A stretch of DNA of 64,000 bases from an uncultured Acidobacteriota bacterium (GTDB lineage Bacteria; Acidobacteriota; Polarisedimenticolia; JACPZX01), in NCBI GenBank assembly GCA_964400605.1, contig CAYNUH010000003.1:50370-114369 (forward strand), written 5' to 3'. The position numbers were made by a program, and so were the translations under genes. Positions 1 to 64,000 of the stretch are shown here, in pieces (within the stretch, counting starts at the first letter, position 1; each line of letters starts with the position of its first letter). The notes under the pieces were generated by a model that saw nothing but the letters and a program-made list of their open reading frames with translations, did no database searches and had not been told where the DNA came from.

Positions 1-590
1 ACGGCGGCATGATCGCGGGCGAGTACACACCCTGGGACCGCCTGATCTACACGGAGGCCGGCGCCGACAGACCCTTGAAGCAGGTGGCGGCCGTGGTGGC
101 CCATGAGGCGACGCATCACATCGTGTCGCAGCGGCTCTACACGGGCGGAAGGACGCCCCCGTTCTGGGTCAATGAGGGTATCGCCACATTCGTCGAGTGC
201 CTGAGAGCCGGCGGGAGGGAGGGCCTCGACCTGGCCGCGGTGGATCGGAGCAAGGCGTTCAAGGGACCGTACCAGTGGAGGGCGCATGCGAATGTCTACC
301 TCGACGCGCTGGCGTCCGCCGGCGATGCGCGCCTACCGAAGCTGTCCGTTCTGCTCGGCGATCATCCCGACGGTGAGATCCCCTACGCTACAGATCTCGT
401 GTACGGCACCTCGTGGCTCCTGGTCCACTACCTCATCAACGCCGAGGGGGGCCGGTACCGGACGCCATTCCGGGACTGGATGATGGACGCCGCGTCATCG
501 GGTGAACCCGACTCGCTCGCGGCCGGCCTCGGCCGGCCGCTGGCCGAGATCGAGGCGAATCTCCGGGACTACTTGCGGAGCCTGAGGTGA
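1..590 (+). CDS. Partial (5'-truncated by window edge) DUF1570-like putative zinc metallopeptidase
   Basis: HExxH motif 'VAHEATHHIV' plus downstream 'WVNEGIATF' (third Glu ligand), typical of MA-clan/DUF1570 proteins. The frame is open to the window start. A 4-nt overlap with the next gene suggests an operon. Confidence 0.6.
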   Translation, partial: GGMIAGEYTPWDRLIYTEAGADRPLKQVAAVVAHEATHHIVSQRLYTGGRTPPFWVNEGIATFVECLRAGGREGLDLAAVDRSKAFKGPYQWRAHANVYLDALASAGDARLPKLSVLLGDHPDGEIPYATDLVYGTSWLLVHYLINAEGGRYRTPFRDWMMDAASSGEPDSLAAGLGRPLAEIEANLRDYLRSLR

Positions 591-1624
591 CCCTGCGTCG
601 GCCCGACACCGCCGCGATGGTCGTGGGGGCCATCCTCGCCGCCGCCGTGGTCGTCCTGGCGGCCGCCGCGGGGGCCTCCCGGCCGGAGGCCGCCGATGCG
701 ATCCGGCTTCACTACCGCCTCCAGCCGGGCGCCACGTACGAGCAGGTCGTCACCATGGTGCTCGTGATGCAGGTGGAGATGGAGAGCGCGTCCGCAGAGG
801 CCGCCGCCATGACCGCGGCCATGGGCAAGGACATGAAGCAGGAGATGAGCCTGAAGATGCTGCTTGACGTCGGGCGGCCGGACGGCGAAGGCGGCGTTCC
901 GTTCGTGGGCCGCGTGACCGAGGTCAAGGCCGCCATGACCGTGGCGGGTCAGCGCATCGAGATGCCGGGTCTTGAGGAGGCCGTCTCCTCGGGCTCGGCC
1001 GTCACGCGGGGGCGGCTCCTGCCCGGAGGACGAGCGCTCGAGATGGACCTGGAAGGGGTCGAGACTCTCCCGGGCGTCTCTCCCGAGGTGAAGCAGCGGC
1101 TCTCCCAGGCCATGCCGGAGTTCCCCGATCGCCCGCTGGAAGTGGGCGACGCCTTCGAGGTCCCGATGAAGGTCTCCATGCCCGGCCTTCCCGTGGAGGG
1201 GACGCTCGACATGGACGCAAAGACCACCTACAGGCTCAAGGCCCTCGGCGATGCCGAGGCCGTCTTCGATGTCAGGACGACGCTCTCCGTGGCGACCGGC
1301 GGGGGCGTCTCGAAGACCATGCCGCTGAGACTCTCCGGCGGCAGCTCGGGCACGGCCACGTTCGATCGCCTGGAGGGGATCTTCACCAGCCTGCGGATGG
1401 AAATGAAGATGGACGCGTCGTTGGACCTTGGCGCGGCCGCTGCGGGCGGAGGCCCCCGGAGGGGGGAAAGCAACTCGGCGGCGCTTTCCGGGCCTTCCGG
1501 CGATCCCTCCGAATCGTCCGCCGGTCAGGCGGAGGCCGGCTCGCCCTCCCGGGCCATGAAGATCAAGATGTCCATGCAGGGGCCCGTCGAATTCACGATG
1601 ACGCGACGGGAGGCCGCCCCGTAG
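587..1624 (+). CDS. Met-rich secreted hypothetical protein (N-terminal signal/TM)
   Basis: N-terminus 'MTLRRPDTAAMVVGAILAAAVVVLAAAAG' looks like a signal peptide. Clustered Met motifs are present: 'MVLVMQVEMES', 'AAMTAAMGKDMKQEMSLKML', 'MEMKMD', 'MKIKMSMQ'. The ATG overlaps the upstream stop (ATGA). Confidence 0.55.
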   Translation: MTLRRPDTAAMVVGAILAAAVVVLAAAAGASRPEAADAIRLHYRLQPGATYEQVVTMVLVMQVEMESASAEAAAMTAAMGKDMKQEMSLKMLLDVGRPDGEGGVPFVGRVTEVKAAMTVAGQRIEMPGLEEAVSSGSAVTRGRLLPGGRALEMDLEGVETLPGVSPEVKQRLSQAMPEFPDRPLEVGDAFEVPMKVSMPGLPVEGTLDMDAKTTYRLKALGDAEAVFDVRTTLSVATGGGVSKTMPLRLSGGSSGTATFDRLEGIFTSLRMEMKMDASLDLGAAAAGGGPRRGESNSAALSGPSGDPSESSAGQAEAGSPSRAMKIKMSMQGPVEFTMTRREAAP

Positions 1625-2855
1625 CGTCGGTTACAATCCTCACCTTCTTGACGCGCCGCTCCGTCGCCTCCGTCACGGTCAGCGTCAGACGCTCGAACCT
1701 CACCTGGTCGCCAGGCCGCGGGATCCTCTGGAGGCGGTGGGCGATGAAGCCGGCCAGGGTCTCGTAGCCGGCGCGCGGGAAGGGCACGCCCAGAGCCTCC
1801 GACAGGTCCGTGAGGTGGACGCTGCCGGCGGCGGCGTACGCTCCGGAGGGCTCGCTCTCGAGCACCTCGCGGCGCGGCCGGTCGAACTCGTCGAGGATGT
1901 CGCCCACAAGCTCCTCGAGGACGTCCTCCATGGTCACGATCCCCGACGCGGCCCCGTACTCGTCCACCACCACGGCCATCTCGTGCCCGCGGCGCCTGAA
2001 CTCGTCGAGGAGTTGCTCGAGACGGCCGCTCTCCGGGACGTAGAAGGGGCGCCGCACGAACGGCGAGAGCGTGGTCTCCCCCGGCGCGGCCATGATCAGA
2101 TCCATCGTGTGCACGATGCCGACGATGTTGTCGGTGCGATCCTGATACACCGGCAGGCGAGAGAAGCCGTGTTGCCGGATCTTCTCCATGGCCTCGGCCG
2201 GCGGCGCGGCGGCGGGCACGCCCACGACGTCGGGCAGCGGCGTCATCACTTCGCGCACGCGGGCGCCCGCCAGCCCGAGGAGCCGGTGGATCAGCCGCGC
2301 CTCCTCGGGGTCGAGAGCGGCGCGGCGCTCGGCGAGGAGGATGGCCCGCAGCTCGTCCTTCGTGACGTAGGGGTCCTTCGCCCCCGGCCTCCTGAAGGAG
2401 CCGACCACGGCGCGCGAGAAGGCGCCGGCCACGGCCACGGCGGGGCTCAGGACCGCCATGGCCGCGCGCACGGGGTAGGCCACGAGCGGCGCCAGCGCGT
2501 CGGCGTGGCGGCGGGCCAGCATCTTGGGGAGGATCTCCGCGAAGACGAGGATGAAGGGCGCCAGCAGGACGATAGACCACGCGGATCGCTCCCCTCCGAG
2601 GATGCGGGCGGCCGCCTCGTTGGCCGCGAACGACGAGGTGAGGAGGCAGAGGTTCGTCGCGATCAGGGCCGTGGCGAGCATCCTCTCCGGGCGCTCGAGG
2701 AGCCGCACCGCGCACGCCGCCGCGAGCGATCCTCCATCAGAGCGCGCCCTCAGCCGCTCGCGGCTGGCCGAGATGAGCGCGATCTCGGAGAGGGCGAAGA
2801 ACGCCTCGGTGAGCAGCAGCGCCGCGATGCAAGCGATCAGCCCGGCGGTGCTCAC
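1593..2855 (-). CDS. corC: CNNM/CorC/TlyC-family protein (DUF21 TM domain + CBS pair + CorC_HlyC)
   Basis: N-terminal TM helices, a CBS-pair region ('VREVMTP...IVGIVHTMD'), and a C-terminal CorC_HlyC-like tail ('RLTLTVTEATERRVKKVRI'). Confidence 0.88.
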   Translation of the reverse strand: MSTAGLIACIAALLLTEAFFALSEIALISASRERLRARSDGGSLAAACAVRLLERPERMLATALIATNLCLLTSSFAANEAAARILGGERSAWSIVLLAPFILVFAEILPKMLARRHADALAPLVAYPVRAAMAVLSPAVAVAGAFSRAVVGSFRRPGAKDPYVTKDELRAILLAERRAALDPEEARLIHRLLGLAGARVREVMTPLPDVVGVPAAAPPAEAMEKIRQHGFSRLPVYQDRTDNIVGIVHTMDLIMAAPGETTLSPFVRRPFYVPESGRLEQLLDEFRRRGHEMAVVVDEYGAASGIVTMEDVLEELVGDILDEFDRPRREVLESEPSGAYAAAGSVHLTDLSEALGVPFPRAGYETLAGFIAHRLQRIPRPGDQVRFERLTLTVTEATERRVKKVRIVTDATGRPPVASS

Positions 2856-2901
2856 GCACGAAGCTCTTTCAGGCGGCGGGCGGCGTGTCGCAGACCCGGC
2901 C

Positions 2902-3801
2902 TCACGATGAGGCCCGGGGTGACCGGACGGCCGGGATCTCGGAAGCGAGCATCCCGGCCAGGATCAGGAAGGCGCCCAGCATCGTCCCCGGAGTCATCCG
3001 TTCGCCTTCCACCACGTACGACATGACCGCCGCGAAGACCGGTTCGGAGGCAAGGATGATCGCAGCCCGCGTCGGCGTGGTCTTCGACTGTACCGCGTTC
3101 TGGACGGCGAACGCCAAGGCCGTGCCTCCGAGCGACGTCACGGCGATGGCCCCGGCCAGGGAGGCGGTGAGGGCGAGGCGGGGCGTCTCGGCGCCCCACG
3201 CCAGCGGCACGCACAGCGCGCCCCCGGCCGCCACCTGCCAGAAGGCCAGGCTCCGGACGTCATGCCGCCTGCTGAAGATGTCCACGCCGATGATGTGGGC
3301 GGCGAACGCGACGGCGCACAGGATCGTCAGGATCTCACCGACGCCGAACCCCGCGGGCGGAGCCCCGCGCCTCTCTCCTCCGCCTTCCGTCAGGAAATAC
3401 AGCCCGGCCAGCGCCAGCGCCACCCCGGCGAGACTTCCCGCGGTCAGCCCCCGCATCCGGAGCGCCGCGGCCATCAACGGCACCGCCACGACGTACAGGC
3501 CCGTCAGGAACGCCGACCGCGACGGCGTGGTGTGCAAGAGGCCGATGGTCTGGAAGCCGAACCCGAGGCAGAGGAAAAGGCCCAGGATCGATCCGTCGCG
3601 CGCCGTCCGGGCGCTGAAGGGAAACACGTCCCGGCGGAAGATCCAGCCCAGGGCCGCGGTTGCGAGGAGAAAGCGGCATGCGAGGAAGGCGAAAGGGGAG
3701 GCGTCGTCCAGGGCGCGCTTGACGACGACGAAGGTGGCGCCCCAGATCGCGCTGATGCCGAGGAGCGAAAGGTCGGCCTTGAGCGCCGGCCTCAGGCCCA
3801 C
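2902..3801 (-). CDS. EamA/DMT-superfamily transporter
   Basis: Ten predicted TM helices and two EamA-like halves ('ISAIWGATFVVVK', 'ALAFAVQNAVQ'). Confidence 0.85.
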   Translation of the reverse strand: MGLRPALKADLSLLGISAIWGATFVVVKRALDDASPFAFLACRFLLATAALGWIFRRDVFPFSARTARDGSILGLFLCLGFGFQTIGLLHTTPSRSAFLTGLYVVAVPLMAAALRMRGLTAGSLAGVALALAGLYFLTEGGGERRGAPPAGFGVGEILTILCAVAFAAHIIGVDIFSRRHDVRSLAFWQVAAGGALCVPLAWGAETPRLALTASLAGAIAVTSLGGTALAFAVQNAVQSKTTPTRAAIILASEPVFAAVMSYVVEGERMTPGTMLGAFLILAGMLASEIPAVRSPRASS

Positions 3802-5078
3802 GGCACCTTGATGGCGCTCTCGTCTCCGTTGGCCAGCGTGCGGACCAGCTCCTGGTAGAAGTAGTTGCTGGAGGACCGGACCTTGGGGCTGATCCGCTGC
3901 TGGTACATGCCGAGGCTCCGGTCGATGTCCTCCTTCAGCCGCTCGTAGAGGTCCTTCTGGCGGCGCCCTTCCTCGACCTGCCTCTCGTTGTAGAGGACGA
4001 TCTCGCTGACCAGCAGGCGCGCAAACCGCCGGGCCTCCTCATGCAGCTTGCGCTCGTCCTCCGGCAGGTGGTCGAGGGAGGGGGCGGCGGGCGCGGATTT
4101 GGCCGCTGCCTGGGCTGCGGCGGGCACCGGCGGTGCCGGCGGCGAAGACGCCTGCGCCACGGGGGACTGCGCCGGCTGGGGGCCCGTGACGGGCCTCGGC
4201 GCAGCCACCGCGGGGGGAGCCGCCGGGACGGCGGCCTCGGCGGCCGCCACGGGCATACCCATGATCGAGATGGGGCCTGATGGGAAGCCGGCGGCGGGCT
4301 GCGCGGACGGTGGAGGCTGGACGCCAGCGGCCGCAGCGGCCGGCGCCTCTCCCGGCTTCGGCCTCGGGAACTTCTGCCGCGTGGCGAGCGTCTCGAGGCA
4401 CAATCCGGCGTGAAGCGCCAGGATCTCGGGGACCTCGGGGTCGGTGATGTGATCGTCCTGACCCGAATCGCCATAGAGGACCGCGGAGATCTTGTCGCGG
4501 ATCCAGATGGGAACCGCCAGAGTGTCCGCGGCCGGGGCGCTGCCGAGGCTCTTCAAAAAACGCGTGTCTTGGCTGAAACGCCCCGGGCCGCCCCGGACGG
4601 GGTAGCCGGAGCGGTAGGCCGCCCCGAGGATCGTGTCGTCGGCGATGGGAACCGAGAGGCTCCTCACGTCGGCTTCCTGCGCGCGCTCGAACCCGCGCGT
4701 CGCCCAGCCGCCGAAGGCGTCCTTCTTCACGATGAAGAAGGCCACGCGGGGACACGAGACGGTGCATCCCAGGAGAAGCTGCGTCAGCAGACCGACCTGA
4801 TCGGCCGCCTCCAGGAGATCCTTCTGACTGGCCAGGATGTGAGAGAGCAGCCCCACTTCCGCCGCGGGGGGAGGCGCCGGCGGCGGGAGCGCCGGAAGAA
4901 GCTCGGCCGGCAGGTCGAAAGTCTTGTCGCCCGCGGCCTTCACAGCAGCCTCCAGCCGCGCGACGGCCGCCATGAGGTCTTCGCGAAAGGCGCTCGTAGC
5001 CCGCGCCGCCTCCTCGAGCCTCGCTCTCAGGGCGGTCGTGACGTAGCTCTCGATCTGCTGCTTTGGATCGTCTCCCAT
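3792..5078 (-). CDS. GAF-domain protein with Pro/Ala-rich linker and conserved C-terminal helical domain
   Basis: GAF-like core ('VPIWIRDKISAVLYGDSG'), a long PAPP-rich linker, and a C-terminus 'EARRFARLLVSEIVLYNERQVEEGRRQKDLYERLKEDIDRS'. A TTGACT-N17-TAAACA promoter lies in the upstream gap. Confidence 0.7.
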   Translation of the reverse strand: MGDDPKQQIESYVTTALRARLEEAARATSAFREDLMAAVARLEAAVKAAGDKTFDLPAELLPALPPPAPPPAAEVGLLSHILASQKDLLEAADQVGLLTQLLLGCTVSCPRVAFFIVKKDAFGGWATRGFERAQEADVRSLSVPIADDTILGAAYRSGYPVRGGPGRFSQDTRFLKSLGSAPAADTLAVPIWIRDKISAVLYGDSGQDDHITDPEVPEILALHAGLCLETLATRQKFPRPKPGEAPAAAAAGVQPPPSAQPAAGFPSGPISIMGMPVAAAEAAVPAAPPAVAAPRPVTGPQPAQSPVAQASSPPAPPVPAAAQAAAKSAPAAPSLDHLPEDERKLHEEARRFARLLVSEIVLYNERQVEEGRRQKDLYERLKEDIDRSLGMYQQRISPKVRSSSNYFYQELVRTLANGDESAIKVPWA

Positions 5079-5144
5079 CTGCCTTTCACCCGATCCGGTC
5101 CGGCAGCGCGGGGGACGCCGGCGGCGCTCCGCGCTCAGACGGCA

Positions 5145-5173
5145 TGTTTAGTCATGAACGCGGAAAGAGTCAA
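5145..5173 (-). promoter_or_regulatory. Sigma70-like promoter TTGACT-N17-TAAACA for the GAF gene
   Basis: Read directly from the minus strand. The -35 overlaps the stop codon of the upstream TPR gene. Confidence 0.4.
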
Positions 5174-6153
5174 GAAAGCAATGCCTGGAGCCGCGGCCCC
5201 AGGAGCAGATCCCGAAGCGGCGGCAGGTCCGGTATGAGCTCCACGAGGAGCGGGTTGAGTTCGACCGCCCTCTCGAGATCGGCGAGAGCCTCCTCCGCCG
5301 CGCCCAACCGCGCGTGCGCCATGGCGCGGTTGAGCATGTAGCTGGCCGTCTCCTCGTCGATGCGGATGGCCGCCTTGAAGCACTCGAGCGCCTGCGTGTG
5401 ATCCCCGAGGCGCGACCAGACGGTGCCCAGGGCATTCCACGTCGGGGCGGAGCGAGCGTCGATTTCGAGGCATCGCAGGTAGCAGTCCGCTGCCTGCGGA
5501 TGGCGCCCCCGCATCTCCAGCGTGATGGCCAGGTTGTTCCACCCCTGCGCGTCCTTCGGGTCCAGCGCCAGCGCTTCCTCGTAGCACGCAGCGGCCTTCG
5601 TCCACGTCCCCTCGTCGAGGTACGTATTCCCCAGGTTGTACCAGGTGGGGCTGTCTCCGGGTGCGAGACGCAGCGCCTCCCGGTAGGCGCTGCGCGCTTC
5701 CTCTCCCCGGTCCGACAATCCTAGCGACAAGCCGAGGTTGAACCAGGCGCGCCCGTCAGTGGGCGAAAGCTTCACGCACTTCCGGTAGGCGCGGACGGCG
5801 AGCAAGGCCTCTCCGAGCCGGACAAGGGCATTGCCGAGATCGAACCAGGCTCGCGGAGATTCGGGCCCGAGGGCCACGGCCTTCTGCAGGGCGCGCCTCG
5901 CCTGAGGGCCGTGGCCCGCTGCCTCGCAGGCCGCTCCGAGGGCGTGCCACGCCTCCGGGTTCGTGGGGTCGGACTCGACCGCCCGGCGGAACAGGGCGAT
6001 GGCGGATTCGTGATCGCCCTGACGCTCCTCCGCTCGTCCCTCGTCGATCAGGCGCCGGGTGTCGGTCCGGCCAGCCGGCGTGGAGGATCGCCGCCGGCGC
6101 AGCTGAACGCGCTCATGGACGAAGGGCAGCGGATAACGGGGATCTCGTCGCAA
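5170..6153 (-). CDS. Tetratricopeptide-repeat protein
   Basis: At least seven 34-aa TPR units with the 'AWxxLGxxxxxxGxxxEA' pattern. The exact start is uncertain. Confidence 0.8.
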   Translation of the reverse strand: MRRDPRYPLPFVHERVQLRRRRSSTPAGRTDTRRLIDEGRAEERQGDHESAIALFRRAVESDPTNPEAWHALGAACEAAGHGPQARRALQKAVALGPESPRAWFDLGNALVRLGEALLAVRAYRKCVKLSPTDGRAWFNLGLSLGLSDRGEEARSAYREALRLAPGDSPTWYNLGNTYLDEGTWTKAAACYEEALALDPKDAQGWNNLAITLEMRGRHPQAADCYLRCLEIDARSAPTWNALGTVWSRLGDHTQALECFKAAIRIDEETASYMLNRAMAHARLGAAEEALADLERAVELNPLLVELIPDLPPLRDLLLGPRLQALLS

Positions 6154-6321
6154 ATCGTTGCTCCGTAAAGAAAAACCGGCGCATGCTACCGGGGCCGATC
6201 CGAGGTGTCAACGAGAGCTGCCCTTGGAAAGTGTGTCGCTGAAGACACGGTTCATGTGCCCTTTGAGCGACTGGCCGTGGTTCTGGTGATTCTTGATTTT
6301 CGCGCTCTCTGTTGTAACTCG

Positions 6322-6350
6322 TTGTATTCCATCACTTTGCTTGGTTATAT
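6322..6350 (+). promoter_or_regulatory. Putative promoter TTGTAT-N17-TTATAT in an AT-rich island upstream of lpxC
   Basis: Locally AT-rich 80-bp island (6280-6360) in a roughly 70% GC background, about 110 nt upstream of the lpxC TTG start. Confidence 0.35.
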
Positions 6351-6461
6351 CTGAAGGCGTTCCGTTGGCACGAGGGCTGCTTAACAATCCCCGAGCGCCC
6401 GACCTGGGGCCCTCGATTCATCGCGCATCCATAGGCGCGGCACTCTCACCAGGGGGGATCG

Positions 6462-7355
6462 TTGATCCAGCAGAAAACGCTACGGCGCACCATCGAGTGC
6501 TCGGGTGTCGCTCTTCACTCCGGCCAGCACGTCAGGGTCCGCCTCCACCCCGCGAGGCGGGATTCGGGAATCACGTTTCTCAGGAGAGACCTTGGCGGAG
6601 TCACGCTGCGGCTGCGCAAGGCGCGCATCGCGCGCGCCGACCACGCCACGACGGTGGCCGGCAAGGCATTTACCGTCACCACCGTCGAGCACCTCCTCGC
6701 CGCCCTGCGGATCATGGGCGTCGACAACGCCGTGGTCGAACTCGACGGCTCCGAGATCCCCATCATGGACGGCTCGGCGGCACCGTTCATCTACCTGATC
6801 CGGGAGGCGGGCACGAGGCGCCAGCCGGCGCCGCGCTCCTACCTCGTCCTGCGAAAGAGCGTCGAGATCAACGACGACGGTAGGAGCATCATCATGCTCC
6901 CTGCTGAGCGGCTGCGGGTTTCGTACTCCATCGACTTCTCCGGCACCTTCATAGGCCGCCAATCGCTGTCGCGTACGCTGCACCAGCAGCTCTTTATCGA
7001 CGAGATCGCTCCGGCACGCACTTTCTGCTTCCTGTGGGAGGTGGCGGCCCTGCGCGAGAGGGGGCTTGCTCTGGGCGGCTCCCTCGAGAACGCGGTCGTG
7101 GTCGACGAGTCGGGCCCGATGAACAGGCTCCGTTTTCCGGACGAGTTCGTCCGCCACAAGATCCTCGACCTGGTCGGAGATCTGGCGCTGCTTGGCATGC
7201 CGGTCCTGGGCCACGTCGTCGCGAACAAGTCGGGCCATTCCCTGCACGCGCGGCTGGTGGATGAGTTGCGCCGCCCCGGCGTGACGGAGGTCGTCCACCG
7301 CACCGGCGTGGGTGAGATGAGCTTGGCTCCAGCCGTGGCCGCCGCGTCCATCTAA
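6462..7355 (+). CDS. lpxC: UDP-3-O-acyl-N-acetylglucosamine deacetylase
   Basis: Full-length LpxC similarity ('HLLAAL...GVDNA', 'ELDGSEIPIMDGSA', 'RHKILDLVGDL'). TTG start. Confidence 0.95.
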   Translation: MIQQKTLRRTIECSGVALHSGQHVRVRLHPARRDSGITFLRRDLGGVTLRLRKARIARADHATTVAGKAFTVTTVEHLLAALRIMGVDNAVVELDGSEIPIMDGSAAPFIYLIREAGTRRQPAPRSYLVLRKSVEINDDGRSIIMLPAERLRVSYSIDFSGTFIGRQSLSRTLHQQLFIDEIAPARTFCFLWEVAALRERGLALGGSLENAVVVDESGPMNRLRFPDEFVRHKILDLVGDLALLGMPVLGHVVANKSGHSLHARLVDELRRPGVTEVVHRTGVGEMSLAPAVAAASI

Positions 7356-7462
7356 CCCCCCCCCGCCCGACACCCCGGGGCCGTCCTCGCTTCTCTTTTT
7401 CCAGCTTGCGGCATCGTGTCTGCTATGATGGTGTGTCTTTTGAGCATCACCCCGGAGGCTGG

Positions 7463-8119
7463 ATGCCCCGAAGAGCCGAGATCAAGGACGAGACACCCTG
7501 CAGGGCTTCAGGGGGGCGGCGCGGACGTCCCGCCGCCTTCGCCCTTACGATGCTGATGCTGATCGTGGCGGCGGGGGGCTGGCCGTCGGCCCTTTCGCTG
7601 GCGGCCGAGGCGCCCCCCGAGGGGGCCGAGATCCACGAGCTTCAGGTCGAAAACGCGCCCCACGACCTGTTCGTCTCCTTCAGGCTCACCGGCGCCTTCT
7701 CCAAGGAAATCCGGGAACAGATCGAGTCGGGCCTTCCGGTCACCTTCAACTACTACGTGGAGGTCGTCCACCGCCGGGCCGCCTGGTTCGACGCCACGCG
7801 GGTGAGGAAGGTCCTCTCGGCCACGGTCGCCTACGACACGCTGACGCGCCAGTACCGTTTGACGCGCAGCGTTGACGGGGAGATGCTCGAGACGACCGTC
7901 TCCGACAGGGAGGCCGAGATGGCGCGCTTCATGACCGCGGTGGAGAGGCTGCGGATGTGCGACCCGGCCGACCTCTCGGGCGAGGAGCCGCTCTATCTGA
8001 GGGTGAAGTCGCGCGTGCAGAAGCGGTTCGTCTTCTTCTTCATCCCGTGGGACTTCGAGACCTCCTGGGCCCGGATCGGGCTGAAGATCGGCTCTCCGTC
8101 CGGAGGACCGACGCCCTGA
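7463..8119 (+). CDS. DUF4390-domain protein (NtrY-associated periplasmic protein)
   Basis: The signal peptide followed by 'LFVSFRLTGAFSKEIREQIESGLPVTFNYYVEV' matches DUF4390. It sits in the conserved position immediately upstream of ntrY. A GGAGG RBS precedes the internal ATG. Confidence 0.75.
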   Translation: MPRRAEIKDETPCRASGGRRGRPAAFALTMLMLIVAAGGWPSALSLAAEAPPEGAEIHELQVENAPHDLFVSFRLTGAFSKEIREQIESGLPVTFNYYVEVVHRRAAWFDATRVRKVLSATVAYDTLTRQYRLTRSVDGEMLETTVSDREAEMARFMTAVERLRMCDPADLSGEEPLYLRVKSRVQKRFVFFFIPWDFETSWARIGLKIGSPSGGPTP

Positions 8120-8164
8120 GGCGCGGCCGCTTCCGGCGGCCGAGGGGGGTGTGCCGGCACCGCC

Positions 8165-10366
8165 ATGAGTGAGACCGAGAAGCGAGTCAAGACCGACCGG
8201 CTGGTCCTCTCCGGCATCGGCCTCCTCATCGTCGTTCTGACGGCGGCCTACGCGCTCCTGCAGCGATCCGACGACATCTCCTTCCAGTACGTCACCAACA
8301 CGGTCCTGCTGGGCTTCCTCGGCATCGCGGACCTGGTCCTCATCCTGGTCCTGCTCTTCGTCCTGTTCCGGAACCTCACCAAACTCCTCATCGAGCGCCG
8401 GCGCAACATCCTCGGGTCGCGCTTCCGCACCAGACTGGTCGTGACGTTCATCGGGCTGTGCCTCGTCCCCTCCGTGCTGCTCTTCATCGCGGCGCTGAGC
8501 CTCATCGAGCGCAGCATCGAGCGCTGGTTCAACACGCCCGTGGACGTGATCACGCAGTACTCGCAGAAAATCGTGCAGACCTTCTACGACGACCACCGCG
8601 ACCGCAACCGCCGTCTGGCCGAGAACCTGTCGGATCACGTGTCGCGGGCCCGTCTGCTGGATGGAGAGGAGAGGCGCTTTCTCCTGAACGAGGTGCAGGC
8701 GCTCCTGCGCGAGTACCGCCTCGACTACGCGTCCGTTTACGACGCCGAGGGCGTGAACGTGGCCGCCGCCAATCCGCGCCTGCCCCTGGACAACCTGGCC
8801 GCGCTGCCGGAGAGCCTCCGGGAGCGCGCGATGAGGGGCGAGCCTTTCGAGTGGATCGAAGACCTCGGGCCGGGCCGGCTGGTGCGGGCAGGTGTCCCCG
8901 TGCGATCGGCGTCGGGCAGGGAGGTCCTCGGGGTGGCGGTGGCGGGATCCTACATCGGCAAGGAGATGGCCAATCTTACCACGAAGGTGAGCCGCGCCGC
9001 CGAGGACTACCGGCAGATCAAGGTGCAGAAGGGGGCCATCAAGCGCGTGTACATCTTCTCCTTCGCGCTCATCACCCTTCTCATCATCTTCGCGGCCACC
9101 TGGATCGGCTTCTACCTGGCGCGGCAGATCACCGTCCCGATCCAGATGCTGGCGGAGGGAACCCGCGCGGTGGCTGCCGGCGACCTGGACTACCGAGTCG
9201 GCGTGCGGCCGGGCGACGAGCTGGGGATCCTGGTGGATTCCTTCAATGCCATGACGGGCGAGCTGAAGGCGCGCCGCGAAGAGGTGGATCGATCCGCCGG
9301 CGAGATCCGCAGGCGGCACGCGGAGCTGGAGGAGCGCCGCCGCTACATCGAGACGCTGCTCGAGCACCTCTCCGTGGGCGTCGTGTCGCTGAACGACGGA
9401 GGAAGGCTGACGACCATCAACCGGGCGGCGCGCCGGATCCTGCGCATCGACAGGGATCGCGACCTCACGGGGCTGGCCTACGACGAAGTCTTCGCGCGCG
9501 GCAGGCTCGCGGAGCTGGGCGAGGCGGCGCGGGACTGCCTCGCCTCGGGTCGCGGGCCCCTCCTCCGGGAGATCCACTCCAACGTCGGGGGTGAACCGAT
9601 CAGCCTCAGCGCCACGGTGGCGCCCGTCGGTGAGGAGCCGAGGCCGGGCGTGCTCATCGTCATGGAGGACGTGACCAGGCTCATCAAGGCCCAGAAGACG
9701 GCCGCATGGCAGGAGGTGGCGCGCCGGATCGCCCACGAGATCAAGAACCCCCTCACGCCGATCCAGCTCTCGGCACAGCGTATCCTCAAGAAGTACCGCG
9801 AGGGGGGCGAGGCGTTCGGGGCCGCGCTGGAAGAGGGGACAGCCACCATCGTGCGCGAGGTGAAGACCCTCAAGACGCTGGTCAACGAGTTTTCCGGTTT
9901 CGCCCGGATGCCGGCCGTCAACCCCGTCCCCTCGGACGTCCACCAGATCATCGACTCAGCCCTGGGCCTGTACCAGGCCGCCTACACGGACGTGCACTTC
10001 GATCGCGAGTTCGCGGGCGACCTGCCCTCGACGCGGTTGGATCAGGAGCAGATGAAGCGGGTGTTCATCAATCTGATCGACAACGCCCTGGAGGCGATGG
10101 AGCGCCGCGGTCGCATCGTGATCGGCACGCGCTACCTGCAGGATCTGAGGCTGATGCGGATCGTGGTGGCGGACGACGGCCCCGGCATCCCGCCCGAGGA
10201 CAAGGAGAGGCTCTTCCTGCCGTACTTCTCCACCAAGCGGCGCGGGACGGGGCTGGGCCTCGCCATCGTCAACAGGATCGTCTCCGACCACAACGGCTAC
10301 ATCCGCGTGGAGGACAACCGCCCGCGCGGCACGCGGTTTGTCATCGAGCTGCCGGCGGCCGCTTAG
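8165..10366 (+). CDS. ntrY: NtrY-like sensor histidine kinase (multi-TM, HAMP, PAS, HisKA, HATPase_c)
   Basis: Four N-terminal TM helices, HAMP, a PAS-like region, H-box 'IAHEIKNPLTPIQLSAQ', and N/G-boxes 'DNALEAM' and 'GTGLGLAIV'. Confidence 0.9.
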   Translation: MSETEKRVKTDRLVLSGIGLLIVVLTAAYALLQRSDDISFQYVTNTVLLGFLGIADLVLILVLLFVLFRNLTKLLIERRRNILGSRFRTRLVVTFIGLCLVPSVLLFIAALSLIERSIERWFNTPVDVITQYSQKIVQTFYDDHRDRNRRLAENLSDHVSRARLLDGEERRFLLNEVQALLREYRLDYASVYDAEGVNVAAANPRLPLDNLAALPESLRERAMRGEPFEWIEDLGPGRLVRAGVPVRSASGREVLGVAVAGSYIGKEMANLTTKVSRAAEDYRQIKVQKGAIKRVYIFSFALITLLIIFAATWIGFYLARQITVPIQMLAEGTRAVAAGDLDYRVGVRPGDELGILVDSFNAMTGELKARREEVDRSAGEIRRRHAELEERRRYIETLLEHLSVGVVSLNDGGRLTTINRAARRILRIDRDRDLTGLAYDEVFARGRLAELGEAARDCLASGRGPLLREIHSNVGGEPISLSATVAPVGEEPRPGVLIVMEDVTRLIKAQKTAAWQEVARRIAHEIKNPLTPIQLSAQRILKKYREGGEAFGAALEEGTATIVREVKTLKTLVNEFSGFARMPAVNPVPSDVHQIIDSALGLYQAAYTDVHFDREFAGDLPSTRLDQEQMKRVFINLIDNALEAMERRGRIVIGTRYLQDLRLMRIVVADDGPGIPPEDKERLFLPYFSTKRRGTGLGLAIVNRIVSDHNGYIRVEDNRPRGTRFVIELPAAA

Positions 10367-10390
10367 GGCTCTGCGGCGGGAGGGGTGTGG

Positions 10391-11830
10391 ATGGGCTCGC
10401 AGCGGGTCCTGATCGTGGACGACGAGGCGGGGATCCGCACGTCGCTGAGCCAGGTCCTCACCGACGACGGGTTCGAGGTCGAGGCGGTGGCCACGGGGGA
10501 GAAGGCGCTGGAGCGTCTTCGGGAATCCCACTTCCACCTCGTGCTCCTCGACGTCTGGCTGCCGAAGCGCGACGGGCTCGAGGTCCTCCAGGAGATCCGG
10601 TCCAACCACCCCGACGCGGCGGTGGTGATGATCTCGGGCCACGCCAACGTGGAGACCGCGGTGAAGGCCACCAAGCTTGGGGCCTTCGACTTCGTCGAGA
10701 AGCCGCTGAGCCTCGAGAAGATCACCCTGGTCGTTCGCAACGCCCTCAAGCACCGGCGGCTGGAAGAGCGAAACCGCGCGCTGCGGGAGACTCTGAGGCG
10801 CCGTCCCATCCTCATCGGTGAAAGCGACGTCATGGTCCGGCTCAAGGAACAGATCCAGGCGGCCGCCCCCACCGACGGGCGCGTTCTGATCTTCGGCGAG
10901 AACGGCACCGGCAAGGAGGTGGTGGCACGCACCATCCATGCCCTCTCCATGCGCGCCGATGAGCCTTTCGTGGAGGTGAACTGCGCGGCCATCCCGGAGG
11001 AGCTTATCGAGAGCGAGCTGTTCGGCCACATGAAAGGCGCCTTCACGGGCGCGGCCGAGAACAAGAAGGGGAAGTTCGAGCTGGCCGACGGAGGCACGCT
11101 CTTCCTGGACGAGATCGGCGACATGAGCCTGAAGACCCAGGCCAAGGTGCTGCGGGTGCTGCAGGAGCAGACGTTCGAGCCCGTGGGAGGCTCCACCGGC
11201 GTGAAGGTGGACGTCCGCGTCATCGCCGCCACCAACAAGGACCTCACCGAGCAGATCAGGAAGGGCGCCTTCCGCGAGGATCTCTACTTCAGGCTCAACG
11301 TACTGCCCATCCGGGTGCCGCCGCTGCGAGAGCGCCCCACCGACATCCAACTTCTGGCCGGCCATTTCCTGGCGGAGTTCGCCCGCCACTACGGGCGCGC
11401 GATCCCGGCCGTCGATCCCCAAGTGGTGGATGCCATCAAGGGCTACGCCTGGCCGGGCAACGTCCGGGAACTGCGGAACATGGTGGAGCGGATGACCATC
11501 ATGGGGCCGCGTGGTCGGATCACGGTTGCCGACCTTCCTCCCGAGCTGGGCGGCGGCTCGGCGGCGGCGGCCGGCGAAGCGGCCTTCGATCTCGGGGAAG
11601 CGGGCGCGCTCCGGGAGGCGCGAGAGAGGTTCGAGCGCTGGTACATCGCCCGGAAGCTGAGAGAGCACGGCAACAACGTCACGCGCACCGCCGAGGCGCT
11701 GGGCCTGGAGCGGAGCCATCTGCACCGCAAGCTCAAGGCGCTCGGATTGGGCGCCGACCGCTCGGGCGCCGCGCGGGACGTGGAGCCGGATCCGGCCGCG
11801 GCGCGCATGGGGCCCGGGGAGCCCTTCTAG
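10391..11830 (+). CDS. ntrX: Sigma-54-dependent response regulator (REC + AAA+ sigma54-activator + Fis-type HTH)
   Basis: REC domain with 'LIVDDE', Walker A 'GENGTGKE', the 'ESELFGH' and GAFTGA motifs, and a C-terminal HTH_8. Confidence 0.9.
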   Translation: MGSQRVLIVDDEAGIRTSLSQVLTDDGFEVEAVATGEKALERLRESHFHLVLLDVWLPKRDGLEVLQEIRSNHPDAAVVMISGHANVETAVKATKLGAFDFVEKPLSLEKITLVVRNALKHRRLEERNRALRETLRRRPILIGESDVMVRLKEQIQAAAPTDGRVLIFGENGTGKEVVARTIHALSMRADEPFVEVNCAAIPEELIESELFGHMKGAFTGAAENKKGKFELADGGTLFLDEIGDMSLKTQAKVLRVLQEQTFEPVGGSTGVKVDVRVIAATNKDLTEQIRKGAFREDLYFRLNVLPIRVPPLRERPTDIQLLAGHFLAEFARHYGRAIPAVDPQVVDAIKGYAWPGNVRELRNMVERMTIMGPRGRITVADLPPELGGGSAAAAGEAAFDLGEAGALREARERFERWYIARKLREHGNNVTRTAEALGLERSHLHRKLKALGLGADRSGAARDVEPDPAAARMGPGEPF

Positions 11831-11832
11831 GC

Positions 11833-12783
11833 ATGCGGGCCGACCTGCACGTCCACTCGATCCATTCCGGGGCCCTCCACTACCGGCGGGCGGGGCTGCG
11901 GGACTGCTACGCCGCTCCGGGGGAGGTCTACGACGCCGCGAAGGCGGCCGGGATGGACCTCGTCACGATCACCGACCGCGATACCATCGTCGGGTGCCTT
12001 CGGCTGATCGAGGAGCGGAGGGATCCGGAGGATTTTCTCACTGGGGAGGAGGTGGAGGCGTCCCTTCCCGACTCCGCGCTCAAGGTGCACATCAACGTCT
12101 GGGGGATCACGCAGCGCCAGCACGCGGAGATCGCCCGGCTCAGGAGCGATCTGCTGGACCTGTGCGCATGGCTCCGGGCGGAGCGGGTCGCCTTCTGCTT
12201 CAACCATTTCGTCGGGGCCCTCCCGGTGAACGTCCCTTCCGTCGAGATCTACCGAAACGTCCTGGCTCTCTTCGACGCCATCGAGGTCCGGAACGGAGCG
12301 CAGGGACGCCACTACAACGCGCTGGTGGCCGCGCTGGCCTCCGGGGAAGCGGCGCGCCGGAGACCCGTGGCCTTCGTAGGAGGCAGCGACGCCCACACGC
12401 TGCGGCGCGTCGGCTCGACGTGGACCGAGGCGTCCGCCTCCTCCCGCGAGGGGTTCCTGGAGGAGGTGCGGGGCGGGCGCACTGCGGCCGGAGGGCGCGT
12501 CAGGACCTCCGCCGACATCGTGATGGACCTCGCCTCGCTCACCCTCTCGCACTACGCCGCCCTTGGGGATTCGTTCCGCGGCCACGGCGACGGGTCGCGC
12601 CCGCCGGGCCGGGAGCTCCTGCGCGCCGCCGCGGCGCTTCCCGTGCAGGCGATCGGGGCCCCGCTGGTCGGGACGGTGCTCTACCTCCTGGGCGTCCGCG
12701 CGCAGGTGCGCGCCCTCCAGCGCGAGATCGGGAGCCTCGACCTGCGCGAGTTCCGCGAGCGGATGAACGCTTTTCGCGCGTAG
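11833..12783 (+). CDS. PHP-domain (polymerase/histidinol-phosphatase-like) metal-dependent phosphoesterase
   Basis: The 'DLHVHSIHS' N-terminal motif and downstream His/Asp ligands ('HINVWG', 'GGSDAHT'). Starts 3 nt after the ntrX stop. Confidence 0.8.
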   Translation: MRADLHVHSIHSGALHYRRAGLRDCYAAPGEVYDAAKAAGMDLVTITDRDTIVGCLRLIEERRDPEDFLTGEEVEASLPDSALKVHINVWGITQRQHAEIARLRSDLLDLCAWLRAERVAFCFNHFVGALPVNVPSVEIYRNVLALFDAIEVRNGAQGRHYNALVAALASGEAARRRPVAFVGGSDAHTLRRVGSTWTEASASSREGFLEEVRGGRTAAGGRVRTSADIVMDLASLTLSHYAALGDSFRGHGDGSRPPGRELLRAAAALPVQAIGAPLVGTVLYLLGVRAQVRALQREIGSLDLREFRERMNAFRA

Positions 12784-12851
12784 CCGCCGGCGGCGGGCCG
12801 GATCCGCTTGTCGGGGCTGTCTTGCCCTCCCGCGGCCGCCTCCGGAGGCGC

Positions 12852-15800
12852 TTGAATGCCGACATTCCCAACCTATATTCACGCTCCGTGCTGCCCAAAA
12901 ACCTCCGTTCGCTCTGGGTGGACAGCTCCCCCGATAAGGCCGTCGCCCGCGCGCGCCGCTTCGTCGAGAAAGGGCGCTACGACAGCGCCGCCGCGGCGCT
13001 CAAGGACGCCCTGGAAGCCCGAGGCGAGGATTCCGATATGCGTCTCGAGCTGTCGCAAATCCTCGTCTCGGCCGGACGGACGAGGGAAGCCGCGGATGGG
13101 CTGCGCACGTTTCTGAAAGCGAAGCCCGGCGAGTTCCCCCGCGTCCGCGACTTCGTCGAGTGGGCGCGTGCCCATCACAGCGAGGTGCAGCCGCTGCATG
13201 AGGTCCTGGGGGAGCACCACGTTTCGCGCAAAGAGTGGAGCGCCGCGCTGGAGGAGCTGGAACGCGTGGACAAGCAGGCCCTGCAGGCCCTCCTGGAGGC
13301 GCGCCTCGCCAACCTCAACCGCTTCCTCGAGAAGGGCCCCGGCGCCGTCCCCAAGTCCGCCGTGCCGCTGCTTTACTTCGCGGCGCTCATTTACGAGGCC
13401 CTCCAGGACTACCCGAAGGCGGCGGAGACCTACCGCCGGATCGTCTCCTCGTCCGCTTCGGAGGTGAAGGCCGTGGAGGAGCGGTTCAAGGCGATCGTCG
13501 CCCGGAACCATCGCTCGACCGCGCTGAGGGCCGCGCTGGCCGAGATTTACCTGGGAGCCGGGGAGGAGGCCCGGGCGCTGGATGAGTACGTCCTGATGGC
13601 CGAGATTGACCCGCGAGCGGCCCCGCAGGCGGCGGCCGCTCTCGAAGGGATTGCGGCCTCGGCCGCCGATCCATCGGAGGCCTTGTGGGCGCTCGCCCGT
13701 GTGCGCGGCAAGGAGGGGAAGGTCGAGGACCTTCTCCGCGTCGCGGGGAGGCTCATCGCCATGAGCCGGCGGCTGGACGAGGTGCGCGGGTTGCTCGAGG
13801 GCGCCATCGCGGACGGAAAGCAGGACCCGAGGCTGCAGCTCCTGATCGGGGAGGCGGCCCTCGGCGCCGGGAAGGTTTCCCACGCCACGTCGGCCTTCGC
13901 CGCCGCCGCGATGCACCCGGCGCCCGAGATCCGTTCGCGCGCGCGCGAGGCCCTGGAGCGCACGGCGGCGGCCCACCCCACCGACGCGAAGGCGAGCGAG
14001 GCCCTGGCCGATCATCATCTCAGGGAAGGCAGGTTCGACGACTGCGTCGCCGCTCTCGAGGGCCTCTGCGGGATCGAGGCCGGTGCCGCGCCGATGGTGG
14101 TCTCGCGCCTCCAGACGCTCCTCCTGTCGCGACCGGGCCATCCGAGCGCCGAGACGCTTCTGGAGCGTCTCGCCCCGGTGTCCGGCAACACGCGGCTGGC
14201 CGCGGCGTTTTTCAGACGGCGTCTGCGCGGCGCCGCCGACGAGGCGCGCGCGTCGCTCGAGGCGCTGACGCCGATGCTGGAGAAGGATCCCCAGGATTCC
14301 GAGGTGCGGCTCGCCGCCGCCGAGGCGCGCGCCGCGTGCGGCGACATCGAGGGTGCCTGGGCGTTCGCGCGCCCCCTCGTCGATGCGACGATGGGCCCCG
14401 ATCCCACGCTCCTGCACCTGATGGTCCTCATCGGCGGATCGTCGCCCGAACGGTGCCACGAAGTCTCGGAGGTCTTCCGGAACATGGCCCCCGCTCTGGC
14501 CGCCGCTCCCGAGGGGGTCTTCGCCCTCGGCGAGATGGCGGCCCGGAACGGCGACACGACGGAGGCGCTCTCGGCCTTTCGGGCGGCCGCGGCGTTCTCG
14601 CCGGCGGCCGCGGCCGAGGTCATCGACGCCGTCCGGGGGCTCGGCGGCGGCGGCCTCTTCGGCGAGGCCGCGGTTTCCCTGGGGGAGGCGCTCCTCGACG
14701 CCGGAGACTTCGCCGGGGCCGCGTCGGTCCTTTCCACCGCCACCCAGCTTCCCCCCTCCGCGATGCGCCTGATGAGCAAGCTCGAGGAGGCGCTGCGCTC
14801 GCGTCCCGAGAACTTGGATCTCCGCGTGGCCCTCGCCTCGGCGCTGGTCGCGGGCGGCAGGGCCTCGCGCGGACGCGAGGTGATCGAGGAGGGCATCCGT
14901 CGCGGGGGAGATTCTGCGCAGGCGCCGCTGCACCTCGCGGCCGGGGACGCCTGGCTGCGGGAGGGGAATCTCGGCGAGGCCGTGCGCGCCTACTCGCGCG
15001 CCATGGCGCGGGACAAGTCCCTCGCTTCCGACGCGGCGCACCGCATCGAGAAGGTCCTGGACACCGACGTCGGCCACGCGGGCGCCCATCTGGCCCTCGG
15101 GCGGGCGCGCCTCCTCGAGGGGCGTCCCCGCGAAGGAGTGAACTCGCTTCTCACCTCCTGGTCGATCCGTCCCGCGCTGGGCGCGTCGATCCTGAAGGAC
15201 CTCGCCTACGCCGCGCACGCCTTCCCGCTGGAGCCGCAGGTGGATCTCTCCCGCGCGCAGATCCTGCTGGGGCAGGGTGAGGTCGAAAAGGCGACCGAGG
15301 CGCTCGGCGCCGCGCTACGCACCGCGCCGTCCATCGCGGTCGAGGTGCTCGTGCGCCTCCAGTCCATCACGCGCAGCCACCCGTCTTGCGCCCGCGCCCA
15401 TCTCCATGCGGCCCGGGCGTGGCACCAGAGGGGACGCTGCGCCGAATCGAGCGCGTCGTACGCCGCCGCCGTGGAGCACGACCCCAATCTGGCCGAGATG
15501 GTGGCGGCCGGGCTGGCCGATCTCATGCGGACCTTCCCCGAGAGCACCGATCCCTTCCTGGTGCGCGCGCGGATCTATGAATCCCAGGGCAACCCCGGCC
15601 CGGCCGCCGAGTCGTACCACGCCGCGGCCGCACGGGGGTGCCCGCCCGGCGAGATCCTCCCCGCGCTGCGCGCTCTCGCGCTCCGCCCGGGGCCGCACCG
15701 CGGGCGAGCCCTGATCGCGCTCGGGTGCGTGGCGCGGGACGGCGCAGAGCCGAGCGAAGCGGCGCGCGCCTTCGAGATGGCCGCTCTCGACTCGCCGGAC

Positions 15801-16724
15801 CTGCTGGGCACCGTGCGAGAGGAGATCGACGCCCTCGTGGAGTCGCACCCGCGCTGCAGCGAGGCGCTCCAAGCGCGCGCGCGCGTCGCGCTGGCGGCCC
15901 TGGATGCCGCATCGGCGCTTTCGGATGCGGAAAGGTTGCTCGAGACGGATCCAGCCCGGTGGCACGAGGTGGCCGCCCTCACGTCCGAGGTCGCCGGCGC
16001 GGGCGGAGACAAACCCCGCTGCGCCTGGGTGGGGGCGCGGGCCCTGACGGCCGGCGGCGACTTCGACGCCGCGGCGCGCCTGCTCGATGAGGGGATCGGA
16101 TCCTGCGACGGTGAACTCAGGGCGAGCCTGTGTCTGCTGCGGGCGCGTGTGGAGAGGCGGCGCGGTGATCCCGCCGCGGCGAAGGCCTGGGTGTCCCGAG
16201 CCCGGGAGGTGGCGGCCGATGCCGGCACCTTCCTGACCGCTCTGCACGCGGAGACGGTGGCTGCGGCGCGCGGCGCCGCGACGAAGACCCAGGCGGTCTC
16301 GGATCGCTGGCGGGCGCTCCAGGCCTGCCTCGACCTCGGCGACGCGGACCGCGCGGAGGCGATCGCGGCCGACCTCGGTCTCGGGCGGCCGGACGGGGCC
16401 GCGGGCGCGCCTCCGGAGCCGGGCGCGGCGGAGGCGCTGGCGAAGATCGCGTGTCTGCGCGGCCGGTACGCCGAAGCCTCGGAGCTGCTGGGTTCCGCTC
16501 CCCCTTCGGCTCTCAGAGCGTACGCGCTGAAGCGCGCCGGGAGGTTGCTGGAGGCGGCCGCCTGCCTTGCGGCCATGGAGCCTTCCGGAACCGGAGCGGC
16601 GAAAGCCGCCAGGGACATCTACCGCCTCCTGGCCGCGGAGGAGTTCCTCGGCGAGCCGACGGCCCTCGAGGCGGAGACGCGCCTCGCGTTCTCCACCGGA
16701 GAGAAGGAAGGAGATCGAACATGA
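12852..16724 (+). CDS. Giant (about 1290 aa) Ala-rich tetratricopeptide-repeat protein
   Basis: Continuous TPR-like helical repeats throughout. The track ORF (11994..) is N-terminally over-extended through the PHP gene in another frame. The chosen start is the in-frame TTG at 12852 (GGAGG 3 nt upstream); later in-frame GTG codons at 12888 and 12918 are alternatives. Confidence 0.72.
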   Translation: MNADIPNLYSRSVLPKNLRSLWVDSSPDKAVARARRFVEKGRYDSAAAALKDALEARGEDSDMRLELSQILVSAGRTREAADGLRTFLKAKPGEFPRVRDFVEWARAHHSEVQPLHEVLGEHHVSRKEWSAALEELERVDKQALQALLEARLANLNRFLEKGPGAVPKSAVPLLYFAALIYEALQDYPKAAETYRRIVSSSASEVKAVEERFKAIVARNHRSTALRAALAEIYLGAGEEARALDEYVLMAEIDPRAAPQAAAALEGIAASAADPSEALWALARVRGKEGKVEDLLRVAGRLIAMSRRLDEVRGLLEGAIADGKQDPRLQLLIGEAALGAGKVSHATSAFAAAAMHPAPEIRSRAREALERTAAAHPTDAKASEALADHHLREGRFDDCVAALEGLCGIEAGAAPMVVSRLQTLLLSRPGHPSAETLLERLAPVSGNTRLAAAFFRRRLRGAADEARASLEALTPMLEKDPQDSEVRLAAAEARAACGDIEGAWAFARPLVDATMGPDPTLLHLMVLIGGSSPERCHEVSEVFRNMAPALAAAPEGVFALGEMAARNGDTTEALSAFRAAAAFSPAAAAEVIDAVRGLGGGGLFGEAAVSLGEALLDAGDFAGAASVLSTATQLPPSAMRLMSKLEEALRSRPENLDLRVALASALVAGGRASRGREVIEEGIRRGGDSAQAPLHLAAGDAWLREGNLGEAVRAYSRAMARDKSLASDAAHRIEKVLDTDVGHAGAHLALGRARLLEGRPREGVNSLLTSWSIRPALGASILKDLAYAAHAFPLEPQVDLSRAQILLGQGEVEKATEALGAALRTAPSIAVEVLVRLQSITRSHPSCARAHLHAARAWHQRGRCAESSASYAAAVEHDPNLAEMVAAGLADLMRTFPESTDPFLVRARIYESQGNPGPAAESYHAAAARGCPPGEILPALRALALRPGPHRGRALIALGCVARDGAEPSEAARAFEMAALDSPDLLGTVREEIDALVESHPRCSEALQARARVALAALDAASALSDAERLLETDPARWHEVAALTSEVAGAGGDKPRCAWVGARALTAGGDFDAAARLLDEGIGSCDGELRASLCLLRARVERRRGDPAAAKAWVSRAREVAADAGTFLTALHAETVAAARGAATKTQAVSDRWRALQACLDLGDADRAEAIAADLGLGRPDGAAGAPPEPGAAEALAKIACLRGRYAEASELLGSAPPSALRAYALKRAGRLLEAAACLAAMEPSGTGAAKAARDIYRLLAAEEFLGEPTALEAETRLAFSTGEKEGDRT

Positions 16725-17653
16725 TGATTTGCCCCATCCTGTCACAGCCGCGCCGGGGAGAGGACGGCAGCGTCGCCTGGGAGCACCACGAGTGTCTCCG
16801 CGAAGGGTGCACCTTCTGGGCGGCGGAGCCTCAAGACTGCGCGTTGCGGGCTTCGGGCCTCGCGATCCTGCGCCGGGAGGCGGCGCGCGCGGGCGAGGCC
16901 CCCACGCCGGACCCGGCCACGCTCCTTTCGGGACCTCTCGCGCGGCTCGGCCAGCTGGAGGGCAAGATGGAGACGCTGGCCGAACGGGGCTCGGCCGCGA
17001 CCCGCGATCTCGGCATCCGGCTCCTCGAAGGGGTCGCCGCGCTGGAGCAGCCCGTGGGTGCTCTGCGCGACGAGGTGGAATCGATCCGGGCGCGGTTCCA
17101 GGAGATGTCCGGCGTGCTGAAGGAGGCCCTCGGCGTCATCGAGAGGCAGCGCCGGAGCGAGGAGGAACGGCACGAGCGCGAGAGGCGCGACGAGGCTCGC
17201 GCCTGCAACGCGCGAGGGGTGGCGCTCTTCCACAAGGGGATGCACGAGGCGGCGGAGGCGGCCTTCCGCCGCGCGGTGGAGTGCGATCCGACCATCGCCG
17301 AGGCCCACAACAACCTCGGGTTGAGCCTCAGCCGTATGGGCCGCGCCGAGGAGGCGGCGGCCGCTTTCGAGAAGTCAATCGAGATCAAGCCGGACCTCGC
17401 CGGCGCGCTCAACAACATGGGCTTCCTCTGCCACGAGGGGATGGCCTTCGAACAGGCCGCCGAGTGGTTCCGCCGCGCGGCGCTCGCTGGATCCGAGTCC
17501 TCCGTGGCGTACACGAACCTCGGCAACGCGCTCTACAGGATGAACCGGCACACGCAAGCCGTGGACGCTTGGAAGCGCGCCCTGGAGGCGGACCCGCTCA
17601 ACGAGGGCGCGGCGCGGGCGCTGCGGATGTTCGAGGGTGCGGAGGCTCCATGA
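16721..17653 (+). CDS. Coiled-coil/TPR protein with N-terminal Cys/His cluster
   Basis: ATGATG start overlapping the stop of the giant TPR gene. N-terminus 'CPILSQP...HHECLREGCTFW...C' looks like a zinc ribbon, followed by a coiled coil and about four TPR units ('AEAHNNLGLSL', 'ALNNMGFLC', 'AYTNLGNAL'). Confidence 0.7.
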   Translation: MMICPILSQPRRGEDGSVAWEHHECLREGCTFWAAEPQDCALRASGLAILRREAARAGEAPTPDPATLLSGPLARLGQLEGKMETLAERGSAATRDLGIRLLEGVAALEQPVGALRDEVESIRARFQEMSGVLKEALGVIERQRRSEEERHERERRDEARACNARGVALFHKGMHEAAEAAFRRAVECDPTIAEAHNNLGLSLSRMGRAEEAAAAFEKSIEIKPDLAGALNNMGFLCHEGMAFEQAAEWFRRAALAGSESSVAYTNLGNALYRMNRHTQAVDAWKRALEADPLNEGAARALRMFEGAEAP

Positions 17654-18105
17654 CGAACGCCGACATCGGGCTGACGCTGGACGAAAAGGTCCGTCGATCG
17701 CTGACGCCCCTGGGCGGGCCGCTGCGGATCGACGCTTTCCTGGCCGTTATGCGCCGCGAGCGTGCCCGGCTCGCCGCCCTGCAGGCCCAGAAGATGAAAG
17801 CGGCCGCGCCGGCCATGGATTCGGGCGCCGGGCCCGAGGGCGGCGCCGCACGCCCAGGCGCCGCGTACGCCGCGGGCGGACGCGGTCCCGCCACAGAACA
17901 GGGTTCCGCCATGCCCGACGAGTTCCAGGGCGGAATGCCCCCCGGCGAGGAGGCGCCGGAGACGACCGACTCGGGCCAGATCCGGGCCGAAGTGGACGCC
18001 TTCATGCGCCGGGATGAGGTCCGCGAGGCGAACCAGAAAGAGGTCTCGGACTTCCTCGAGTTCATGGGCCCCACCGGCCTCCAGCCCGACGACCTGCCGG
18101 AGTAG
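17650..18105 (+). CDS. Acidic hypothetical protein, translationally coupled to the upstream TPR gene
   Basis: ATGA start/stop overlap with the upstream gene. Ala/Gly/Pro-rich middle and acidic C-terminus. Confidence 0.5.
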   Translation: MTNADIGLTLDEKVRRSLTPLGGPLRIDAFLAVMRRERARLAALQAQKMKAAAPAMDSGAGPEGGAARPGAAYAAGGRGPATEQGSAMPDEFQGGMPPGEEAPETTDSGQIRAEVDAFMRRDEVREANQKEVSDFLEFMGPTGLQPDDLPE

Positions 18106-18120
18106 GAATGGCCGGCGCCG

Positions 18121-19032
18121 TCAAAAGGAGAAGATGACGCCGACCTCCGGGGCGAAGTCCTCCGCCTTCTTCGTGAGGCCGAAGCCGTTGTTCAGCTTCA
18201 GGACGGCACGCCTGCCGATGGTCAGCTGTGCCTCGCCGATGAGGCTTACCTCGTCGTCCTCTCCCTCCAGCGTGGCGACCCACCTCCATCTGGAGGACGT
18301 CCGCTTGAGATACTCGATCGCGTACTCCCCGGGTTCGGCCTGGCCGTCCTCCGCGTCGTACTTGATCGTGACCCGTCCGTTGAGAGTTCCCCACCGGAAT
18401 CCCCTGACCACGCCGAACCCGAGGGCTGTTTCCCAATCCTGGGTGCCGAGGATGAGGTCGTCCTTCTGCAGGGGAAAGACCACCTCCCAGTAGCTGTAGA
18501 GCATCGGTCGCTCTAGGGTCTCCTTGGCCCAGACCCAGCGTAGCTGGGATTGGACGTCACCGAGACCGGATTCCTTGATGCGATCCGGCACCCCCGACGG
18601 GTCGTCCGGGGCCTTCCTCAGTTCCGACGAGGCCCACACGGCGGCTTCGAACTCGAAGGCAAGGCGGTCCGAGATCCCGTAACCCAGGAAGATCAGGGCC
18701 TCGTGCTCCGTCTGCTTCCCAAGAAAATCCTCATCGCCGGCGAAGCCCAGCTCGCTTGGCTTGTACTCGGCTCCATTGCTGGTGGTGAATTCGTAGAACG
18801 GATACACCAGGAACTCACCGTCCTTCACGTACGTGCCGAACTGTGACGTGGGAATCCCCTCGCCGCGGTCCGCGAGGTAGGGGGGAGGATCGGCTGAACC
18901 CGCGAGCGCGGCGGACGCGCCTGACGTCGCGACGGCCGCGACGACCAGCCCAGCGGAGACCATCGCTCGCAAGCCCGCTCGTCTCCGCGGCGGGCGGTCG
19001 GACGGTCGGGGTCGGCCTCTCAGGGTAGTCAT
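18121..19032 (-). CDS. Outer-membrane beta-barrel protein (MipA/OmpV- or MetA-pathway-like)
   Basis: ATG with GGAGGAG RBS. Signal peptide 'MTTLRGRPRPSDRPPRRRAGLRAMVSAGLVVAAVATSGASA', alternating amphipathic beta-strands, and an aromatic C-terminus '...GVIFSF'. The track ORF is over-extended to 19287. Confidence 0.7.
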   Translation of the reverse strand: MTTLRGRPRPSDRPPRRRAGLRAMVSAGLVVAAVATSGASAALAGSADPPPYLADRGEGIPTSQFGTYVKDGEFLVYPFYEFTTSNGAEYKPSELGFAGDEDFLGKQTEHEALIFLGYGISDRLAFEFEAAVWASSELRKAPDDPSGVPDRIKESGLGDVQSQLRWVWAKETLERPMLYSYWEVVFPLQKDDLILGTQDWETALGFGVVRGFRWGTLNGRVTIKYDAEDGQAEPGEYAIEYLKRTSSRWRWVATLEGEDDEVSLIGEAQLTIGRRAVLKLNNGFGLTKKAEDFAPEVGVIFSF

Positions 19033-19187
19033 TTCCTGCTCCTCCTCTCGATCGCGTTCTCCCGGAGGGTGAGAGGGTCCAGTCCAGGGAAATCCTTCGC
19101 GCGTAGTGCGAGGCGGGGGGCTGGCGGGGGGCTGGCGGGGCGCAACCCCGTTTGTGGGGGAACCGTCTGGTGTAACGTAGGCGGCCC

Positions 19188-19750
19188 ATGATCGCGGCCG
19201 GCGCGCGTGTGGACGGGCTCGGCGCCGACCCCGAGGACTTCTCCGCCGACTGGAATGGCGCATGGGAGGGGAGCGCGCGGCGGACACCCGACGGCTGGAC
19301 CGCCGAGATCCGCATCCCCACCCGGATCCTGCGCTTCAGCCCGCATCGGAGTCCTGGGGGTTCAACGCGGAGCGCCGCGTTCTGCGCGACCGCACCACCC
19401 TGCGCTGGTCCGGTATCAGCCTGGACTCCCTGTTCTATGACGTCCGCCGCGCGGGCAGGCTTCGCGGCGTTCCGCAGCGGCGCGACGGCATCTCCTCCGC
19501 TTCTGGGGACGCGGGCGGGGAGGTCTACCAGCTCCGGTTCGGCCACTCCTACACACCCGATCTCAGCCTGGCGACCTTCATGCAGTTCGACTCGGAGTCG
19601 CGCGCTCTCGGCCTCAACGCCCGCCTGCGCTGGACGCTATCCCCGGGCGCCGACCTCTTCGTCGTCTGGAGCCGCGACGGTGACGCCCGCAGAGGCGGCC
19701 GGAGGCCTCCGGGCGGCGAGGGCCATGGGCAGGCATTCAGCCGGAAGTAA
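19188..19750 (+). pseudogene. Frameshifted remnant of a CBM9-like/DUF5916-family hydrolase
   Basis: The first frame gives the CBM9-like motif 'FSADWNGAWEGSARRTPDGWTAEIRIPTRILRF'. After a +1 shift near 19330-19345 a second frame gives 'GFNAERRVLRDRTTLRWSGISLDSLFYDVRRAG...LRWTLSPGADLFVVWSRDG'. Total length is only about 190 aa, versus about 800 aa for intact family members. Confidence 0.45.
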
Positions 19751-19770
19751 AGAATTTCAGTAAGTTTCAT

Positions 19771-19798
19771 TTGACGGGGCCGGATCTCACCGTAAATT
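19771..19798 (+). promoter_or_regulatory. Putative promoter TTGACG-N16-TAAATT in an AT-rich island
   Basis: 19741-19830 is strikingly AT-rich for this genome and lies about 100 nt upstream of the small ORF at 19896. Confidence 0.35.
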
Positions 19799-19895
19799 GA
19801 CGAGTGAACTGAATTCCGTCCAACGGGTTCCCTGGCCCCGGAACGAGCCGGGCGGCGGCCGGTCGCCGCCCTGCGACCACGAAAAGAGGCAGCGC

Positions 19896-20123
19896 ATGGC
19901 AGGGAAGGCCCCCGCTCCGAAGAAGACCGCGGAACGCTCCAAAGTCCGGAACGTCGAGGCCGTTCCGGACAGCGCGGCGGCCGGGAAGCCCCGCGAGATA
20001 TCTGGGGCTGCCGGCTACCCCGAGACCGCCGGCTCGCTCCTGGCGGAGAGCCTGATGGCGTCGCCCCTCGCGGGCGCCTCTCCGGACGGCGCACCGCCCG
20101 GCGAACCCCCCTACGACATCTGA
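19896..20123 (+). CDS. Small hypothetical protein (75 aa, Lys-rich N-terminus)
   Basis: ATG with AAGAGG 8 nt upstream. Sequence 'MAGKAPAPKKTAERSKVRNVEAVPD...'. No recognisable domain. Confidence 0.3.
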   Translation: MAGKAPAPKKTAERSKVRNVEAVPDSAAAGKPREISGAAGYPETAGSLLAESLMASPLAGASPDGAPPGEPPYDI

Positions 20124-21031
20124 GCAGGCGCCTCCGCGGGCTCGGCGGCCGTGTCGGGCTCCGGGTGGATCACGATGTCGGCGATCTGCGGGAAGCGGCG
20201 GCGCAGGTTCTCCTCGATCCGGTCGCAGAGCTCATGCGCCTCCTTCAGCGAGAGGTGCGGATCGAGAAGCACCGTAAGATCCAGGAAGACGGCGTCCTCG
20301 AACCCCCGGCTCCTGACGTTGCGGCACGACAGCGCCCCCGGGAAGGCGAGGGCGGCGGACTCGATCTCCGCCGTGTCGATGACGCGCCTGTCGGCGATCA
20401 CGTCGAGCCCCGAGGTCAGGATCCTGTAGCCCGCCACCACGATCACGCCGGCGATGGCCACGGCCGCGAGGGGATCGGCCCACCACAATCCGCCCCGTAT
20501 CATCACGATTGCGGCCAGCACTCCGGAGGAGGCGAACACGTCCGAGAGCGTGTGGCGGGAGTCGGCGATGAGGAACAGGGAGTGCAGCTCCCGGCCCCAG
20601 CGGGACTCGTACCGGGTGACGAAAACGTTCACCGCCAGCGTCCCCAGGACCGTGGCCACCGAAGCCCAGGAAGGATCCGGCAGGCTCCGCCCCCGCAGCC
20701 GCTCCATCGACGTGAGGAGAATCTCGAAGGCCGTCGCGAACAGAAGCATCGAGATCCCCATCGAGGCGAGGACCTCGAACTTCCGGTGGCCGTACTGGTG
20801 GTCCTCGTCGGGGGGCTTCGATGCCACCCGGAGGGCGATGAGGCCGACGATGTTCCCCGAGCCGTCCAGCAGCGAGTGGTAGCCGTCGGCCACGAGGCTC
20901 AGCGTGGCGGTCAGGGCTCCGACGAGGAGCTTCGCGCCGGCCACCACGAGGTTGAGGGCCAACGTCACCCAGAGGACCTTCCGGATCTGCCGGCCCCTTC
21001 GCGACGTTCCGGCGGCCAGGACGCTGTCCAC
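20111..21031 (-). CDS. Cation diffusion facilitator (CDF) family metal efflux transporter
   Basis: Six TM helices with metal-binding residues ('HSLLD' in TM2, 'HTLSD' in TM5) and a cytoplasmic C-terminal domain. Confidence 0.9.
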   Translation of the reverse strand: MDSVLAAGTSRRGRQIRKVLWVTLALNLVVAGAKLLVGALTATLSLVADGYHSLLDGSGNIVGLIALRVASKPPDEDHQYGHRKFEVLASMGISMLLFATAFEILLTSMERLRGRSLPDPSWASVATVLGTLAVNVFVTRYESRWGRELHSLFLIADSRHTLSDVFASSGVLAAIVMIRGGLWWADPLAAVAIAGVIVVAGYRILTSGLDVIADRRVIDTAEIESAALAFPGALSCRNVRSRGFEDAVFLDLTVLLDPHLSLKEAHELCDRIEENLRRRFPQIADIVIHPEPDTAAEPAEAPAQMS

Positions 21032-21034
21032 GCT

Positions 21035-22483
21035 TCATCCTCCGGCGAGGAACTCTTCCTCGGCCCGGGCGGCGGCGTCGATGAGTCGTCCGGGATCCCG
21101 CGCCATCTCGGCATCCCAGGAGCGCGCGAGGCGGCCGGCAGGGCAGCCGTCTTCATCGGCCAGCGATCGATCGAGGGGATCGAGGAGCCGCGTCTCGTCC
21201 GCGCCCGCCGGTACGAAGGCGGCGCCCGCCCGGGTCCCGGAAGACGCTCCCGCCGCCTCCTCCGGCGCGCCGCAGGATGCGAGACGAGTCAGCCCCTCAC
21301 GGGCGATCCGGCTGAGCTCGCGCGCCAAGTCGAGCGCCGTCTCGCCGCCCAGCCGCGCCTGTGGCCCTCGGGCGCACACATCGCCGTGGAAGGCGACCCG
21401 CCGTTCGTAAGGGATGTCCGCCACCAGAGCCCAGGCCCGGCTGCGTGCCGCACCGTCGTAAAGGATCCCTTTCCAAAGCGCGGCGAGCGCGAGGGCCAGC
21501 GCGGGGGAGACGCTGTCGGCTCCCCGGACCTCGATGTAGGTCTTGAGCCGCACCTCCGTGAAAATCGTGGTCAGGTGCAACGCCCAATCGGCGCGCGTGG
21601 CCTTCAGGCCGCCGTATCCATCCTCCAGGAACGCGCGGAAGGGTCTGCCGTCGAGCGCGACCCAGCGGTCCGGCCGCCGGATGAAGATCACGGGGACGCC
21701 CAGAGCGTACTCCGCGTAACGGCGGAACGAGAGGTCCTCCCGGAAGGCGAACGCCGGCAAGCCGCACCGCGCCGGGTCGGTATCGAGCCAGATGTGAGCG
21801 CGCCGCGTCGCGAAGCCGTTGAGGGCGGCGCCGTAGAGCGGGGAGTGGGCGAAGGCGGCCGTCACGACGGAGGCGATCCCCATGGCGGTCCTGATCTTCT
21901 CGGCGGCGTCCTCTTCGCCGCCGTAGTCGAGATTGATCTGGCAGCCGGCCGTTGCCTTCATCATGTGATGGGCGAGGGCCCCGCGCGCGGCGAGGAACGG
22001 CGCCATGATGGCGTAGCGCGCCTTGGGGACCCACTCGATCTCCTCGACGCGGGAGACGGGCTGCAGCCCGAGGGGCACCCAAGCCACGCCCAGGGGGGCG
22101 GAGGCGAAGGCCGTCTCGCGAAGGTGCGCGGCGAGCTCCTCCCGCAGGGATCGCAGGTGGTAATGGACGGCGGCGCTCAGCTCGATCTGGCCGCCGGGCT
22201 CCAGAGAGATCCGGCTCCCACCCCGGCTCAGCCCGATGACCCGCCCGGCCTCCTCTTCGCGCTCCCAGCCGAAGCGTGCCGACATCGCTCGCAGCACGGA
22301 TTCGACTCCCGGGCCGCCCGAGTAAGGGATGGCGCGTCCGGATGGCGCCAGCAGCCCGAGCCTCTCGTATTCCAGCCCGAGTCCCCACTCGTGGGGCGGC
22401 TTCCCGCCCGCGCGGAAGCTCTCGAGGATCTCCTCCTCGCCGTGGAGGGGTCCGTCGCCGGGCAGGGAGAGGGGGCCGGTCAC
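21035..22483 (-). CDS. gshA: Plant-type (group 3, GCS2 family) glutamate-cysteine ligase
   Basis: Motifs shared with Arabidopsis GSH1: 'ISLEPGGQIELS', 'CQINLDY', 'AHIWLDTD', 'HLTTIFTEVRLKTYIEVRGAD'. GTG start with GAAGGAAA RBS; the prior (spoVR) stop overlaps the RBS. Confidence 0.85.
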   Translation of the reverse strand: MTGPLSLPGDGPLHGEEEILESFRAGGKPPHEWGLGLEYERLGLLAPSGRAIPYSGGPGVESVLRAMSARFGWEREEEAGRVIGLSRGGSRISLEPGGQIELSAAVHYHLRSLREELAAHLRETAFASAPLGVAWVPLGLQPVSRVEEIEWVPKARYAIMAPFLAARGALAHHMMKATAGCQINLDYGGEEDAAEKIRTAMGIASVVTAAFAHSPLYGAALNGFATRRAHIWLDTDPARCGLPAFAFREDLSFRRYAEYALGVPVIFIRRPDRWVALDGRPFRAFLEDGYGGLKATRADWALHLTTIFTEVRLKTYIEVRGADSVSPALALALAALWKGILYDGAARSRAWALVADIPYERRVAFHGDVCARGPQARLGGETALDLARELSRIAREGLTRLASCGAPEEAAGASSGTRAGAAFVPAGADETRLLDPLDRSLADEDGCPAGRLARSWDAEMARDPGRLIDAAARAEEEFLAGG

Positions 22484-22493
22484 AGGGTTTCCT

Positions 22494-24005
22494 TCAGCGC
22501 GCCGCGGCGTCGGCGGCGGAGAGATCGGCGCTGTCCGACTCGGTGAGGTCCTTCCCATCGAAGGAGAGGATCTTCCCCTTGCCGTCCACCGCGGTCATCA
22601 AGTGCACTGGCCGCTGCCAGATCCGGTGCACGTTTTTGAGAGTCTCCCGGGCCCAGTCGATCTTGAGGTCGATTCCCTCGTGCCGGTGCAGTAGAAAGAG
22701 CTCGCCGCGGTTGCGGTGGTTGGCGTCGGTGACGTAGATGAACGGCTGGCCGTGGTTCGTGAGCTGGAAGAGGATCTGGGCCTTGATGGCCCTGAACTCC
22801 CGGCTCGCGATCTGATACTGGTTGGTCTTCTTGTTGTAGGCGTACGTGAAGAGCCGGTGCCGGGCGGCGAACTCCTCGGTGAGGAACGCGTCGATGAAGG
22901 TGACGTCGTTGTGGATGCGGCGCACCTCGAAGAGCTTCTCACGTCCGAGGCCCGAGGAGAGATCCCACTCCCGCTTGGCCCGCAGGTCCTCGCACTCGTC
23001 GTACTCCTTGCCGAACTTCCCCCTGTTCCACCGATCTTCGATGTCTTTGTAGAGCTCGAGCCCGAGCTTGTAGGGGTTGAGCCGGCCGGGGTGCCCCGCG
23101 ACGGTCCCGGAGTGGTGGTCGGCGTAGTCGATGACCTCCGAGTCGGTGAGGGCCTTCTCGGTCATGATCTTCGAGTGCCAGTACGTGGCCCATCCTTCGT
23201 TCATGATCTTGGTCTGCCCCTGCGGCGCGAAGTAGTACGCCTCCTCTCGGATGATGCCCAGAACTTCGCTCTGCCACGGCTCCAGCGGCGCGTTGTCCAG
23301 CAGGAACTTCAGCGCGTCGCGGACGGGCTCCTCGGGGTGCCGTCGCGCCTTCTGCCGCTCCTCCAGGATCTGCTTCTGCTGCTCTTCGAGGAAGCCGGGC
23401 GGGTTGATGAAGTTGCTCATGTAATCCTTGCTGCGGAGGCGCCGGGGCGAGGCTTCCTCTGCATCGTCCTCCCCCGGCGGCTCACGATGCCGCTCGCGCA
23501 CGATGAACGGCGAGTGCGGGTCGATGAGACTCTCCAGCGAAAGGCAGATGTCGATGAAATCCTCCACCGTCTCAACGGTGTGCTTTTCCATGAGCCGGCG
23601 GATGCGCGTGGCATGGTTCGCCATCACGTCCATCATCTTCCGGTTCGTCTTGGAGAACCACACGTTGTTCTTGAAAAAATCGGCGTGGCCGTACACGTGC
23701 GCCATGACGATCTTCTGATCGACGTCGGCGTTGGCCTCGAGCAGGTACGCGTAGCAGGGATTGTTGTTGATGACCATCTCGTAGATCTTGTGCAGCCCGC
23801 GCGCGTACGACTTGCTGAGGTGCTCGTACTCCATGCCGAAGCGCCAGTGCGGGTAACGGGTGGGATAGCCTCCCAAGGCCGCCACTTCGTTCATATGGTC
23901 GTAGCCGAGCACCTCGAAGATCACCTCGAAGAAGTCCAGCTCGTAGTCGAGGGCGTAGCGCCGGATCTCCTGCCTCAGGCTCTCCAGGTGGCGCGGCAGG
24001 TTCAT
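22494..24005 (-). CDS. spoVR: SpoVR/YcgB-family protein
   Basis: Full-length similarity to SpoVR/YcgB ('[18 protein letters not shown]', '[14 protein letters not shown]', '[14 protein letters not shown]'). The ATG overlaps the yeaH stop (ATGA). The track ORF is over-extended to 24308. Confidence 0.9.
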
Positions 24006-25108
24006 CGGCCTCTCCCCAGGAATTCCTTGATGGAGCCGTAGATGGCTTCCTTGTTCTCGATCTGGCTCAGCGCCACCCGGGGCTCCGCGTCGAAGGCGTC
24101 CCTGAGGTCCTGCAGGAACTGCCCCGTGCCGTAAGGGCTCTCCACCTGGCCGTAGCAGAACAGATTCGCCATGGGAAGCAGGGACTCCCGGAGCTGTCGT
24201 ATGCACTCCTCGGTGTCGCCCTGCGACCAGTTGTCGCCGTCCGAGAAGTGGAACAGGTACACGTTCCATTCCTCGGGAGGGAACTCCTCGCGGACGATCT
24301 GCTCGCACAGCCTGTAGGCCGACGAGATGACCGTGCCTCCGGACTCGCGGGTGTGGTAGAAGGTTTCCTGGTCCACGACGCGCGCCTCCGCGTCATGGAT
24401 GACATAGCGCACCTCCAGGCCCCGGTACTGGCTGCGCAGCCACGTGTCGATCCAGAACGACTCGAGCCGGACGATCTCCTTCTGCTCATCGCCCATGGAT
24501 CCCGACACGTCCATCATATAGACGATGACCGCGGTCGTCTCCGGCTCGCGGTGCACCCGCCACGTGCGGTACCGGCGGTCCCGCCGGATGGGGACGATGC
24601 GCGGGCTGAGCGGGTCGTAGGAGCCCGAGGCGATCTGCCGCTTGAGGGCTTCCTTGTAGGTGCGTTTGCGGTGGCGCAGGCTCTCGGGGCCCGTGTTGGC
24701 GACGCCGGTGTAGCGGTCCTTCTCGGAGAGGATCTCTTTGCGGCCCTTGTGCCGTATGTCGGGCAGCTCCAGCTCCTCGCCCAGAATCTTCGCCAGCTCC
24801 TCCAGCGAGATGTCCACCTCGAGGATGTGCTCGCCCGGCGCGTCCCCCGCCCGCCCGGATCCGTCCTCGGGTTCCCCGAAACCGATGGGCTGGCCGAGGT
24901 CGCCGTCCCCCTGACCCACCCCGCCGCTCTGGCGCGGGCCGTACACGAAGCGGGGAAGCTCGATCTGGGGGATCGGGATGCTGATGAGGTCCTTCCCGCG
25001 GCGTCCGATCAGCTCGCCGTGGGTGATGTACTTCTTGAGGTTCTTCTTGATCCGGCCGCGCACGATCTGCTTGAACCGGTTCAGATCCTGATCGATCTTC
25101 AGGGCCAT
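24002..25108 (-). CDS. yeaH: YeaH/DUF444-family protein (vWA-like)
   Basis: '[12 protein letters not shown]...' and a C-terminal vWA-like region; the conserved partner of PrkA. Confidence 0.9.
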
Positions 25109-25249
25109 CGCCTTGACCTCGAAGCTTCAGGCCGGACGGCGCCGCGTCGGCGCATCTCGAACGCGGCCCGAGGGTTAGACGAAAGTATAATGCCGTGCCG
25201 TGGACCCGGCAAAGAAGACCGGCTCAGCGGGGGGTCAGGGGGAGGCGCG

Positions 25250-25945
25250 ATGCCGAGAAGAGACGGCCAGACGATGGGGCTGCTCGCAGAGATGGCGGCT
25301 CGGGCCCGCCTGGGGCGGGACAGGGGCCTGTCGCCCCTGGCTGCCGCTCCCCTGTTCGGGCCGGTGCTGAAGGCCGCCTCCGAGATGGCGGGCATCCTGC
25401 CGGACGACAACGTCGTCATCCTGGGGGCGTCGGACCTCAGGCCGGCGCCGTGGATTGCGCCGGCGTGCCGCCGGCTCATGATCGTGGACGACCTCCCGGA
25501 GCAGACGCTCACCCGCCTGGAGGAGGATCAGCGCTCGCGCGGGCTCGACAACGTGCGCTTTCAGTGGGGGAGGGCGCGGGTGATCCCGACGCCTCAGTAC
25601 ACGACCGACAGGATACTATCCATCAACTACCTCTTCCGGTCCCGCGACCCCGCCGTGGTGATCCGGCAGATGCACTGGACGTGCCGCCACGGATCCACGG
25701 TCGTGTGCTGCGAGCCTTCGGCCAGCCTCAACGCGCGCACGGCGCGCAAGTACTCCCGGGAAGCCGAGTTGCCCATGGAGGATCACCGCGCGCTGGTTTC
25801 CTACGCGCGGGCGGCGGCGGCGTACCGAGGGTTCACGAGCGAGGGGCTGGGGGCGCTGCTGGCGGGGGCCGGGATCCAGGACATCGAGGTCCGAGAACTC
25901 CTTCACGGCCTCGTGCTGGCGGCGCGCGGCTCGGTGCGGCTCTGA
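25250..25945 (+). CDS. Putative class I SAM-dependent methyltransferase-like protein, opposite strand, inserted between prkA and yeaH
   Basis: ATG with GGGGGAGG RBS and a perfect TATAAT about 60 nt upstream. Motifs 'VVILGASDL' (motif I-like), 'DNVRFQWGRARVIP' (motif II-like) and 'DRILSINYLF' (motif III-like). Only this C-terminal 232 aa of track ORF 24248..25945 is believed. Confidence 0.5.
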   Translation: MPRRDGQTMGLLAEMAARARLGRDRGLSPLAAAPLFGPVLKAASEMAGILPDDNVVILGASDLRPAPWIAPACRRLMIVDDLPEQTLTRLEEDQRSRGLDNVRFQWGRARVIPTPQYTTDRILSINYLFRSRDPAVVIRQMHWTCRHGSTVVCCEPSASLNARTARKYSREAELPMEDHRALVSYARAAAAYRGFTSEGLGALLAGAGIQDIEVRELLHGLVLAARGSVRL

Positions 25946-25975
25946 ACGAGATCCTTCGTCTGGGCGGGAGGGCCG

Positions 25976-28045
<2,070 letters not shown>

Positions 28046-28126
28046 GAGCGATTGCCTCCCGTAGGTCCCTCGTCGGTGTGGAGCGGCGTGAGTTCGTCAC
28101 GCCGCGCCGGCGAGCGAACGCCGATA

Positions 28127-28155
28127 AATCTAGGTCAGTATCCGGAGGTTGTCAA
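28127..28155 (-). promoter_or_regulatory. Near-consensus sigma70 promoter TTGACA-N17-TAGATT upstream of prkA; 5'-UTR hairpin GGCGTGAcgaacTCACGCC
   Basis: Read on the minus strand. The -35 contains the anti-sigma gene stop codon. A perfect 7-bp stem / 5-nt loop lies about 25 nt downstream of the -10, and GGGAGG sits 9 nt before the prkA ATG. Confidence 0.5.
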
Positions 28156-28784
28156 AAAAGCCGACGAAGCCGACGGCCTACCCGCCGCGCCGGTCCCGCG
28201 AGCGCGACGCCTCCGACAAGCACAACCCCCGAGAGGAGAAGGGTGGCCAGTAGCGCGCCGAGGAGGAAGGCCGCGATCGCGACGTGGGGCGCCACCGGCC
28301 CCGCCCCTCCCGGAACAGAGCCGGCGGTCCCGAGCAGCCCCTCCACGAGGCTGGAGGGGGAGGGGACGAGGCGCGAGAGCAGCCCGACGAGACGCTCGGA
28401 GACCATATCGAGATCCGTCAGCTCGCCCAGGCCCTCCACCAGCCGCAGTCCTCGCTCCCAACCCGGACCGGACGGCGACCACCCGAAGGCGATCACCGCC
28501 ACGAGCACGCCGAGCGAGCCCCACTTGAGGGAGCCGCGGTCGGCGGCACGCCGCCTCAGGCGCCGCAGCGTGGAGAGCACGTCGCCGGCGAAGTCGCGAG
28601 GAGGAACCGGCGTCTCGAGATCTCTGAGGGCGCGGAGGACCTCGCGCCCGGCGTCCGCCGTCTCGGCGCAGCCGGAGCACGCCGAGAGGTGCTTCCCGGT
28701 TTCGAAAGCTTCCACGCAATCCACCTCCTGCTCGAGGTAGAAGGGGAGAACGCTGCGGGCCCGCGCGCAGGGTGCCGTGCTCAC
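28152..28784 (-). CDS. Membrane-anchored zinc-finger (ZAS, zf-HC2) anti-sigma factor
   Basis: The GTG start overlaps the sigma gene stop (GTGA). 'CVEAFETGKHLSACSGC' gives C-x9-H-x3-C-x2-C, which matches the ZAS HxxxCxxC signature. A single TM helix ('WGSLGVLVAVIAFGW') and a C-terminal TM/extracytoplasmic segment follow. Confidence 0.75.
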   Translation of the reverse strand: MSTAPCARARSVLPFYLEQEVDCVEAFETGKHLSACSGCAETADAGREVLRALRDLETPVPPRDFAGDVLSTLRRLRRRAADRGSLKWGSLGVLVAVIAFGWSPSGPGWERGLRLVEGLGELTDLDMVSERLVGLLSRLVPSPSSLVEGLLGTAGSVPGGAGPVAPHVAIAAFLLGALLATLLLSGVVLVGGVALAGPARRVGRRLRRLF

Positions 28785-29389
28785 TCGATCGCCCTCCGCA
28801 GCATCTCGCGAGCGCGAAAGACCCGGTTCTTGACCGTGCCGAGCGGCAGCTTCGTCACGAGAGCGATCTCGTCGTACCGGAGGCCCGCCTGGAAGCGAAG
28901 AAGGATGACTCGCCGGTAGGAGGGGGGCAGGTCGGCCAGTGCGGCTTCGATCCTCTCGCGCGTTTCCCGCGCTGTGAGCATGTCGTCGGGGCCCGGATCC
29001 GTGGAAGCGATGAGCGCCGAGCCGTCCTCGTCGCCCACGCCGAGATCGTGCAGCGATCGATCTTTTTTCTTCCGGCGCTTGCGATCCACGGCGGCGTTGG
29101 CGGCGATCCGGTAGAGCCACGTCTTGAAGCGGAAGGCGGGATTGAACTGCTCGAGGCAGGAGAAGACTTTGATGAAGACTTCCTGCGTGAGGTCGGCCGC
29201 CTCGTCCGGATCGCGCGTCATCCTCAGCAGGAAGGCGTACACGCCGTGCTGGTGACGGCGGACGAGCGACTCGAAATCCCCGCCGCGTCCCGCGAGGATG
29301 TCCGCGACGAGCGATTCGTCAGATTTCGGGTCACCCGACGGCGTCGGCAGGATGGCAGGTCGTGACTCTGCCGCCCGCGTGGCTCCCAT
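28781..29389 (-). CDS. ECF (group IV) RNA polymerase sigma-70 factor
   Basis: Sigma70_r2 ('YAFLLRMTRDPDEAADLTQEVFIKV') and Sigma70_r4 ('LPPSYRRVILLRFQAGLRYDEIALVTKLPLGTVKNRV') regions. Confidence 0.85.
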   Translation of the reverse strand: MGATRAAESRPAILPTPSGDPKSDESLVADILAGRGGDFESLVRRHQHGVYAFLLRMTRDPDEAADLTQEVFIKVFSCLEQFNPAFRFKTWLYRIAANAAVDRKRRKKKDRSLHDLGVGDEDGSALIASTDPGPDDMLTARETRERIEAALADLPPSYRRVILLRFQAGLRYDEIALVTKLPLGTVKNRVFRAREMLRRAIE

Positions 29390-29448
29390 CGAACCCCCTG
29401 CGTGCCCCAACCCGAGCCGGCCTACCGGGTTAGAAGCAGCGGCTCTTG

Positions 29449-29476
29449 ATACGCGATGGACCGGGGAGTTGTTTCA
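29449..29476 (-). promoter_or_regulatory. ECF-type (sigmaW-like) promoter TGAAAC-N17-CGTATC upstream of the ECF sigma gene
   Basis: Minus-strand 'TGAAACaactccccggtccatcgCGTATC' lies about 55 nt upstream of the sigma ATG and resembles the TGAAAC-N16-CGTA ECF consensus; this suggests autoregulation. Confidence 0.4.
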
Positions 29477-29830
29477 GTTTTTTCACTCTGTCCGCGCGGC
29501 TTTTCCGGGCGCGTCAGGGCCTTGACGGAGGCGCCTCGCGCCTGAATCAACCACCCGCCGACTGAAGCCTCGCAAGCCACGTCGTGGACGGCGCTTATGA
29601 CACGCGGTCCCCGCCGGGCGTTCATGGCTCCCGGCTTGCATAGTCGGAGGCGGGAGGAAAGACCATGGCAGAATCGGTTCGCCGTTTCCACTGGATAGTG
29701 ACTTCCTTCGCCGACTACACCCGACGCCTGCTCGCGACCGCCCCTCACGCCCGCTTCTTCTGACCGTCGGCGCTGTCGGCGCTGTCGGCCGGAGGGGCTC
29801 GACGGCGGGGGTGAGCTCGCCCCAAATCCC

Positions 29831-29882
29831 TTGACCATCAAGAGGTTCTGAGCGTATCATCCCTCGTTCAGGGAGGGATGAT
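29831..29882 (+). promoter_or_regulatory. TTGACC-N18-TATCAT promoter plus perfect 10-bp inverted repeat ATCATCCCTC-n7-GAGGGATGAT covering the SD and ATG of the GGDEF-PilZ gene
   Basis: Read directly: 5' arm 29856-29865, 3' arm 29873-29882 (GGAGGGATGATC contains the SD and start codon). The 5' arm overlaps the -10 hexamer. Confidence 0.45.
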
Positions 29883-31074
29883 CCTGGGCAGGGCCACCGA
29901 CAAGTCCTCCGGAAAGCTGCTCGCCGTCCTCGCGAAATCCACCGGGCAGGGGGCCGTCGAGATCCTCGACTCCCTTTCCCGGGCCACCTCCCAGGCGGCC
30001 GCCTCCAGCCTGCTGCAGCTGCTCACCCACATGACCTTCCCGGAGCCAGAGGCGAGGGAAATTGTCCTCGCGGCCTTCCAGCACCGGGACTTCCTGCGCG
30101 AGAAGCTCGGCCGCGACGTGGGCGTGCGGGTGGCCCTCTTCGATCTGATGGTTGGCGTCGAGCGCAAGCTCCCGAACCCGAAGATCATCGACCTGCCGAC
30201 TTTCGAGCGCATCGAGCGCTCGGCGACCACCGACCACCTCACGAACCTCTACAACCGTTCGCACTTCGAGGAGAGGCTGCACCGCGAGATGAGGCGCGCC
30301 GAGAGGTTCGACCAGCATCTGGCGCTGGTCATCCTCGACATCGACGACTTCAAGGCCGTCAACGACGGGCGGGGCCACCTGGTGGGCGACGCGGTCCTGC
30401 GCGAGGTCGGGCGCCTGATCGTCGAAAGCGTCCGCGATATCGACATCGCCGCGCGGTACGGCGGAGAGGAGTTCACCGTCATCCTGCCCGAGACGCGCCG
30501 GAACGGCGCGTTCATCGTCGCGGAGCGCATCCGCAGCGAGATGGAGAGCCACTTCCGGAGGCGGGGGGCGCTGGGACGCGCGCTGAAAGCCACGCTGAGC
30601 GGCGGGCTCGCCTGCTTCCCCGAGGACGCCGAGGGGCCCGAGGGCCTCATCGCACGCGCCGACGAGGCTCTCTACCGCGCCAAGAAGTCGGGCAAGAACC
30701 TCATCGCGGTCTACTTCGAGGAGAAGCGGCGGGACGAACGCATCACCATCGAGGAGAGGAAGCTGAAGGCGATCCTGCTCGAAGGGGGACGCGGCGGCGC
30801 GGTGCGCCACAGCGGGCTGCTGAAGAACGTAAGCGAGGGCGGGCTTCTCCTCGAGTTGAGCAGGCCCGTGCCCGTGGGCCGCGAGATGCAGGTGTCGTTT
30901 TCTCTAGGGGTCCAGCCGGCCTACAGGTTTCCGTGCACCGTCGTCCGCCTCGACGAGCACGGCTCCAACGGGGGGCGCCGCCGGTTCGAGGCCGGGCTCC
31001 GCTTCCAGAGGAGGGCCCGGATCCTCCAACCCCAGCTCACCCGCCTGGCCCGACGGCAGGCGGCCGTGGGCTAG
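29878..31074 (+). CDS. Diguanylate cyclase (GGDEF) with N-terminal uncharacterised domain and C-terminal PilZ domain
   Basis: 'RYGGEEF' active site and 'RxxD' I-site ('RRNGAFIVAERIRSEME' region). C-terminal PilZ motifs 'RGGAVRHSG' and 'NVSEGG'. Confidence 0.88.
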   Translation: MILGRATDKSSGKLLAVLAKSTGQGAVEILDSLSRATSQAAASSLLQLLTHMTFPEPEAREIVLAAFQHRDFLREKLGRDVGVRVALFDLMVGVERKLPNPKIIDLPTFERIERSATTDHLTNLYNRSHFEERLHREMRRAERFDQHLALVILDIDDFKAVNDGRGHLVGDAVLREVGRLIVESVRDIDIAARYGGEEFTVILPETRRNGAFIVAERIRSEMESHFRRRGALGRALKATLSGGLACFPEDAEGPEGLIARADEALYRAKKSGKNLIAVYFEEKRRDERITIEERKLKAILLEGGRGGAVRHSGLLKNVSEGGLLLELSRPVPVGREMQVSFSLGVQPAYRFPCTVVRLDEHGSNGGRRRFEAGLRFQRRARILQPQLTRLARRQAAVG

Positions 31075-31095
31075 AAGAGCCTCCAGGATCCGCCC

Positions 31096-31800
31096 ATGCC
31101 GGTGCTCGCGTTGGACACGGCAACCCGGATCCAGAGCGTCGCCATCGCCTCGGGCGGACGCGTCGTTGCGGAGGCCGGCCATGAACTTCCCGCGCCGCAC
31201 TCGGAGACTCTGCTGCGCACGGTGAGCGGCGTCCTCGCGGCCGCGGGGCTGCGCCCCTGCGAGCTGTCGGCCGTGGCCGTGACATCGGGCCCCGGGTCCT
31301 TCACGGGGCTGCGCGTGGGGATGGCCACGGCGAAGGGGCTCGCGCTTTCCGCCGGGTTGCCTCTGGCCGGGTTCTCGACGCTGCGGATCCTCGCCGAGGG
31401 GCTGGCCGAGACCCGCCCCGCGGGCCACGCCTTCACGGTGTGCTCCCTCATGGACGCGGGCCGGGGGCAGGTGTACCGCGGGATCTTCCAGGCTACGCCT
31501 CTGCCCTCCGGAGGATGGGACCTCGAGCTGGTGGGAGCCGAATCCGCGTGCGCCCCGGAGGAAGCCCTTGCGGGCGCCGGGCCCGGGTCGATCGTCGGAG
31601 GCGACGGCGCGGCGCGGTACCGCGATAGGCTCGCGTCCCGGCTTCCCGAAGGGGTGCTCATCGCCGAGGGCGCGTTCTTCCTGGCCCCCCGTCTCGCGCG
31701 CCTCGCGGAGAGCCTCGAGCGGAGCGGGCGGCTGCGGGCCCACCCTCTGGTGCCGAACTACGTGCGCCCTCCGGACGCGCTTCGAGGAGGCGCGGCGTGA
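31096..31800 (+). CDS. tsaB: tRNA threonylcarbamoyladenosine biosynthesis protein TsaB (YeaZ)
   Basis: 'LALDTATRIQSVAI', 'AVAVTSGPGSFTGLRVGMATAKGLA'. Confidence 0.85.
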   Translation: MPVLALDTATRIQSVAIASGGRVVAEAGHELPAPHSETLLRTVSGVLAAAGLRPCELSAVAVTSGPGSFTGLRVGMATAKGLALSAGLPLAGFSTLRILAEGLAETRPAGHAFTVCSLMDAGRGQVYRGIFQATPLPSGGWDLELVGAESACAPEEALAGAGPGSIVGGDGAARYRDRLASRLPEGVLIAEGAFFLAPRLARLAESLERSGRLRAHPLVPNYVRPPDALRGGAA

Positions 31801-32324
31801 CGCCTCGCTGGATGCTGGAGCCGATGCGCCGGCGCCATCTTCGCGGGGTCATGGCCATCGAGCGGGTCTCGTTCTCCTCCCCCTGGCCCATGGAGGCCTT
31901 CACCTGCGACATGGATGGGCCGCTCTGGGCGCGCGCGCTGGCACTCCTCGACGCGGGGCGACCCGATGCGGGCGTGCGCGGATACATCTGCTTCTGGACC
32001 CTCGAGGGGGAGCTCACGATCCAGAACATCGCGGTTCACCCGGACGTTCGACGGCTCGGCGGAGCGTGGCACCTGATGGAGGCGGCCTTCGAAGAAGGTC
32101 ATCGCCGCGCCTGCCGGTGGGCCTACCTGGAAGTGCGGCCGACGAACAGCGCTGCGATCGATTTGTACAGGCGATGGGGCTTCGACGTGGCGGCGCGACG
32201 CCGGGGCTACTACACCGACACGGGCGAGGATGCGCTTGTGATGCGGGCGGATGTGGAGCGGGGCTTGCTGGAGAGCGGCCGCCCTTCCACCGAGCGCTCC
32301 TTGAAAGGGTCCGGAAACGGGTGA
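31797..32324 (+). CDS. rimI: Ribosomal-protein-alanine N-acetyltransferase (GNAT)
   Basis: GNAT motif 'IAVHPDVRRLGGAWHLM'. 4-nt overlap with tsaB, the classic tsaB-rimI pairing. Confidence 0.85.
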   Translation: MTPRWMLEPMRRRHLRGVMAIERVSFSSPWPMEAFTCDMDGPLWARALALLDAGRPDAGVRGYICFWTLEGELTIQNIAVHPDVRRLGGAWHLMEAAFEEGHRRACRWAYLEVRPTNSAAIDLYRRWGFDVAARRRGYYTDTGEDALVMRADVERGLLESGRPSTERSLKGSGNG

Positions 32325-32399
32325 TAGGATCACGACGTGTCGGGTTCCCATCCCTCCGCGCCATCCTCAGTTCCGTCAACCTTATCTGGAGAGCGCTCC

Positions 32400-32654
32400 A
32401 TGCCGGACCGTCTGGAAGAGGTCAAGGATCTCCTGAACCGGGAGAACGAGGAATATCGTCGGCTGCGCGAGAAGCACCAGGGCTTCGAGGAGAGATTGGC
32501 CGCCCTCAATGCCAAGGCGTTTCTCAACGACCAGGAGAAGCTGGAAACCATCAAGCTGAAAAAAGAGAAACTCCACCTCAAGGATCGGATGGCTGCGATC
32601 GCCAGGGAGTACCTGGAGAGGGCCCCTGGCGTCTCACGCCATCAGGAAAGATAG
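32400..32654 (+). CDS. DUF465 (YdcH-like) small coiled-coil protein
   Basis: 'RLEEVKDLLNRENEEYRRLREKHQGFEERLAALNAKAFLNDQEKLETIKLKKEKLHLKDRMAAI' matches the DUF465 pattern. Internal ATG chosen. Confidence 0.6.
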   Translation: MPDRLEEVKDLLNRENEEYRRLREKHQGFEERLAALNAKAFLNDQEKLETIKLKKEKLHLKDRMAAIAREYLERAPGVSRHQER

Positions 32655-32710
32655 CCGGCGGGCGGTGCGTCGGACGCCGGGTGCCCGCGACCGCGTCGGC
32701 GGTATTGGAA

Positions 32711-33337
32711 ATGATCCCCGCAGCGTGGCCCTATGTTGTGTCGCTGGCGGCGGCGGCCGCGTTGTTCTACGGGCTCGCCCACCCCTGGCCGGCCGCGGCG
32801 CTTCTGGCGGGCGCGGCCTGCGTGGCCTTCTTCTTCCGGGACCCGGAGAGGGTGGTCCCCGGCGGCGACGGCGTCGTGGTCGCCCCCGCCGACGGGCGCG
32901 TCGTGGAAGCGCGCCCCGCATCGGAGGGCGCGGCCGGGAAGATCGCCATCTTCCTGTCGCTGCTCGACGTCCACGTGAACCGATCGCCCGTCACGGGGCG
33001 GGTGCGCAGCGTCACTTACCGCCCCGGATCCTTCCGGCCGGCCTACGCGCCTGAGGCCTCCTCGCTTAACGAATGCAACCACCTGGAGCTGGAGGGGCCG
33101 GGCGGCCGCTTCGGCGTCAGCCAGATCGCCGGTATCGTGGCGAGGCGGATCCGCTGCTTCAAGCAGGAAGGAGACGCCGTCGCGCGCGGGGAGAGGATCG
33201 GTTACATCGCCTTCGGGTCGCGGACGGAGCTCACGCTGCCCGCCGGGAGCGAGATCCTCGTCCGGGTGGGGGAATCGGTCCGGGGCGGCGAAACCGTGGT
33301 CGCGAAGGTGGCGCCCGCGGCGCGGAGGGAGACTTGA
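32711..33337 (+). CDS. psd: Phosphatidylserine decarboxylase-related (short archaeal-type Psd proenzyme)
   Basis: 'GDGVVVAPADGRV', 'FLSLLDVHVNRSPVTG', and the Gly-Ser cleavage/pyruvoyl site 'FGSRTEL'. It is the C-terminal part of track ORF 31568..33337. Confidence 0.8.
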   Translation: MIPAAWPYVVSLAAAAALFYGLAHPWPAAALLAGAACVAFFFRDPERVVPGGDGVVVAPADGRVVEARPASEGAAGKIAIFLSLLDVHVNRSPVTGRVRSVTYRPGSFRPAYAPEASSLNECNHLELEGPGGRFGVSQIAGIVARRIRCFKQEGDAVARGERIGYIAFGSRTELTLPAGSEILVRVGESVRGGETVVAKVAPAARRET

Positions 33338-33348
33338 GAGGGACGCCC

Positions 33349-34143
33349 GTGCTGCGCGGCCGCTTCGCGAGGCGCCGCGGCCCCCGCAACCTCAGGCGCG
33401 GGGTGCACCTGATTCCGGGACTGTTCACCACCGCAAACGTCTTCTGCGGCTACGTGTCCATCGTGCTGGCCACCACGGGCCAGTTCGAGACGGCGGCGCT
33501 CCTCGTCGGGATCGCCGCGCTGCTGGACGCCCTTGACGGCCGCGTGGCGCGCCTCACGGGCACCACCAGCGAGTTCGGCCGCGAGTTCGACTCGCTGGCC
33601 GATACCATCTCCTTCGGCGTGGCCCCCGCCGTGCTCGCCTGGTCCTGGGCGCTGTCGGACTTCGGGCGGCTGGGATGGGCCGTGTCGTTCCTGTACGTCG
33701 TGTGCGGGACGCTGAGGCTGGCGCGCTTCAACATCCAGACCGGCCCGTACGACCGCCGCTACTTCGTCGGGCTGCCCATCCCTGCGGCCGCCTGCACCAT
33801 CGCGGCCTGTGTCTTCAACCACCCTCAGAGCCTTGAGGACGGGATCGTGAAACTCCTGACGCTCACGCTGACGGTGGCGCTCGCGCTCCTGATGGTGAGC
33901 AAGGCGCGCTACCGGAGCTTCAAGGAGCTCGACCTCCGCGCGCGCCGTCCGTACGTGTGGGTGGTGCCCTTCGCCATCGTCCTCGCGCTCGTCGCCACGC
34001 ACCCACCGCTGGTGCTCCTCGTGGCGGCCTTCGCCTACGTCCTCTCCGGCCTCTTCCCGCGCCGGGCGGCCGCCTCGCGCCCGGAGCCCGTCTCCGAGAG
34101 CCTGACCGGCACGGGCCCCGTCGGCCCCGACCATGCCCGCTGA
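33349..34143 (+). CDS. pssA: CDP-diacylglycerol--serine O-phosphatidyltransferase (CDP-alcohol phosphatidyltransferase family)
   Basis: GTG with GAGGGA RBS. 'DALDGRVARLTGTTSEFGREFDSLADTISFGVAPA' matches the CDP-OH_P_transf motif D-G-x2-A-R-x8-G-x3-D-x3-D. Confidence 0.85.
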   Translation: MLRGRFARRRGPRNLRRGVHLIPGLFTTANVFCGYVSIVLATTGQFETAALLVGIAALLDALDGRVARLTGTTSEFGREFDSLADTISFGVAPAVLAWSWALSDFGRLGWAVSFLYVVCGTLRLARFNIQTGPYDRRYFVGLPIPAAACTIAACVFNHPQSLEDGIVKLLTLTLTVALALLMVSKARYRSFKELDLRARRPYVWVVPFAIVLALVATHPPLVLLVAAFAYVLSGLFPRRAAASRPEPVSESLTGTGPVGPDHAR

Positions 34144-34549
34144 TGACCCCTCCGGCTTCCGGGTCGCCTTCTACGGGGCCATGTCGCTGCTCGCCCGGGA
34201 GGTGAGGCTGCAGCTCGAGGAGAATCTCTTCCCCGTGCGGTCCATGCACCTGTACGAGACCGGCGATCACGAGGGCAGCTTCACGGAGTGGTGCGGGGAG
34301 GCGATGGCGGTCGTCCGCCCCGACGAGGATCTCGTGGAGGACACGGACTTCGCGTTCGTCTGCGGCGAGGACGACGGGCGCACCCCCGCGGAGCTGGCCA
34401 CCGAGTCGGGGATCTGGATCGGCGACATCAGGGCCGATCCCCGCCGTCCGGGCGCCTTCTGGATCTGGGCCGTCTGCGACGCCGTCCGATGCGGCGCCGC
34501 CCTCAACGCCGCGCGCATGGCCGAGAGGCTCGCGGAGATACACGTATGA
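34133..34549 (+). CDS. Stand-alone degenerate aspartate-semialdehyde dehydrogenase N-terminal-domain-like protein (possible 3'-truncated asd remnant or pseudoenzyme)
   Basis: 'RVAFYGAMSLLAREVRLQLEENLFPV...DFAFVCGEDD...' resembles the Asd N-domain 'RVAVLGATGAVGQEMLRLLEERNFPV...DIAFFSAGG', but the GxxGxxG motif is degraded (GAMSLLA) and the Cys-containing catalytic domain is absent. Confidence 0.45.
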   Translation: MPADDPSGFRVAFYGAMSLLAREVRLQLEENLFPVRSMHLYETGDHEGSFTEWCGEAMAVVRPDEDLVEDTDFAFVCGEDDGRTPAELATESGIWIGDIRADPRRPGAFWIWAVCDAVRCGAALNAARMAERLAEIHV

Positions 34550-35415
34550 CGCCCCGGGGACTGCGGCGGTGGGGAAGGCGCACGGCCGCGCTGGCCGCCA
34601 TGGTCCTGCTCGCCGGCACGGCGCTCCCGCAAGAGCGCCAGTTCGTACGGCCCGAGGACGCCATCGTGGCCCTCTTCAGCCTCCAGACCGACCTCGAGGT
34701 CGAGCGGAAGATCCTGGCGCGCGAGGAGGCGCGGTACGAGGCGAACCAGAGGCAGCGGGCGGAGATCCGTGATCGGCTGGCCCGGATGCACGAGGAGATG
34801 GAGGCGCTGTTCCGGCTGGAGCGCGGCGAGACGGCGGGGGAGGCCGCCTCGGAGCGGGAGCGTGCCGCTTCCGACGCGGAGGTCCGCCAGTCCGCGGAGG
34901 CGAAAGAAGTCGAGGTGATGAGCCTGGAGCGCGGCGAGACGGCGGCCCGGGACGAAGGCCGCCGCCTGCGGGACGAGATCCGCCAGATCCGCGCGCGCAT
35001 CGCCCTCAAGGGAGTGCAGCTCGACTCGCTGCGGGCGAGCCTGCCCAAGGACCAGGACAGCGTCACGGGGCTGTGGGAGGTCTCACTGCTGCCCAGCGGC
35101 GACAAGGGGGTCTTCATGCTGTGGCAGTCGGGCACCCTGGTCTCCGGTCAATACGTGCTCGATGGGCCGTTCCGGGGGTCGCTGGAGGGGACTCTCATCA
35201 ACAGACAGATCGTGCTGCGCCGCATCGACGCGCGGCTGGGACGCTCGATGGAGTTCAGCGGGTACCTTTCGGCCGACGGCCAGCGGGTGCAGGGGACCTG
35301 GCTGAACTACGATCTCTCGTCGGGACGCTCGCCGAGCGGTTCGTGGACGGCGCGTAAGCGGTCCACCGCCCCGTCCGAAGGGGCGGCGCCCTCGGGCGGA
35401 GAGCCGGGGTCCTAG
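34546..35415 (+). CDS. Secreted coiled-coil hypothetical protein
   Basis: ATGA overlap with the upstream gene. Signal peptide 'MTPRGLRRWGRRTAALAAMVLLAGTALPQ', a long Arg/Glu-rich coiled coil, then a beta-rich C-terminus. Confidence 0.55.
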   Translation: MTPRGLRRWGRRTAALAAMVLLAGTALPQERQFVRPEDAIVALFSLQTDLEVERKILAREEARYEANQRQRAEIRDRLARMHEEMEALFRLERGETAGEAASERERAASDAEVRQSAEAKEVEVMSLERGETAARDEGRRLRDEIRQIRARIALKGVQLDSLRASLPKDQDSVTGLWEVSLLPSGDKGVFMLWQSGTLVSGQYVLDGPFRGSLEGTLINRQIVLRRIDARLGRSMEFSGYLSADGQRVQGTWLNYDLSSGRSPSGSWTARKRSTAPSEGAAPSGGEPGS

Positions 35416-35453
35416 CGGGTGGCCTTCCCTCCCGCGCCGGTGGTCTCTCCGCG

Positions 35454-36684
35454 ATGAGATACGAGACCATGCTGGCCCTGAGGTATCTCGGGGCGAGGCG
35501 CCGGCAGACCTTCATCTCCTTCATCTCCACCATTTCGATCCTCGGCGTCACGGTCGGCGTGGCCGCGCTCATCATCGCCCTCGCGGGCCAAAGCGGCCTG
35601 CATCACGACATCCTGAGCCGGATCCTGGGCGCCAACGCCCACATCACGATCTTCGCGCCTGCCGGCGCCGCCATCGAGGACCCCGCGGCGTTGCAGCGGA
35701 TCGTCGAGGCCGTCCCGCTCGTGCAGTCCACCTCTCCGGTCTGCTTCGAGAGGGGTCTGATCACGTCGGAGGTCAACCCGACCGGGTCGGCCGTCTTCCT
35801 CAAGGGCGTGGACCCGGCGCAGGAGGGGCGCGTGACCGAGATCGCCTCGAAGTTCGTCGTCGGCTCCCTGGCGGCGCTCGCCTCTCCGGCCCCCTCGGGC
35901 CTGCAAGGAGTGGCGCTGGGCAAGGACCTCGCGCGCGACCTGGGGGTCCGCCCAGGAGACCGGGTGGAGGTGATCGTCCCTCAGGTCACCCTCAGCCCCT
36001 TCTCCGTGATGCCGCGCTCGCGGGCCTTCGAAGTGGTGGGGATCCTCGACTCCGGCTTCTACGACTACGACGCCACCTGGGCGCACATCTCGCTGGCGGC
36101 CGCGCAGCGCCTCTTCGGCCTGGGGAAGGGCGCCAGCGTGGTCCAGGTGCGGGTGCGGGATCTCGACCGGCTGGAGGAGGCCCGGGAGGTGGTGGCGGAA
36201 GCCGCGGGGCCCTCGTACCCGGTCACCGACATGGTGCAGATGAACCGGACTTTCTTCGGGGCGCTCCGGCTGGAGAAACTCGGGATTTTCCTCGCCATCA
36301 GCCTCGTCGTCGTTGTGGCGGGTCTCAACATCGTCTCGACCTTGGTGCTGACCGTCATGGGCAAGGTGTCCGACATCGGGGCGCTGGTGGCGATGGGGGC
36401 CAGCTCGCGCGGCATCATGCGCCTGTACGTGACGCAGGGACTTCTGATAGGCCTCATCGGGACGGCGCTCGGCTGCGCGCTGGGGCTCGGGGGCGCGTGG
36501 TGGCTGGACGCGTACCACATCATCAGCCTACCGCCCGAAGTGTATTTCGTCCCCTATATTCCATTCCGCGTGCAGGTCGGCGATTTCGGCCTTGTTGCAG
36601 GCACCGCCATCGCCGTATGTTTCCTCTCCACACTGTACCCGGCCTGGAAGGCTTCCAGGCTGGATCCGGTGAAGGCGCTCCGGT

Positions 36685-36692
<8 letters not shown>
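35454..36692 (+). CDS. lolE: Lipoprotein-releasing system transmembrane permease (LolC/E-type, MacB_PCD + FtsX)
   Basis: Four TM helices with a periplasmic domain between TM1 and TM2, and a C-terminal FtsX domain. Only a single permease gene is present. Confidence 0.88.
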
Positions 36693-37407
<715 letters not shown>

Positions 37408-37451
37408 GTCCGCGGCGGAGGGGTCCCGCCGGAGCGGCTTCACCGGGGGGG

Positions 37452-39887
<2,436 letters not shown>

Positions 39888-40053
39888 CCCGCCTCCCGCG
39901 CCGACCCGCAGCCGCCCCGACTCGGCCCCGCTCCGGGTCAGGGCTCACCGCCCTGCGCAGCTCTCCCGTGCGCGCGCGTCGCGGGTCCAAGGTTTGATCT
40001 ACAATGCGGCGCGCTTGCCGCGATCCGCAAGCGAACGGGCCGCGCGCCCTCCC

Positions 40054-42780
40054 ATGACGGAGCCGGAGAATAGCCTCTTGAAGCGCAGCAAGTTGCGGGT
40101 GACGACCGCCGCCGCGGCGGTCGTCCTGACTGCCGCGGCCGCATGGGGCGCGACTGCCGCCGATCCGAACGCCCCCGCGCCTGCCGCAGCGCACGTCCCG
40201 TCCGGCGCGGGGGATCCCATCGGGACCGCCCGGGCCGACCCCAACGCACCTCCCGCGGCCGATCCGAACGGGACACCCCCGGCCGATCCCGGCGCCGCCC
40301 CCCCCGCGGCCGATCCGAACGGGACACCCCCGGCCGATCCCGGCGCCGCCCCCCCGGCTGCCGATCCGAACGCCCTGCCCGGCGAGGCGGCGGGTGAGGC
40401 GTCGGCGCCGCGGCCGGTGCCGGCCGAGCCGGAAGAGCCATCGACGATCGGCGGCGCGCGCATCACTCGCATCCTCGTGGAAGGCAACCAGCGCCTCACG
40501 CCGGATGCCGTCATGCACCTCATGACCTCCAAGCCGGGCGCTCCCTATGACGAGAGTCTGCTCCGCAGGGACTTCAAACGGATCTGGGACCGGGGGCTCC
40601 TGTCCGATCTCTCCATAGAGGCCCGGGACGAGAAGGGCGGCAAGGCGATCATCGTTCACGTGCAGGAGAAGCCGGTCGTCAACAACGTCTCCTACGACGA
40701 GAGCAAGATCGTCGGCGAGTCGCAGATCGAAGATACGCTCAAGGAGCGCAAGGCCGCGGTGGAGATCGGCGAGCCCGTCAACTACGACGCCGTGAAGAAG
40801 GCGGAGGAGGCGATCAAAGGGCTTCTGGGGCAGAAGGGGTACCTCGACGCGGAGGTGACCGCGGAGCTGAAGCCGGCGGAGACGCCCGCGTCCCTGGACG
40901 TCCACTTCAAGATCAAGGAAGGGCCGCGCACCCGGATCCGGCGGATCGAATTCACCGGGAACACGGTTTTCTCGGACCGGCGCCTCAAGAAGACCATGAG
41001 GCTCGTCCGCGAGAAGGGGTGGTTCACCCGCGTGAGCGGCAAGGACATCTACCACCCCATCAAGTTCGACCAGGACGTCCGTGAGGTGGAGACGCTCTAC
41101 CTGAACTCCGGCTACATCGACGTCGATATCCAACCACCCGATGTGAAGGTGGTAGAGGAGAGGGCGTCGGAGAAACCCGGCAAGTCGCGCAAGTGGGTCC
41201 ACATCACCCAGCCGGTCTCCGAGGGCCGCCGGTACAAAGTCGGCAAGATCGACGTCACCGGCAGCACGGTCTTCACCGCCGATGAGATCCGCAAGAGGAT
41301 CCCCCTGCGCGAAGGCCAGGTCCTCAACAACTCGATGCTGCAGGCCGGGCTGGACGCGGTGGAGGCGAACTACAGCCAGAAGGGGTACTTCTACATCTCC
41401 ACCAACAGGGTCATCGACCGCAAGCCCGACGCCGTGGCGGACATCACCGTCCGCGTGAGCGAGGACAAACCCTATCGGATCGACCGCATCGAATTCGCCG
41501 GAAACACGGTGACCCACGACTCTGTGCTGCGGCGGGAGATGCAGGTGAACGAGGAGGACCTCCTCGACATTCAGCGGATCCGGCTCGGGCTGAGGCGGAT
41601 CAACCAGCTCGGCTTCTTCGAGGTGCAGAAGGAGCCCGTCATCAAGCCCATCGAGGGGACGGACAAGGTCTCGGTGAGCATCGAGGGGATCGAGCAGCGC
41701 CGCAGCGAGCTGCAGGTGGGCGGCGGCTACTCCGGCCTGGACGGCGGCTTCTTCACCTCCTCTTATCAGACGCGGAACTTCCTGGGCCGCGGCGACCTGG
41801 TGACCTTCAACGCGCAGACGGGGCGGATCTCGACGCGCTACATCATCTCGTTCACCGAACCGTACTTCCTGGGCAAGCCCATCATCTTCGGCTTCAGCCT
41901 CTTCCGGCGGAGCACCGACTACTTCAACTTCCGCACCAGCGGTTCCGGCGGCAGCCTCACCCTGGGCCGACGGTTCCGCGCCTTCCACTCGGTGAGCGCC
42001 GCCTATCTGTTCGAGGACACCGACTTCAACCCCACCGAGGGCATCAGCCAGAACTCGAGAACCAGCAGCCTGCGGCCCGCATACCAGTTCGACACGCGCA
42101 ACAACTTCTTCCGCCCCTCCCGCGGCCTGCTCTTCGTGGCTTCCGCCGAGTACGCCGGAGGCCTGCTGGGCGGCGACAACTACTTCATCAAGCCGATCGT
42201 GGAGGCGACGCGGTACATGAAGGCGTGGAGGCGCACCTTGTGGGCGCTGCACGGGGAGGTGGGCTACGTCGCCGCCTTCGCCGAGGATCGGCATCTGCCT
42301 TCGGACAAGGACGGCGGACTGCCCCTGTTCGAAAGGTTCTTCCTCGGGGGAGAGCGGTCGCTGCGCATCTTCGAGACGCGCACGGTGGCGCCGGACGGGT
42401 TCATCAGCAACTTCTTCCGGCGCCGGATCCTGTTCAGCGCGGGCGACTGCCCGGCCGCCCCCGAGGGGCGCCGGCACTTCCTGCAGGACAGGTGCAACGG
42501 CTTCCGCGTCGGCGGCGACAAGTCGGTCCTGCTCAATGCCGAATACGTGATTCCCTCGCGGGGCCCCGTGGACCTGGCGCTGTTCCTGGACGCCGGCAAC
42601 GTGTACACGGAGGAGGAGAGGATCGACGCTTCCGAACTTCGGAAGGACGCGGGCGTGGAGCTGCGGTTTTACCTGCCCGTCTTCGGGGCGCCGCTGCGGC
42701 TCATCTACGGCTTCAACCTCGACCCGCAGCGCGGGGAGGGCAAGAGAAACTTCGTCTTCTCGATCGGGACGACCTTCTGA
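40054..42780 (+). CDS. bamA: Outer membrane protein assembly factor BamA, with an N-terminal Pro-rich tandem-repeat extension
   Basis: Signal peptide, five POTRA-like units, a 16-strand barrel region, and a C-terminus '...FVFSIGTTF'. The internal ATG 'MTEPENSLLKRSKLRVTTAAAAVVL' is preferred as the start. Confidence 0.9.
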   Translation: MTEPENSLLKRSKLRVTTAAAAVVLTAAAAWGATAADPNAPAPAAAHVPSGAGDPIGTARADPNAPPAADPNGTPPADPGAAPPAADPNGTPPADPGAAPPAADPNALPGEAAGEASAPRPVPAEPEEPSTIGGARITRILVEGNQRLTPDAVMHLMTSKPGAPYDESLLRRDFKRIWDRGLLSDLSIEARDEKGGKAIIVHVQEKPVVNNVSYDESKIVGESQIEDTLKERKAAVEIGEPVNYDAVKKAEEAIKGLLGQKGYLDAEVTAELKPAETPASLDVHFKIKEGPRTRIRRIEFTGNTVFSDRRLKKTMRLVREKGWFTRVSGKDIYHPIKFDQDVREVETLYLNSGYIDVDIQPPDVKVVEERASEKPGKSRKWVHITQPVSEGRRYKVGKIDVTGSTVFTADEIRKRIPLREGQVLNNSMLQAGLDAVEANYSQKGYFYISTNRVIDRKPDAVADITVRVSEDKPYRIDRIEFAGNTVTHDSVLRREMQVNEEDLLDIQRIRLGLRRINQLGFFEVQKEPVIKPIEGTDKVSVSIEGIEQRRSELQVGGGYSGLDGGFFTSSYQTRNFLGRGDLVTFNAQTGRISTRYIISFTEPYFLGKPIIFGFSLFRRSTDYFNFRTSGSGGSLTLGRRFRAFHSVSAAYLFEDTDFNPTEGISQNSRTSSLRPAYQFDTRNNFFRPSRGLLFVASAEYAGGLLGGDNYFIKPIVEATRYMKAWRRTLWALHGEVGYVAAFAEDRHLPSDKDGGLPLFERFFLGGERSLRIFETRTVAPDGFISNFFRRRILFSAGDCPAAPEGRRHFLQDRCNGFRVGGDKSVLLNAEYVIPSRGPVDLALFLDAGNVYTEEERIDASELRKDAGVELRFYLPVFGAPLRLIYGFNLDPQRGEGKRNFVFSIGTTF
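40257..40360 (+). repeat. Near-perfect 51-bp direct tandem repeat (x2) encoding 'AADPNGTPPADPGAAPP' in the BamA N-terminus
   Basis: 'gccgatccgaacgggacacccccggccgatcccggcgccgccccccc' occurs twice in tandem, flanked by degenerate copies (ADPNAPPA..., ADPNALPGEA). Confidence 0.8.
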
Positions 42781-42794
42781 TAAGGAGAGTGACC

Positions 42795-43397
42795 ATGTCG
42801 ATGCGAACGCGCAGCACGGCCATGGCGGCCGCCGCGCTGGTGGCCGCCGGTGCGTGTCCGGCGTGGACCCAGGGAGCCGCCGTCCCCGCCGAGATCCGCC
42901 TCGGCGTGGTGGACATGGACCGGGTGATGGTCGAGAGCGAGATGGGCAAGGCCGAGCAGACGAACATCGACAGGCTCAAGGGAGAGCGCACGGCGCTCAT
43001 CAACACGAAGCAGAAAGAGCTGGAGGCGCTGGAGGAGCAGATCCGCAACGCCTCCCTGTCCTGGAGCGACGAGAAGCGCGAGGAGCAGACGCGGCAGTAC
43101 GAGTCCAAGAGGATCGAGCTACGGCGCCTCAACGAAGACGCCACGCGCGACGTTCAGGCCGAGTTCAACCGCTCGCTGAACAAGCTGCAGAAGGCGGCGC
43201 TGGAAGTGACCGGGGTGATCGGCCGCGAGAAGGGATACACGGTGGTCCTGGAGAAGAACACGCTCCCCGTCCTGTACGCCTCGGAGACCATCGAGATCAC
43301 GGCCGAGGTCATCTTGAGGCTCAACGCCCGGACGAAGGGCGGCCCCGCTCCCGCCTCGCCGAAGCCCTCGCCGTCGCAGCCGGGCGGACCGAGGTAG
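42795..43397 (+). CDS. skp: Periplasmic chaperone Skp (OmpH)
   Basis: GGAGA RBS, signal peptide, and an OmpH-like coiled-coil body. It sits in the conserved bamA-skp-lpxD position. Confidence 0.85.
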   Translation: MSMRTRSTAMAAAALVAAGACPAWTQGAAVPAEIRLGVVDMDRVMVESEMGKAEQTNIDRLKGERTALINTKQKELEALEEQIRNASLSWSDEKREEQTRQYESKRIELRRLNEDATRDVQAEFNRSLNKLQKAALEVTGVIGREKGYTVVLEKNTLPVLYASETIEITAEVILRLNARTKGGPAPASPKPSPSQPGGPR

Positions 43398-43399
43398 AG

Positions 43400-44446
43400 G
43401 TGCCCTCCACGCGCCGTGTCCTGCGCGACCTCGCGGCGGCCGTGGGGGGATCCGTCGAGGGAGATCCGGAGACGCCCATCGACGGCGTGGCGCCGCTCGA
43501 GTCCGCCCGCGCGTCGCACATCACCTTCCTGGCCAACCCGAAGTACCATTCTCAGGCGCTCGAGAGTCGTCCGGGTGCGATCCTGGCGGCCCCGGGGATC
43601 GACCTGCCCGGGCTCAACGTCGTGCGGGTCGCCGATCCGTACCTGGCGCTGGCGACGATCATCGGCATCTTCCACCCGCCGGCCCGCGTCCCGCCGGGCG
43701 TGAGGGACGGCGCGCAGGTGGGCTCGGGCTGCTCCGTGCACCCGGAGGCGGCCGTGCTGGCGGGCGCGACGCTGGGGGATGGGGTGACGGTGGGGGCCCG
43801 CAGCGTCGTCCACCCAGGGGCCCTGATCGCGGATGGCTGCGTCGTGGGCGCGGATTGCACCCTCCATCCCAACGTCACGCTGTACGCGCGCACCATCGTG
43901 GGGGACCGCGTGATCATCCACGCGGGCGCCGTGCTTGGCTCGGACGGCTTCGGTTTCGCGCACGACGGCTCGGCGCCGGTCAAGATCCCGCAGGTCGGAA
44001 ACGTGGTGGTGCAGGACGACGTCGAGATCGGCGCCAACACCACGGTGGACCGCGCCACCTTCGGGAGCACCCTTATCGGAAAGGGCTGCAAGATCGACAA
44101 CCTGGTGCAGATCGGCCACAACGTGACCGTGGGGGAGGGGAGCATCCTGGTGGCCCAGTCCGGGATCTCGGGCTCCACGCGGCTCGGGCGCGGGGTGATC
44201 GTCGCGGGCCAGTCGGGCGCCGTGGGGCACATCACCATCGGGGACGGGTCGAGGATCGGCGCCAAGTCCGCCGTGATCCACGATCTCCCCCCGGGTTCGT
44301 TCGTGATCGGCCACCCGGCCATTGAGGCAGGCGTGTGGAAGCGATCCGTCGCCGCCTTCGCGCGCCTGCCCGAGATCCTGCGCCGGCTGCGGAGCCTGGA
44401 GCGCGGCCGCGGCGCGCCGAAGGGCGGAAGCGAGGAGGAGGAGTGA
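43400..44446 (+). CDS. lpxD: UDP-3-O-(3-hydroxyacyl)glucosamine N-acyltransferase
   Basis: Left-handed beta-helix hexapeptide repeats and the LpxD N-terminus 'RRVLRDLAAAVGGSVEGD'. GTG start just after the skp stop. Confidence 0.9.
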   Translation: MPSTRRVLRDLAAAVGGSVEGDPETPIDGVAPLESARASHITFLANPKYHSQALESRPGAILAAPGIDLPGLNVVRVADPYLALATIIGIFHPPARVPPGVRDGAQVGSGCSVHPEAAVLAGATLGDGVTVGARSVVHPGALIADGCVVGADCTLHPNVTLYARTIVGDRVIIHAGAVLGSDGFGFAHDGSAPVKIPQVGNVVVQDDVEIGANTTVDRATFGSTLIGKGCKIDNLVQIGHNVTVGEGSILVAQSGISGSTRLGRGVIVAGQSGAVGHITIGDGSRIGAKSAVIHDLPPGSFVIGHPAIEAGVWKRSVAAFARLPEILRRLRSLERGRGAPKGGSEEEE

Positions 44447-44895
44447 TGGTTCCCATACGCGAGATCCTGGACGTGCTGCCGCACCGCTATCCCTTTCTGC
44501 TGGTGGACCGGATCGTGGAGTTCGAGGAGAAGACCCGGGCCGTCGGGATCAAGAATGTGACCATCAACGAGCCGTTCTTCCAGGGGCACTTCCCCGGCCA
44601 CCCGGTGATGCCGGCTGTGCTGGTCGTGGAGGGGATGGCGCAGGTGGGGGCGGTCCTCCTGCTCTCCTCGGTGCCGGATCGGCGCCGCAAGCTCATCTAC
44701 TTCACGGGGATCGACAACGCCCGTTTCCGCCGGCCCATCGTCCCCGGCGACCAGATTCGCTACGAACTCACGGTGATGAAGCTCAAGTCGCGCACCTGCC
44801 GCATGAAGGGGGAGGCGTACGTGGAGGGACAGCTCGCCGCGGAGGCGGAGATCCTCTCCGCCATGGTGGACGCTCCGGGAGGCCCCGCCCGGTGA
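44446..44895 (+). CDS. fabZ: 3-hydroxyacyl-ACP dehydratase
   Basis: 'LPHRYPFLLVDRIVEF', 'FFQGHFPGHPVMPAVLVVEGMAQ'. Confidence 0.9.
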   Translation: MVPIREILDVLPHRYPFLLVDRIVEFEEKTRAVGIKNVTINEPFFQGHFPGHPVMPAVLVVEGMAQVGAVLLLSSVPDRRRKLIYFTGIDNARFRRPIVPGDQIRYELTVMKLKSRTCRMKGEAYVEGQLAAEAEILSAMVDAPGGPAR

Positions 44896-45671
44896 CGGTT
44901 CCGGTCCATCCCGCGGCCATCGTCTCCCCCGAGGCGGAACTGGGGGAGGGGACCACCGTTGGGCCGTACGCCGTCGTCGGCGACGGCGTGAAGCTGGGGC
45001 CGGACTGCCGCGTCATGGCGCACGCGGCGCTCGAGGGGCCGATGACGGCCGGCCGCGGCTGCCGGTTCTTCCCCTTCGCTTCCGTCGGAACCGATCCCCA
45101 GGATCTCAAGTACCGGGGCGAGAGAACCAAACTCCTGATCGGCGACGGCAACACCTTCCGCGAGTTCGTGACCGTGAATCGCGGCACGGCCGGGGGCGGC
45201 GGCGTCACCCGGATCGGCAACGGCAACTTCTTCATGGCGTACGCCCACGTGGCGCACGACTGCCGCGTGGGCGACGGCACGATCTTCGCCAACGCCGCCA
45301 CGCTGGCGGGTCACGTCACCGTGGAGGACGCCGCCACGGTGGGCGCCTTCAGCGGCGTGCACCAGTTCTGCCGCGTCGGCAGGCACGCCTTCATCGGCGG
45401 CTACTCGGTCATCACGCAGGACGCGCTGCCCTTCGTGAAGAGCGTGGGCAACCGGGCCGAGGCCTACGGCATCAACACCGTCGGGCTGCAGCGTCGTGGC
45501 TTCACCGAGGAAGCCATCGCGATGCTGAAGCGCGCCTACCGGGTCCTCTTCCAGTCCGGATTGAACACCACGCAGGCGCTTTCGACGATTGAAGCCGAGC
45601 TCACCGGCAGCGAGGAGGTGGCCTACCTCGTCGCCTTCATCCGCTCCTCCGAGCGGGGCATCATCAAGTGA
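44892..45671 (+). CDS. lpxA: Acyl-ACP--UDP-N-acetylglucosamine O-acyltransferase
   Basis: GTG start overlapping the fabZ stop (GTGA). Hexapeptide repeats and the LpxA C-terminal helical domain. Confidence 0.9.
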   Translation: MTVPVHPAAIVSPEAELGEGTTVGPYAVVGDGVKLGPDCRVMAHAALEGPMTAGRGCRFFPFASVGTDPQDLKYRGERTKLLIGDGNTFREFVTVNRGTAGGGGVTRIGNGNFFMAYAHVAHDCRVGDGTIFANAATLAGHVTVEDAATVGAFSGVHQFCRVGRHAFIGGYSVITQDALPFVKSVGNRAEAYGINTVGLQRRGFTEEAIAMLKRAYRVLFQSGLNTTQALSTIEAELTGSEEVAYLVAFIRSSERGIIK

Positions 45672-46663
45672 CGCCCGGCCACCGCCCCGCGACACGGGGG
45701 AACCTGCGCGTGGGCGTGGTGGGCGTCGGCTACCTGGGCCGGCACCACGCGCGGATCTACGCGTCCCTGTCGGGCGTGACGCTGGTCGGCGTGGCCGACA
45801 CCCACGCCGGCCGCGCCGCCGAGGTGGCCTCCCGTCACGGCGTTCAACCCTTCGACGACCACCGCCGGCTCATCGGGCTCGTCGACGCGGTGTCGGTGGC
45901 CACCCCTACGGCGACGCACCGCGCGGTGAGCGCGGACTTCCTGACGGAAGGCATCGCGGTGCTGGTGGAGAAGCCCATCGCGGGGTCGCTGCCCGAGGCG
46001 GACGATCTCGTGGCGCTGGCGGAACGCAGCGGCGCGCTTCTCGGCGTGGGCCACACGGAGAGGTTCAACCCCGCGGTGGCGGCGCTCCGGGAGCGCGCGC
46101 GCGACCCGCGCTTCATCGAGGTGCACCGGCTCGGGACGTTCCCGGCCCGCAGCCTCGACATCGACGTCGTTCTCGATCTCATGATCCACGACATCGATCT
46201 CGTCCTGGCGATGGCGCGCGACGCCGGAGGCGCCGCGGTCCTCTCCCTCGACGCCGTGGGGGTGAACGCCCTTACGCGGCGGGTGGACATCGCCAACGCC
46301 CGCATCCGGCTGTCGGGAGGGTGCGTGGCCAACCTCACCGCCAGCCGGATAAGCACCGGCAAGGTCCGCAAGATCCGCGTTTTCACGCGCGACGCCTACA
46401 TCTCGTGCGACTGCGCCGATCAGAGCCTCGAGCGTTTCTCGCTGAGACGGGAGTCGGACCCGGCGGCGCCGCCCGAGATCGTGAGGGAGGCTCCGGTCCT
46501 CACCAAGGACGAGCCGCTGGCGCGGGAGCTGCGCGCCTTCGCCGCGGCCGCCTCCGGCGGCGCGCCCTTTGAGGTGACGGGCGGGGAGGCGCGGCAGGCC
46601 CTCGCCGTGGCGCTGGCCGTGGCGGAGCGCATCGAGGAGGGGCTTCTTGAGGGCGCCCGCTGA
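45668..46663 (+). CDS. Gfo/Idh/MocA-family NAD-dependent oxidoreductase, translationally coupled to lpxA (GnnA-like candidate UDP-GlcNAc 3-dehydrogenase)
   Basis: Rossmann N-terminus 'LRVGVVGVGYLGRHHARIY' and the family motif 'VLVEKP'. 4-nt overlap with the lpxA stop. Confidence 0.8.
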   Translation: MTPGHRPATRGNLRVGVVGVGYLGRHHARIYASLSGVTLVGVADTHAGRAAEVASRHGVQPFDDHRRLIGLVDAVSVATPTATHRAVSADFLTEGIAVLVEKPIAGSLPEADDLVALAERSGALLGVGHTERFNPAVAALRERARDPRFIEVHRLGTFPARSLDIDVVLDLMIHDIDLVLAMARDAGGAAVLSLDAVGVNALTRRVDIANARIRLSGGCVANLTASRISTGKVRKIRVFTRDAYISCDCADQSLERFSLRRESDPAAPPEIVREAPVLTKDEPLARELRAFAAAASGGAPFEVTGGEARQALAVALAVAERIEEGLLEGAR

Positions 46664-47747
46664 CTACCTCGCCGAGCGGATCGAAGCCGGCGACATCCCC
46701 TCCGCCTCATGGCTCATCGGCGACGCCGAGCGGGTGATCGCTTCGGGCGCGCTGGGACACGCCGTCCTCGTCCCCGGGCGCGTGCCGGCCGCCGAGGACA
46801 CGATCTACGACCTGGCGTCGCTGACCAAACCCCTTGTGACGTCGCTCCTGGTGATCCTCCTCGCCCGCGAAGCGGGCTTCCGGCTGGGCGACCGGGCGGG
46901 GCGGTTCCTCCCCGAGTTCGACCGCCTCGACAAGCGCGACATCACGCTGGCCCACCTCCTCACGCACACGTCGGGCCTGCCGGATTGGGCGCCGCTGTAC
47001 GTGAAGGGCGGCACCATCGCGGAGTACTTGCGCCAGATCCAGGGCATGCAGCCGCTCGAGCCGCCCGGCGTGAAGCTCCGCTACTCCGATCCCGGCTACA
47101 TCGCGCTGGGCGCCGTGGCCGAGCGGGCGGGCACGGCGGGATTGGGCGCGCTGGCGGCGTCGTTGATCCTCGAGCCCGTGGGCTCCCGTGCCTGCTTCCG
47201 GCCCCCTCCGGCCCTCCAAGGAAGGGTGGCCGCCACCGAGGAGGCGTGCCAGTATGAGCGCGTGAAGGCCGGAGCGGCCGCAACGGGGTATCGCGGCTGG
47301 CGGGAGGGTGTCATCCGCGGCGAGGTGCACGACCAGAACGCCTGGGCCGCGGGCGGCGTGGCGGGCCACGCGGGGTTGTTCGGCACGGCGAAGGACGTCT
47401 ACCTCATCGCCCGCAAGGCGCTCGACACCCCGTCGCGGTTGGTCGCCGAAGAGGATCTCCCGCTGCTCAGGGAGGCGCGGACGGGCGATCTCCCGGAGCC
47501 GCGATCGATGGCCTACCGGATCAACCGCGCGGAGGACGGCGGAAGCGACCCCACGACCGCAGCCGGCGCCGCGTTGCCCCCTCGAGCGTTCGGCCACAAC
47601 GGCTTCACGGGGACATCGGTGTGGATTGACCCGGCTGCATCCCGCGTCTACGTCCTCCTGACCAACCGCGTCCATCCCGAGGTGCGCGAGGAGATGGACA
47701 TGAACGCGCTCAGACGGGAGTTCCACCGCCTGGCCGCGACCGTGTGA
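46647..47747 (+). CDS. Serine hydrolase, beta-lactamase/PBP-like (class C/AmpC-like fold)
   Basis: SxxK motif 'SLTKP', a YxN-like region, and 'HNGFTGTSVWIDP' (KTG-like). Confidence 0.8.
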   Translation: MRAPADYLAERIEAGDIPSASWLIGDAERVIASGALGHAVLVPGRVPAAEDTIYDLASLTKPLVTSLLVILLAREAGFRLGDRAGRFLPEFDRLDKRDITLAHLLTHTSGLPDWAPLYVKGGTIAEYLRQIQGMQPLEPPGVKLRYSDPGYIALGAVAERAGTAGLGALAASLILEPVGSRACFRPPPALQGRVAATEEACQYERVKAGAAATGYRGWREGVIRGEVHDQNAWAAGGVAGHAGLFGTAKDVYLIARKALDTPSRLVAEEDLPLLREARTGDLPEPRSMAYRINRAEDGGSDPTTAAGAALPPRAFGHNGFTGTSVWIDPAASRVYVLLTNRVHPEVREEMDMNALRREFHRLAATV

Positions 47748-48844
47748 CCGTGACGCACGTCGTGCGGTTCAAAGCGACCGAGATCCTCGCCGGAGACGCG
47801 GAAGCCGAAGGGTCGAAGGATCCGATCGCCGTGGCCGGGCCGCCGGGACCGGGATCCGGCGCCCCGATCTTCGCGACGGTTGAGAGGGGCGCCGGGCGGA
47901 GCCTCGTCACGTTCCGCGAGGCCGCCCTCTGGAGCCTGCTCGCGCACGCGGTGACCCTCATCGCGATCTTGCTGGCACCCCGGGGCACCTTCAGCGCCCG
48001 TCCTCTTCTCCTCAGCGCCGAGGATCAGCCCGTCCACATGACGTTCGTGGAGGACCGCCCCCGCCCGCCCGAGCCCAACCCGGAGGCCGAGGCGGGATCT
48101 GACCGCGACCGCCGCCGCGCCCAGGAGGAGACGCCCGAAAACCCGTCGCGGATGGAGCCGTACTCGCGCGGCAACACGCCCGCGCCGATCGCGCAGGACC
48201 CGCGGGAGACCTCGGAGCAACGACGTCCGCTCACGCCGGAGCCGAACCCACCTTCACCACCCGGCTCCGAGCGCGCGCGCGCGGCGGCCGATGAGGCGAA
48301 GGCCGCCGGCGAGATCGACGCGCGGCAGGGGACGGGGCCATTCTTCGTCCCGCCGCGCGGCGCCCAGAGCGGAGGATCCGGCGGTGAGTCGCTGCGCGAG
48401 AAGGGGGAGCGTCTCAAGCAAGCGCTCTCCGCCATGGGCGCGGCGGGGGCGGGCGCGGGTGGATCGGCCTTCCGGTACGACAATCCCGTAGGCGGCGTGG
48501 CCACGCCCACCGGGGGGCTCTCGTTCGACACGAAGGGGTTCGACTGGGGCCCCTACGCCCGCCGCATCTACTGGATCATCTGGTCGAACTGGCACGCGAG
48601 GATGCCGCCCGCGGTGTACGCCGGATTGAAGGGCATCGTGACGATCCACTTCGTGATCCATCGCGACGGCAGGATCACGGGCATCGAGATCCTCGACTCC
48701 TCGGACATCCCGGCCTACGACAACGCCGCGGTGCTCGCGCTCGAAGCATCGAGCCCGCTGCCGCCCCTCCCCGACACCTTCCCCAACGACAGCGACGGCG
48801 TCACCGGCCGGTTCCTCTACAACATCTGGGGCGAGGATGAGTAG
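47744..48844 (+). CDS. tonB: Energy transducer TonB-family protein
   Basis: N-terminal TM helix, a long Pro/Glu-rich linker, and a C-terminal TonB_C domain ('IHFVIHRDGRITGIEILDSSDIPAYDNAAVLALEASSPLPPLP'). Confidence 0.75.
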   Translation: MTVTHVVRFKATEILAGDAEAEGSKDPIAVAGPPGPGSGAPIFATVERGAGRSLVTFREAALWSLLAHAVTLIAILLAPRGTFSARPLLLSAEDQPVHMTFVEDRPRPPEPNPEAEAGSDRDRRRAQEETPENPSRMEPYSRGNTPAPIAQDPRETSEQRRPLTPEPNPPSPPGSERARAAADEAKAAGEIDARQGTGPFFVPPRGAQSGGSGGESLREKGERLKQALSAMGAAGAGAGGSAFRYDNPVGGVATPTGGLSFDTKGFDWGPYARRIYWIIWSNWHARMPPAVYAGLKGIVTIHFVIHRDGRITGIEILDSSDIPAYDNAAVLALEASSPLPPLPDTFPNDSDGVTGRFLYNIWGEDE

Positions 48845-49324
48845 GGCCTGCCCCAGCGATCCGCCGAGCGCCTATCCTCATGTGTCCGCGCCGCCGCCGA
48901 TGCCGTTCGCGAGTAGGCGGCTCCCTGCCTGCGGCGCTCATCGTGAAAAGAGAAAGCCCCGGGAGTCGGACCATAACGCTGTCCCGCGGCTACGGCGGCC
49001 GCGCTCCCGGGGCCGGTGGCGCTGGAAGTCGCTCTAGCGGCGGCTCTCAGATCGCCTGAACCAGATTGGAGGTCCGTCCGCTAGGACGACGCCACCTCAC
49101 TCACCGTACGTTTATCGTCCACCAATGGACCACCTCCTTCCCCGGCGCGGAAGACATCGGGTCGAGTCCAGACTCGCCCGGGCCCGTGGGGCCGGACCGC
49201 CGATGTCGGGCCCCCGGGGCGCCGCGGCCCTCGCCGCGACTCGGGAAGATGTGTGGTCTCCCCGTGCGGGGTCATAGATACCACCAACTCCGGTTCGACG
49301 CCACAGGAGTTTTCACGCGGGCCC

Positions 49325-49960
49325 TCAGAGGATCTCGCTGATCACGGGCTCGCGGCTGCGAAAGGCGTAGAGCTGGGCCGGTCGGTGGGGGCCGCGGCGC
49401 TTGACGGACAGCGCCCGGAGCAGCCCCAGCGACAGCACTTTCTTGCGGAAGTTCCTCCGATCGAGACTCCGGCCGAGGATGACCTCGTACACCTCCTGAA
49501 GCTCGGCCAGAGTGAAGGACTCGGGTAGCAGGCTCCACGCGATGTTGGTGTACCCGAGCTTCGACCGCAGCCGCTGCAGCGCCGTGGCCGCCAAATCGTT
49601 GTGGTCGTAGGCGAGGCGCGGGAGGTCCTTCACCGGGTACCACCCGATGCCCGCGTACTTGGTCCCGGGGCGCAGGAAGCGGCCCCTGTGCGGGACGAGG
49701 GCGAAGTAGGCCACCGACACGACTCTTTGGATCGGGTTCCGGTCCGGCTCGCCGAACGTGTAGAGCTGCTCCAGGAAGATGTCGCTGACGCCCGTTTTCT
49801 CGAGGAGTTCCCGCCGGGCGGCCTCCTCCACCGATTCGCCGAGCCCCACGAGGCCCCCCGGGAAGGCCCAGTGTCCCGCGTGAGGGCCGGTCTTGATCTT
49901 CACCAGAAGGGCGAGGAGGCGCCCCGCGTCGATGGTGAAGACCACGACGTCCACGGCCAC
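49325..49960 (-). CDS. nrtR: NrtR-like Nudix-family transcriptional regulator of NAD metabolism
   Basis: Nudix box 'GHWAFPGGLVGLGESVEEAARRELLEKTG' and a C-terminal winged helix 'FTLAELQEVYEVILGRSLDRRNFRKKV' typical of NrtR. GTG start with AGGAG 9 nt upstream. Lies immediately downstream of nadA. Confidence 0.72.
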   Translation of the reverse strand: MAVDVVVFTIDAGRLLALLVKIKTGPHAGHWAFPGGLVGLGESVEEAARRELLEKTGVSDIFLEQLYTFGEPDRNPIQRVVSVAYFALVPHRGRFLRPGTKYAGIGWYPVKDLPRLAYDHNDLAATALQRLRSKLGYTNIAWSLLPESFTLAELQEVYEVILGRSLDRRNFRKKVLSLGLLRALSVKRRGPHRPAQLYAFRSREPVISEIL

Positions 49961-49991
49961 CCACGGATGCTCCTGGGAGCGCGCGCGCGCG

Positions 49992-50108
49992 CCGCGCCGG
50001 GAATCGGAAGGAAGGGAGGCGAGGGAGGAGCGGGAGGTCCGGCGGCGAGAGGGAGAAGGGCGTGAGGCAGGCCGCCGGGCGGAAAGAGTGGCTGGTGAGG
50101 CGGAGGAG
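49992..50108 (+). repeat. About 120-nt purine-rich (GGA/GAGG-repeat) low-complexity tract in the nadA-nrtR intergenic spacer
   Basis: 'ggaatcggaaggaagggaggcgagggaggagcgggagg...gagagggagaagggcgtgagg...gaggcggaggaggagg' on the plus strand; it reads as a C/U-rich tract on the nadA-nrtR mRNA strand. Confidence 0.7.
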
Positions 50109-50121
50109 GAGGTCGGCTCGC

Positions 50122-51146
50122 TCAGGCGCCCAGCTCGAACATCCGCCGCAGCGCCCGCTCGGCGCCGAGGCGGACCGACTCGTCGAGGGTAATCTCGTGC
50201 TTCATCGTCTCGAGAGAGGCGAGCGTCCCGTCCAGCGTGATCATCTTCATGTATGCGCACAGCTTGCAGGCCTTGTAGAACTTCTTGTCCGGGATCTCGA
50301 GCAGGAGCCGGTCGGAAAGGCCGCACTCGGTGACGACGAGGAACTCCGAGGCCTCCGAGCGGCGCGCATAGCCGATCATGCCGCTGGTGCTCAGCACCGC
50401 GTCGGCCAGAGAAAGCACGTCGGTCCGGCACTCGGGGTGGGCCAGCACGCGGATGCCGGGGATGTGCTCGCGCACCCTGCGGATCTGCTCGGGCGTGATC
50501 TGGTGGTGGACGTAGCAGTTCCCGTCCCACGAGATGATGGTCTTGCCGGTGTTGCCCTGGACGTAGTTGGCGAGGTTGCGGTCGGGGACGAACAGGATGT
50601 GGCGGCTCGGGAGGGCCTCCACGATCTTCACCGCGTTTGAGGACGTGCAGCACACGTCGGACTCGGCCTTCACCTCGGCGGTGGTGTTCACGTACGTCAC
50701 GACGGCCAGGTCGGGGTAGATCGCCTTCAGTTCGGCCTTCCTCTCCGCGAGCGCCTCGGCGGTGACGCTGTCGGCCAGGGTGCATCCGGCGTTGCGGTCG
50801 GGCAGGAGCACCGTGCGGGAAGGATTCAGGATCTTGGCGGTCTCGGCCATGAAGGCGACGCCGCACAGGACGATGACGTCGCAGTCGAACGTGGATCCCT
50901 TCTGCGCCAGCTCCAGGGAATCGCCGACGAAGTCGGCCACCTCGAAGATCTCGGGGCGCTGGTAGTTGTGGGCGAGAAGGACAGCGCGCCGCTCCTCCTT
51001 CAGGGCACGGATACGGGCGATGGTCTCGGCGTACTTCTCGCACGCGACGACGCCGTAGCGGCACTCGTCCCCCAGCGGCTCGAAGTGCCTCGAGAGCTGT
51101 CCGGCGTCGGAAAGCGCGGCGGCGGTCGCTGAGCTGGGCGTGGCGT
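50122..51146 (-). CDS. nadA: Quinolinate synthase A; full-length homology lacks a canonical start codon
   Basis: The ORF-track segment 50122..50940 starts at an internal GTG ('MADFVGDSLELA') but holds all three Fe-S Cys (CGVAFMAE, NCYVHHQ, ECGLS). Upstream in frame is '...TPSSATAAALSDAGQLSRHFEPLGDECRYGVVACEKYAETIARIRALKEERRAVLLAHNYQRPEIFE', with no ATG/GTG/TTG for 88 codons back to a TGA. GGGAGGG followed 6 nt later by ACG lies at about 51146. Confidence 0.8.
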
Positions 51147-51179
51147 GCCCTCCCGGAACACTTTGCGTAATTCGTACAC

Positions 51180-51208
51180 ATACTAGGCACGCGGCGCCGT
51201 GCTGTCAA
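51180..51208 (-). promoter_or_regulatory. Near-consensus sigma70 promoter TTGACA-N17-TAGTAT upstream of nadA, with a 5-bp inverted repeat (GCACG-n6-CGTGC) in the spacer
   Basis: Read on the minus strand. An AT-rich discriminator/leader follows ('GTGTACGAATTACGCAAAGTGTT'). Confidence 0.5.
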
Positions 51209-51258
51209 GTCTCCTCCGGGTGCGGTAGTGGGCTCCGTTACGGCGCGGTCGGGGAGGG

Positions 51259-54200
51259 CTACTTCACGGTGACGGCGATGGCGCGGGCGAGGGCGTCGCT
51301 TCCGTTGGGGCAGATGGGACTGACGCCCGGCAGATCGAGCACGAGGTCCCGTGGGCACAGCTCGGCGGTCGCCTTCCATGTTCCCGAAACCGCACCGTCG
51401 GGGAGCTTCAGCCTGAACCTTGATTCGGTTTTCTGGCCGGCGAACGCCTCCATCGTGAAGGAGACCCCTTTGCCTGCGCGGCCACCGCGGGGATTCACGA
51501 GCGTCGCGAAGCCGTCGATCCTCTCGCCTCTCCCGGTCCGGTTGAAGACGGTGAGCCCGATCTTCACGGAAGATCCGGGCTTCACGACCCCGGCGGTGTC
51601 GCCACGCGTGCGCATGGACATCGTGAGCTCCACGCCGTCGCAGGCGTCGCCGCTCATGTTCCCGTCGGCGTCCACCTGGGACGGGTTGGACACCGCGGGG
51701 CAGTTGTCGCAGGCGTCGCCGAGGCCGTCCCCGTCCTCGTCGGCCTGGGTGGGGTTGTAGACCGCGGGGCAGGAGTCGCAGGCGTCGCCCACGGCGTCGC
51801 CGTCGGAGTCGGTCTGGCCGGGGTCGGCATCGGCCGGGCAGTTGTCGTCGCAGCCCGCGTTGGCGCCGCCGGCGCACGGAAGGATCGTGTTGGGGTCCAT
51901 GTCGGCGTCCTCGGGGACGCCGTCGCCGTCGGCGTCGGGGTCGCACAGATCCCCCGCGCCGTCGGCGTCGATGTCCTTCTGTCCGGGGTTGGCCAGAAGC
52001 GGGCAGTCGTCGTCGCAGCGCCGGATGTCGCCTCCCGTGCAGGGCGCGTCGCCCGCGATCCCGCTTCCGTCGCCGTCTTCGTTGACGCCGTCCGCGTCGT
52101 CATCCTCGTCGCACACGTCTCCCTCACCGTCGAGATCGAAATTCACCTGGTTCCCCAGCAGGATCTCGTTCGGGTCCGCGGCTCCGCTGCCGTCCACGTC
52201 GCACCGGAGCGGGTCCGCGGCGCAGTCGCCGTTGCGGACTTCGGCGCAGTTGTCGCAGAGGTCGCCCACGCCGTCGCCGTCGCCGTCCGCCTGGTCGTCG
52301 TTCGAATCGCCGGGGCAGTTGTCGTCGCACCCCACGGTGGCGCCGCCGGCGCAGGTCTGCGGGACGTTCGGGTCGTTCTCCGCGATGCAATCGCCGTCGT
52401 CGCTCGCGTCGCACGCGTCGCCGCCCAGGTTGGCCGGATCGGTCCGGCAGGCGTTCGGGTCGGAGGGGAAGTCCGCGTCGCTGTCGGCGTCCGGCTGCAG
52501 CGAGTCGGGGAATAGGGCGCAGGTGTCGCAGGCGTCGCCGACGAAGTCGCCCTCCACGTCCTCCTGCGCCGGGTTGTAATCGAGAGGGCAGTTGTCGTCG
52601 CAGCCCGACACGGCGCCGCCCGTGCAGGGGGTGAGTGCCTCCACACCATCGCCGTTTCCGTCCTGGGGCACGCCGTCCCCGTCGGCGTCCAGGTCGCAGG
52701 CGTTGCCTTGCGAATCGGCGTCGAGGTTGTCCTGCCCCTGATTGAAGACGAGCCGGCAGTTGTCGTCGCACATCGTGAAGTCGCCGTTGGGATCGGGGAC
52801 GCAGGCCGAATCGCCGGCCGTGCCGCTGCCGTCCCCGTCGTCGAGGACGCCGTCGTTGTCGGCGTCGGTGTCGCAGGCGTCGCCCTCACCGTCGAAATCG
52901 GAATTGACCTGGTTTCCCAGTGCGCGCTCGGCCATGGTGGTGGTCCCGTCCCCGTTCACGTCGCAGCCGGTCGGCTCCGCCGGGAGGCAGAACCCGTTCG
53001 GCACCAAACGGCAGTTGTCGCACCGGTCGCCGATCCCATCGGAGTCCGCGTCTTCCTGAAGCGGGTTGCGGCGCACGACGCAATTGTCATCGCACCCGGA
53101 CGTGCCTCCGCCGGTGCAGGGGAGGAGCGTGTTGGGATCGCCGTCCGCGTCGTCCGGCACGCCGTCGCCGTCGCGGTCGCCGTCGCAGGCGTCGCCTTCG
53201 CGGTCGCGGTCCAGGTCGCGCTGGCTCCCCAGCGCGCGCTCCGCCAAGGTGGTCGTTCCGTCCCCGTTCACGTCGCAGCCGGTCGGCTCCTCCAGGAGGC
53301 AGAACCCGTTCGGCACGGACAGGCAGTTGTCGCACGCGTCGCCGAAGGAGTCGGCGTCCACGTCGGCCTGATCGCCGGCGGCGATCTCGTTGGGGTCGGC
53401 CGTCCCGTTGCGGTCGCCGTCGCAAAAGCGCGGGTTGATCGAGCAGTCGCCGTTGCGCCGCCGCGGGCAGTTGTCGCACAGGTCTCCCACGCCGTCGCGG
53501 TCGCGGTCCCTCTGCGTGGCGTTCGTCGTCTGCTGGCAGTTGTCGTCGCACCCCTCGAACTCCCCCGACCGGCAGGGATCGGACGTGTTTGGGTCGCCGT
53601 CCGGGTCCTCCAGGATTCCGTCGTTGTCGCGGTCCGCGTCGCAGACGTCCCCCAAGGTGTCGCGGTCCTGGTCGCGCTGATCGCCGAGGTCGATCTCCTC
53701 CGTGGACGTCTGCCCGCTCAGGTCGGTGTCGCAGAGCGGGAGGGTGGAAGGGCTGTTGGGATCGCAGGGCCCGTTCCTGAGGCCGGGGCAGTCGTCGCAG
53801 ACGTCGCCGACGGCGTCGCCGTCGCCGTCGATCTGGTTGGGGTCGAAGGCCAGCGGGCAGTTGTCGTCGCACCCCACCGTCACTCCCGACGGGCAAGGGG
53901 CGGTCGTGTTGGGGTCGCCGTCGAAGTCCGCCGGCACGCCGTCGTCATCCAGGTCGTTCGGGTCCGTGCCGGCGGGCAGCTCGAACGCCCCCACGTCCGG
54001 GGCCGCTCCGCCCGTCCGGTCACCGTCGATGGGACGCGGGTTCCCCGCGAAGTCCTCCGCCGGCAGGAGGACGAGTCTGCGGTAGAGGTTGTCCTCCCGG
54101 GTGTCCGGGTCGCCGTCCGGGCCGGGATCCACGAGGAGCACGCCGTCGGAGCCGCCGTCCAGCAGCGGGGCAGCCGGGGCGATGGCGAAGTTGGGGTCCA

Positions 54201-55335
54201 GAGCGGGATCCACGGAGCGGTTGAGGTCCAACCCGAGGGGGCTCTTCGGCCGCCCCGCCTCGTCGGGAGTGTTGCCGTGAAAATCGTTGCCGGCGACGAC
54301 GGGCTTGGCGTTCAGCACGCGCAGGCCGCCGCCGCTTCCGGCCGCGACGTTGTCCTTCACGACGTTGTTCACGATGGAGGGGCTCGTGCTCGTCTCGCTT
54401 CCCGTGTCGCCGACCACGTTGACGCCGCCGCCGCTTCCCCGCAGCGCCCGCAAACCCAGGGCCCGGTTGGCCGCGATGACGTTGTGGGTGATGAAGGGGC
54501 TGGAGCTGTAGACGTCGATGCCGCCGCCGCCGGCGTCGGCACGGTTGCCCACGATCACGTTGCTGCTGATGGCGGGGAAGGCGGCCCCGGTTTCGACGGC
54601 GATGCCGCCGCCGTAGCCGAAGTAGGCGTCCGACGACGCGAGCGCCTGGTTCCCCCGGATGGTGTTGCGGGTGATCATCGGTGATCCGCCGAAGACGGCG
54701 ATGCCGCCCCCCGATCCGCGGACGGCCCTGTTGCCGTCGATGATGTTCCCCTTCACGGTGGCCCCGCCGCCGAGGCTGAGCCCGCCCCCGCGGGAGGGCT
54801 GTGAGGAGGTCCCTCGGGCCGTGTTGCCCGTGATCCTGTTGTTGGTGATCTCGACGTCGCCTCCCAGGGAGAGGACACCGCCCGCGGCGAAGCCGACGCC
54901 GCCCGTGATGGTGAACCCATCGATCACGGTTGTGAGGAAGGCGGCCGGAATCCGGACCACGGGACCGACCCCCCCGCCGTCGATGGTCGTGACGTCTCGC
55001 CCCGATCCCTGCAGGCGGAAGCCGGTGGGCAGCGTGATGGACTCCTGGTACGTGCCCGGCCTCACCTCGATGACGTCGATCATCTCCGGGAGGAGGTTGG
55101 GATCCACGTTGGGGTCGGCGCTCAGGATCCGGATGTTGCGGGTGACGGCGCCCGTGATGGCGCCCGAGATGGTCCGGTAAGGATGGTTGGCGTCGCCGTT
55201 CTCGATGCCGGTGAGGTTGGCCGCGTCAACGAAGAAGGTGGCCGCCGGCAGAGGCCGGGCCGTCACGGCGAGCGCGCACACCCCGAGCGCGACAGCGACG
55301 AGAACGCACGCGTTCAACCTGCTCTTGCGGATCAT
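51259..55335 (-). CDS. Giant secreted protein: signal peptide + right-handed parallel beta-helix (PbH1 repeats) + at least 12 thrombospondin type-3-like Ca-binding repeats + C-terminal beta-sandwich-like domain
   Basis: ATG with GGAG RBS and signal '[26 protein letters not shown]'. PbH1-like 'ITGNTARG...[19 protein letters not shown]...NTIRGN'. Repeated 'DxDxDGxxDxxDxDPN...C..GC/CDDNC' units. The track ORF is over-extended to 55869. Confidence 0.85.
51600..53950 (-). repeat. Intragenic DNA repeat region encoding TSP3-like calcium-binding repeats
   Basis: Recurring near-identical blocks, e.g. 'ggggcagttgtcgtcgcacccc' and 'gtcgcaggcgtcgccgacg', at about 51830, 52310, 52590, 53090 and 53860. 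Confidence 0.7.
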
Positions 55336-55460
55336 CCATCTCCGTCCGCGGCGGGCGCGCACCTTCTTGGACACCTCAGTGGAGGCTTGGTTTCCGGGTG
55401 AGAGCGATGGGAGGATCGCGGCGACGGCGCGGGAATCTAGCACAGCGCCCGCGCACCCGC

Positions 55461-56042
55461 TCAGCTCTCGACGCGCCGCGCGCCCTCCACGACGCCGTAG
55501 AGCCCCTCCTCGAGGAACAGAAGCGGGCGGAGCTGCCGGTAGCGCTCCTCCGGGTTCCCACGCAGGAGCCCCTCGTCCACGCTCACGCTGAGGATCCTCC
55601 CGAAGAGCGCCACCTCCTCGGCGTTGAATCGCTTCGAGGAATCGAGGACGCACTCCACGTGGGCTCGGCATTCCTGCACGAACGGCGGCGCGACCTTGAG
55701 CGCCGGAGTGAGGGTCCAGGCCGGCTCGTCCCCGTCCATCTCCAAGAGGAGCGTCTCGGCCGCCCCCCACACGCGCGGGCAGAGATCCTCCCCGGGGATG
55801 TTGACTACGAACTCCCGGGTCTCGAGGATGTTGATGGCCGTGCGGTGGGAGATCCGGCAGGCGAGGCACAGCGTCGGGGGCTCCGATGCGACCATCGAGA
55901 TCCAGCTCTTGGCGGCGACGTGGACCTCGCCCTGGATGCTGCGTGAGGAGACGAGGACGACCTGCCCCAGCAGCGGCGAAGGGTGCCAGGAGGCCTTGTC
56001 GGCGGGGACTTCGACCTTCTTTCCGGAGCTTCGGCGTATCAT
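55461..56042 (-). CDS. Flavin reductase-like (FMN-binding split-barrel) domain protein
   Basis: '[17 protein letters not shown]...[42 protein letters not shown]' resembles Flavin_Reduct. Internal ATG chosen. Confidence 0.72.
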
Positions 56043-56213
56043 GCTGGCTGCAAGCCTTTCGGGAGGATGCGCCCCGGCGGCGCAGGGAAGTGCGGGCCGC
56101 GAGGCCGGCCGGGAATGAGACATGATTCTATCAGATGCCGCCGCGCACCGCCTGGGCCGCCGGGGACGGATCCAGCCAAGGAGGTCCCGGGAAGGGCCCA
56201 CGCGGTGTGGCCC

Positions 56214-56765
56214 ATGAGGGTGATCGCCGGAGAGTTCAAGGGGAGACGGCTTCTATCCCCTCGGGGCGTCGGGACGCGTCCGACATCCGACCGGGTCCGC
56301 GAGGCGCTTTTCGACGTCATCGCGCCCAAGGTGGAGGGAGCCCTATTCCTCGACGCCTACGCCGGGACGGGAGCCGTGGGGGTCGAGGCCCTCAGCCGGG
56401 GTGCTTCGCGCAGCGTCTTCGTGGAGTGCGACCGCGGCGCCCTGCAGGCGCTGCGGGCCAACCTCGCCGCGCTGGGGATCGAGGATCGCGCCACGGTGCT
56501 CGCGGAGCCCTTCGCGCGCGCGGCGTCGAATCTGGCCCGCGAGAAGGCCCGCTTCGATCTGGTCTTCCTCGATCCTCCCTACGGGCCCGGGGAGCTCCTC
56601 CGGGCGCTGAGGCACACGGAGGCTCGGGACCTGCTTGCGCCGGGTGGGCTCGTCATCGCGGAGCACGACACGAAGTTCCTGGTCCCCGCCCTTGAGAGGA
56701 CGCTCCGGCGGGCCCGCACCCTGCGCTACGGCGGCACCGCTCTCAGCCTCTACGATCGAGGTTGA
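56214..56765 (+). CDS. rsmD: 16S rRNA (guanine966-N2)-methyltransferase
   Basis: 'MRVIAGEFKGRRLLSPRGVGTRPTSDRVREALFDVI', 'FLDAYAGTGAVGVEALSRGA', 'FLDPPY'. Confidence 0.85.
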   Translation: MRVIAGEFKGRRLLSPRGVGTRPTSDRVREALFDVIAPKVEGALFLDAYAGTGAVGVEALSRGASRSVFVECDRGALQALRANLAALGIEDRATVLAEPFARAASNLAREKARFDLVFLDPPYGPGELLRALRHTEARDLLAPGGLVIAEHDTKFLVPALERTLRRARTLRYGGTALSLYDRG

Positions 56766-56800
56766 CAGCGACGGCCGTGCTTCGTACCCTCGCGGACGGT

Positions 56801-57457
56801 ATGCCGGAGACGTTCTCGCCTAGATCCCACGCCGCGCCGTCCGCCGTACTGATCCTGATCCTCTCGCTTACCAGCGGCTGTGTCCCCTCCGCCCGGCATC
56901 AGGAGGTCGCCGCGGAGCGCGATCGCCTGGCGCGCGAGAACCTGGAACTTCGCCGATCACTGGCCGAGCAGCAGGTCCGAACGGAGGAGGCGCTGGAGGC
57001 GCTCCCGGGTTGGAGGCCGCCTCAGGCAGCGCGGGCCGATCGGCCCGTCCCTCCCGATGCGCGCGGAGTGGAGCCCGCCCCGCCGGCGCCGCCGCGGGCC
57101 GTTGCGCCGGAGGGGTTCGCTTCCTCTCCGCCCGCCATCATGGACGAGGATCTCAGGACCACGATCATCCCCGGCCCCGAGACCTCGGAGGGTGCCGAGG
57201 GGATCCTGAGAGTCGCCCGCCGCTACGCCGCGGCCGGCAGGGCGCGGGAGGCCATCGACGCCTACAACCGCCTCATCGACGACTACCCCTTCTCGCCGCT
57301 CCTTCCGGAGGCTTTTCTGGGGCGGGGGCGGCTGCGGCTTTCCGGGGGAGACAGCCGAGGCGCCCTCGCGGACTTCGACACCGTCGCCGAGGCGTTTCCG
57401 GCGAGCGGCCAGGCCCGGGAGGCCCGCAGGCAGGCTGAAATCCTCAGATCGCGCTGA
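56801..57457 (+). CDS. Lipoprotein with coiled-coil and C-terminal TPR-like region (YbgF/CpoB-like)
   Basis: Lipobox 'LSLTSGC', coiled coil 'AAERDRLARENLELRRSLAEQQVRTEE', and C-terminal 'AIDAYNRLIDDYPFSPLLPEAFLGRG'. Confidence 0.55.
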   Translation: MPETFSPRSHAAPSAVLILILSLTSGCVPSARHQEVAAERDRLARENLELRRSLAEQQVRTEEALEALPGWRPPQAARADRPVPPDARGVEPAPPAPPRAVAPEGFASSPPAIMDEDLRTTIIPGPETSEGAEGILRVARRYAAAGRAREAIDAYNRLIDDYPFSPLLPEAFLGRGRLRLSGGDSRGALADFDTVAEAFPASGQAREARRQAEILRSR

Positions 57458-57613
57458 ACACCCTTGAACGTCCCGGGACAGGCCCATATATTGGCCCGGC
57501 GGAACCATCGACCCTCGGGGAATGCTCGAGGGCCGGGTTGCAACCTCTTGACAGATTGGATGATTTCGGTACCCTGCTTGGGCCCTCCCGGAGGGGAGGT
57601 GGAGGAAAGCGCC

Positions 57614-58975
57614 ATGTCGAGTCCCCGTTCCGGTAGGCAGGCGATTCCGTTGGCCTTCTTGTTCGCGCTTTGCCTTGCTCTTTCATTTTCCTCGCCTTCG
57701 GCTCAGGAACCGGAGCAGCCCGAGCCGGAGAAGGCGGAGCCGATGAAGGCCGAGGAGATGGCACCCCCAGAGCCTGCGAAGGTGACCCCCGAGCAGATGG
57801 CCGCGGCCACCGAACATCCCAAGGGGCCCCATCACCCGCCCATGACCGGCAAGATGGTCGGCGACCACTGGACCCCCTACACGCCCCCCGACCCCGAGAG
57901 CTACCCGCTGGGATCGCAGGTCTACATCATCGTGGCGGGTGACACGCTGTGGGATCTGGCCGGGAAGTTCCTGACCAACGCCTGGCTGTGGCCGCAGCTC
58001 TGGGACGTCAACCAGTACATCACCGACTCCCACTGGATCTACCCCGGGGATCCCATCCTCGTGCCGGGCGCGCCGACCGTCATCTCGGAGGCGCCGCCTC
58101 CCGCCGCGCCCGAGCCCGTACCCGCACCGACACCCGTGGTGGAGGAGGAGCCGGAGGAGGTCGCCGAGGCGCCGCCGCCCCCCCCGCCTCTTCCGCGGCC
58201 GCCCGCGCTGGTTCCGGTGGCCCTGGATTCGGAGATCTACTGCAGCAACTTCATCACGCAGGCCTTCGAGCCGCCCGCCCTTTTCATCGAGGAAAAGGAG
58301 GAAGGGGGCAAGACGCTGCTCACCGTCGGGGACGTCGTCTTCCTCAGCCAGGGAGCGCAGTCCGGCGTCGAGGCAGGGCAGATCTACAGCGTGGTGACCC
58401 CCGAGCATGACGTCTGGCACCCCGTCCGGGCCAAGGAGCTCATCGGCACGAGCGTGCGGTCCATCGGACGGATCAAGGTTCTCGCCGTCCAGGGCGAAAG
58501 CGCCACGGCGGAGATTATAGAGGCCTGCGATGACATGGGCGTCGGCGACTACCTGATGCCGTTCGAGGAGGTGCCCGTCCCTCTGTCCACGCCCGTCGCC
58601 TTCCAGGAGTACGGTGTGGAGCTGAAAGGCGAGAATGACGGGTACATCGTCCACGTGATGGACAACAAGCTGTCGTTCGGGCAGGGGGACATCGTCAACA
58701 TCGATATGGGGACCGACAGCGGCGTGCAGCCCGGCGACGTCTTCACCATCTTCCGGGAGTGGGGCGGCGAGGTCGAGTTCGCGAGCGCTCAGAGCTACAT
58801 CGAGGGGCAGCAGCAGCGGGCCGAGAAACTGGCGAAGGAGGGCGAGGCCGTCCGCTACAGCCAGGCCATCCTCGGCCAGCTCGTCGTCATCGGCGCGAGG
58901 GAGAAGACGGCCACTGCCAAGGTCCTCGTGGCGGTTCGCGAGATGTGCGTCGGCGATCGCGTGGAGCTCAGGTAG
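57614..58975 (+). CDS. Secreted LysM-domain protein with Pro-rich linker and C-terminal beta-rich domain
   Basis: GGAGG...GGAAA RBS, a signal peptide, and LysM 'YIIVAGDTLWDLAGKFLTNAWLWPQLWDVNQYITDSHWIYPGDPILVP'. Confidence 0.7.
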   Translation: MSSPRSGRQAIPLAFLFALCLALSFSSPSAQEPEQPEPEKAEPMKAEEMAPPEPAKVTPEQMAAATEHPKGPHHPPMTGKMVGDHWTPYTPPDPESYPLGSQVYIIVAGDTLWDLAGKFLTNAWLWPQLWDVNQYITDSHWIYPGDPILVPGAPTVISEAPPPAAPEPVPAPTPVVEEEPEEVAEAPPPPPPLPRPPALVPVALDSEIYCSNFITQAFEPPALFIEEKEEGGKTLLTVGDVVFLSQGAQSGVEAGQIYSVVTPEHDVWHPVRAKELIGTSVRSIGRIKVLAVQGESATAEIIEACDDMGVGDYLMPFEEVPVPLSTPVAFQEYGVELKGENDGYIVHVMDNKLSFGQGDIVNIDMGTDSGVQPGDVFTIFREWGGEVEFASAQSYIEGQQQRAEKLAKEGEAVRYSQAILGQLVVIGAREKTATAKVLVAVREMCVGDRVELR

Positions 58976-59561
58976 AGGCTCCTTCGCCCGGGCCGGGATC
59001 TCCCTCGCCGAAGACCTCGGCCGTGAACGCCTCCACCTTCGCCCCCGAGCGCCACGCGTCCCGCGGCAGGTCGGCCTTCACGCACGTTTCCTCGAGGAAG
59101 GTCCCGGCGTCCCATCCCTGCTCGAGGGCCACCTGCGGCAGGAGAAGCCCGCGCCGCCAGCCCCGCGAGACCATCAGCCCGTCCCTCCCGACCCGGATCT
59201 CCTCCTCCGACCGGATCGCGCGCGGCGGAGTGAGCACCGAGATCTCGATCCGCGTCTCCTCGAGCTCCTCCGGCTGAAGCGGGGGGAAGCGGGGATCGCT
59301 CGCCGCCGAGATGGCGCACCGGGCGACGCCCTCGGCCAAGGGAGCCACGGGCGCGATGAGGCCGATGCATCCGCGAAGGCGCCCCCTGTGTCTGAGCGTG
59401 ACGAAGACCGCCCGCACGTGCTTCATTTCCGGCGTGGCCGCCTCCACCGTTTCCTTCGCGCCCGGAGCCAGGCGATCCGCGAGCGCCCGTCTCGCGATGG
59501 CCAGGAGTGCGGAGCGCGAAGCGCCGTCGATGGTGCCTTCGTCGTGCGGCCGTCGCGTCAC
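58968..59561 (-). CDS. AMMECR1-domain protein
   Basis: 'LRGCIGLIAP' matches the AMMECR1 signature. GTG start with AAGGGGG RBS. There is an 8-nt convergent overlap with the LysM gene. Confidence 0.8.
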   Translation of the reverse strand: MTRRPHDEGTIDGASRSALLAIARRALADRLAPGAKETVEAATPEMKHVRAVFVTLRHRGRLRGCIGLIAPVAPLAEGVARCAISAASDPRFPPLQPEELEETRIEISVLTPPRAIRSEEEIRVGRDGLMVSRGWRRGLLLPQVALEQGWDAGTFLEETCVKADLPRDAWRSGAKVEAFTAEVFGEGDPGPGEGAST

Positions 59562-59571
59562 ACGAGCCCCC

Positions 59572-59599
59572 TTGACGAGGTGCCATGGAGTGGTAACAT
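59572..59599 (+). promoter_or_regulatory. Putative promoter TTGACG-N16-TAACAT for the Fis-like gene
   Basis: Read directly. Located in the divergent AMMECR1 / fis-like intergenic region. Confidence 0.35.
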
Positions 59600-59731
59600 C
59601 GGCACTCTCCAGGGTACGACCGGGCCGTTCATCACTACGTTTCGCGAGCGTTCCGTTCGGCAGATCGGGCAGCGGCCGGGATCCGCGGCCTCGCGGCGGA
59701 TGCCGGCGCCTCTCCCCCGGGGGAAGCGGCA

Positions 59732-59938
59732 GTGAGCACTCATCTCGACGCCGTCATCACGGATTTCGTCCGCAGCAGGAAGACTCTCGAGGAAGCCGTC
59801 CGGGAGTTCGAGGGCAGGTACATCAGCCTGGCCCTCGAGGAGACGCGGGGGAACCGCTCCCTTGCGGCGCGCAGGCTTGGCATTCACCGCAACACGCTGA
59901 TCAACAAGATCAACCGCCTCGCCGTCCGCTCGCGGTAG
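59732..59938 (+). CDS. Fis-family small DNA-binding protein (HTH_8)
   Basis: 'GNRSLAARRLGIHRNTLINKINRL' matches the Fis/NtrC-type HTH. GTG start with GGGGGAAG RBS. Confidence 0.6.
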   Translation: MSTHLDAVITDFVRSRKTLEEAVREFEGRYISLALEETRGNRSLAARRLGIHRNTLINKINRLAVRSR

Positions 59939-59949
59939 GCGCCTCTCCG

Positions 59950-61215
59950 TCAGGCCGGCGAATCCTTTCTTCGAAGGGCCAGCAGATCGAGCGCCAGCCC
60001 CGCCTGCTGCAGCAGATTCAACAGCTCGTCCACCTCGCGGGGGCGGATCTCCTCGTCGATGTGGTCGCCGTAGAACACCAGCGCGATCCGATCGCTGAGC
60101 CGGATGGGGGCGAGGAGGGTATTCGGCGGAAGCCCGCTCCCCATCTTCTCGTAGAAGGAAACCTCCCCGGCGCCGCCGAGGGGCGGACCGAGGTAGTAGC
60201 TGCGACCTTCCGCGAAGAGGGCGTCGATGGCGGGGGGGGGCAGAGGAAGCGTCAGCCCCTCGATGGACCACGACGGTGACGAGGCGGCGAGCCCCGCCAC
60301 CGAGACGAACGCCTCACCCGAGCGGGCGAAGACGGCGCACCGCCTCAGTGTGCCGGCCGCCTCCTCGATCAGGGCCGAGCATACTTCCTCCAGCGTGCCG
60401 GCCTTGAGAAGCCTGTCCAGGCCCGCCTCGCTCCGCTCCGCCTCGGCGCCTTCATCAACCGGCTCGGGAACCAGCTCCACCGCGCGCGGAACGGCCGGGG
60501 GGGAAGCGGCGCGCTCCGTCTGACGAGGGCTCCACTCGGTCGCCCGCGTGGCCCGGTACGCTCCGGCTTCATCCTCCGCGCCGTAGTCTCCGTCGCCGTC
60601 CCCTCCCGCAGCCGCAGCCGCCGGAGGGGTCTTCTCCCTCGGCCGCGCCGAAGGCTCAGGCTCCAGGATGGATGCGGAGGGACGAGACTTGTCGGCGGCC
60701 ACCGGCCGAGAGGCGGACTGGGCGCCCGTGCGGTCGCGGCCGCGCAGACCCATCTCCCGGCTCAGGGTGATGTAGCGTTTCGCGCGCGGGATGCTGTAGT
60801 ACTTCTCCAGGATCTGGAAGAGACGGATCTCCGGCGTGACGTAGGGGACGAGCTGGAACCCGGTCGCGAACGACACCTCGTCCAGGGCCATCAGGTCCTG
60901 GGGCGTCAGCATGACGAGATGGAGCTTCTTCCCGTCGAAGCGAAACGGGACGATCTTGTATTTCTCGACGAGACCGCGTGGGACGGAGGCGAGAACCGAG
61001 GAGGGAATCTCCTGGAGCATGTCGTACGGGGCGTACTTCACCGAGTGGGCCTCGGCCAGGATCTCCCCCAGCTCGTCCTCCGTGACGTAGCCGAGCTCGA
61101 TGAGGTTGGTGCCGAGGTGGCCCCCCCAGATCATCTGGGCCTGGAGCGCCTTCTGGAGCTGCTCGTTCGAGAGCTTCCCCTTGGCGACCAGCAGTTCGCC
61201 CAACCGCCTGGCCAT
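59950..61215 (-). CDS. T2SSE_N/MshEN-domain protein (candidate c-di-GMP receptor) with uncharacterised C-terminal domain
   Basis: The N-terminus 'RRLGELLVAKGKLSNEQLQKALQAQ' matches the MshEN c-di-GMP-binding motif RLGxxLVxxGxLxxxQLxxAL. It is followed by a GspE_N-like fold ('LVEKYKIVPFRFDGKKLHLVMLTPQDLMALDEV') and an acidic linker. Confidence 0.68.
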   Translation of the reverse strand: MARRLGELLVAKGKLSNEQLQKALQAQMIWGGHLGTNLIELGYVTEDELGEILAEAHSVKYAPYDMLQEIPSSVLASVPRGLVEKYKIVPFRFDGKKLHLVMLTPQDLMALDEVSFATGFQLVPYVTPEIRLFQILEKYYSIPRAKRYITLSREMGLRGRDRTGAQSASRPVAADKSRPSASILEPEPSARPREKTPPAAAAAGGDGDGDYGAEDEAGAYRATRATEWSPRQTERAASPPAVPRAVELVPEPVDEGAEAERSEAGLDRLLKAGTLEEVCSALIEEAAGTLRRCAVFARSGEAFVSVAGLAASSPSWSIEGLTLPLPPPAIDALFAEGRSYYLGPPLGGAGEVSFYEKMGSGLPPNTLLAPIRLSDRIALVFYGDHIDEEIRPREVDELLNLLQQAGLALDLLALRRKDSPA

Positions 61216-61227
61216 CAGGCCTCCGCT

Positions 61228-63462
61228 TCAGTGCCGGCGCCGCCTCGGGCCGCGGTCGCCGCCCCGGTCTCCTCCGCGATCACCGCCGCCGCCCCGCTGC
61301 TGCCCCTGGCCGCCCCGATCGCCTGCGCCCAGCGGCTCCCTGCCGGGAGTCTCCCCGTGGCTCGCGCGCGCGGCGGCGACCTCCTGCTCGGAGAGGAGGG
61401 CCCGGCGGCTCAACCGGATCTTGTTCTGGCCGTCGATGTCCACGACCTTCACCGTGATCTCCTGCCCCTCGGAGATCTCGTCGGTGACCTCGCGCACGTG
61501 ATACGGGGCGATCTCGGAGACGTGCAGGAGCCCCTCGAGGCCCGGCAGGATCTCCACAAACGCGCCGAAGGCGACGATCCGTTTGACCTTGCCGAGGTAG
61601 GTTTTCCCAACCTCCGCCTCTGCGGTGAGCTCGGCGATGATCTCCATCGCCAGCCTGGCGGAGGCCTCGTCCACCGAGGCGATCTCCACCTTCCCATCGT
61701 CGTCGATCTCGATCTTCGCGCCGGTCCTCTCCTGGATCGAGCGGATCATCTTGCCTCCGGGTCCGATGACCTCGCGAATCTTGTCCTTGGGGATCCGCAT
61801 GGTGAGCATCCGCGGCGCGAAGACGGAGATGTGGTCCCGAGCGGCAGCGATGGTCTGGGCCATCTTGTCGAGGATGAAGAGCCTTCCCTCCCGCGCCTGC
61901 GCCAGGGCTTTCTCCATGATCGCGATGGGGATGCCGCCGATCTTGATGTCCATCTGGACGGCGGTGATGCCGTTGCGCGTCCCCGCGATCTTGAAGTCCA
62001 TGTCGCCGTAATGGTCCTCGACGCCCGCGATGTCGGAGAGGATCGCGAAATCGTCCCCCTCCTTGAAAAGGCCCATGGCGATCCCGGCGATGGGCGCGCG
62101 CATCGGCACGCCCGCGTCCATCAGCGCGAGGGCGCCCCCGCAGATGGAGGCCATCGAGGAGGAGCCGTTGGACTCCAGGATGTCCGAGACGAGGCGGATG
62201 GTGTAAGGGAAATGGTCCGCATCGGGGACGGTGGACCTGAGGGCCCTCTCCGCCAGGGCGCCGTGGCCGATCTCGCGCCGCCCGGGACCACGGAGGAACT
62301 TCACCTCCCCCACGGAGAAGGGTGGGAAGTTGTAGTGAAGCATGAACCGACGCTTGGACTCACCCTCGAGCCAGTCGATCCTCTGGGCATCGGCGGAAGT
62401 CCCCAGGGTCACGGTGACCAGAGCCTGCGTCTCCCCTCGCGTGAAGACGGCCGAGCCGTGGGTGCGCGGCAGGACGCCCACCTCGCAGTGAATCGGTCGG
62501 ATCTCGGCGAAGCCGCGGCCGTCCACGCGGCGGCGCTTCTGCAGCAGCTCCCGCCTGCAGATCTTCTGCAGCACGTCCTCGTAGATGCGCTTCACCAGCG
62601 TGCGTTGCGGGATGTCGCCGGCCGGAATGTCCTCCTGCAGGATCTGAAGGACCCGGCCCATGGCCTTGTAGCTCTCGATCTTGCCCTTGATCGACAGCGC
62701 CTCCAGGAGTGGGCCCGTGATGCCGGACTCGATCCTGGCGTGCAGATCCGCGGGAAACTCCCTGGTTCTGATGGGCCGCTTTTCCCTGCCCAACTCCCGC
62801 GCCATGTCCTCCTGCATCTCGACGATGCGGGCGATTTCGCGATGTCCGAAGGCGAGGGCCCGGACGAGCTCGTCCTCGGTGACCTCACTGGCACCGGCCT
62901 CGACCATGACCACGTCGGTCTTGGTTCCGGCGATGGCCAGGTCCAGGCGGCTGGACGGCATTTCCTTGTCGCCAAGGTTCAGGATCATCTCGCCGTTGAT
63001 CATTCCGACGCGCACGGCGGCGATGGGCGTGGTGAAGGGTATATCGGAGAGGAAGAGCGCAGCCGATCCGCCGGTGACGGCGAGGATATCCGGGTCGTTC
63101 TCCTGGTCGTAGGAGAGCACGAGCGCCACGACTTGCGTCTCGCAGTCCCAGCCGACCGGGAAGAGCGGTCTGAGGGGGCGGTCGATCAGGCGCGAGGTGA
63201 GCGTCTCCTTCTCGTTGGGGCGACCCTCCCGCTTGAAGAACCCGCCCGGGATCTTCCCCGCCGCGTAAGTGTTCTCGCGGTAGTCCACGGTGAGGGGGAC
63301 GAAATCGATGTTCTCCTTGGGCTTCCGATCGGCGCACGCCGTGACGAGCACGACCGTGTCGCCGTAGCGGACCGTGACGGAGCCGTCCGCCTGGCGGGCC
63401 ACTTTCCCGCTCTCGATGGTGAGCTCGCGCCCCCCGATGTTCATGCTTCTTCTGATGATCAC
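61228..63462 (-). CDS. pnp: Polyribonucleotide nucleotidyltransferase (PNPase) with C-terminal Arg/Gly-rich (DRGG) tail
   Basis: Two RNase PH domains, KH, and S1 ('GKVKRIVAFGAFVEILPGLEGLLHVSEI'). Tail 'GGQGQQRGGGGDRGGDRGGDRGPRRRRH'. GTG start with GGAGG RBS. Confidence 0.95.
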   Translation of the reverse strand: MIIRRSMNIGGRELTIESGKVARQADGSVTVRYGDTVVLVTACADRKPKENIDFVPLTVDYRENTYAAGKIPGGFFKREGRPNEKETLTSRLIDRPLRPLFPVGWDCETQVVALVLSYDQENDPDILAVTGGSAALFLSDIPFTTPIAAVRVGMINGEMILNLGDKEMPSSRLDLAIAGTKTDVVMVEAGASEVTEDELVRALAFGHREIARIVEMQEDMARELGREKRPIRTREFPADLHARIESGITGPLLEALSIKGKIESYKAMGRVLQILQEDIPAGDIPQRTLVKRIYEDVLQKICRRELLQKRRRVDGRGFAEIRPIHCEVGVLPRTHGSAVFTRGETQALVTVTLGTSADAQRIDWLEGESKRRFMLHYNFPPFSVGEVKFLRGPGRREIGHGALAERALRSTVPDADHFPYTIRLVSDILESNGSSSMASICGGALALMDAGVPMRAPIAGIAMGLFKEGDDFAILSDIAGVEDHYGDMDFKIAGTRNGITAVQMDIKIGGIPIAIMEKALAQAREGRLFILDKMAQTIAAARDHISVFAPRMLTMRIPKDKIREVIGPGGKMIRSIQERTGAKIEIDDDGKVEIASVDEASARLAMEIIAELTAEAEVGKTYLGKVKRIVAFGAFVEILPGLEGLLHVSEIAPYHVREVTDEISEGQEITVKVVDIDGQNKIRLSRRALLSEQEVAAARASHGETPGREPLGAGDRGGQGQQRGGGGDRGGDRGGDRGPRRRRH

Positions 63463-63681
63463 GAGTACCTCCAGTCTTCAGCGATGGTGCTGCGGACGGA
63501 TCCCGTGAGGAGAAGCCCGGAGGCGTCCCGGCACACGATCCCTTCCAACATGCGTGCCGCGGGGAGGGGGAGCAAAGCTAAGGGTGGGAAAAACAAGGCC
63601 TGATAGAGGGTTGGTGATAGTTGATGAGTATAACCCTTAGTTTCGGCCTACTCCCCGCGATTCGAGCGTGACCCGTCCTGT
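63463..63681 (-). promoter_or_regulatory. Structured, locally AT-rich rpsO-pnp intergenic leader (terminator/attenuator and candidate RNase III-type hairpin)
   Basis: 8-bp long-range IR CUAAGGGU...ACCCUUAG enclosing AAGGGUU...AACCCU and followed by a U-run ('CCUUGUUUUUCC'). A second imperfect hairpin GGCACGCAU-n-AUCGUGUGCC lies nearer the pnp start. Confidence 0.4.
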
Positions 63682-63951
63682 TTACTTGCGAATGCCGAGG
63701 CGCTCGATCACGCTCTGATAGCGCGCGACCTCATTGCGCTTGAGGTAATCCAACAGCCTGCGGCGCTTGCCGACCAGCATCAGCAGACCACGCCGGGAAT
63801 GATGGTCCTTCGCGTGGGTCTTGAAGTGTTCGGTCAGTCCCTCGATACGGCGGCTGAGGAGCGCGATCTGGACCTCGGGGGAACCCGTGTCGTTCTCGTG
63901 GGCACGATGCTCCGAGATGATGGTGGTCTTCCGCTCCTTGGACAGCGACAA
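63682..63951 (-). CDS. rpsO: 30S ribosomal protein S15
   Basis: TTG start gives '[71 protein letters not shown]' (89 aa, classic S15) with AAGGAAGGAGGAG upstream. The track ORF is over-extended. Confidence 0.9.
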
Positions 63952-64000
63952 CCTCGACTCCTCCTTCCTTGATCGGAGATTCGGTTCAGGGATATGCAAC

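Follow-up and report, generated by a model that had tools for sequence, protein, structure and literature searches.

Separately promoted units are predicted around prkA, yeaH and spoVR in one uncultured class of Acidobacteriota

Introduction

Is the prkA-yeaH-spoVR triad of an uncultured acidobacterium driven by the ECF sigma factor encoded beside it? The triad is a conserved operon whose genes show strong cofitness but have an undefined biochemistry (10.1101/072470; PMC3188799), and its known regulation involves RpoS and sigma54/NtrC with ppGpp (E. coli, R. etli) or sigmaE (Bacillus) (PMC3188799). In the DNA studied here, a 64,000-nucleotide stretch (the window) from an uncultured Acidobacteriota bacterium of the class Candidatus Polarisedimenticolia, the triad stands between a sigma/anti-sigma pair and genes for a probable gamma-glutamylcysteine ligase (GCL) and a metal exporter. 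The initial annotation had read the whole as a thiol/metal stress regulon that includes the PrkA system and is headed by a redox-type pair. The comparison took in 14 related loci of the class, the region of the ECF pair being covered in 13 of them.

Results

Gene layout and conservation

Sequence reading and Pfam/NCBIfam profile matches confirmed the gene content, order, strands, overlaps and motifs that had been described for the eight genes of the window:

28781..29389, minus strand: ECF (group IV) sigma factor, likely start ATG 29389, longest open reading frame from TTG 29410
28152..28784, minus strand: anti-sigma factor, two membrane segments, motif of the zinc-finger type (ZAS), GTG overlapping the sigma stop
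25976..28045, minus strand: prkA, AAA+ / PrkA C-terminal domain protein, 689 aa (AAA_PrkA 6e-91, PrkA 9e-90)
25250..25945, plus strand: orphan gene with a predicted class I methyltransferase fold, 231 aa, antisense and convergent with prkA
24002..25108, minus strand: yeaH/yhbH (DUF444), 368 aa (DUF444 2.3e-86; NF003711 621.8 bits, cut-off 388)
22494..24005, minus strand: spoVR/ycgB, 503 aa (SpoVR 2e-135, with SpoVR_C)
21035..22483, minus strand: GCS2-family ligase, nearest to plant-type GCL, 482 aa (GCS2 1.2e-46)
20111..21031, minus strand: CDF-family divalent-cation exporter, 306 aa (Cation_efflux 4.5e-42, with ZT_dimer)

The junctions are tight. As read from the sequence, sigma and anti-sigma overlap by GTGA and yeaH and spoVR by ATGA; the TGA of spoVR lies inside AAGGA, with the GTG of the GCL gene 10 nt further on, and the next junction reads GGAGGA-TGA-agc-GTG, the CDF start falling 3 nt past the GCL stop codon. 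PrkA, SpoVR and YeaH/DUF444 all score far over their Pfam cut-offs, and the window's PrkA is 70-91% identical to PrkA proteins of at least 10 phyla. The CDF protein passes TIGR01297 (216.6 bits, cut-off 82); its nearest models are Zn/Fe types (Cdf31, FieF, MamM), none of them over its own cut-off. For the ligase the plant-type assignment stands as to nearest relatives, the best NCBIfam model being plant-type TIGR01436 (EgtA 149), but the 332 bits fall under that model's cut-off of 463. Against the plant structures 2GWC (Brassica juncea GCL, GSH1) and 6GMO the alignment reaches E 6e-70 over residues 16-400 (385 aa) and keeps the conserved active-site blocks, with EPGGQ.ELS, PK.RY.IM, Q.NLD, NSP and HLTTIF.EVRLK.Y.E.RGAD; the last ~80 C-terminal residues remain unaligned with the plant/proteobacterial type.

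The layout is not peculiar to one strain: all eight genes recur, identically arranged, in L093, an independent genome assembled from a different metagenome. A plant-type GCL gene lies 3' of spoVR in all 14 class loci, and an ECF sigma/anti-sigma pair lies 5' of prkA in 10 of the 13 covered. The CDF gene occurs in four of the 14; it adjoins the GCL gene also in L002 and L093 and is 1.3 kb away in L092. Of 74 PrkA loci from other phyla, not one carries a GCL gene, or an ECF gene in the same orientation, within 10 kb. The 10 kb upstream of the ECF pair are as syntenic within the class as the pair itself; together with the absence elsewhere, this makes each linkage one clade-level event. The window keeps the three families, the order and the yeaH/spoVR overlap of the yeaG-yeaH-ycgB triad (E. 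coli, Rhizobium etli, Bacillus and others). It departs from the known triads in a sigma70-type promoter conserved across Polarisedimenticolia, in an operon split by the antisense orphan gene in the window's sublineage, and in the extension by GCL throughout the class.

The sigma/anti-sigma pair

The sigma factor matches Sigma70_r2 (9e-20), Sigma70_r4_2 (3.6e-15) and TIGR02937 (113.8 bits, cut-off 42.9), and it exceeds the cut-off of no NCBIfam equivalog model, the SigW equivalogs included (143 bits against 209, 120 against 243). Its best solved relatives are SigW (94 bits), AlgU (93), RpoE (88), M. tuberculosis SigE (87) and SigH (64). In the anti-sigma factor the motif residues are C6 and H31-x3-C35-x2-C38 (H31-LSA-C-SG-C38), and hydrophobic segments span approximately residues 84-101 and 162-199. 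Its score against Pfam zf-HC2, 15.5 bits, is under the cut-off of 22.2. Conservation of HxxxCxxC had been named beforehand as a test, and the motif is invariant in 10 of 10 orthologous anti-sigma factors. A profile of their N-terminal domains matched RsiW (2.8e-9) ahead of RsrA (8.3e-8), followed by DdvA and ChrR.

These matches lead to two kinds of known system. SigW-RsiW of Bacillus subtilis, an ECF sigma with a membrane ZAS anti-sigma, answers envelope/alkaline stress through regulated proteolysis, whereas SigR-RsrA of Streptomyces coelicolor and SigH-RshA of M. tuberculosis are ZAS systems of thiol-oxidative stress; SigW promoters have a 16-nt spacer, and the SigR-type promoter is GGAAT-N18-GTT. 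Among solved structures, SigW-RsiW matches both partners of the window best. In RsiW, as in the window protein, a membrane anchor comes after the HxxxCxxC anti-sigma domain; RsiW, however, has a single TM segment and an extracytoplasmic domain that is folded, where the window protein has two hydrophobic segments and a ~60 aa loop. With RsrA and RshA the window protein shares HxxxCxxC and an N-terminal Cys ~25 residues upstream; RsrA, however, is soluble and ~105 aa long, against 210 aa with two TM segments here. The context found to confer redox sensitivity on RsrA is KFEHHFEECSPCLEK (PMC3177212), its counterpart in the window being ETGKHLSACSGCAET. Three proteins with the same motif, RsiW, ChrR and RsuA, are reported to be insensitive to thiol oxidants (PMC3177212). 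Judged by sequence, the pair is no less similar to SigW/RsiW than to SigR/RsrA, and the label "redox-type", with a sigma nearest SigW/AlgU/RpoE and an RsiW-first anti-sigma with two membrane segments, is unproven.

Promoters and the anti-sigma/prkA junction

The predicted signals of the region are as follows:

29450..29476, minus strand: ECF-type, presumably autoregulatory promoter TGAAAC-N17-CGTA, sole match in 64 kb (0.02 expected by chance)
28160..28174, minus strand: terminator-like hairpin with TTTTTT directly after it, within the final anti-sigma codons and abutting the prkA -35 (terminator scan)
28127..28155, minus strand: sigma70-type prkA promoter TTGACA-N17-TAGATT, 10/12 consensus positions
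28083..28105, minus strand: prkA 5' UTR hairpin, 9-bp GC-rich stem (80-nt UTR, modest fold z-score of -2.08)
25184..25212, minus strand: candidate yeaH promoter TTGCCG-N17-TATACT, 9/12 positions (promoter scan), overlapping the plus-strand TATAAT
25186-25191, plus strand: TATAAT of the antisense gene, read from the sequence

The B. subtilis sigmaW consensus has TGAAAC at -35 and CGTA at -10, and the window's ECF-type promoter is of this type and agrees with it (PMC5758882). The form [G/A/C]AAAC-N16/17-CGT[A/T] recurs at the equivalent site, 1430-1547 nt upstream of prkA, in 10 of 10 ECF-bearing loci, each pair of the class having HxxxCxxC and its own such promoter; the spacer measures 17 nt in the window, against 16-17 nt among relatives. 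Loci that lack the ECF gene have no such promoter. Within the class loci it occurs once per locus, 5' of the ECF gene, and not before prkA, yeaH, GCL or CDF; ECF control of prkA would thus be possible by read-through alone.

TTGACA-N17-TA(T/G/C)ATT is found at the corresponding prkA site in all 14 class loci, including three without the ECF pair, and the sequence does not establish that the pair "heads" the cluster. In the window, transcripts from the ECF promoter would meet the hairpin, whose extended stem has -20.6 kcal/mol and which we infer may act as a terminator. Similar hairpins are present in L082 and L005 and absent from five other ECF-bearing loci, in which a considerable share of transcripts may therefore run on into prkA. 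The pair stays co-oriented and 106-230 nt from prkA although ECF sequences have diverged to 43% identity, a closeness compatible with selection for co-expression. The prkA 5' UTR hairpin is not conserved (relatives' UTRs are 29-172 nt long and share no structure), and an Rfam search gave no match for it. Overall, the promoters and the terminator of the cluster are consensus matches whose backing is their conservation.

An antisense gene between prkA and yeaH

The 867-bp gap between prkA and yeaH holds the antisense gene that had been called methyltransferase-like. The gene corresponds to 25250-25945 (plus strand) and not to the open reading frame 25195-26079. Its family has 18 members with 49-72% identity, and each of the five contigs that could be matched also encodes a PrkA that shares 87% identity or more with that of the window. 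The AlphaFold2 model has a pLDDT of 92.3 and its top Foldseek matches are all SAM-dependent methyltransferases (TM-score ~0.6, 12-18% identity); methyltransferase Pfam matches are sub-threshold only, and at the SAM-loop position the family has LG(A/S)(A/S)D in place of GxGxG. It is a genuine orphan gene, and its methyltransferase fold is predicted with confidence.

The gene occurs in the closest sublineage only, where it separates prkA from yeaH at a position that is an insertion hotspot; it is absent from L002-L007, whose prkA-yeaH spacing is 8-85 bp. As the insertion splits prkA from yeaH, yeaH-spoVR-GCL-CDF would most likely have come under a new promoter. The element at 25184..25212 may serve as that promoter for yeaH, and the core AGTATA(A/G)TGCC, in the intergenic stretch next to yeaH, is kept in the three aligned loci with the antisense gene (the window, L092 and L093).

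Discussion

Our comparison argues for several separately promoted units within a gene block common to this one uncultured class, and the sequence does not support a PrkA/thiol/metal regulon under one sigma factor that senses redox state. We lean, with moderate confidence, towards adjacent transcription units in a block syntenic across Polarisedimenticolia. The first would be an ordinary autoregulated ECF sigma/membrane anti-sigma operon of the SigW/RsiW-RpoE type, with its own GAAAC-N17-CGTA promoter. The second would be prkA, read from its strongly conserved sigma70-type promoter with or without the ECF pair, which could reach prkA only by read-through, in the window past the terminator-like hairpin and six T. 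The third, in this sublineage only, would be the orphan inserted antisense between prkA and yeaH, and yeaH-spoVR with GCL and CDF would most likely be read from a new promoter within the insertion. Gene identities, and the positions and conservation of the motifs, are observed; where transcripts begin and end, and whether genes are expressed together, is inferred.

The original proposal, a disulfide-sensing ZAS anti-sigma that frees the ECF factor to drive prkA-yeaH-spoVR, glutathione-precursor synthesis and metal efflux as one regulon, strikes us as quite improbable. HxxxCxxC and an upstream Cys at RsrA-like spacing are kept in orthologues and RsrA is among the profile matches, yet the protein is membrane-anchored and matches RsiW best, whose insensitivity to thiol oxidants is reported (PMC3177212). 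The sigma factor is nearer SigW/AlgU/RpoE than SigH, and its promoter is GAAAC/CGTA, not SigR-type. Co-orientation near prkA in 10 loci, GCL downstream in all 14, and the translational packing of GCL and CDF behind spoVR in the window favour the proposal; against it, prkA, yeaH, GCL and CDF have no ECF-type promoter, prkA has a conserved promoter of its own, the three loci that lack the pair still retain the operon and GCL, the antisense gene lies between prkA and yeaH-GCL-CDF in the window, and CDF is present in few loci. The close junction between spoVR and GCL, 10 nt, is peculiar to the window.

Purely inherited adjacency of functionally unrelated genes, in a segment simply left unrearranged within the class, is better placed, though we still hold it to be rather unlikely. 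The upstream 10 kb hold unrelated housekeeping genes (GGDEF-PilZ, TsaB-like, acetyltransferase, Psd, PssA, Asd-like, MacB/ABC) that are equally collinear in the same loci. The linkage is missing from the 74 loci of other phyla, a set that includes another acidobacterial group (L067), and the nearest GCL homologues outside the class lie in an unrelated context beside fts/ddl genes. Roughly half of the loci carry an inserted ParA/HTH gene between spoVR and GCL, and in most relatives GCL has its own promoter-like element. However, synteny breaks right after GCL, yet GCL is kept in all 14 loci at only 45-65% identity and always on the strand of spoVR, and the gap compacted to 10 nt in the window suggests selection for co-expression, at least in this lineage.

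Separately promoted units thus remain our preferred reading, and the earlier interpretation, with the PrkA system in a thiol/metal stress regulon, is as a whole partly supported. The only class-wide addition to the universal prkA-yeaH-spoVR triad is the ligase 3' of spoVR. In the window organism, gamma-glutamylcysteine synthesis and metal export are thus probably expressed together with YeaH/SpoVR.

Gene content and junctions of the locus

The window has a G+C content of about 69%, and its PrkA is encoded in identical form by a contig from JGI metagenome 3300010391; the closest named relatives of this protein come from Acidobacteriota metagenome-assembled genomes of the class Candidatus Polarisedimenticolia. 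All of the genes named in the initial annotation were found at or near the places it had assigned to them.

Genes of the PrkA locus in the window
20111-21031, minus strand: CDF exporter
21035-22483, minus strand: GCS2-family ligase (GCL), 482 aa
22494-24005, minus strand: SpoVR
24002-25108, minus strand: YeaH/DUF444
25250-25945, plus strand: orphan methyltransferase-fold gene in the prkA-yeaH gap
25976-28045, minus strand: PrkA
28152-28784, minus strand: anti-sigma factor
28781-29389, minus strand: ECF sigma factor

The junctions could likewise be read as they had been described: the sigma and anti-sigma genes overlap in GTGA, yeaH and spoVR overlap in ATGA, and the spoVR stop lies within AAGGA, the Shine-Dalgarno sequence of the ligase gene, 10 nt ahead of the GTG of GCL. 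A further 3 nt separate the GCL stop from the GTG of the CDF gene. With the motifs discussed below also in place, the observation as a whole is confirmed. The triad genes for PrkA (AAA_PrkA and PrkA domains), DUF444 and SpoVR stand in order on one strand but are not contiguous and most likely do not form a single transcription unit, prkA and yeaH being parted by an 867-bp gap that holds an antisense gene.

Conservation within the class

We scanned species-representative genomes for PrkA and compared the best 80 loci, from at least 10 phyla, with the proteins of the window by tblastn; prkA-yeaH-spoVR was present almost everywhere among them. A co-oriented ECF gene upstream together with a GCS2 gene downstream was confined to the six closest of the 80, all from Polarisedimenticolia/Acidobacteriota, and within 10 kb neither a co-oriented ECF gene nor any GCS2 gene was seen at the other 74, which include L067 from another acidobacterial lineage. 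Together with contigs found via PrkA, GCS2 and the orphan protein, the scan loci make up 14 distinct class loci. At every one of these, GCS2 lies downstream of spoVR on the same strand, and the ECF pair (sigma and anti-sigma genes) lies upstream of prkA at 10 of the 13 that cover this region. The pair is missing from L086, L089 and L091, and in these three a PilZ gene lies directly beside prkA. The layout is not a one-off, since the eight genes stand exactly as in the window in L093, which comes from an independent NCBI assembly, and its repetition in the class means that the arrangement is real and heritable. One class locus, L088 (10373-13405), was counted for gene presence only; on this ENA/NCBI contig the yeaH and spoVR calls are fragmentary (273 and 175 aa) and the anti-sigma factor has its C-terminus out of frame, likely through assembly errors or pseudogenisation.

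Ahead of the ECF pair, a 10-kb stretch with genes for GGDEF-PilZ, TsaB-like, acetyltransferase, Psd, PssA, Asd-like and MacB/ABC proteins is equally collinear in the same class loci, and adjacency by itself is therefore the background state of the segment. The flanking queries were picked with a crude GC3-based gene finder that missed several real genes. Outside the class, the nearest GCS2 homologues (44% identity) are in deltaproteobacterial assemblies, beside fts/ddl and not near prkA; as the linkages are also limited to the clade, each of them is thus one evolutionary event. The GGDEF-PilZ diguanylate cyclase gene (29878-31074, plus strand) is divergent from the ECF operon, a position conserved in nearly all class loci; at loci lacking the ECF pair it is duplicated or has a PilZ-only gene beside it, and it is absent in L007.

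Promoters and possible read-through

The promoter architecture is the most informative result of the analysis. The ECF-type promoter TGAAAC-N17-CGTA, which the initial annotation had placed ahead of the sigma gene, is the sole match in 64 kb (0.02 expected) and is of the B. subtilis sigmaW type, for which the consensus is TGAAAC / CGTA (PMC5758882). The relaxed pattern [G/A/C]AAAC-N16/17-CGT[A/T] occurs exactly once per ECF-bearing locus on the coding strand, 1430-1547 nt upstream of prkA, with zero matches in ECF-less loci and zero ahead of other cluster genes. Because the motif stands solely ahead of the ECF gene, where we infer that it acts on transcription, the only target that can be recognised for the factor is its own operon. 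The sole other relaxed match in the window, AAAAC-N16-CGTA at 48138-48162 (plus strand), lies within a 366-aa ORF (47744-48844) and is probably due to chance.

The promoter TTGACA-N17-TAGATT proposed for prkA is present in the window, and TTGACA-N17-TA(T/G/C)ATT is found directly upstream of prkA in 14/14 class loci, with or without the ECF pair, so that prkA has its own predicted class-wide promoter of housekeeping type. Judged from these motifs, the ECF factor could reach prkA by read-through only. In the window, a hairpin followed by six T occupies the last anti-sigma codons and abuts the prkA -35 (extended form, -20.6 kcal/mol); comparable terminator-like hairpins are present in L082 and L005 and lacking in five other loci, and insulation of prkA from the ECF operon, plausible in the window, is for this reason not general. 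The hairpin described for the prkA leader is also there, as a 9-bp stem. It was rejected as a conserved riboregulator, the UTR being 29-172 nt long across relatives with no common structure, and scanning 19500-30500 against Rfam with an E-value limit of 1 gave one chance-level miRNA match only.

Outside the class a comparable prkA promoter was found at 14 of 72 loci, mostly from Chloroflexota. Of the 72 loci scanned in other phyla, only one had a sigma54-type TGGCA-N6-8-TGC ahead of prkA, the kind of promoter that R. etli has there. The Chloroflexota promoter, TTGACG-N17-TATAAT with a TTG(n) extended -10, is conserved among L031, L035, L045, L053, L056, L058, L063, L068, L071 and L074; the PrkA loci of Myxococcota and Bdellovibrionota gave no sigma70-type match upstream of prkA. 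The type of prkA promoter thus seems to vary by lineage.

The ECF sigma and anti-sigma factors

The sigma factor has regions 2 and 4 only (Sigma70_r2 and Sigma70_r4_2 matches), as in ECF group IV. It passes the superfamily model TIGR02937 (113.8 bits, cut-off 42.9) and none of the NCBIfam equivalog models, and it falls short of both SigW equivalog cut-offs (PRK09641, 143.4 vs 209 bits; TIGR02948, 120.2 vs 243.1 bits). Against solved structures it scored 94.2 bits with SigW, 93.1 with AlgU, 88 with RpoE, 87 with M. tuberculosis SigE and 63.7 with SigH; the closest match is therefore not of the SigR/SigH kind, the thiol-stress factor SigH being outscored by SigW, AlgU and RpoE. The protein is a generic ECF factor. 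It is accompanied by an adjoining cognate anti-sigma gene with the GTGA overlap and, as at 10/10 ECF-bearing loci, by a putative autoregulatory AAC(-35)/CGT(-10) promoter, both characteristic of ECF factors.

The N-terminal domain of the anti-sigma factor carries C6...H31xxxC35xxC38, which contains the ZAS pattern H-x3-C-x2-C, and the HxxxCxxC motif, on whose conservation the earlier interpretation depended, proved invariant in 10/10 orthologous anti-sigmas of the class. The window protein alone reaches 15.5 bits against the Pfam zf-HC2 cut-off of 22.2, and a single-sequence search of solved structures gave nothing meaningful. A profile built from the N-terminal domains of nine orthologues matched RsiW (2.8e-9) and RsrA (8.3e-8), then DdvA and ChrR, and because of these matches the domain can be assigned, as a prediction, to the class I, zinc-finger (ZAS) type. 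The protein is 210 aa long with two hydrophobic segments, and its orthologues (195-217 aa) have a like layout, whereas anti-sigmas of the RsrA/RshA type are soluble, cytoplasmic and about 100 aa long.

Jung et al. found that RsiW, ChrR and RsuA carry HxxxCxxC yet are insensitive to thiol oxidants, and tied redox sensitivity to the sequence context seen in actinobacterial homologues of RsrA (PMC3177212). Since the motif is shared with these insensitive proteins, it does not justify calling the pair "redox-type". The anti-sigma is of membrane type and the sigma is nearer to SigW/AlgU/RpoE than to SigH, and the sequence does not establish this label.

The prkA-yeaH gap and the orphan gene

The antisense methyltransferase-like gene reported in the gap is present and has its own TATAAT (25186-25191, plus strand). 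A 294-aa ORF at 25195-26079 (plus strand) was rejected as this gene, being in the wrong frame and having no Pfam match; the real gene is that at 25250-25945. No Pfam, NCBIfam or PADLOC model describes the orphan protein, the Pfam methyltransferase matches being sub-threshold (best 17 bits, cut-offs 20-27). Its AlphaFold2 model (pLDDT 92.3) gave Foldseek top matches in the PDB that are all SAM methyltransferases (probability 1.0, TM-score about 0.6), which points to a class I, Rossmann-like methyltransferase fold. The position of the glycine-rich SAM motif I reads LG(A/S)(A/S)D, and the acidic D81 at the end of beta-2 is invariant in the family. Given its degenerate SAM-binding glycine loop, the protein may lack methyltransferase activity.

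The orphan family has 18 conserved members and, wherever the contig could be matched, co-occurs with a closely related PrkA. The gene is restricted to the sublineage in which PrkA is at least 87% identical; in the class loci L002-L007 it is lacking and prkA-yeaH spacing is 8-85 bp. In the closest relative, L082 (12067-20461; also in L083), exactly between the prkA and orphan-gene stop codons and corresponding to window 25942-25979, there is an 8.4-kb island encoding a reverse transcriptase (PADLOC RT, 104 bits), a PDC-S01 (AAA_14/DUF4143) candidate defence ATPase, and TIR-AAA_35, AAA_35-FGE-sulfatase and HTH_17 proteins, which makes the prkA-yeaH intergenic region an insertion hotspot in this lineage. 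In the yeaH-proximal intergenic region an AGTATA(A/G)TGCC core is conserved across the three loci compared, and in either orientation it might act as a -10 element, as TATACT for yeaH and as TATAAT/TATAGT for the orphan gene. In the sublineage, yeaH-spoVR (with GCL-CDF in the window) is most likely a transcription unit apart from prkA.

GCL, the CDF exporter and their surroundings

The ligase matches plant GCL structures with an E-value of 6e-70 over 385 residues, conserved blocks intact, and TIGR01436 is its best NCBIfam model, but at 332.1 bits it misses the equivalog cut-off of 463.15. The plant-type label given initially is thus kept in a weaker form, as a predicted plant-type-like GCL. 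The CDF protein has a Cation_efflux membrane domain and a cytoplasmic dimerisation domain and passes the superfamily model, and none of the equivalog models that would point to a particular metal; it is a predicted metal exporter.

In most relatives the gap upstream of GCL is 80-250 nt and contains a -10-like TGnTAGAAT or TTGAC-N17-GATAAT, and the 10-nt coupling of GCL to spoVR is a derived feature of the window. CDF adjoins GCL in the window, L002 and L093, and is 1.3 kb off in L092. In this close relative (L092, 8042-9681) CDF is not fused to GCL and overlaps the upstream gene of a 236-aa CxxCxxCC (PF03692) protein, with a 115-aa antisense ORF between GCL and the PF03692-CDF pair. In L086 (6110-7897), L087 (12711-14399), L089 (12955-14631) and L091 (7045-8871) a ParA/HTH-type gene lies between spoVR and GCL. 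Its product, of 560-608 aa, contains HTH_25/HTH_19 and a ParA/CbiA ATPase domain besides a weak DnaJ signal, and the gene often overlaps the spoVR stop; it is absent from the window. The spoVR-GCL gap of about 1.9-2.1 kb in L004-L006 suggests that these hold such a gene too, for about half of the class loci in all. After GCL, the same four loci L086, L087, L089 and L091 have FTCD (glutamate formiminotransferase), then usually prephenate dehydratase, and not CDF.

Interpretation

The best-supported reading of the locus is that several units, each with its own promoter, lie side by side in a syntenic block peculiar to the clade. The units would be an autoregulated SigW/RsiW-like ECF operon of ordinary type, prkA read from a promoter of its own, the run yeaH-spoVR-GCL-CDF, and the orphan gene with the methyltransferase fold. 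The initial annotation had instead suggested one redox regulon, with the PrkA triad, thiol synthesis and metal efflux under the ECF/ZAS pair, a reading that we consider improbable. Its expectation of conservation is borne out inside the class, but we find no support for the regulatory wiring, there being no ECF promoters at the supposed targets and no specific similarity to redox-sensing pairs. A purely neutral account, in which adjacency was inherited with no functional relation between the units, is viable. A hint of selection, and the sole feature pointing elsewhere, is that GCL stays behind spoVR throughout the class, at 45-65% identity, while synteny ends just downstream.

A more far-reaching proposal is that the triad of Polarisedimenticolia is wired to gamma-glutamylcysteine synthesis, with GCL as its co-regulated output or target, a stress read-through boost from the membrane ZAS/ECF switch, and the orphan protein as a lineage-specific accessory; we consider this improbable. 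Full-text literature searches gave no linkage of PrkA/SpoVR to ECF sigma factors or GCL (a haloarchaeal co-mention was coincidental). The triad is reported to be controlled by RpoS, by sigma54/NtrC with ppGpp, or by sporulation sigmaE (PMC3188799), and a 2026 study (PMC13001217) described B. anthracis PrkA as an AAA+ ATPase whose kinase and protease activities in vitro are negligible and which plays a role in osmotic stress. Phenotypes of the triad relate to amino-acid use (10.1101/072470), and a bioRxiv abstract links YeaG to the control of methionine biosynthesis (10.1101/254623); retention of GCL behind spoVR agrees loosely with both.

The finding is a lineage-specific variant of known systems, and its practical value is mainly negative: adjacency and a ZAS motif do not amount to evidence of a redox regulon, and apparent superclusters can be split into units by means of the conserved promoters found between neighbours. 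As the triad is among the most widely conserved bacterial modules lacking a known molecular function, any stable genomic partner is a lead, and GCL is the only one that holds up, in 14/14 loci of one class. The lead is weak because it reflects a single event within a syntenic block and because most relatives have a separate promoter-like element ahead of GCL. If a tie to gamma-glutamylcysteine synthesis were true, it would offer a concrete biochemical way into the triad's function.

Follow-up and report, generated by a model that had tools for sequence, protein, structure and literature searches.

A conserved ACG codon behind a strong Shine-Dalgarno sequence as the probable start of nadA in an acidobacterial clade

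The nadA-nrtR locus

The window analyzed here, a 64-kb stretch of acidobacterial DNA (WIN in comparisons with the L-numbered loci of relatives, such as L161 and L163), carries on its minus strand nadA followed by nrtR (Table 1). The closest loci are syntenic with it, showing the order giant TSP_3/beta-helix protein, nadA, nrtR, often together with a TonB-like gene and a gene of the beta-lactamase family, and they group as one clade in a neighbor-joining tree drawn without bootstrap support. For the comparisons, 160 loci of relatives were fetched first and the contigs behind the closest proteins were added, the leader pattern being counted over 173 loci; conservation of NadA was read from an alignment of 26 sequences and that of the leader from 15 orthologous leaders.

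Table 1. Features of the nadA-nrtR region (positions in the window; -, minus strand)
Feature	Position	Strand	Remarks
nrtR as publicly called	49325..49960	-	GTG 49960, 211 aa; true N-terminus probably further upstream
C/T-rich stretch of 146 nt, from the nadA stop to the Q-E-H-P-W codons of nrtR	49976..50121	-	open in the nrtR frame, no canonical start
nadA coding sequence as proposed	50122..51141	-	339 codons plus stop TGA 50124-50122; matched by Pfam NadA, homologues and structures
GTG, codon 68, first canonical in-frame start	50938..50940	-	start of the 272-aa public call; probably unused
AHNYQ codons (residues 57-61)	50959..50973	-	H, N, Y and Q invariant in the alignment; aligned in all solved NadA chains
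Proposed nadA initiation codon ACG	51139..51141	-	56 codons before the A of AHNYQ; orthologous position
Shine-Dalgarno sequence GGGAGGG	51148..51154	-	6 nt upstream of ACG; predicted anti-SD duplex -10.8 kcal/mol
21-bp palindrome TATGTGTACGAATTACGCAAA, GT-N7-AC core	51162..51182	-	NrtR-type operator; covers the -10 box and the expected start of transcription
-10 hexamer TAGTAT, 17-nt spacer	51180..51185	-	kept as TAGTAT or CAGAAT in orthologues
-35 hexamer TTGACA	51203..51208	-	contains in-frame TGA 51207-51205; invariant in 15/15 aligned orthologous leaders

Read from 51204, the nadA frame stays open as far as its stop codon, and the preceding in-frame TGA falls within the -35 hexamer. The first ATG, GTG or TTG in this frame is GTG 50940, codon 88 of the stop-to-stop ORF, and a JGI gene call of 272 aa (P0001) begins there. 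The original prediction, made from the window alone, that nadA lacks a canonical start for its conserved N-terminus was therefore borne out, none being found in frame between that TGA and the GTG. It had also placed an ACG 6 nt behind a Shine-Dalgarno (SD) sequence; such a codon does exist in frame at 51141-51139, with 67 codons between it and GTG 50940, and only the position quoted, 51146, proved wrong, as the ACG at 51146-51144 is out of frame and lies 5 nt off.

We screened the stop-to-stop ORFs of the window with coding-like base composition, 33 in all, and found four whose first canonical start comes only after more than 80 codons. In one of them (39646-42780) the start-less part overlaps with the gene before it, and another (34267-35082) overlaps an opposite-strand gene; a third (51259-56127) encodes the giant upstream protein, and here the true start, with its signal peptide, is likely to be further downstream. 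This leaves nadA as the sole ORF of the 33 with a long start-less 5' part that is otherwise unexplained.

Upstream of nadA, TTGACA-N17-TAGTAT (51208-51180) is the only promoter-like match in 49800-51400, where 0.1 is expected from shuffles, and it corresponds to the near-consensus promoter of the original prediction. The inverted repeat GCACG-N6-CGTGC described in its spacer is present at 51202-51187 but is not conserved in orthologues, and as a regulatory site it was rejected for this reason. A conserved 21-bp NrtR-type palindrome over the -10 box had gone unmentioned. Its pattern, TATGYGTA-N5-TACRCAAA, occurs at one site in the 64-kb window vs. 0.05 expected, and 40 of the 173 fetched loci have the core pattern immediately before nadA; NrtR operators are described as 21-bp palindromes with a GT-N7-AC core (PMC2330246). 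Promoter, operator and SD ahead of the ACG are all conserved.

The gene downstream of nadA encodes an NrtR-family regulator, as had been proposed: Pfam NUDIX (PF00293) and WHD_NrtR (PF21906/PF19368) domains were found in it, on the 99.8%-identical locus L161, and the protein aligns to the AraR/NrtR structures 5BS6 and 3GZ5. Because a conserved operator-type palindrome covers the -10 box and an nrtR gene lies downstream, control of nadA-nrtR is most likely transcriptional, exerted by NrtR at the predicted operator. An ATG inside the operator is in frame with nadA in some lineages only, which accounts for over-long public calls (MCKVYAK..., MFYTN...). As the true nadA start this ATG was rejected, since it overlaps the -10 box and does not share the nadA frame in WIN, L163 or L001.

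The start of nrtR, too, probably departs from the public call. The five codons just upstream of GTG 49960 encode Q-E-H-P-W, a motif conserved in 13 of 13 clade lineages with synonymous third-position changes; its H and P recur in at least 90% of the NrtR proteins that are more distant and start further upstream, and the motif aligns to a solved NrtR-family structure. Judging from this conservation, the protein probably begins upstream of GTG 49960. Within the 146-nt stretch that separates the two genes in the window, the only in-frame near-cognate codon is a CTG overlapping the nadA stop (CTGA). The corresponding stretch has no in-frame stop in ten lineages, and its phase is equal in 10/10 at lengths of 38 to 146 nt, an argument that is weakened because the expansion of the stretch in the window is TCC-rich. 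The codon-position GC of this spacer, which is rich in Ser, Pro, Arg and Ala, fits coding and non-coding sequence alike. L173 uses GTC for the Val that follows Trp, so that no canonical nrtR start is left there at all. Translation of nrtR may begin by termination-reinitiation at CTGA, at GTG 49960 as a short isoform, or at a second non-canonical start. A -1 frameshift producing a NadA-NrtR fusion was set aside, as no slippery site was found at the end of nadA.

Start codons and Shine-Dalgarno sequences in orthologous loci

In the wider set of loci, mostly Binatia-like MAGs, an ATG, GTG or TTG stands 50-58 codons ahead of AHNYQ in almost all nadA genes. Five lineages of the syntenic clade (WIN/L161, L163, L164/165/166, L167/168 and L001/L170) carry ACG at the start position, exactly 56 codons ahead of AHNYQ, their NadA proteins being 71-81% identical, and ACG is the single near-cognate codon common to all five. 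Elsewhere in the clade, ATG is present in L171, L172, L173 and L175, GTG in L081 and L169, and TTG in L162. The start lies at the same position as the ACG in L081, L162 and L172 and within two codons of it in L169, L171 and L173, while L174 is ambiguous, its ACG having the best spacing from the SD but being followed by an ATG three codons on. Sister loci show the exchange directly: ATG AGC ACC GCC TGC GAA GGA in L173 faces ACG TCC ACC TGC GAA GGA in L163, and ATG CTC ACC ACC in L171 faces ACG CTC ACC ACC in L170/L001, with ACG CTC ACC ATC in L164. An alignment of the NadA N-terminus with orthologues had been proposed as a check on the start, and in it the starts fall at the ACG-equivalent position, not at GTG 50940.

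The strength of the SD sequence follows the start codon. In five of the six ACG sequences (WIN, L163, L164, L167 and L170) the ACG is preceded, at a distance of 5-8 nt, by a GGAGG core. The predicted SD-anti-SD energies were -8.7 to -11.3 kcal/mol in ACG lineages, -7.7 to -7.9 kcal/mol in GTG/TTG lineages and -0.4 to -6.6 kcal/mol in ATG lineages, so that they split the lineages completely by start codon (Mann-Whitney p = 0.006, based on 12-13 lineages treated as phylogenetically independent). The strongest SD sequences in the ACG lineages are what would be expected if ACG is a very weak start that needs a strong SD, and the pattern suggests that SD strength and start-codon weakness compensate each other in nadA of this clade. 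Across prokaryotes, GTG and TTG starts tend to have stronger SD sequences (Belinky, Rogozin & Koonin 2017, PMC5622118). In addition, the leaders of L001 and L170 are scrambled between operator and SD and perfectly identical from the SD onward, as expected if the functional initiation region begins at the SD. We also counted the codons 4-9 nt after SD-like motifs ahead of long GC3-rich ORFs of the window; enrichment of ACG could not be read from this count because GGAGG-like strings are common within the coding sequence of a GC-rich genome. We also looked for an unusual initiator tRNA, but scanning the window gave no tRNA genes.

On these comparative grounds, translation of nadA quite probably begins at the near-cognate ACG, and the genuine ACG start of a functional locus put forward by the original prediction is supported. 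Transcription would start from the near-consensus sigma-70 promoter, where the NrtR-type operator overlies both the -10 box and the start site, and the nadA-nrtR operon would probably be repressed by its own NrtR. The resulting leader, poorly structured and about 32 nt long, would carry a very strong SD that positions the 30S subunit, and by analogy with E. coli reporters the initiator tRNA would pair with ACG despite the mismatch at the second position. The product would be the full-length NadA of 339 residues, presumably made at a low rate. In the clade as a whole, the start position would alternate among ATG, GTG, TTG and ACG, with a stronger SD where the codon is weaker.

To our knowledge, ACG is not a start in bacterial translation table 11. 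In E. coli reporters it belongs to a codon group at ~0.1-1% of the AUG level, the products carrying N-terminal Met (bioRxiv 10.1101/063800), and this low efficiency counts against ACG initiation. The annotated starts in the well-annotated bacterial genomes surveyed in that study are ATG, GTG, TTG, CTG, ATT, ATC and ATA, with ACG absent (bioRxiv 10.1101/063800). Our literature search for a natural bacterial ACG start, which was not exhaustive, retrieved only eukaryotic, viral, organellar (edited) or engineered cases. Near-cognate initiation as such is known in bacteria, and what we did not find described in this search is an ACG start kept through evolution on a biosynthetic housekeeping gene, as nadA appears to have.

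Alternative readings of the 5' region

First, nadA might be translated from another unconventional site: the ATT or ACG that the operator contains (51171-51166) and the PLG-motif CTG are candidates, and so is a leaderless start. In-frame near-cognate codons are indeed available in the window, and in L164 an in-frame ATG 4 nt past the -10 box might sit at the transcript 5' end, making a leaderless mRNA possible. L001/L170, whose start region reads ACG ACG, have a GTG 9 codons past the ACG and still ahead of the conserved block, which could serve as a start. WIN/L161, L163 and L167/168 offer no such alternative, with no in-frame ATG, GTG or TTG from the -10 box to 3-7 codons before AHNYQ or later. 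Of the near-cognate candidates, none recurs throughout the ACG lineages (for the PLG leucine, L163, L164 and L167 use CTC) and none has an SD, and the operator ATG has the wrong frame in three lineages, as described above; initiation at another unconventional site is unlikely.

Second, GTG 50940 is the first canonical start and was chosen by the JGI gene caller, and the gene could accordingly be a pseudogene or yield only a truncated enzyme of 272 aa. The protein itself makes this very improbable. The long form matches Pfam NadA (PF02445) at 3.2e-117 over profile positions 2-295 of 295, its nearest database homologues, of 335-340 aa, cover 96-100% of the 339-residue product from ACG, and PDB entries 4HHE, 5KTM, 1WZU and 4P3X match it with E values of 1e-78 to 2e-66 over residues 35/41-337. 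In the 26-sequence alignment conservation sets in ~16 residues past the ACG, with the pattern L..RF.PLGDP.RYG.EAC, and a Y, a C and the HNYQ motif are invariant. HNYQ is translated only if initiation occurs upstream of 50973; its His and Tyr we take to be catalytic, from structural work on the T. maritima and P. horikoshii enzymes, and a literature search on the catalytic role of this NadA His/Tyr motif gave no match. Starting at GTG 50940, which has no SD ahead of it, would remove 67 residues, including these invariant ones and the first ~27 residues of the crystallized fold, and the upstream residues appear to be needed for this reason. The short form is further contradicted by the starts of the orthologues, which lie at the ACG equivalent, and by the conserved promoter, operator and SD ahead of the ACG. 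Moreover, the whole ORF, N-terminal part included, is intact in every ACG lineage, and dN/dS over the full ORF was 0.08 at dS = 0.27 between L001 and L170, both of which carry ACG, and therefore purifying selection has acted despite the absent canonical start. By this comparative evidence nadA is a functional quinolinate synthase gene, not a pseudogene, in agreement with what had been predicted for the locus.

Third, C-to-U editing of the mRNA could turn the genomic ACG into AUG, which happens to ACG start codons in plant organelles (PMC9845219). A genomic ACG aligned with the ATG of relatives is the very pattern seen at edited organellar starts. We know of no site-specific C-to-U mRNA editing system in bacteria, however, and the graded strengthening of the SD in ACG lineages fits a weak start rather than a restored AUG, which leaves editing with very little probability.

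Fourth, a sequencing or assembly error hiding a real ATG deserves mention, since ACG and ATG differ by a single transition and the contigs were assembled from metagenomes. L161, an independent JGI contig that is 99.8% identical to the window and differs from it at 10 of 5653 bases, has this ACG too, as do four other diverged lineages at the equal position, whose NadA proteins are 76-78% identical to that of the window. The ACG lineages were assembled by different projects (JGI, ENA, NCBI MAGs and Logan), the L164-166 sequence is identical in 3 JGI samples, and that of L167/168 is identical in the NCBI and ENA assemblies. A recurrent error at one base is not credible given such recurrence in an independent contig and in diverged lineages from separate projects, and we conclude from the assemblies compared that the ACG is not a sequencing error; the chance that it is one seems to us extremely small.

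Lastly, the region upstream of GTG 50940 could be a non-coding structured leader, such as the NAD+-I 'nadA motif' riboswitch, a class reportedly found upstream of nadA in Acidobacteria and suggested for this locus by the original prediction, yet its probability is close to nil: Rfam cmscan over 49000-52500 (both strands, permissive filters, E<=10) gave no NAD+ riboswitch or other credible family, only two weak chance matches inside nrtR (snoZ6 and M23), 195 of 200 shuffles fold more stably than the segment 51174-51100 itself (z = +1.8), the leader from the transcription start placed by promoter consensus to the ACG is only ~32 nt, the region translates into a peptide conserved in many homologues, and the element conserved in the leader is a palindrome in the DNA, over the -10 box. 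By these computational criteria there is no riboswitch in the nadA leader.

Implications and comparison with known systems

If ACG is a natural, maintained bacterial start, the start lists in genetic-code tables and gene callers are incomplete. Of the public nadA calls in the clade, those of 272 and 330 aa are truncated and those of 350, 354 and 378 aa run into the promoter, and such wrong models arise because ACG is omitted from the start codons of gene callers. A truncated NadA call could pass for a pseudogene, and the organism would then be mis-scored as an NAD auxotroph. The clade also provides a natural series of ATG, GTG, TTG and ACG starts with graded SD sequences, on which compensation between start codon and SD can be tested, and nadA in this group would be under predicted NrtR operator control, not that of an NAD+ riboswitch.

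A broader reading, that ACG, and perhaps CTG, is a regular selectable start in this acidobacterial clade, is rather doubtful. We keep it in view because the nrtR start is also non-canonical or unsettled in most lineages, with none available in L173, and because ATG and ACG have replaced each other several times as the nadA start. Were it true, start discrimination by IF3 or the initiator tRNA would be relaxed or differently tuned in these bacteria, and a weak start combined with a strong SD could act as a translational set-point or a stress-responsive control on nadA-nrtR.

In E. coli, infC, the gene for IF3, starts with AUU, and CUG, AUU, AUC and AUA are near-cognate bacterial starts in translation table 11. 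The proposed nadA start resembles these in being a conserved codon other than AUG, GUG or UUG behind a proper SD, read by the initiator tRNA, with low efficiency and an expected dependence on IF3 discrimination. It differs from them in that the ACG mismatch falls at the second codon position, and from infC in that nadA is unrelated to initiation and gives no sign of autoregulation through the ACG. The arrangement of an ACG behind a strong ribosome-binding site is shared with the reporter of Hecht et al. (bioRxiv 10.1101/063800), from which detectable protein with mostly N-terminal Met was obtained; that construct was engineered, whereas nadA is a natural gene of an essential pathway in which the ACG persists across species. 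Plant organelle starts likewise show a genomic ACG where relatives have ATG, but editing there needs dedicated organellar factors, and the SD compensation in nadA argues against AUG restoration.

With respect to regulation, the locus is similar to the NrtR-controlled NAD operons (Rodionov et al. 2008, PMC2330246), in which nrtR lies beside an NAD gene and a 21-bp GT-N7-AC palindrome covers the promoter, although the box TATGYGTA-N5-TACRCAAA and this clade are unmentioned in that paper, from which the word 'Acidobacteria' is absent. Unlike systems with an NAD+-I riboswitch, nadA here has a predicted DNA operator and a short, unstructured leader without a covariance-model match. Finally, the pairing of a weaker start with a stronger SD parallels the survey in PMC5622118, which was confined to AUG, GUG and UUG, whereas the nadA series reaches ACG within one orthologous gene.

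Candidate non-canonical nadA starts and public gene calls

Candidates for unusual nadA starts were also seen in other loci compared with the window. In L048, a more distant relative whose source MAG is labelled Planctomycetota, there was no in-frame ATG, GTG or TTG from the TAG within its operator to the AHNYQ codons, and the sole start candidate was a CTG located 5 nt downstream of AAAGGAG, which looks like a second, independent non-canonical start of nadA. The canonical start was missing at the usual position in L123 and L036 as well; the former may be initiated at an ACG with no visible SD, and the latter at an ATG within its operator. In addition, the orthologue in L174 carried two possible start codons: an ACG whose distance from the SD is optimal (AAAGGAGA-6-ACG), and an ATG three codons after it, about 16 nt from the SD. 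This locus may represent an intermediate between the ACG and ATG start types.

The 5' ends of public nadA calls in the clade are systematically wrong, because callers ignore ACG or favour an in-frame ATG within the NrtR box. Among the calls concerned (L162 and L164-168; proteins P0004, P0005, P0014, P0015, P0001, P0016 and P0010), some were too long, at 349-378 aa, because they reached into promoter or operator sequence (N-termini MCKVYAK, MFYTN or MCIVYTN), and others were truncated (272, 317 or 330 aa).

Positions of the features and loci discussed
Feature	Position	Description
nrtR 5' region	window 49960-50124	minus strand
nadA-nrtR spacer	window 49976-50121	146 nt, against 38-85 nt in orthologues
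NadA N-terminal extension	window 51022-51141	alignment A1
Inverted repeat GCACG-N6-CGTGC	window 51187-51202	nadA promoter spacer
Giant secreted protein gene	window 51259-55869	directly upstream of nadA, same orientation; thrombospondin type-3 and beta-helix repeats
nadA start region	L048:2950-3010	
nadA start region	L123:2130-2334	
nadA start region	L036:2960-3165	
nadA start region	L174:1150-1210	

The 5' end of nrtR

The start of nrtR was considered in the window and in L163, L167, L170, L001, L173, L174 and L175. In the window, the conserved Q-E-H-P-W codons sit 5' of the called GTG at 49960, and no in-frame canonical start was present from the nadA stop to these codons; the sole near-cognate codon there was a CTG overlapping the nadA TGA (CTGA). 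The nrtR gene of L173 was without any usable canonical start, and its public call is a truncated protein of 172 aa. The phase of the nadA-nrtR spacer was constant in 10 lineages, with lengths of 38-146 nt that were all 2 mod 3. The window spacer is C/T-rich and contains numerous CCTCC/TCC repeats similar to the anti-SD sequence, and when read in the nrtR frame it would give a basic tail rich in Ser, Arg and Pro.

The upstream region and the NadA N-terminus

The inverted repeat that the original prediction noted in the spacer of the nadA promoter was confirmed to be present; it was not found in any orthologous promoter, and for that reason it is probably incidental. Further upstream, the giant secreted protein comprised 1300-1500 aa in the window, L164, L168, L169, L170 and L171, and across the clade the order of its gene followed by nadA was kept. 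Finally, compared with the archaeal and Thermotoga enzymes that have been crystallised, the NadA family of the window showed an N-terminal extension of ~40 residues (..PLGDP.RYG.EAC..), in which one Tyr and one Cys are invariant.
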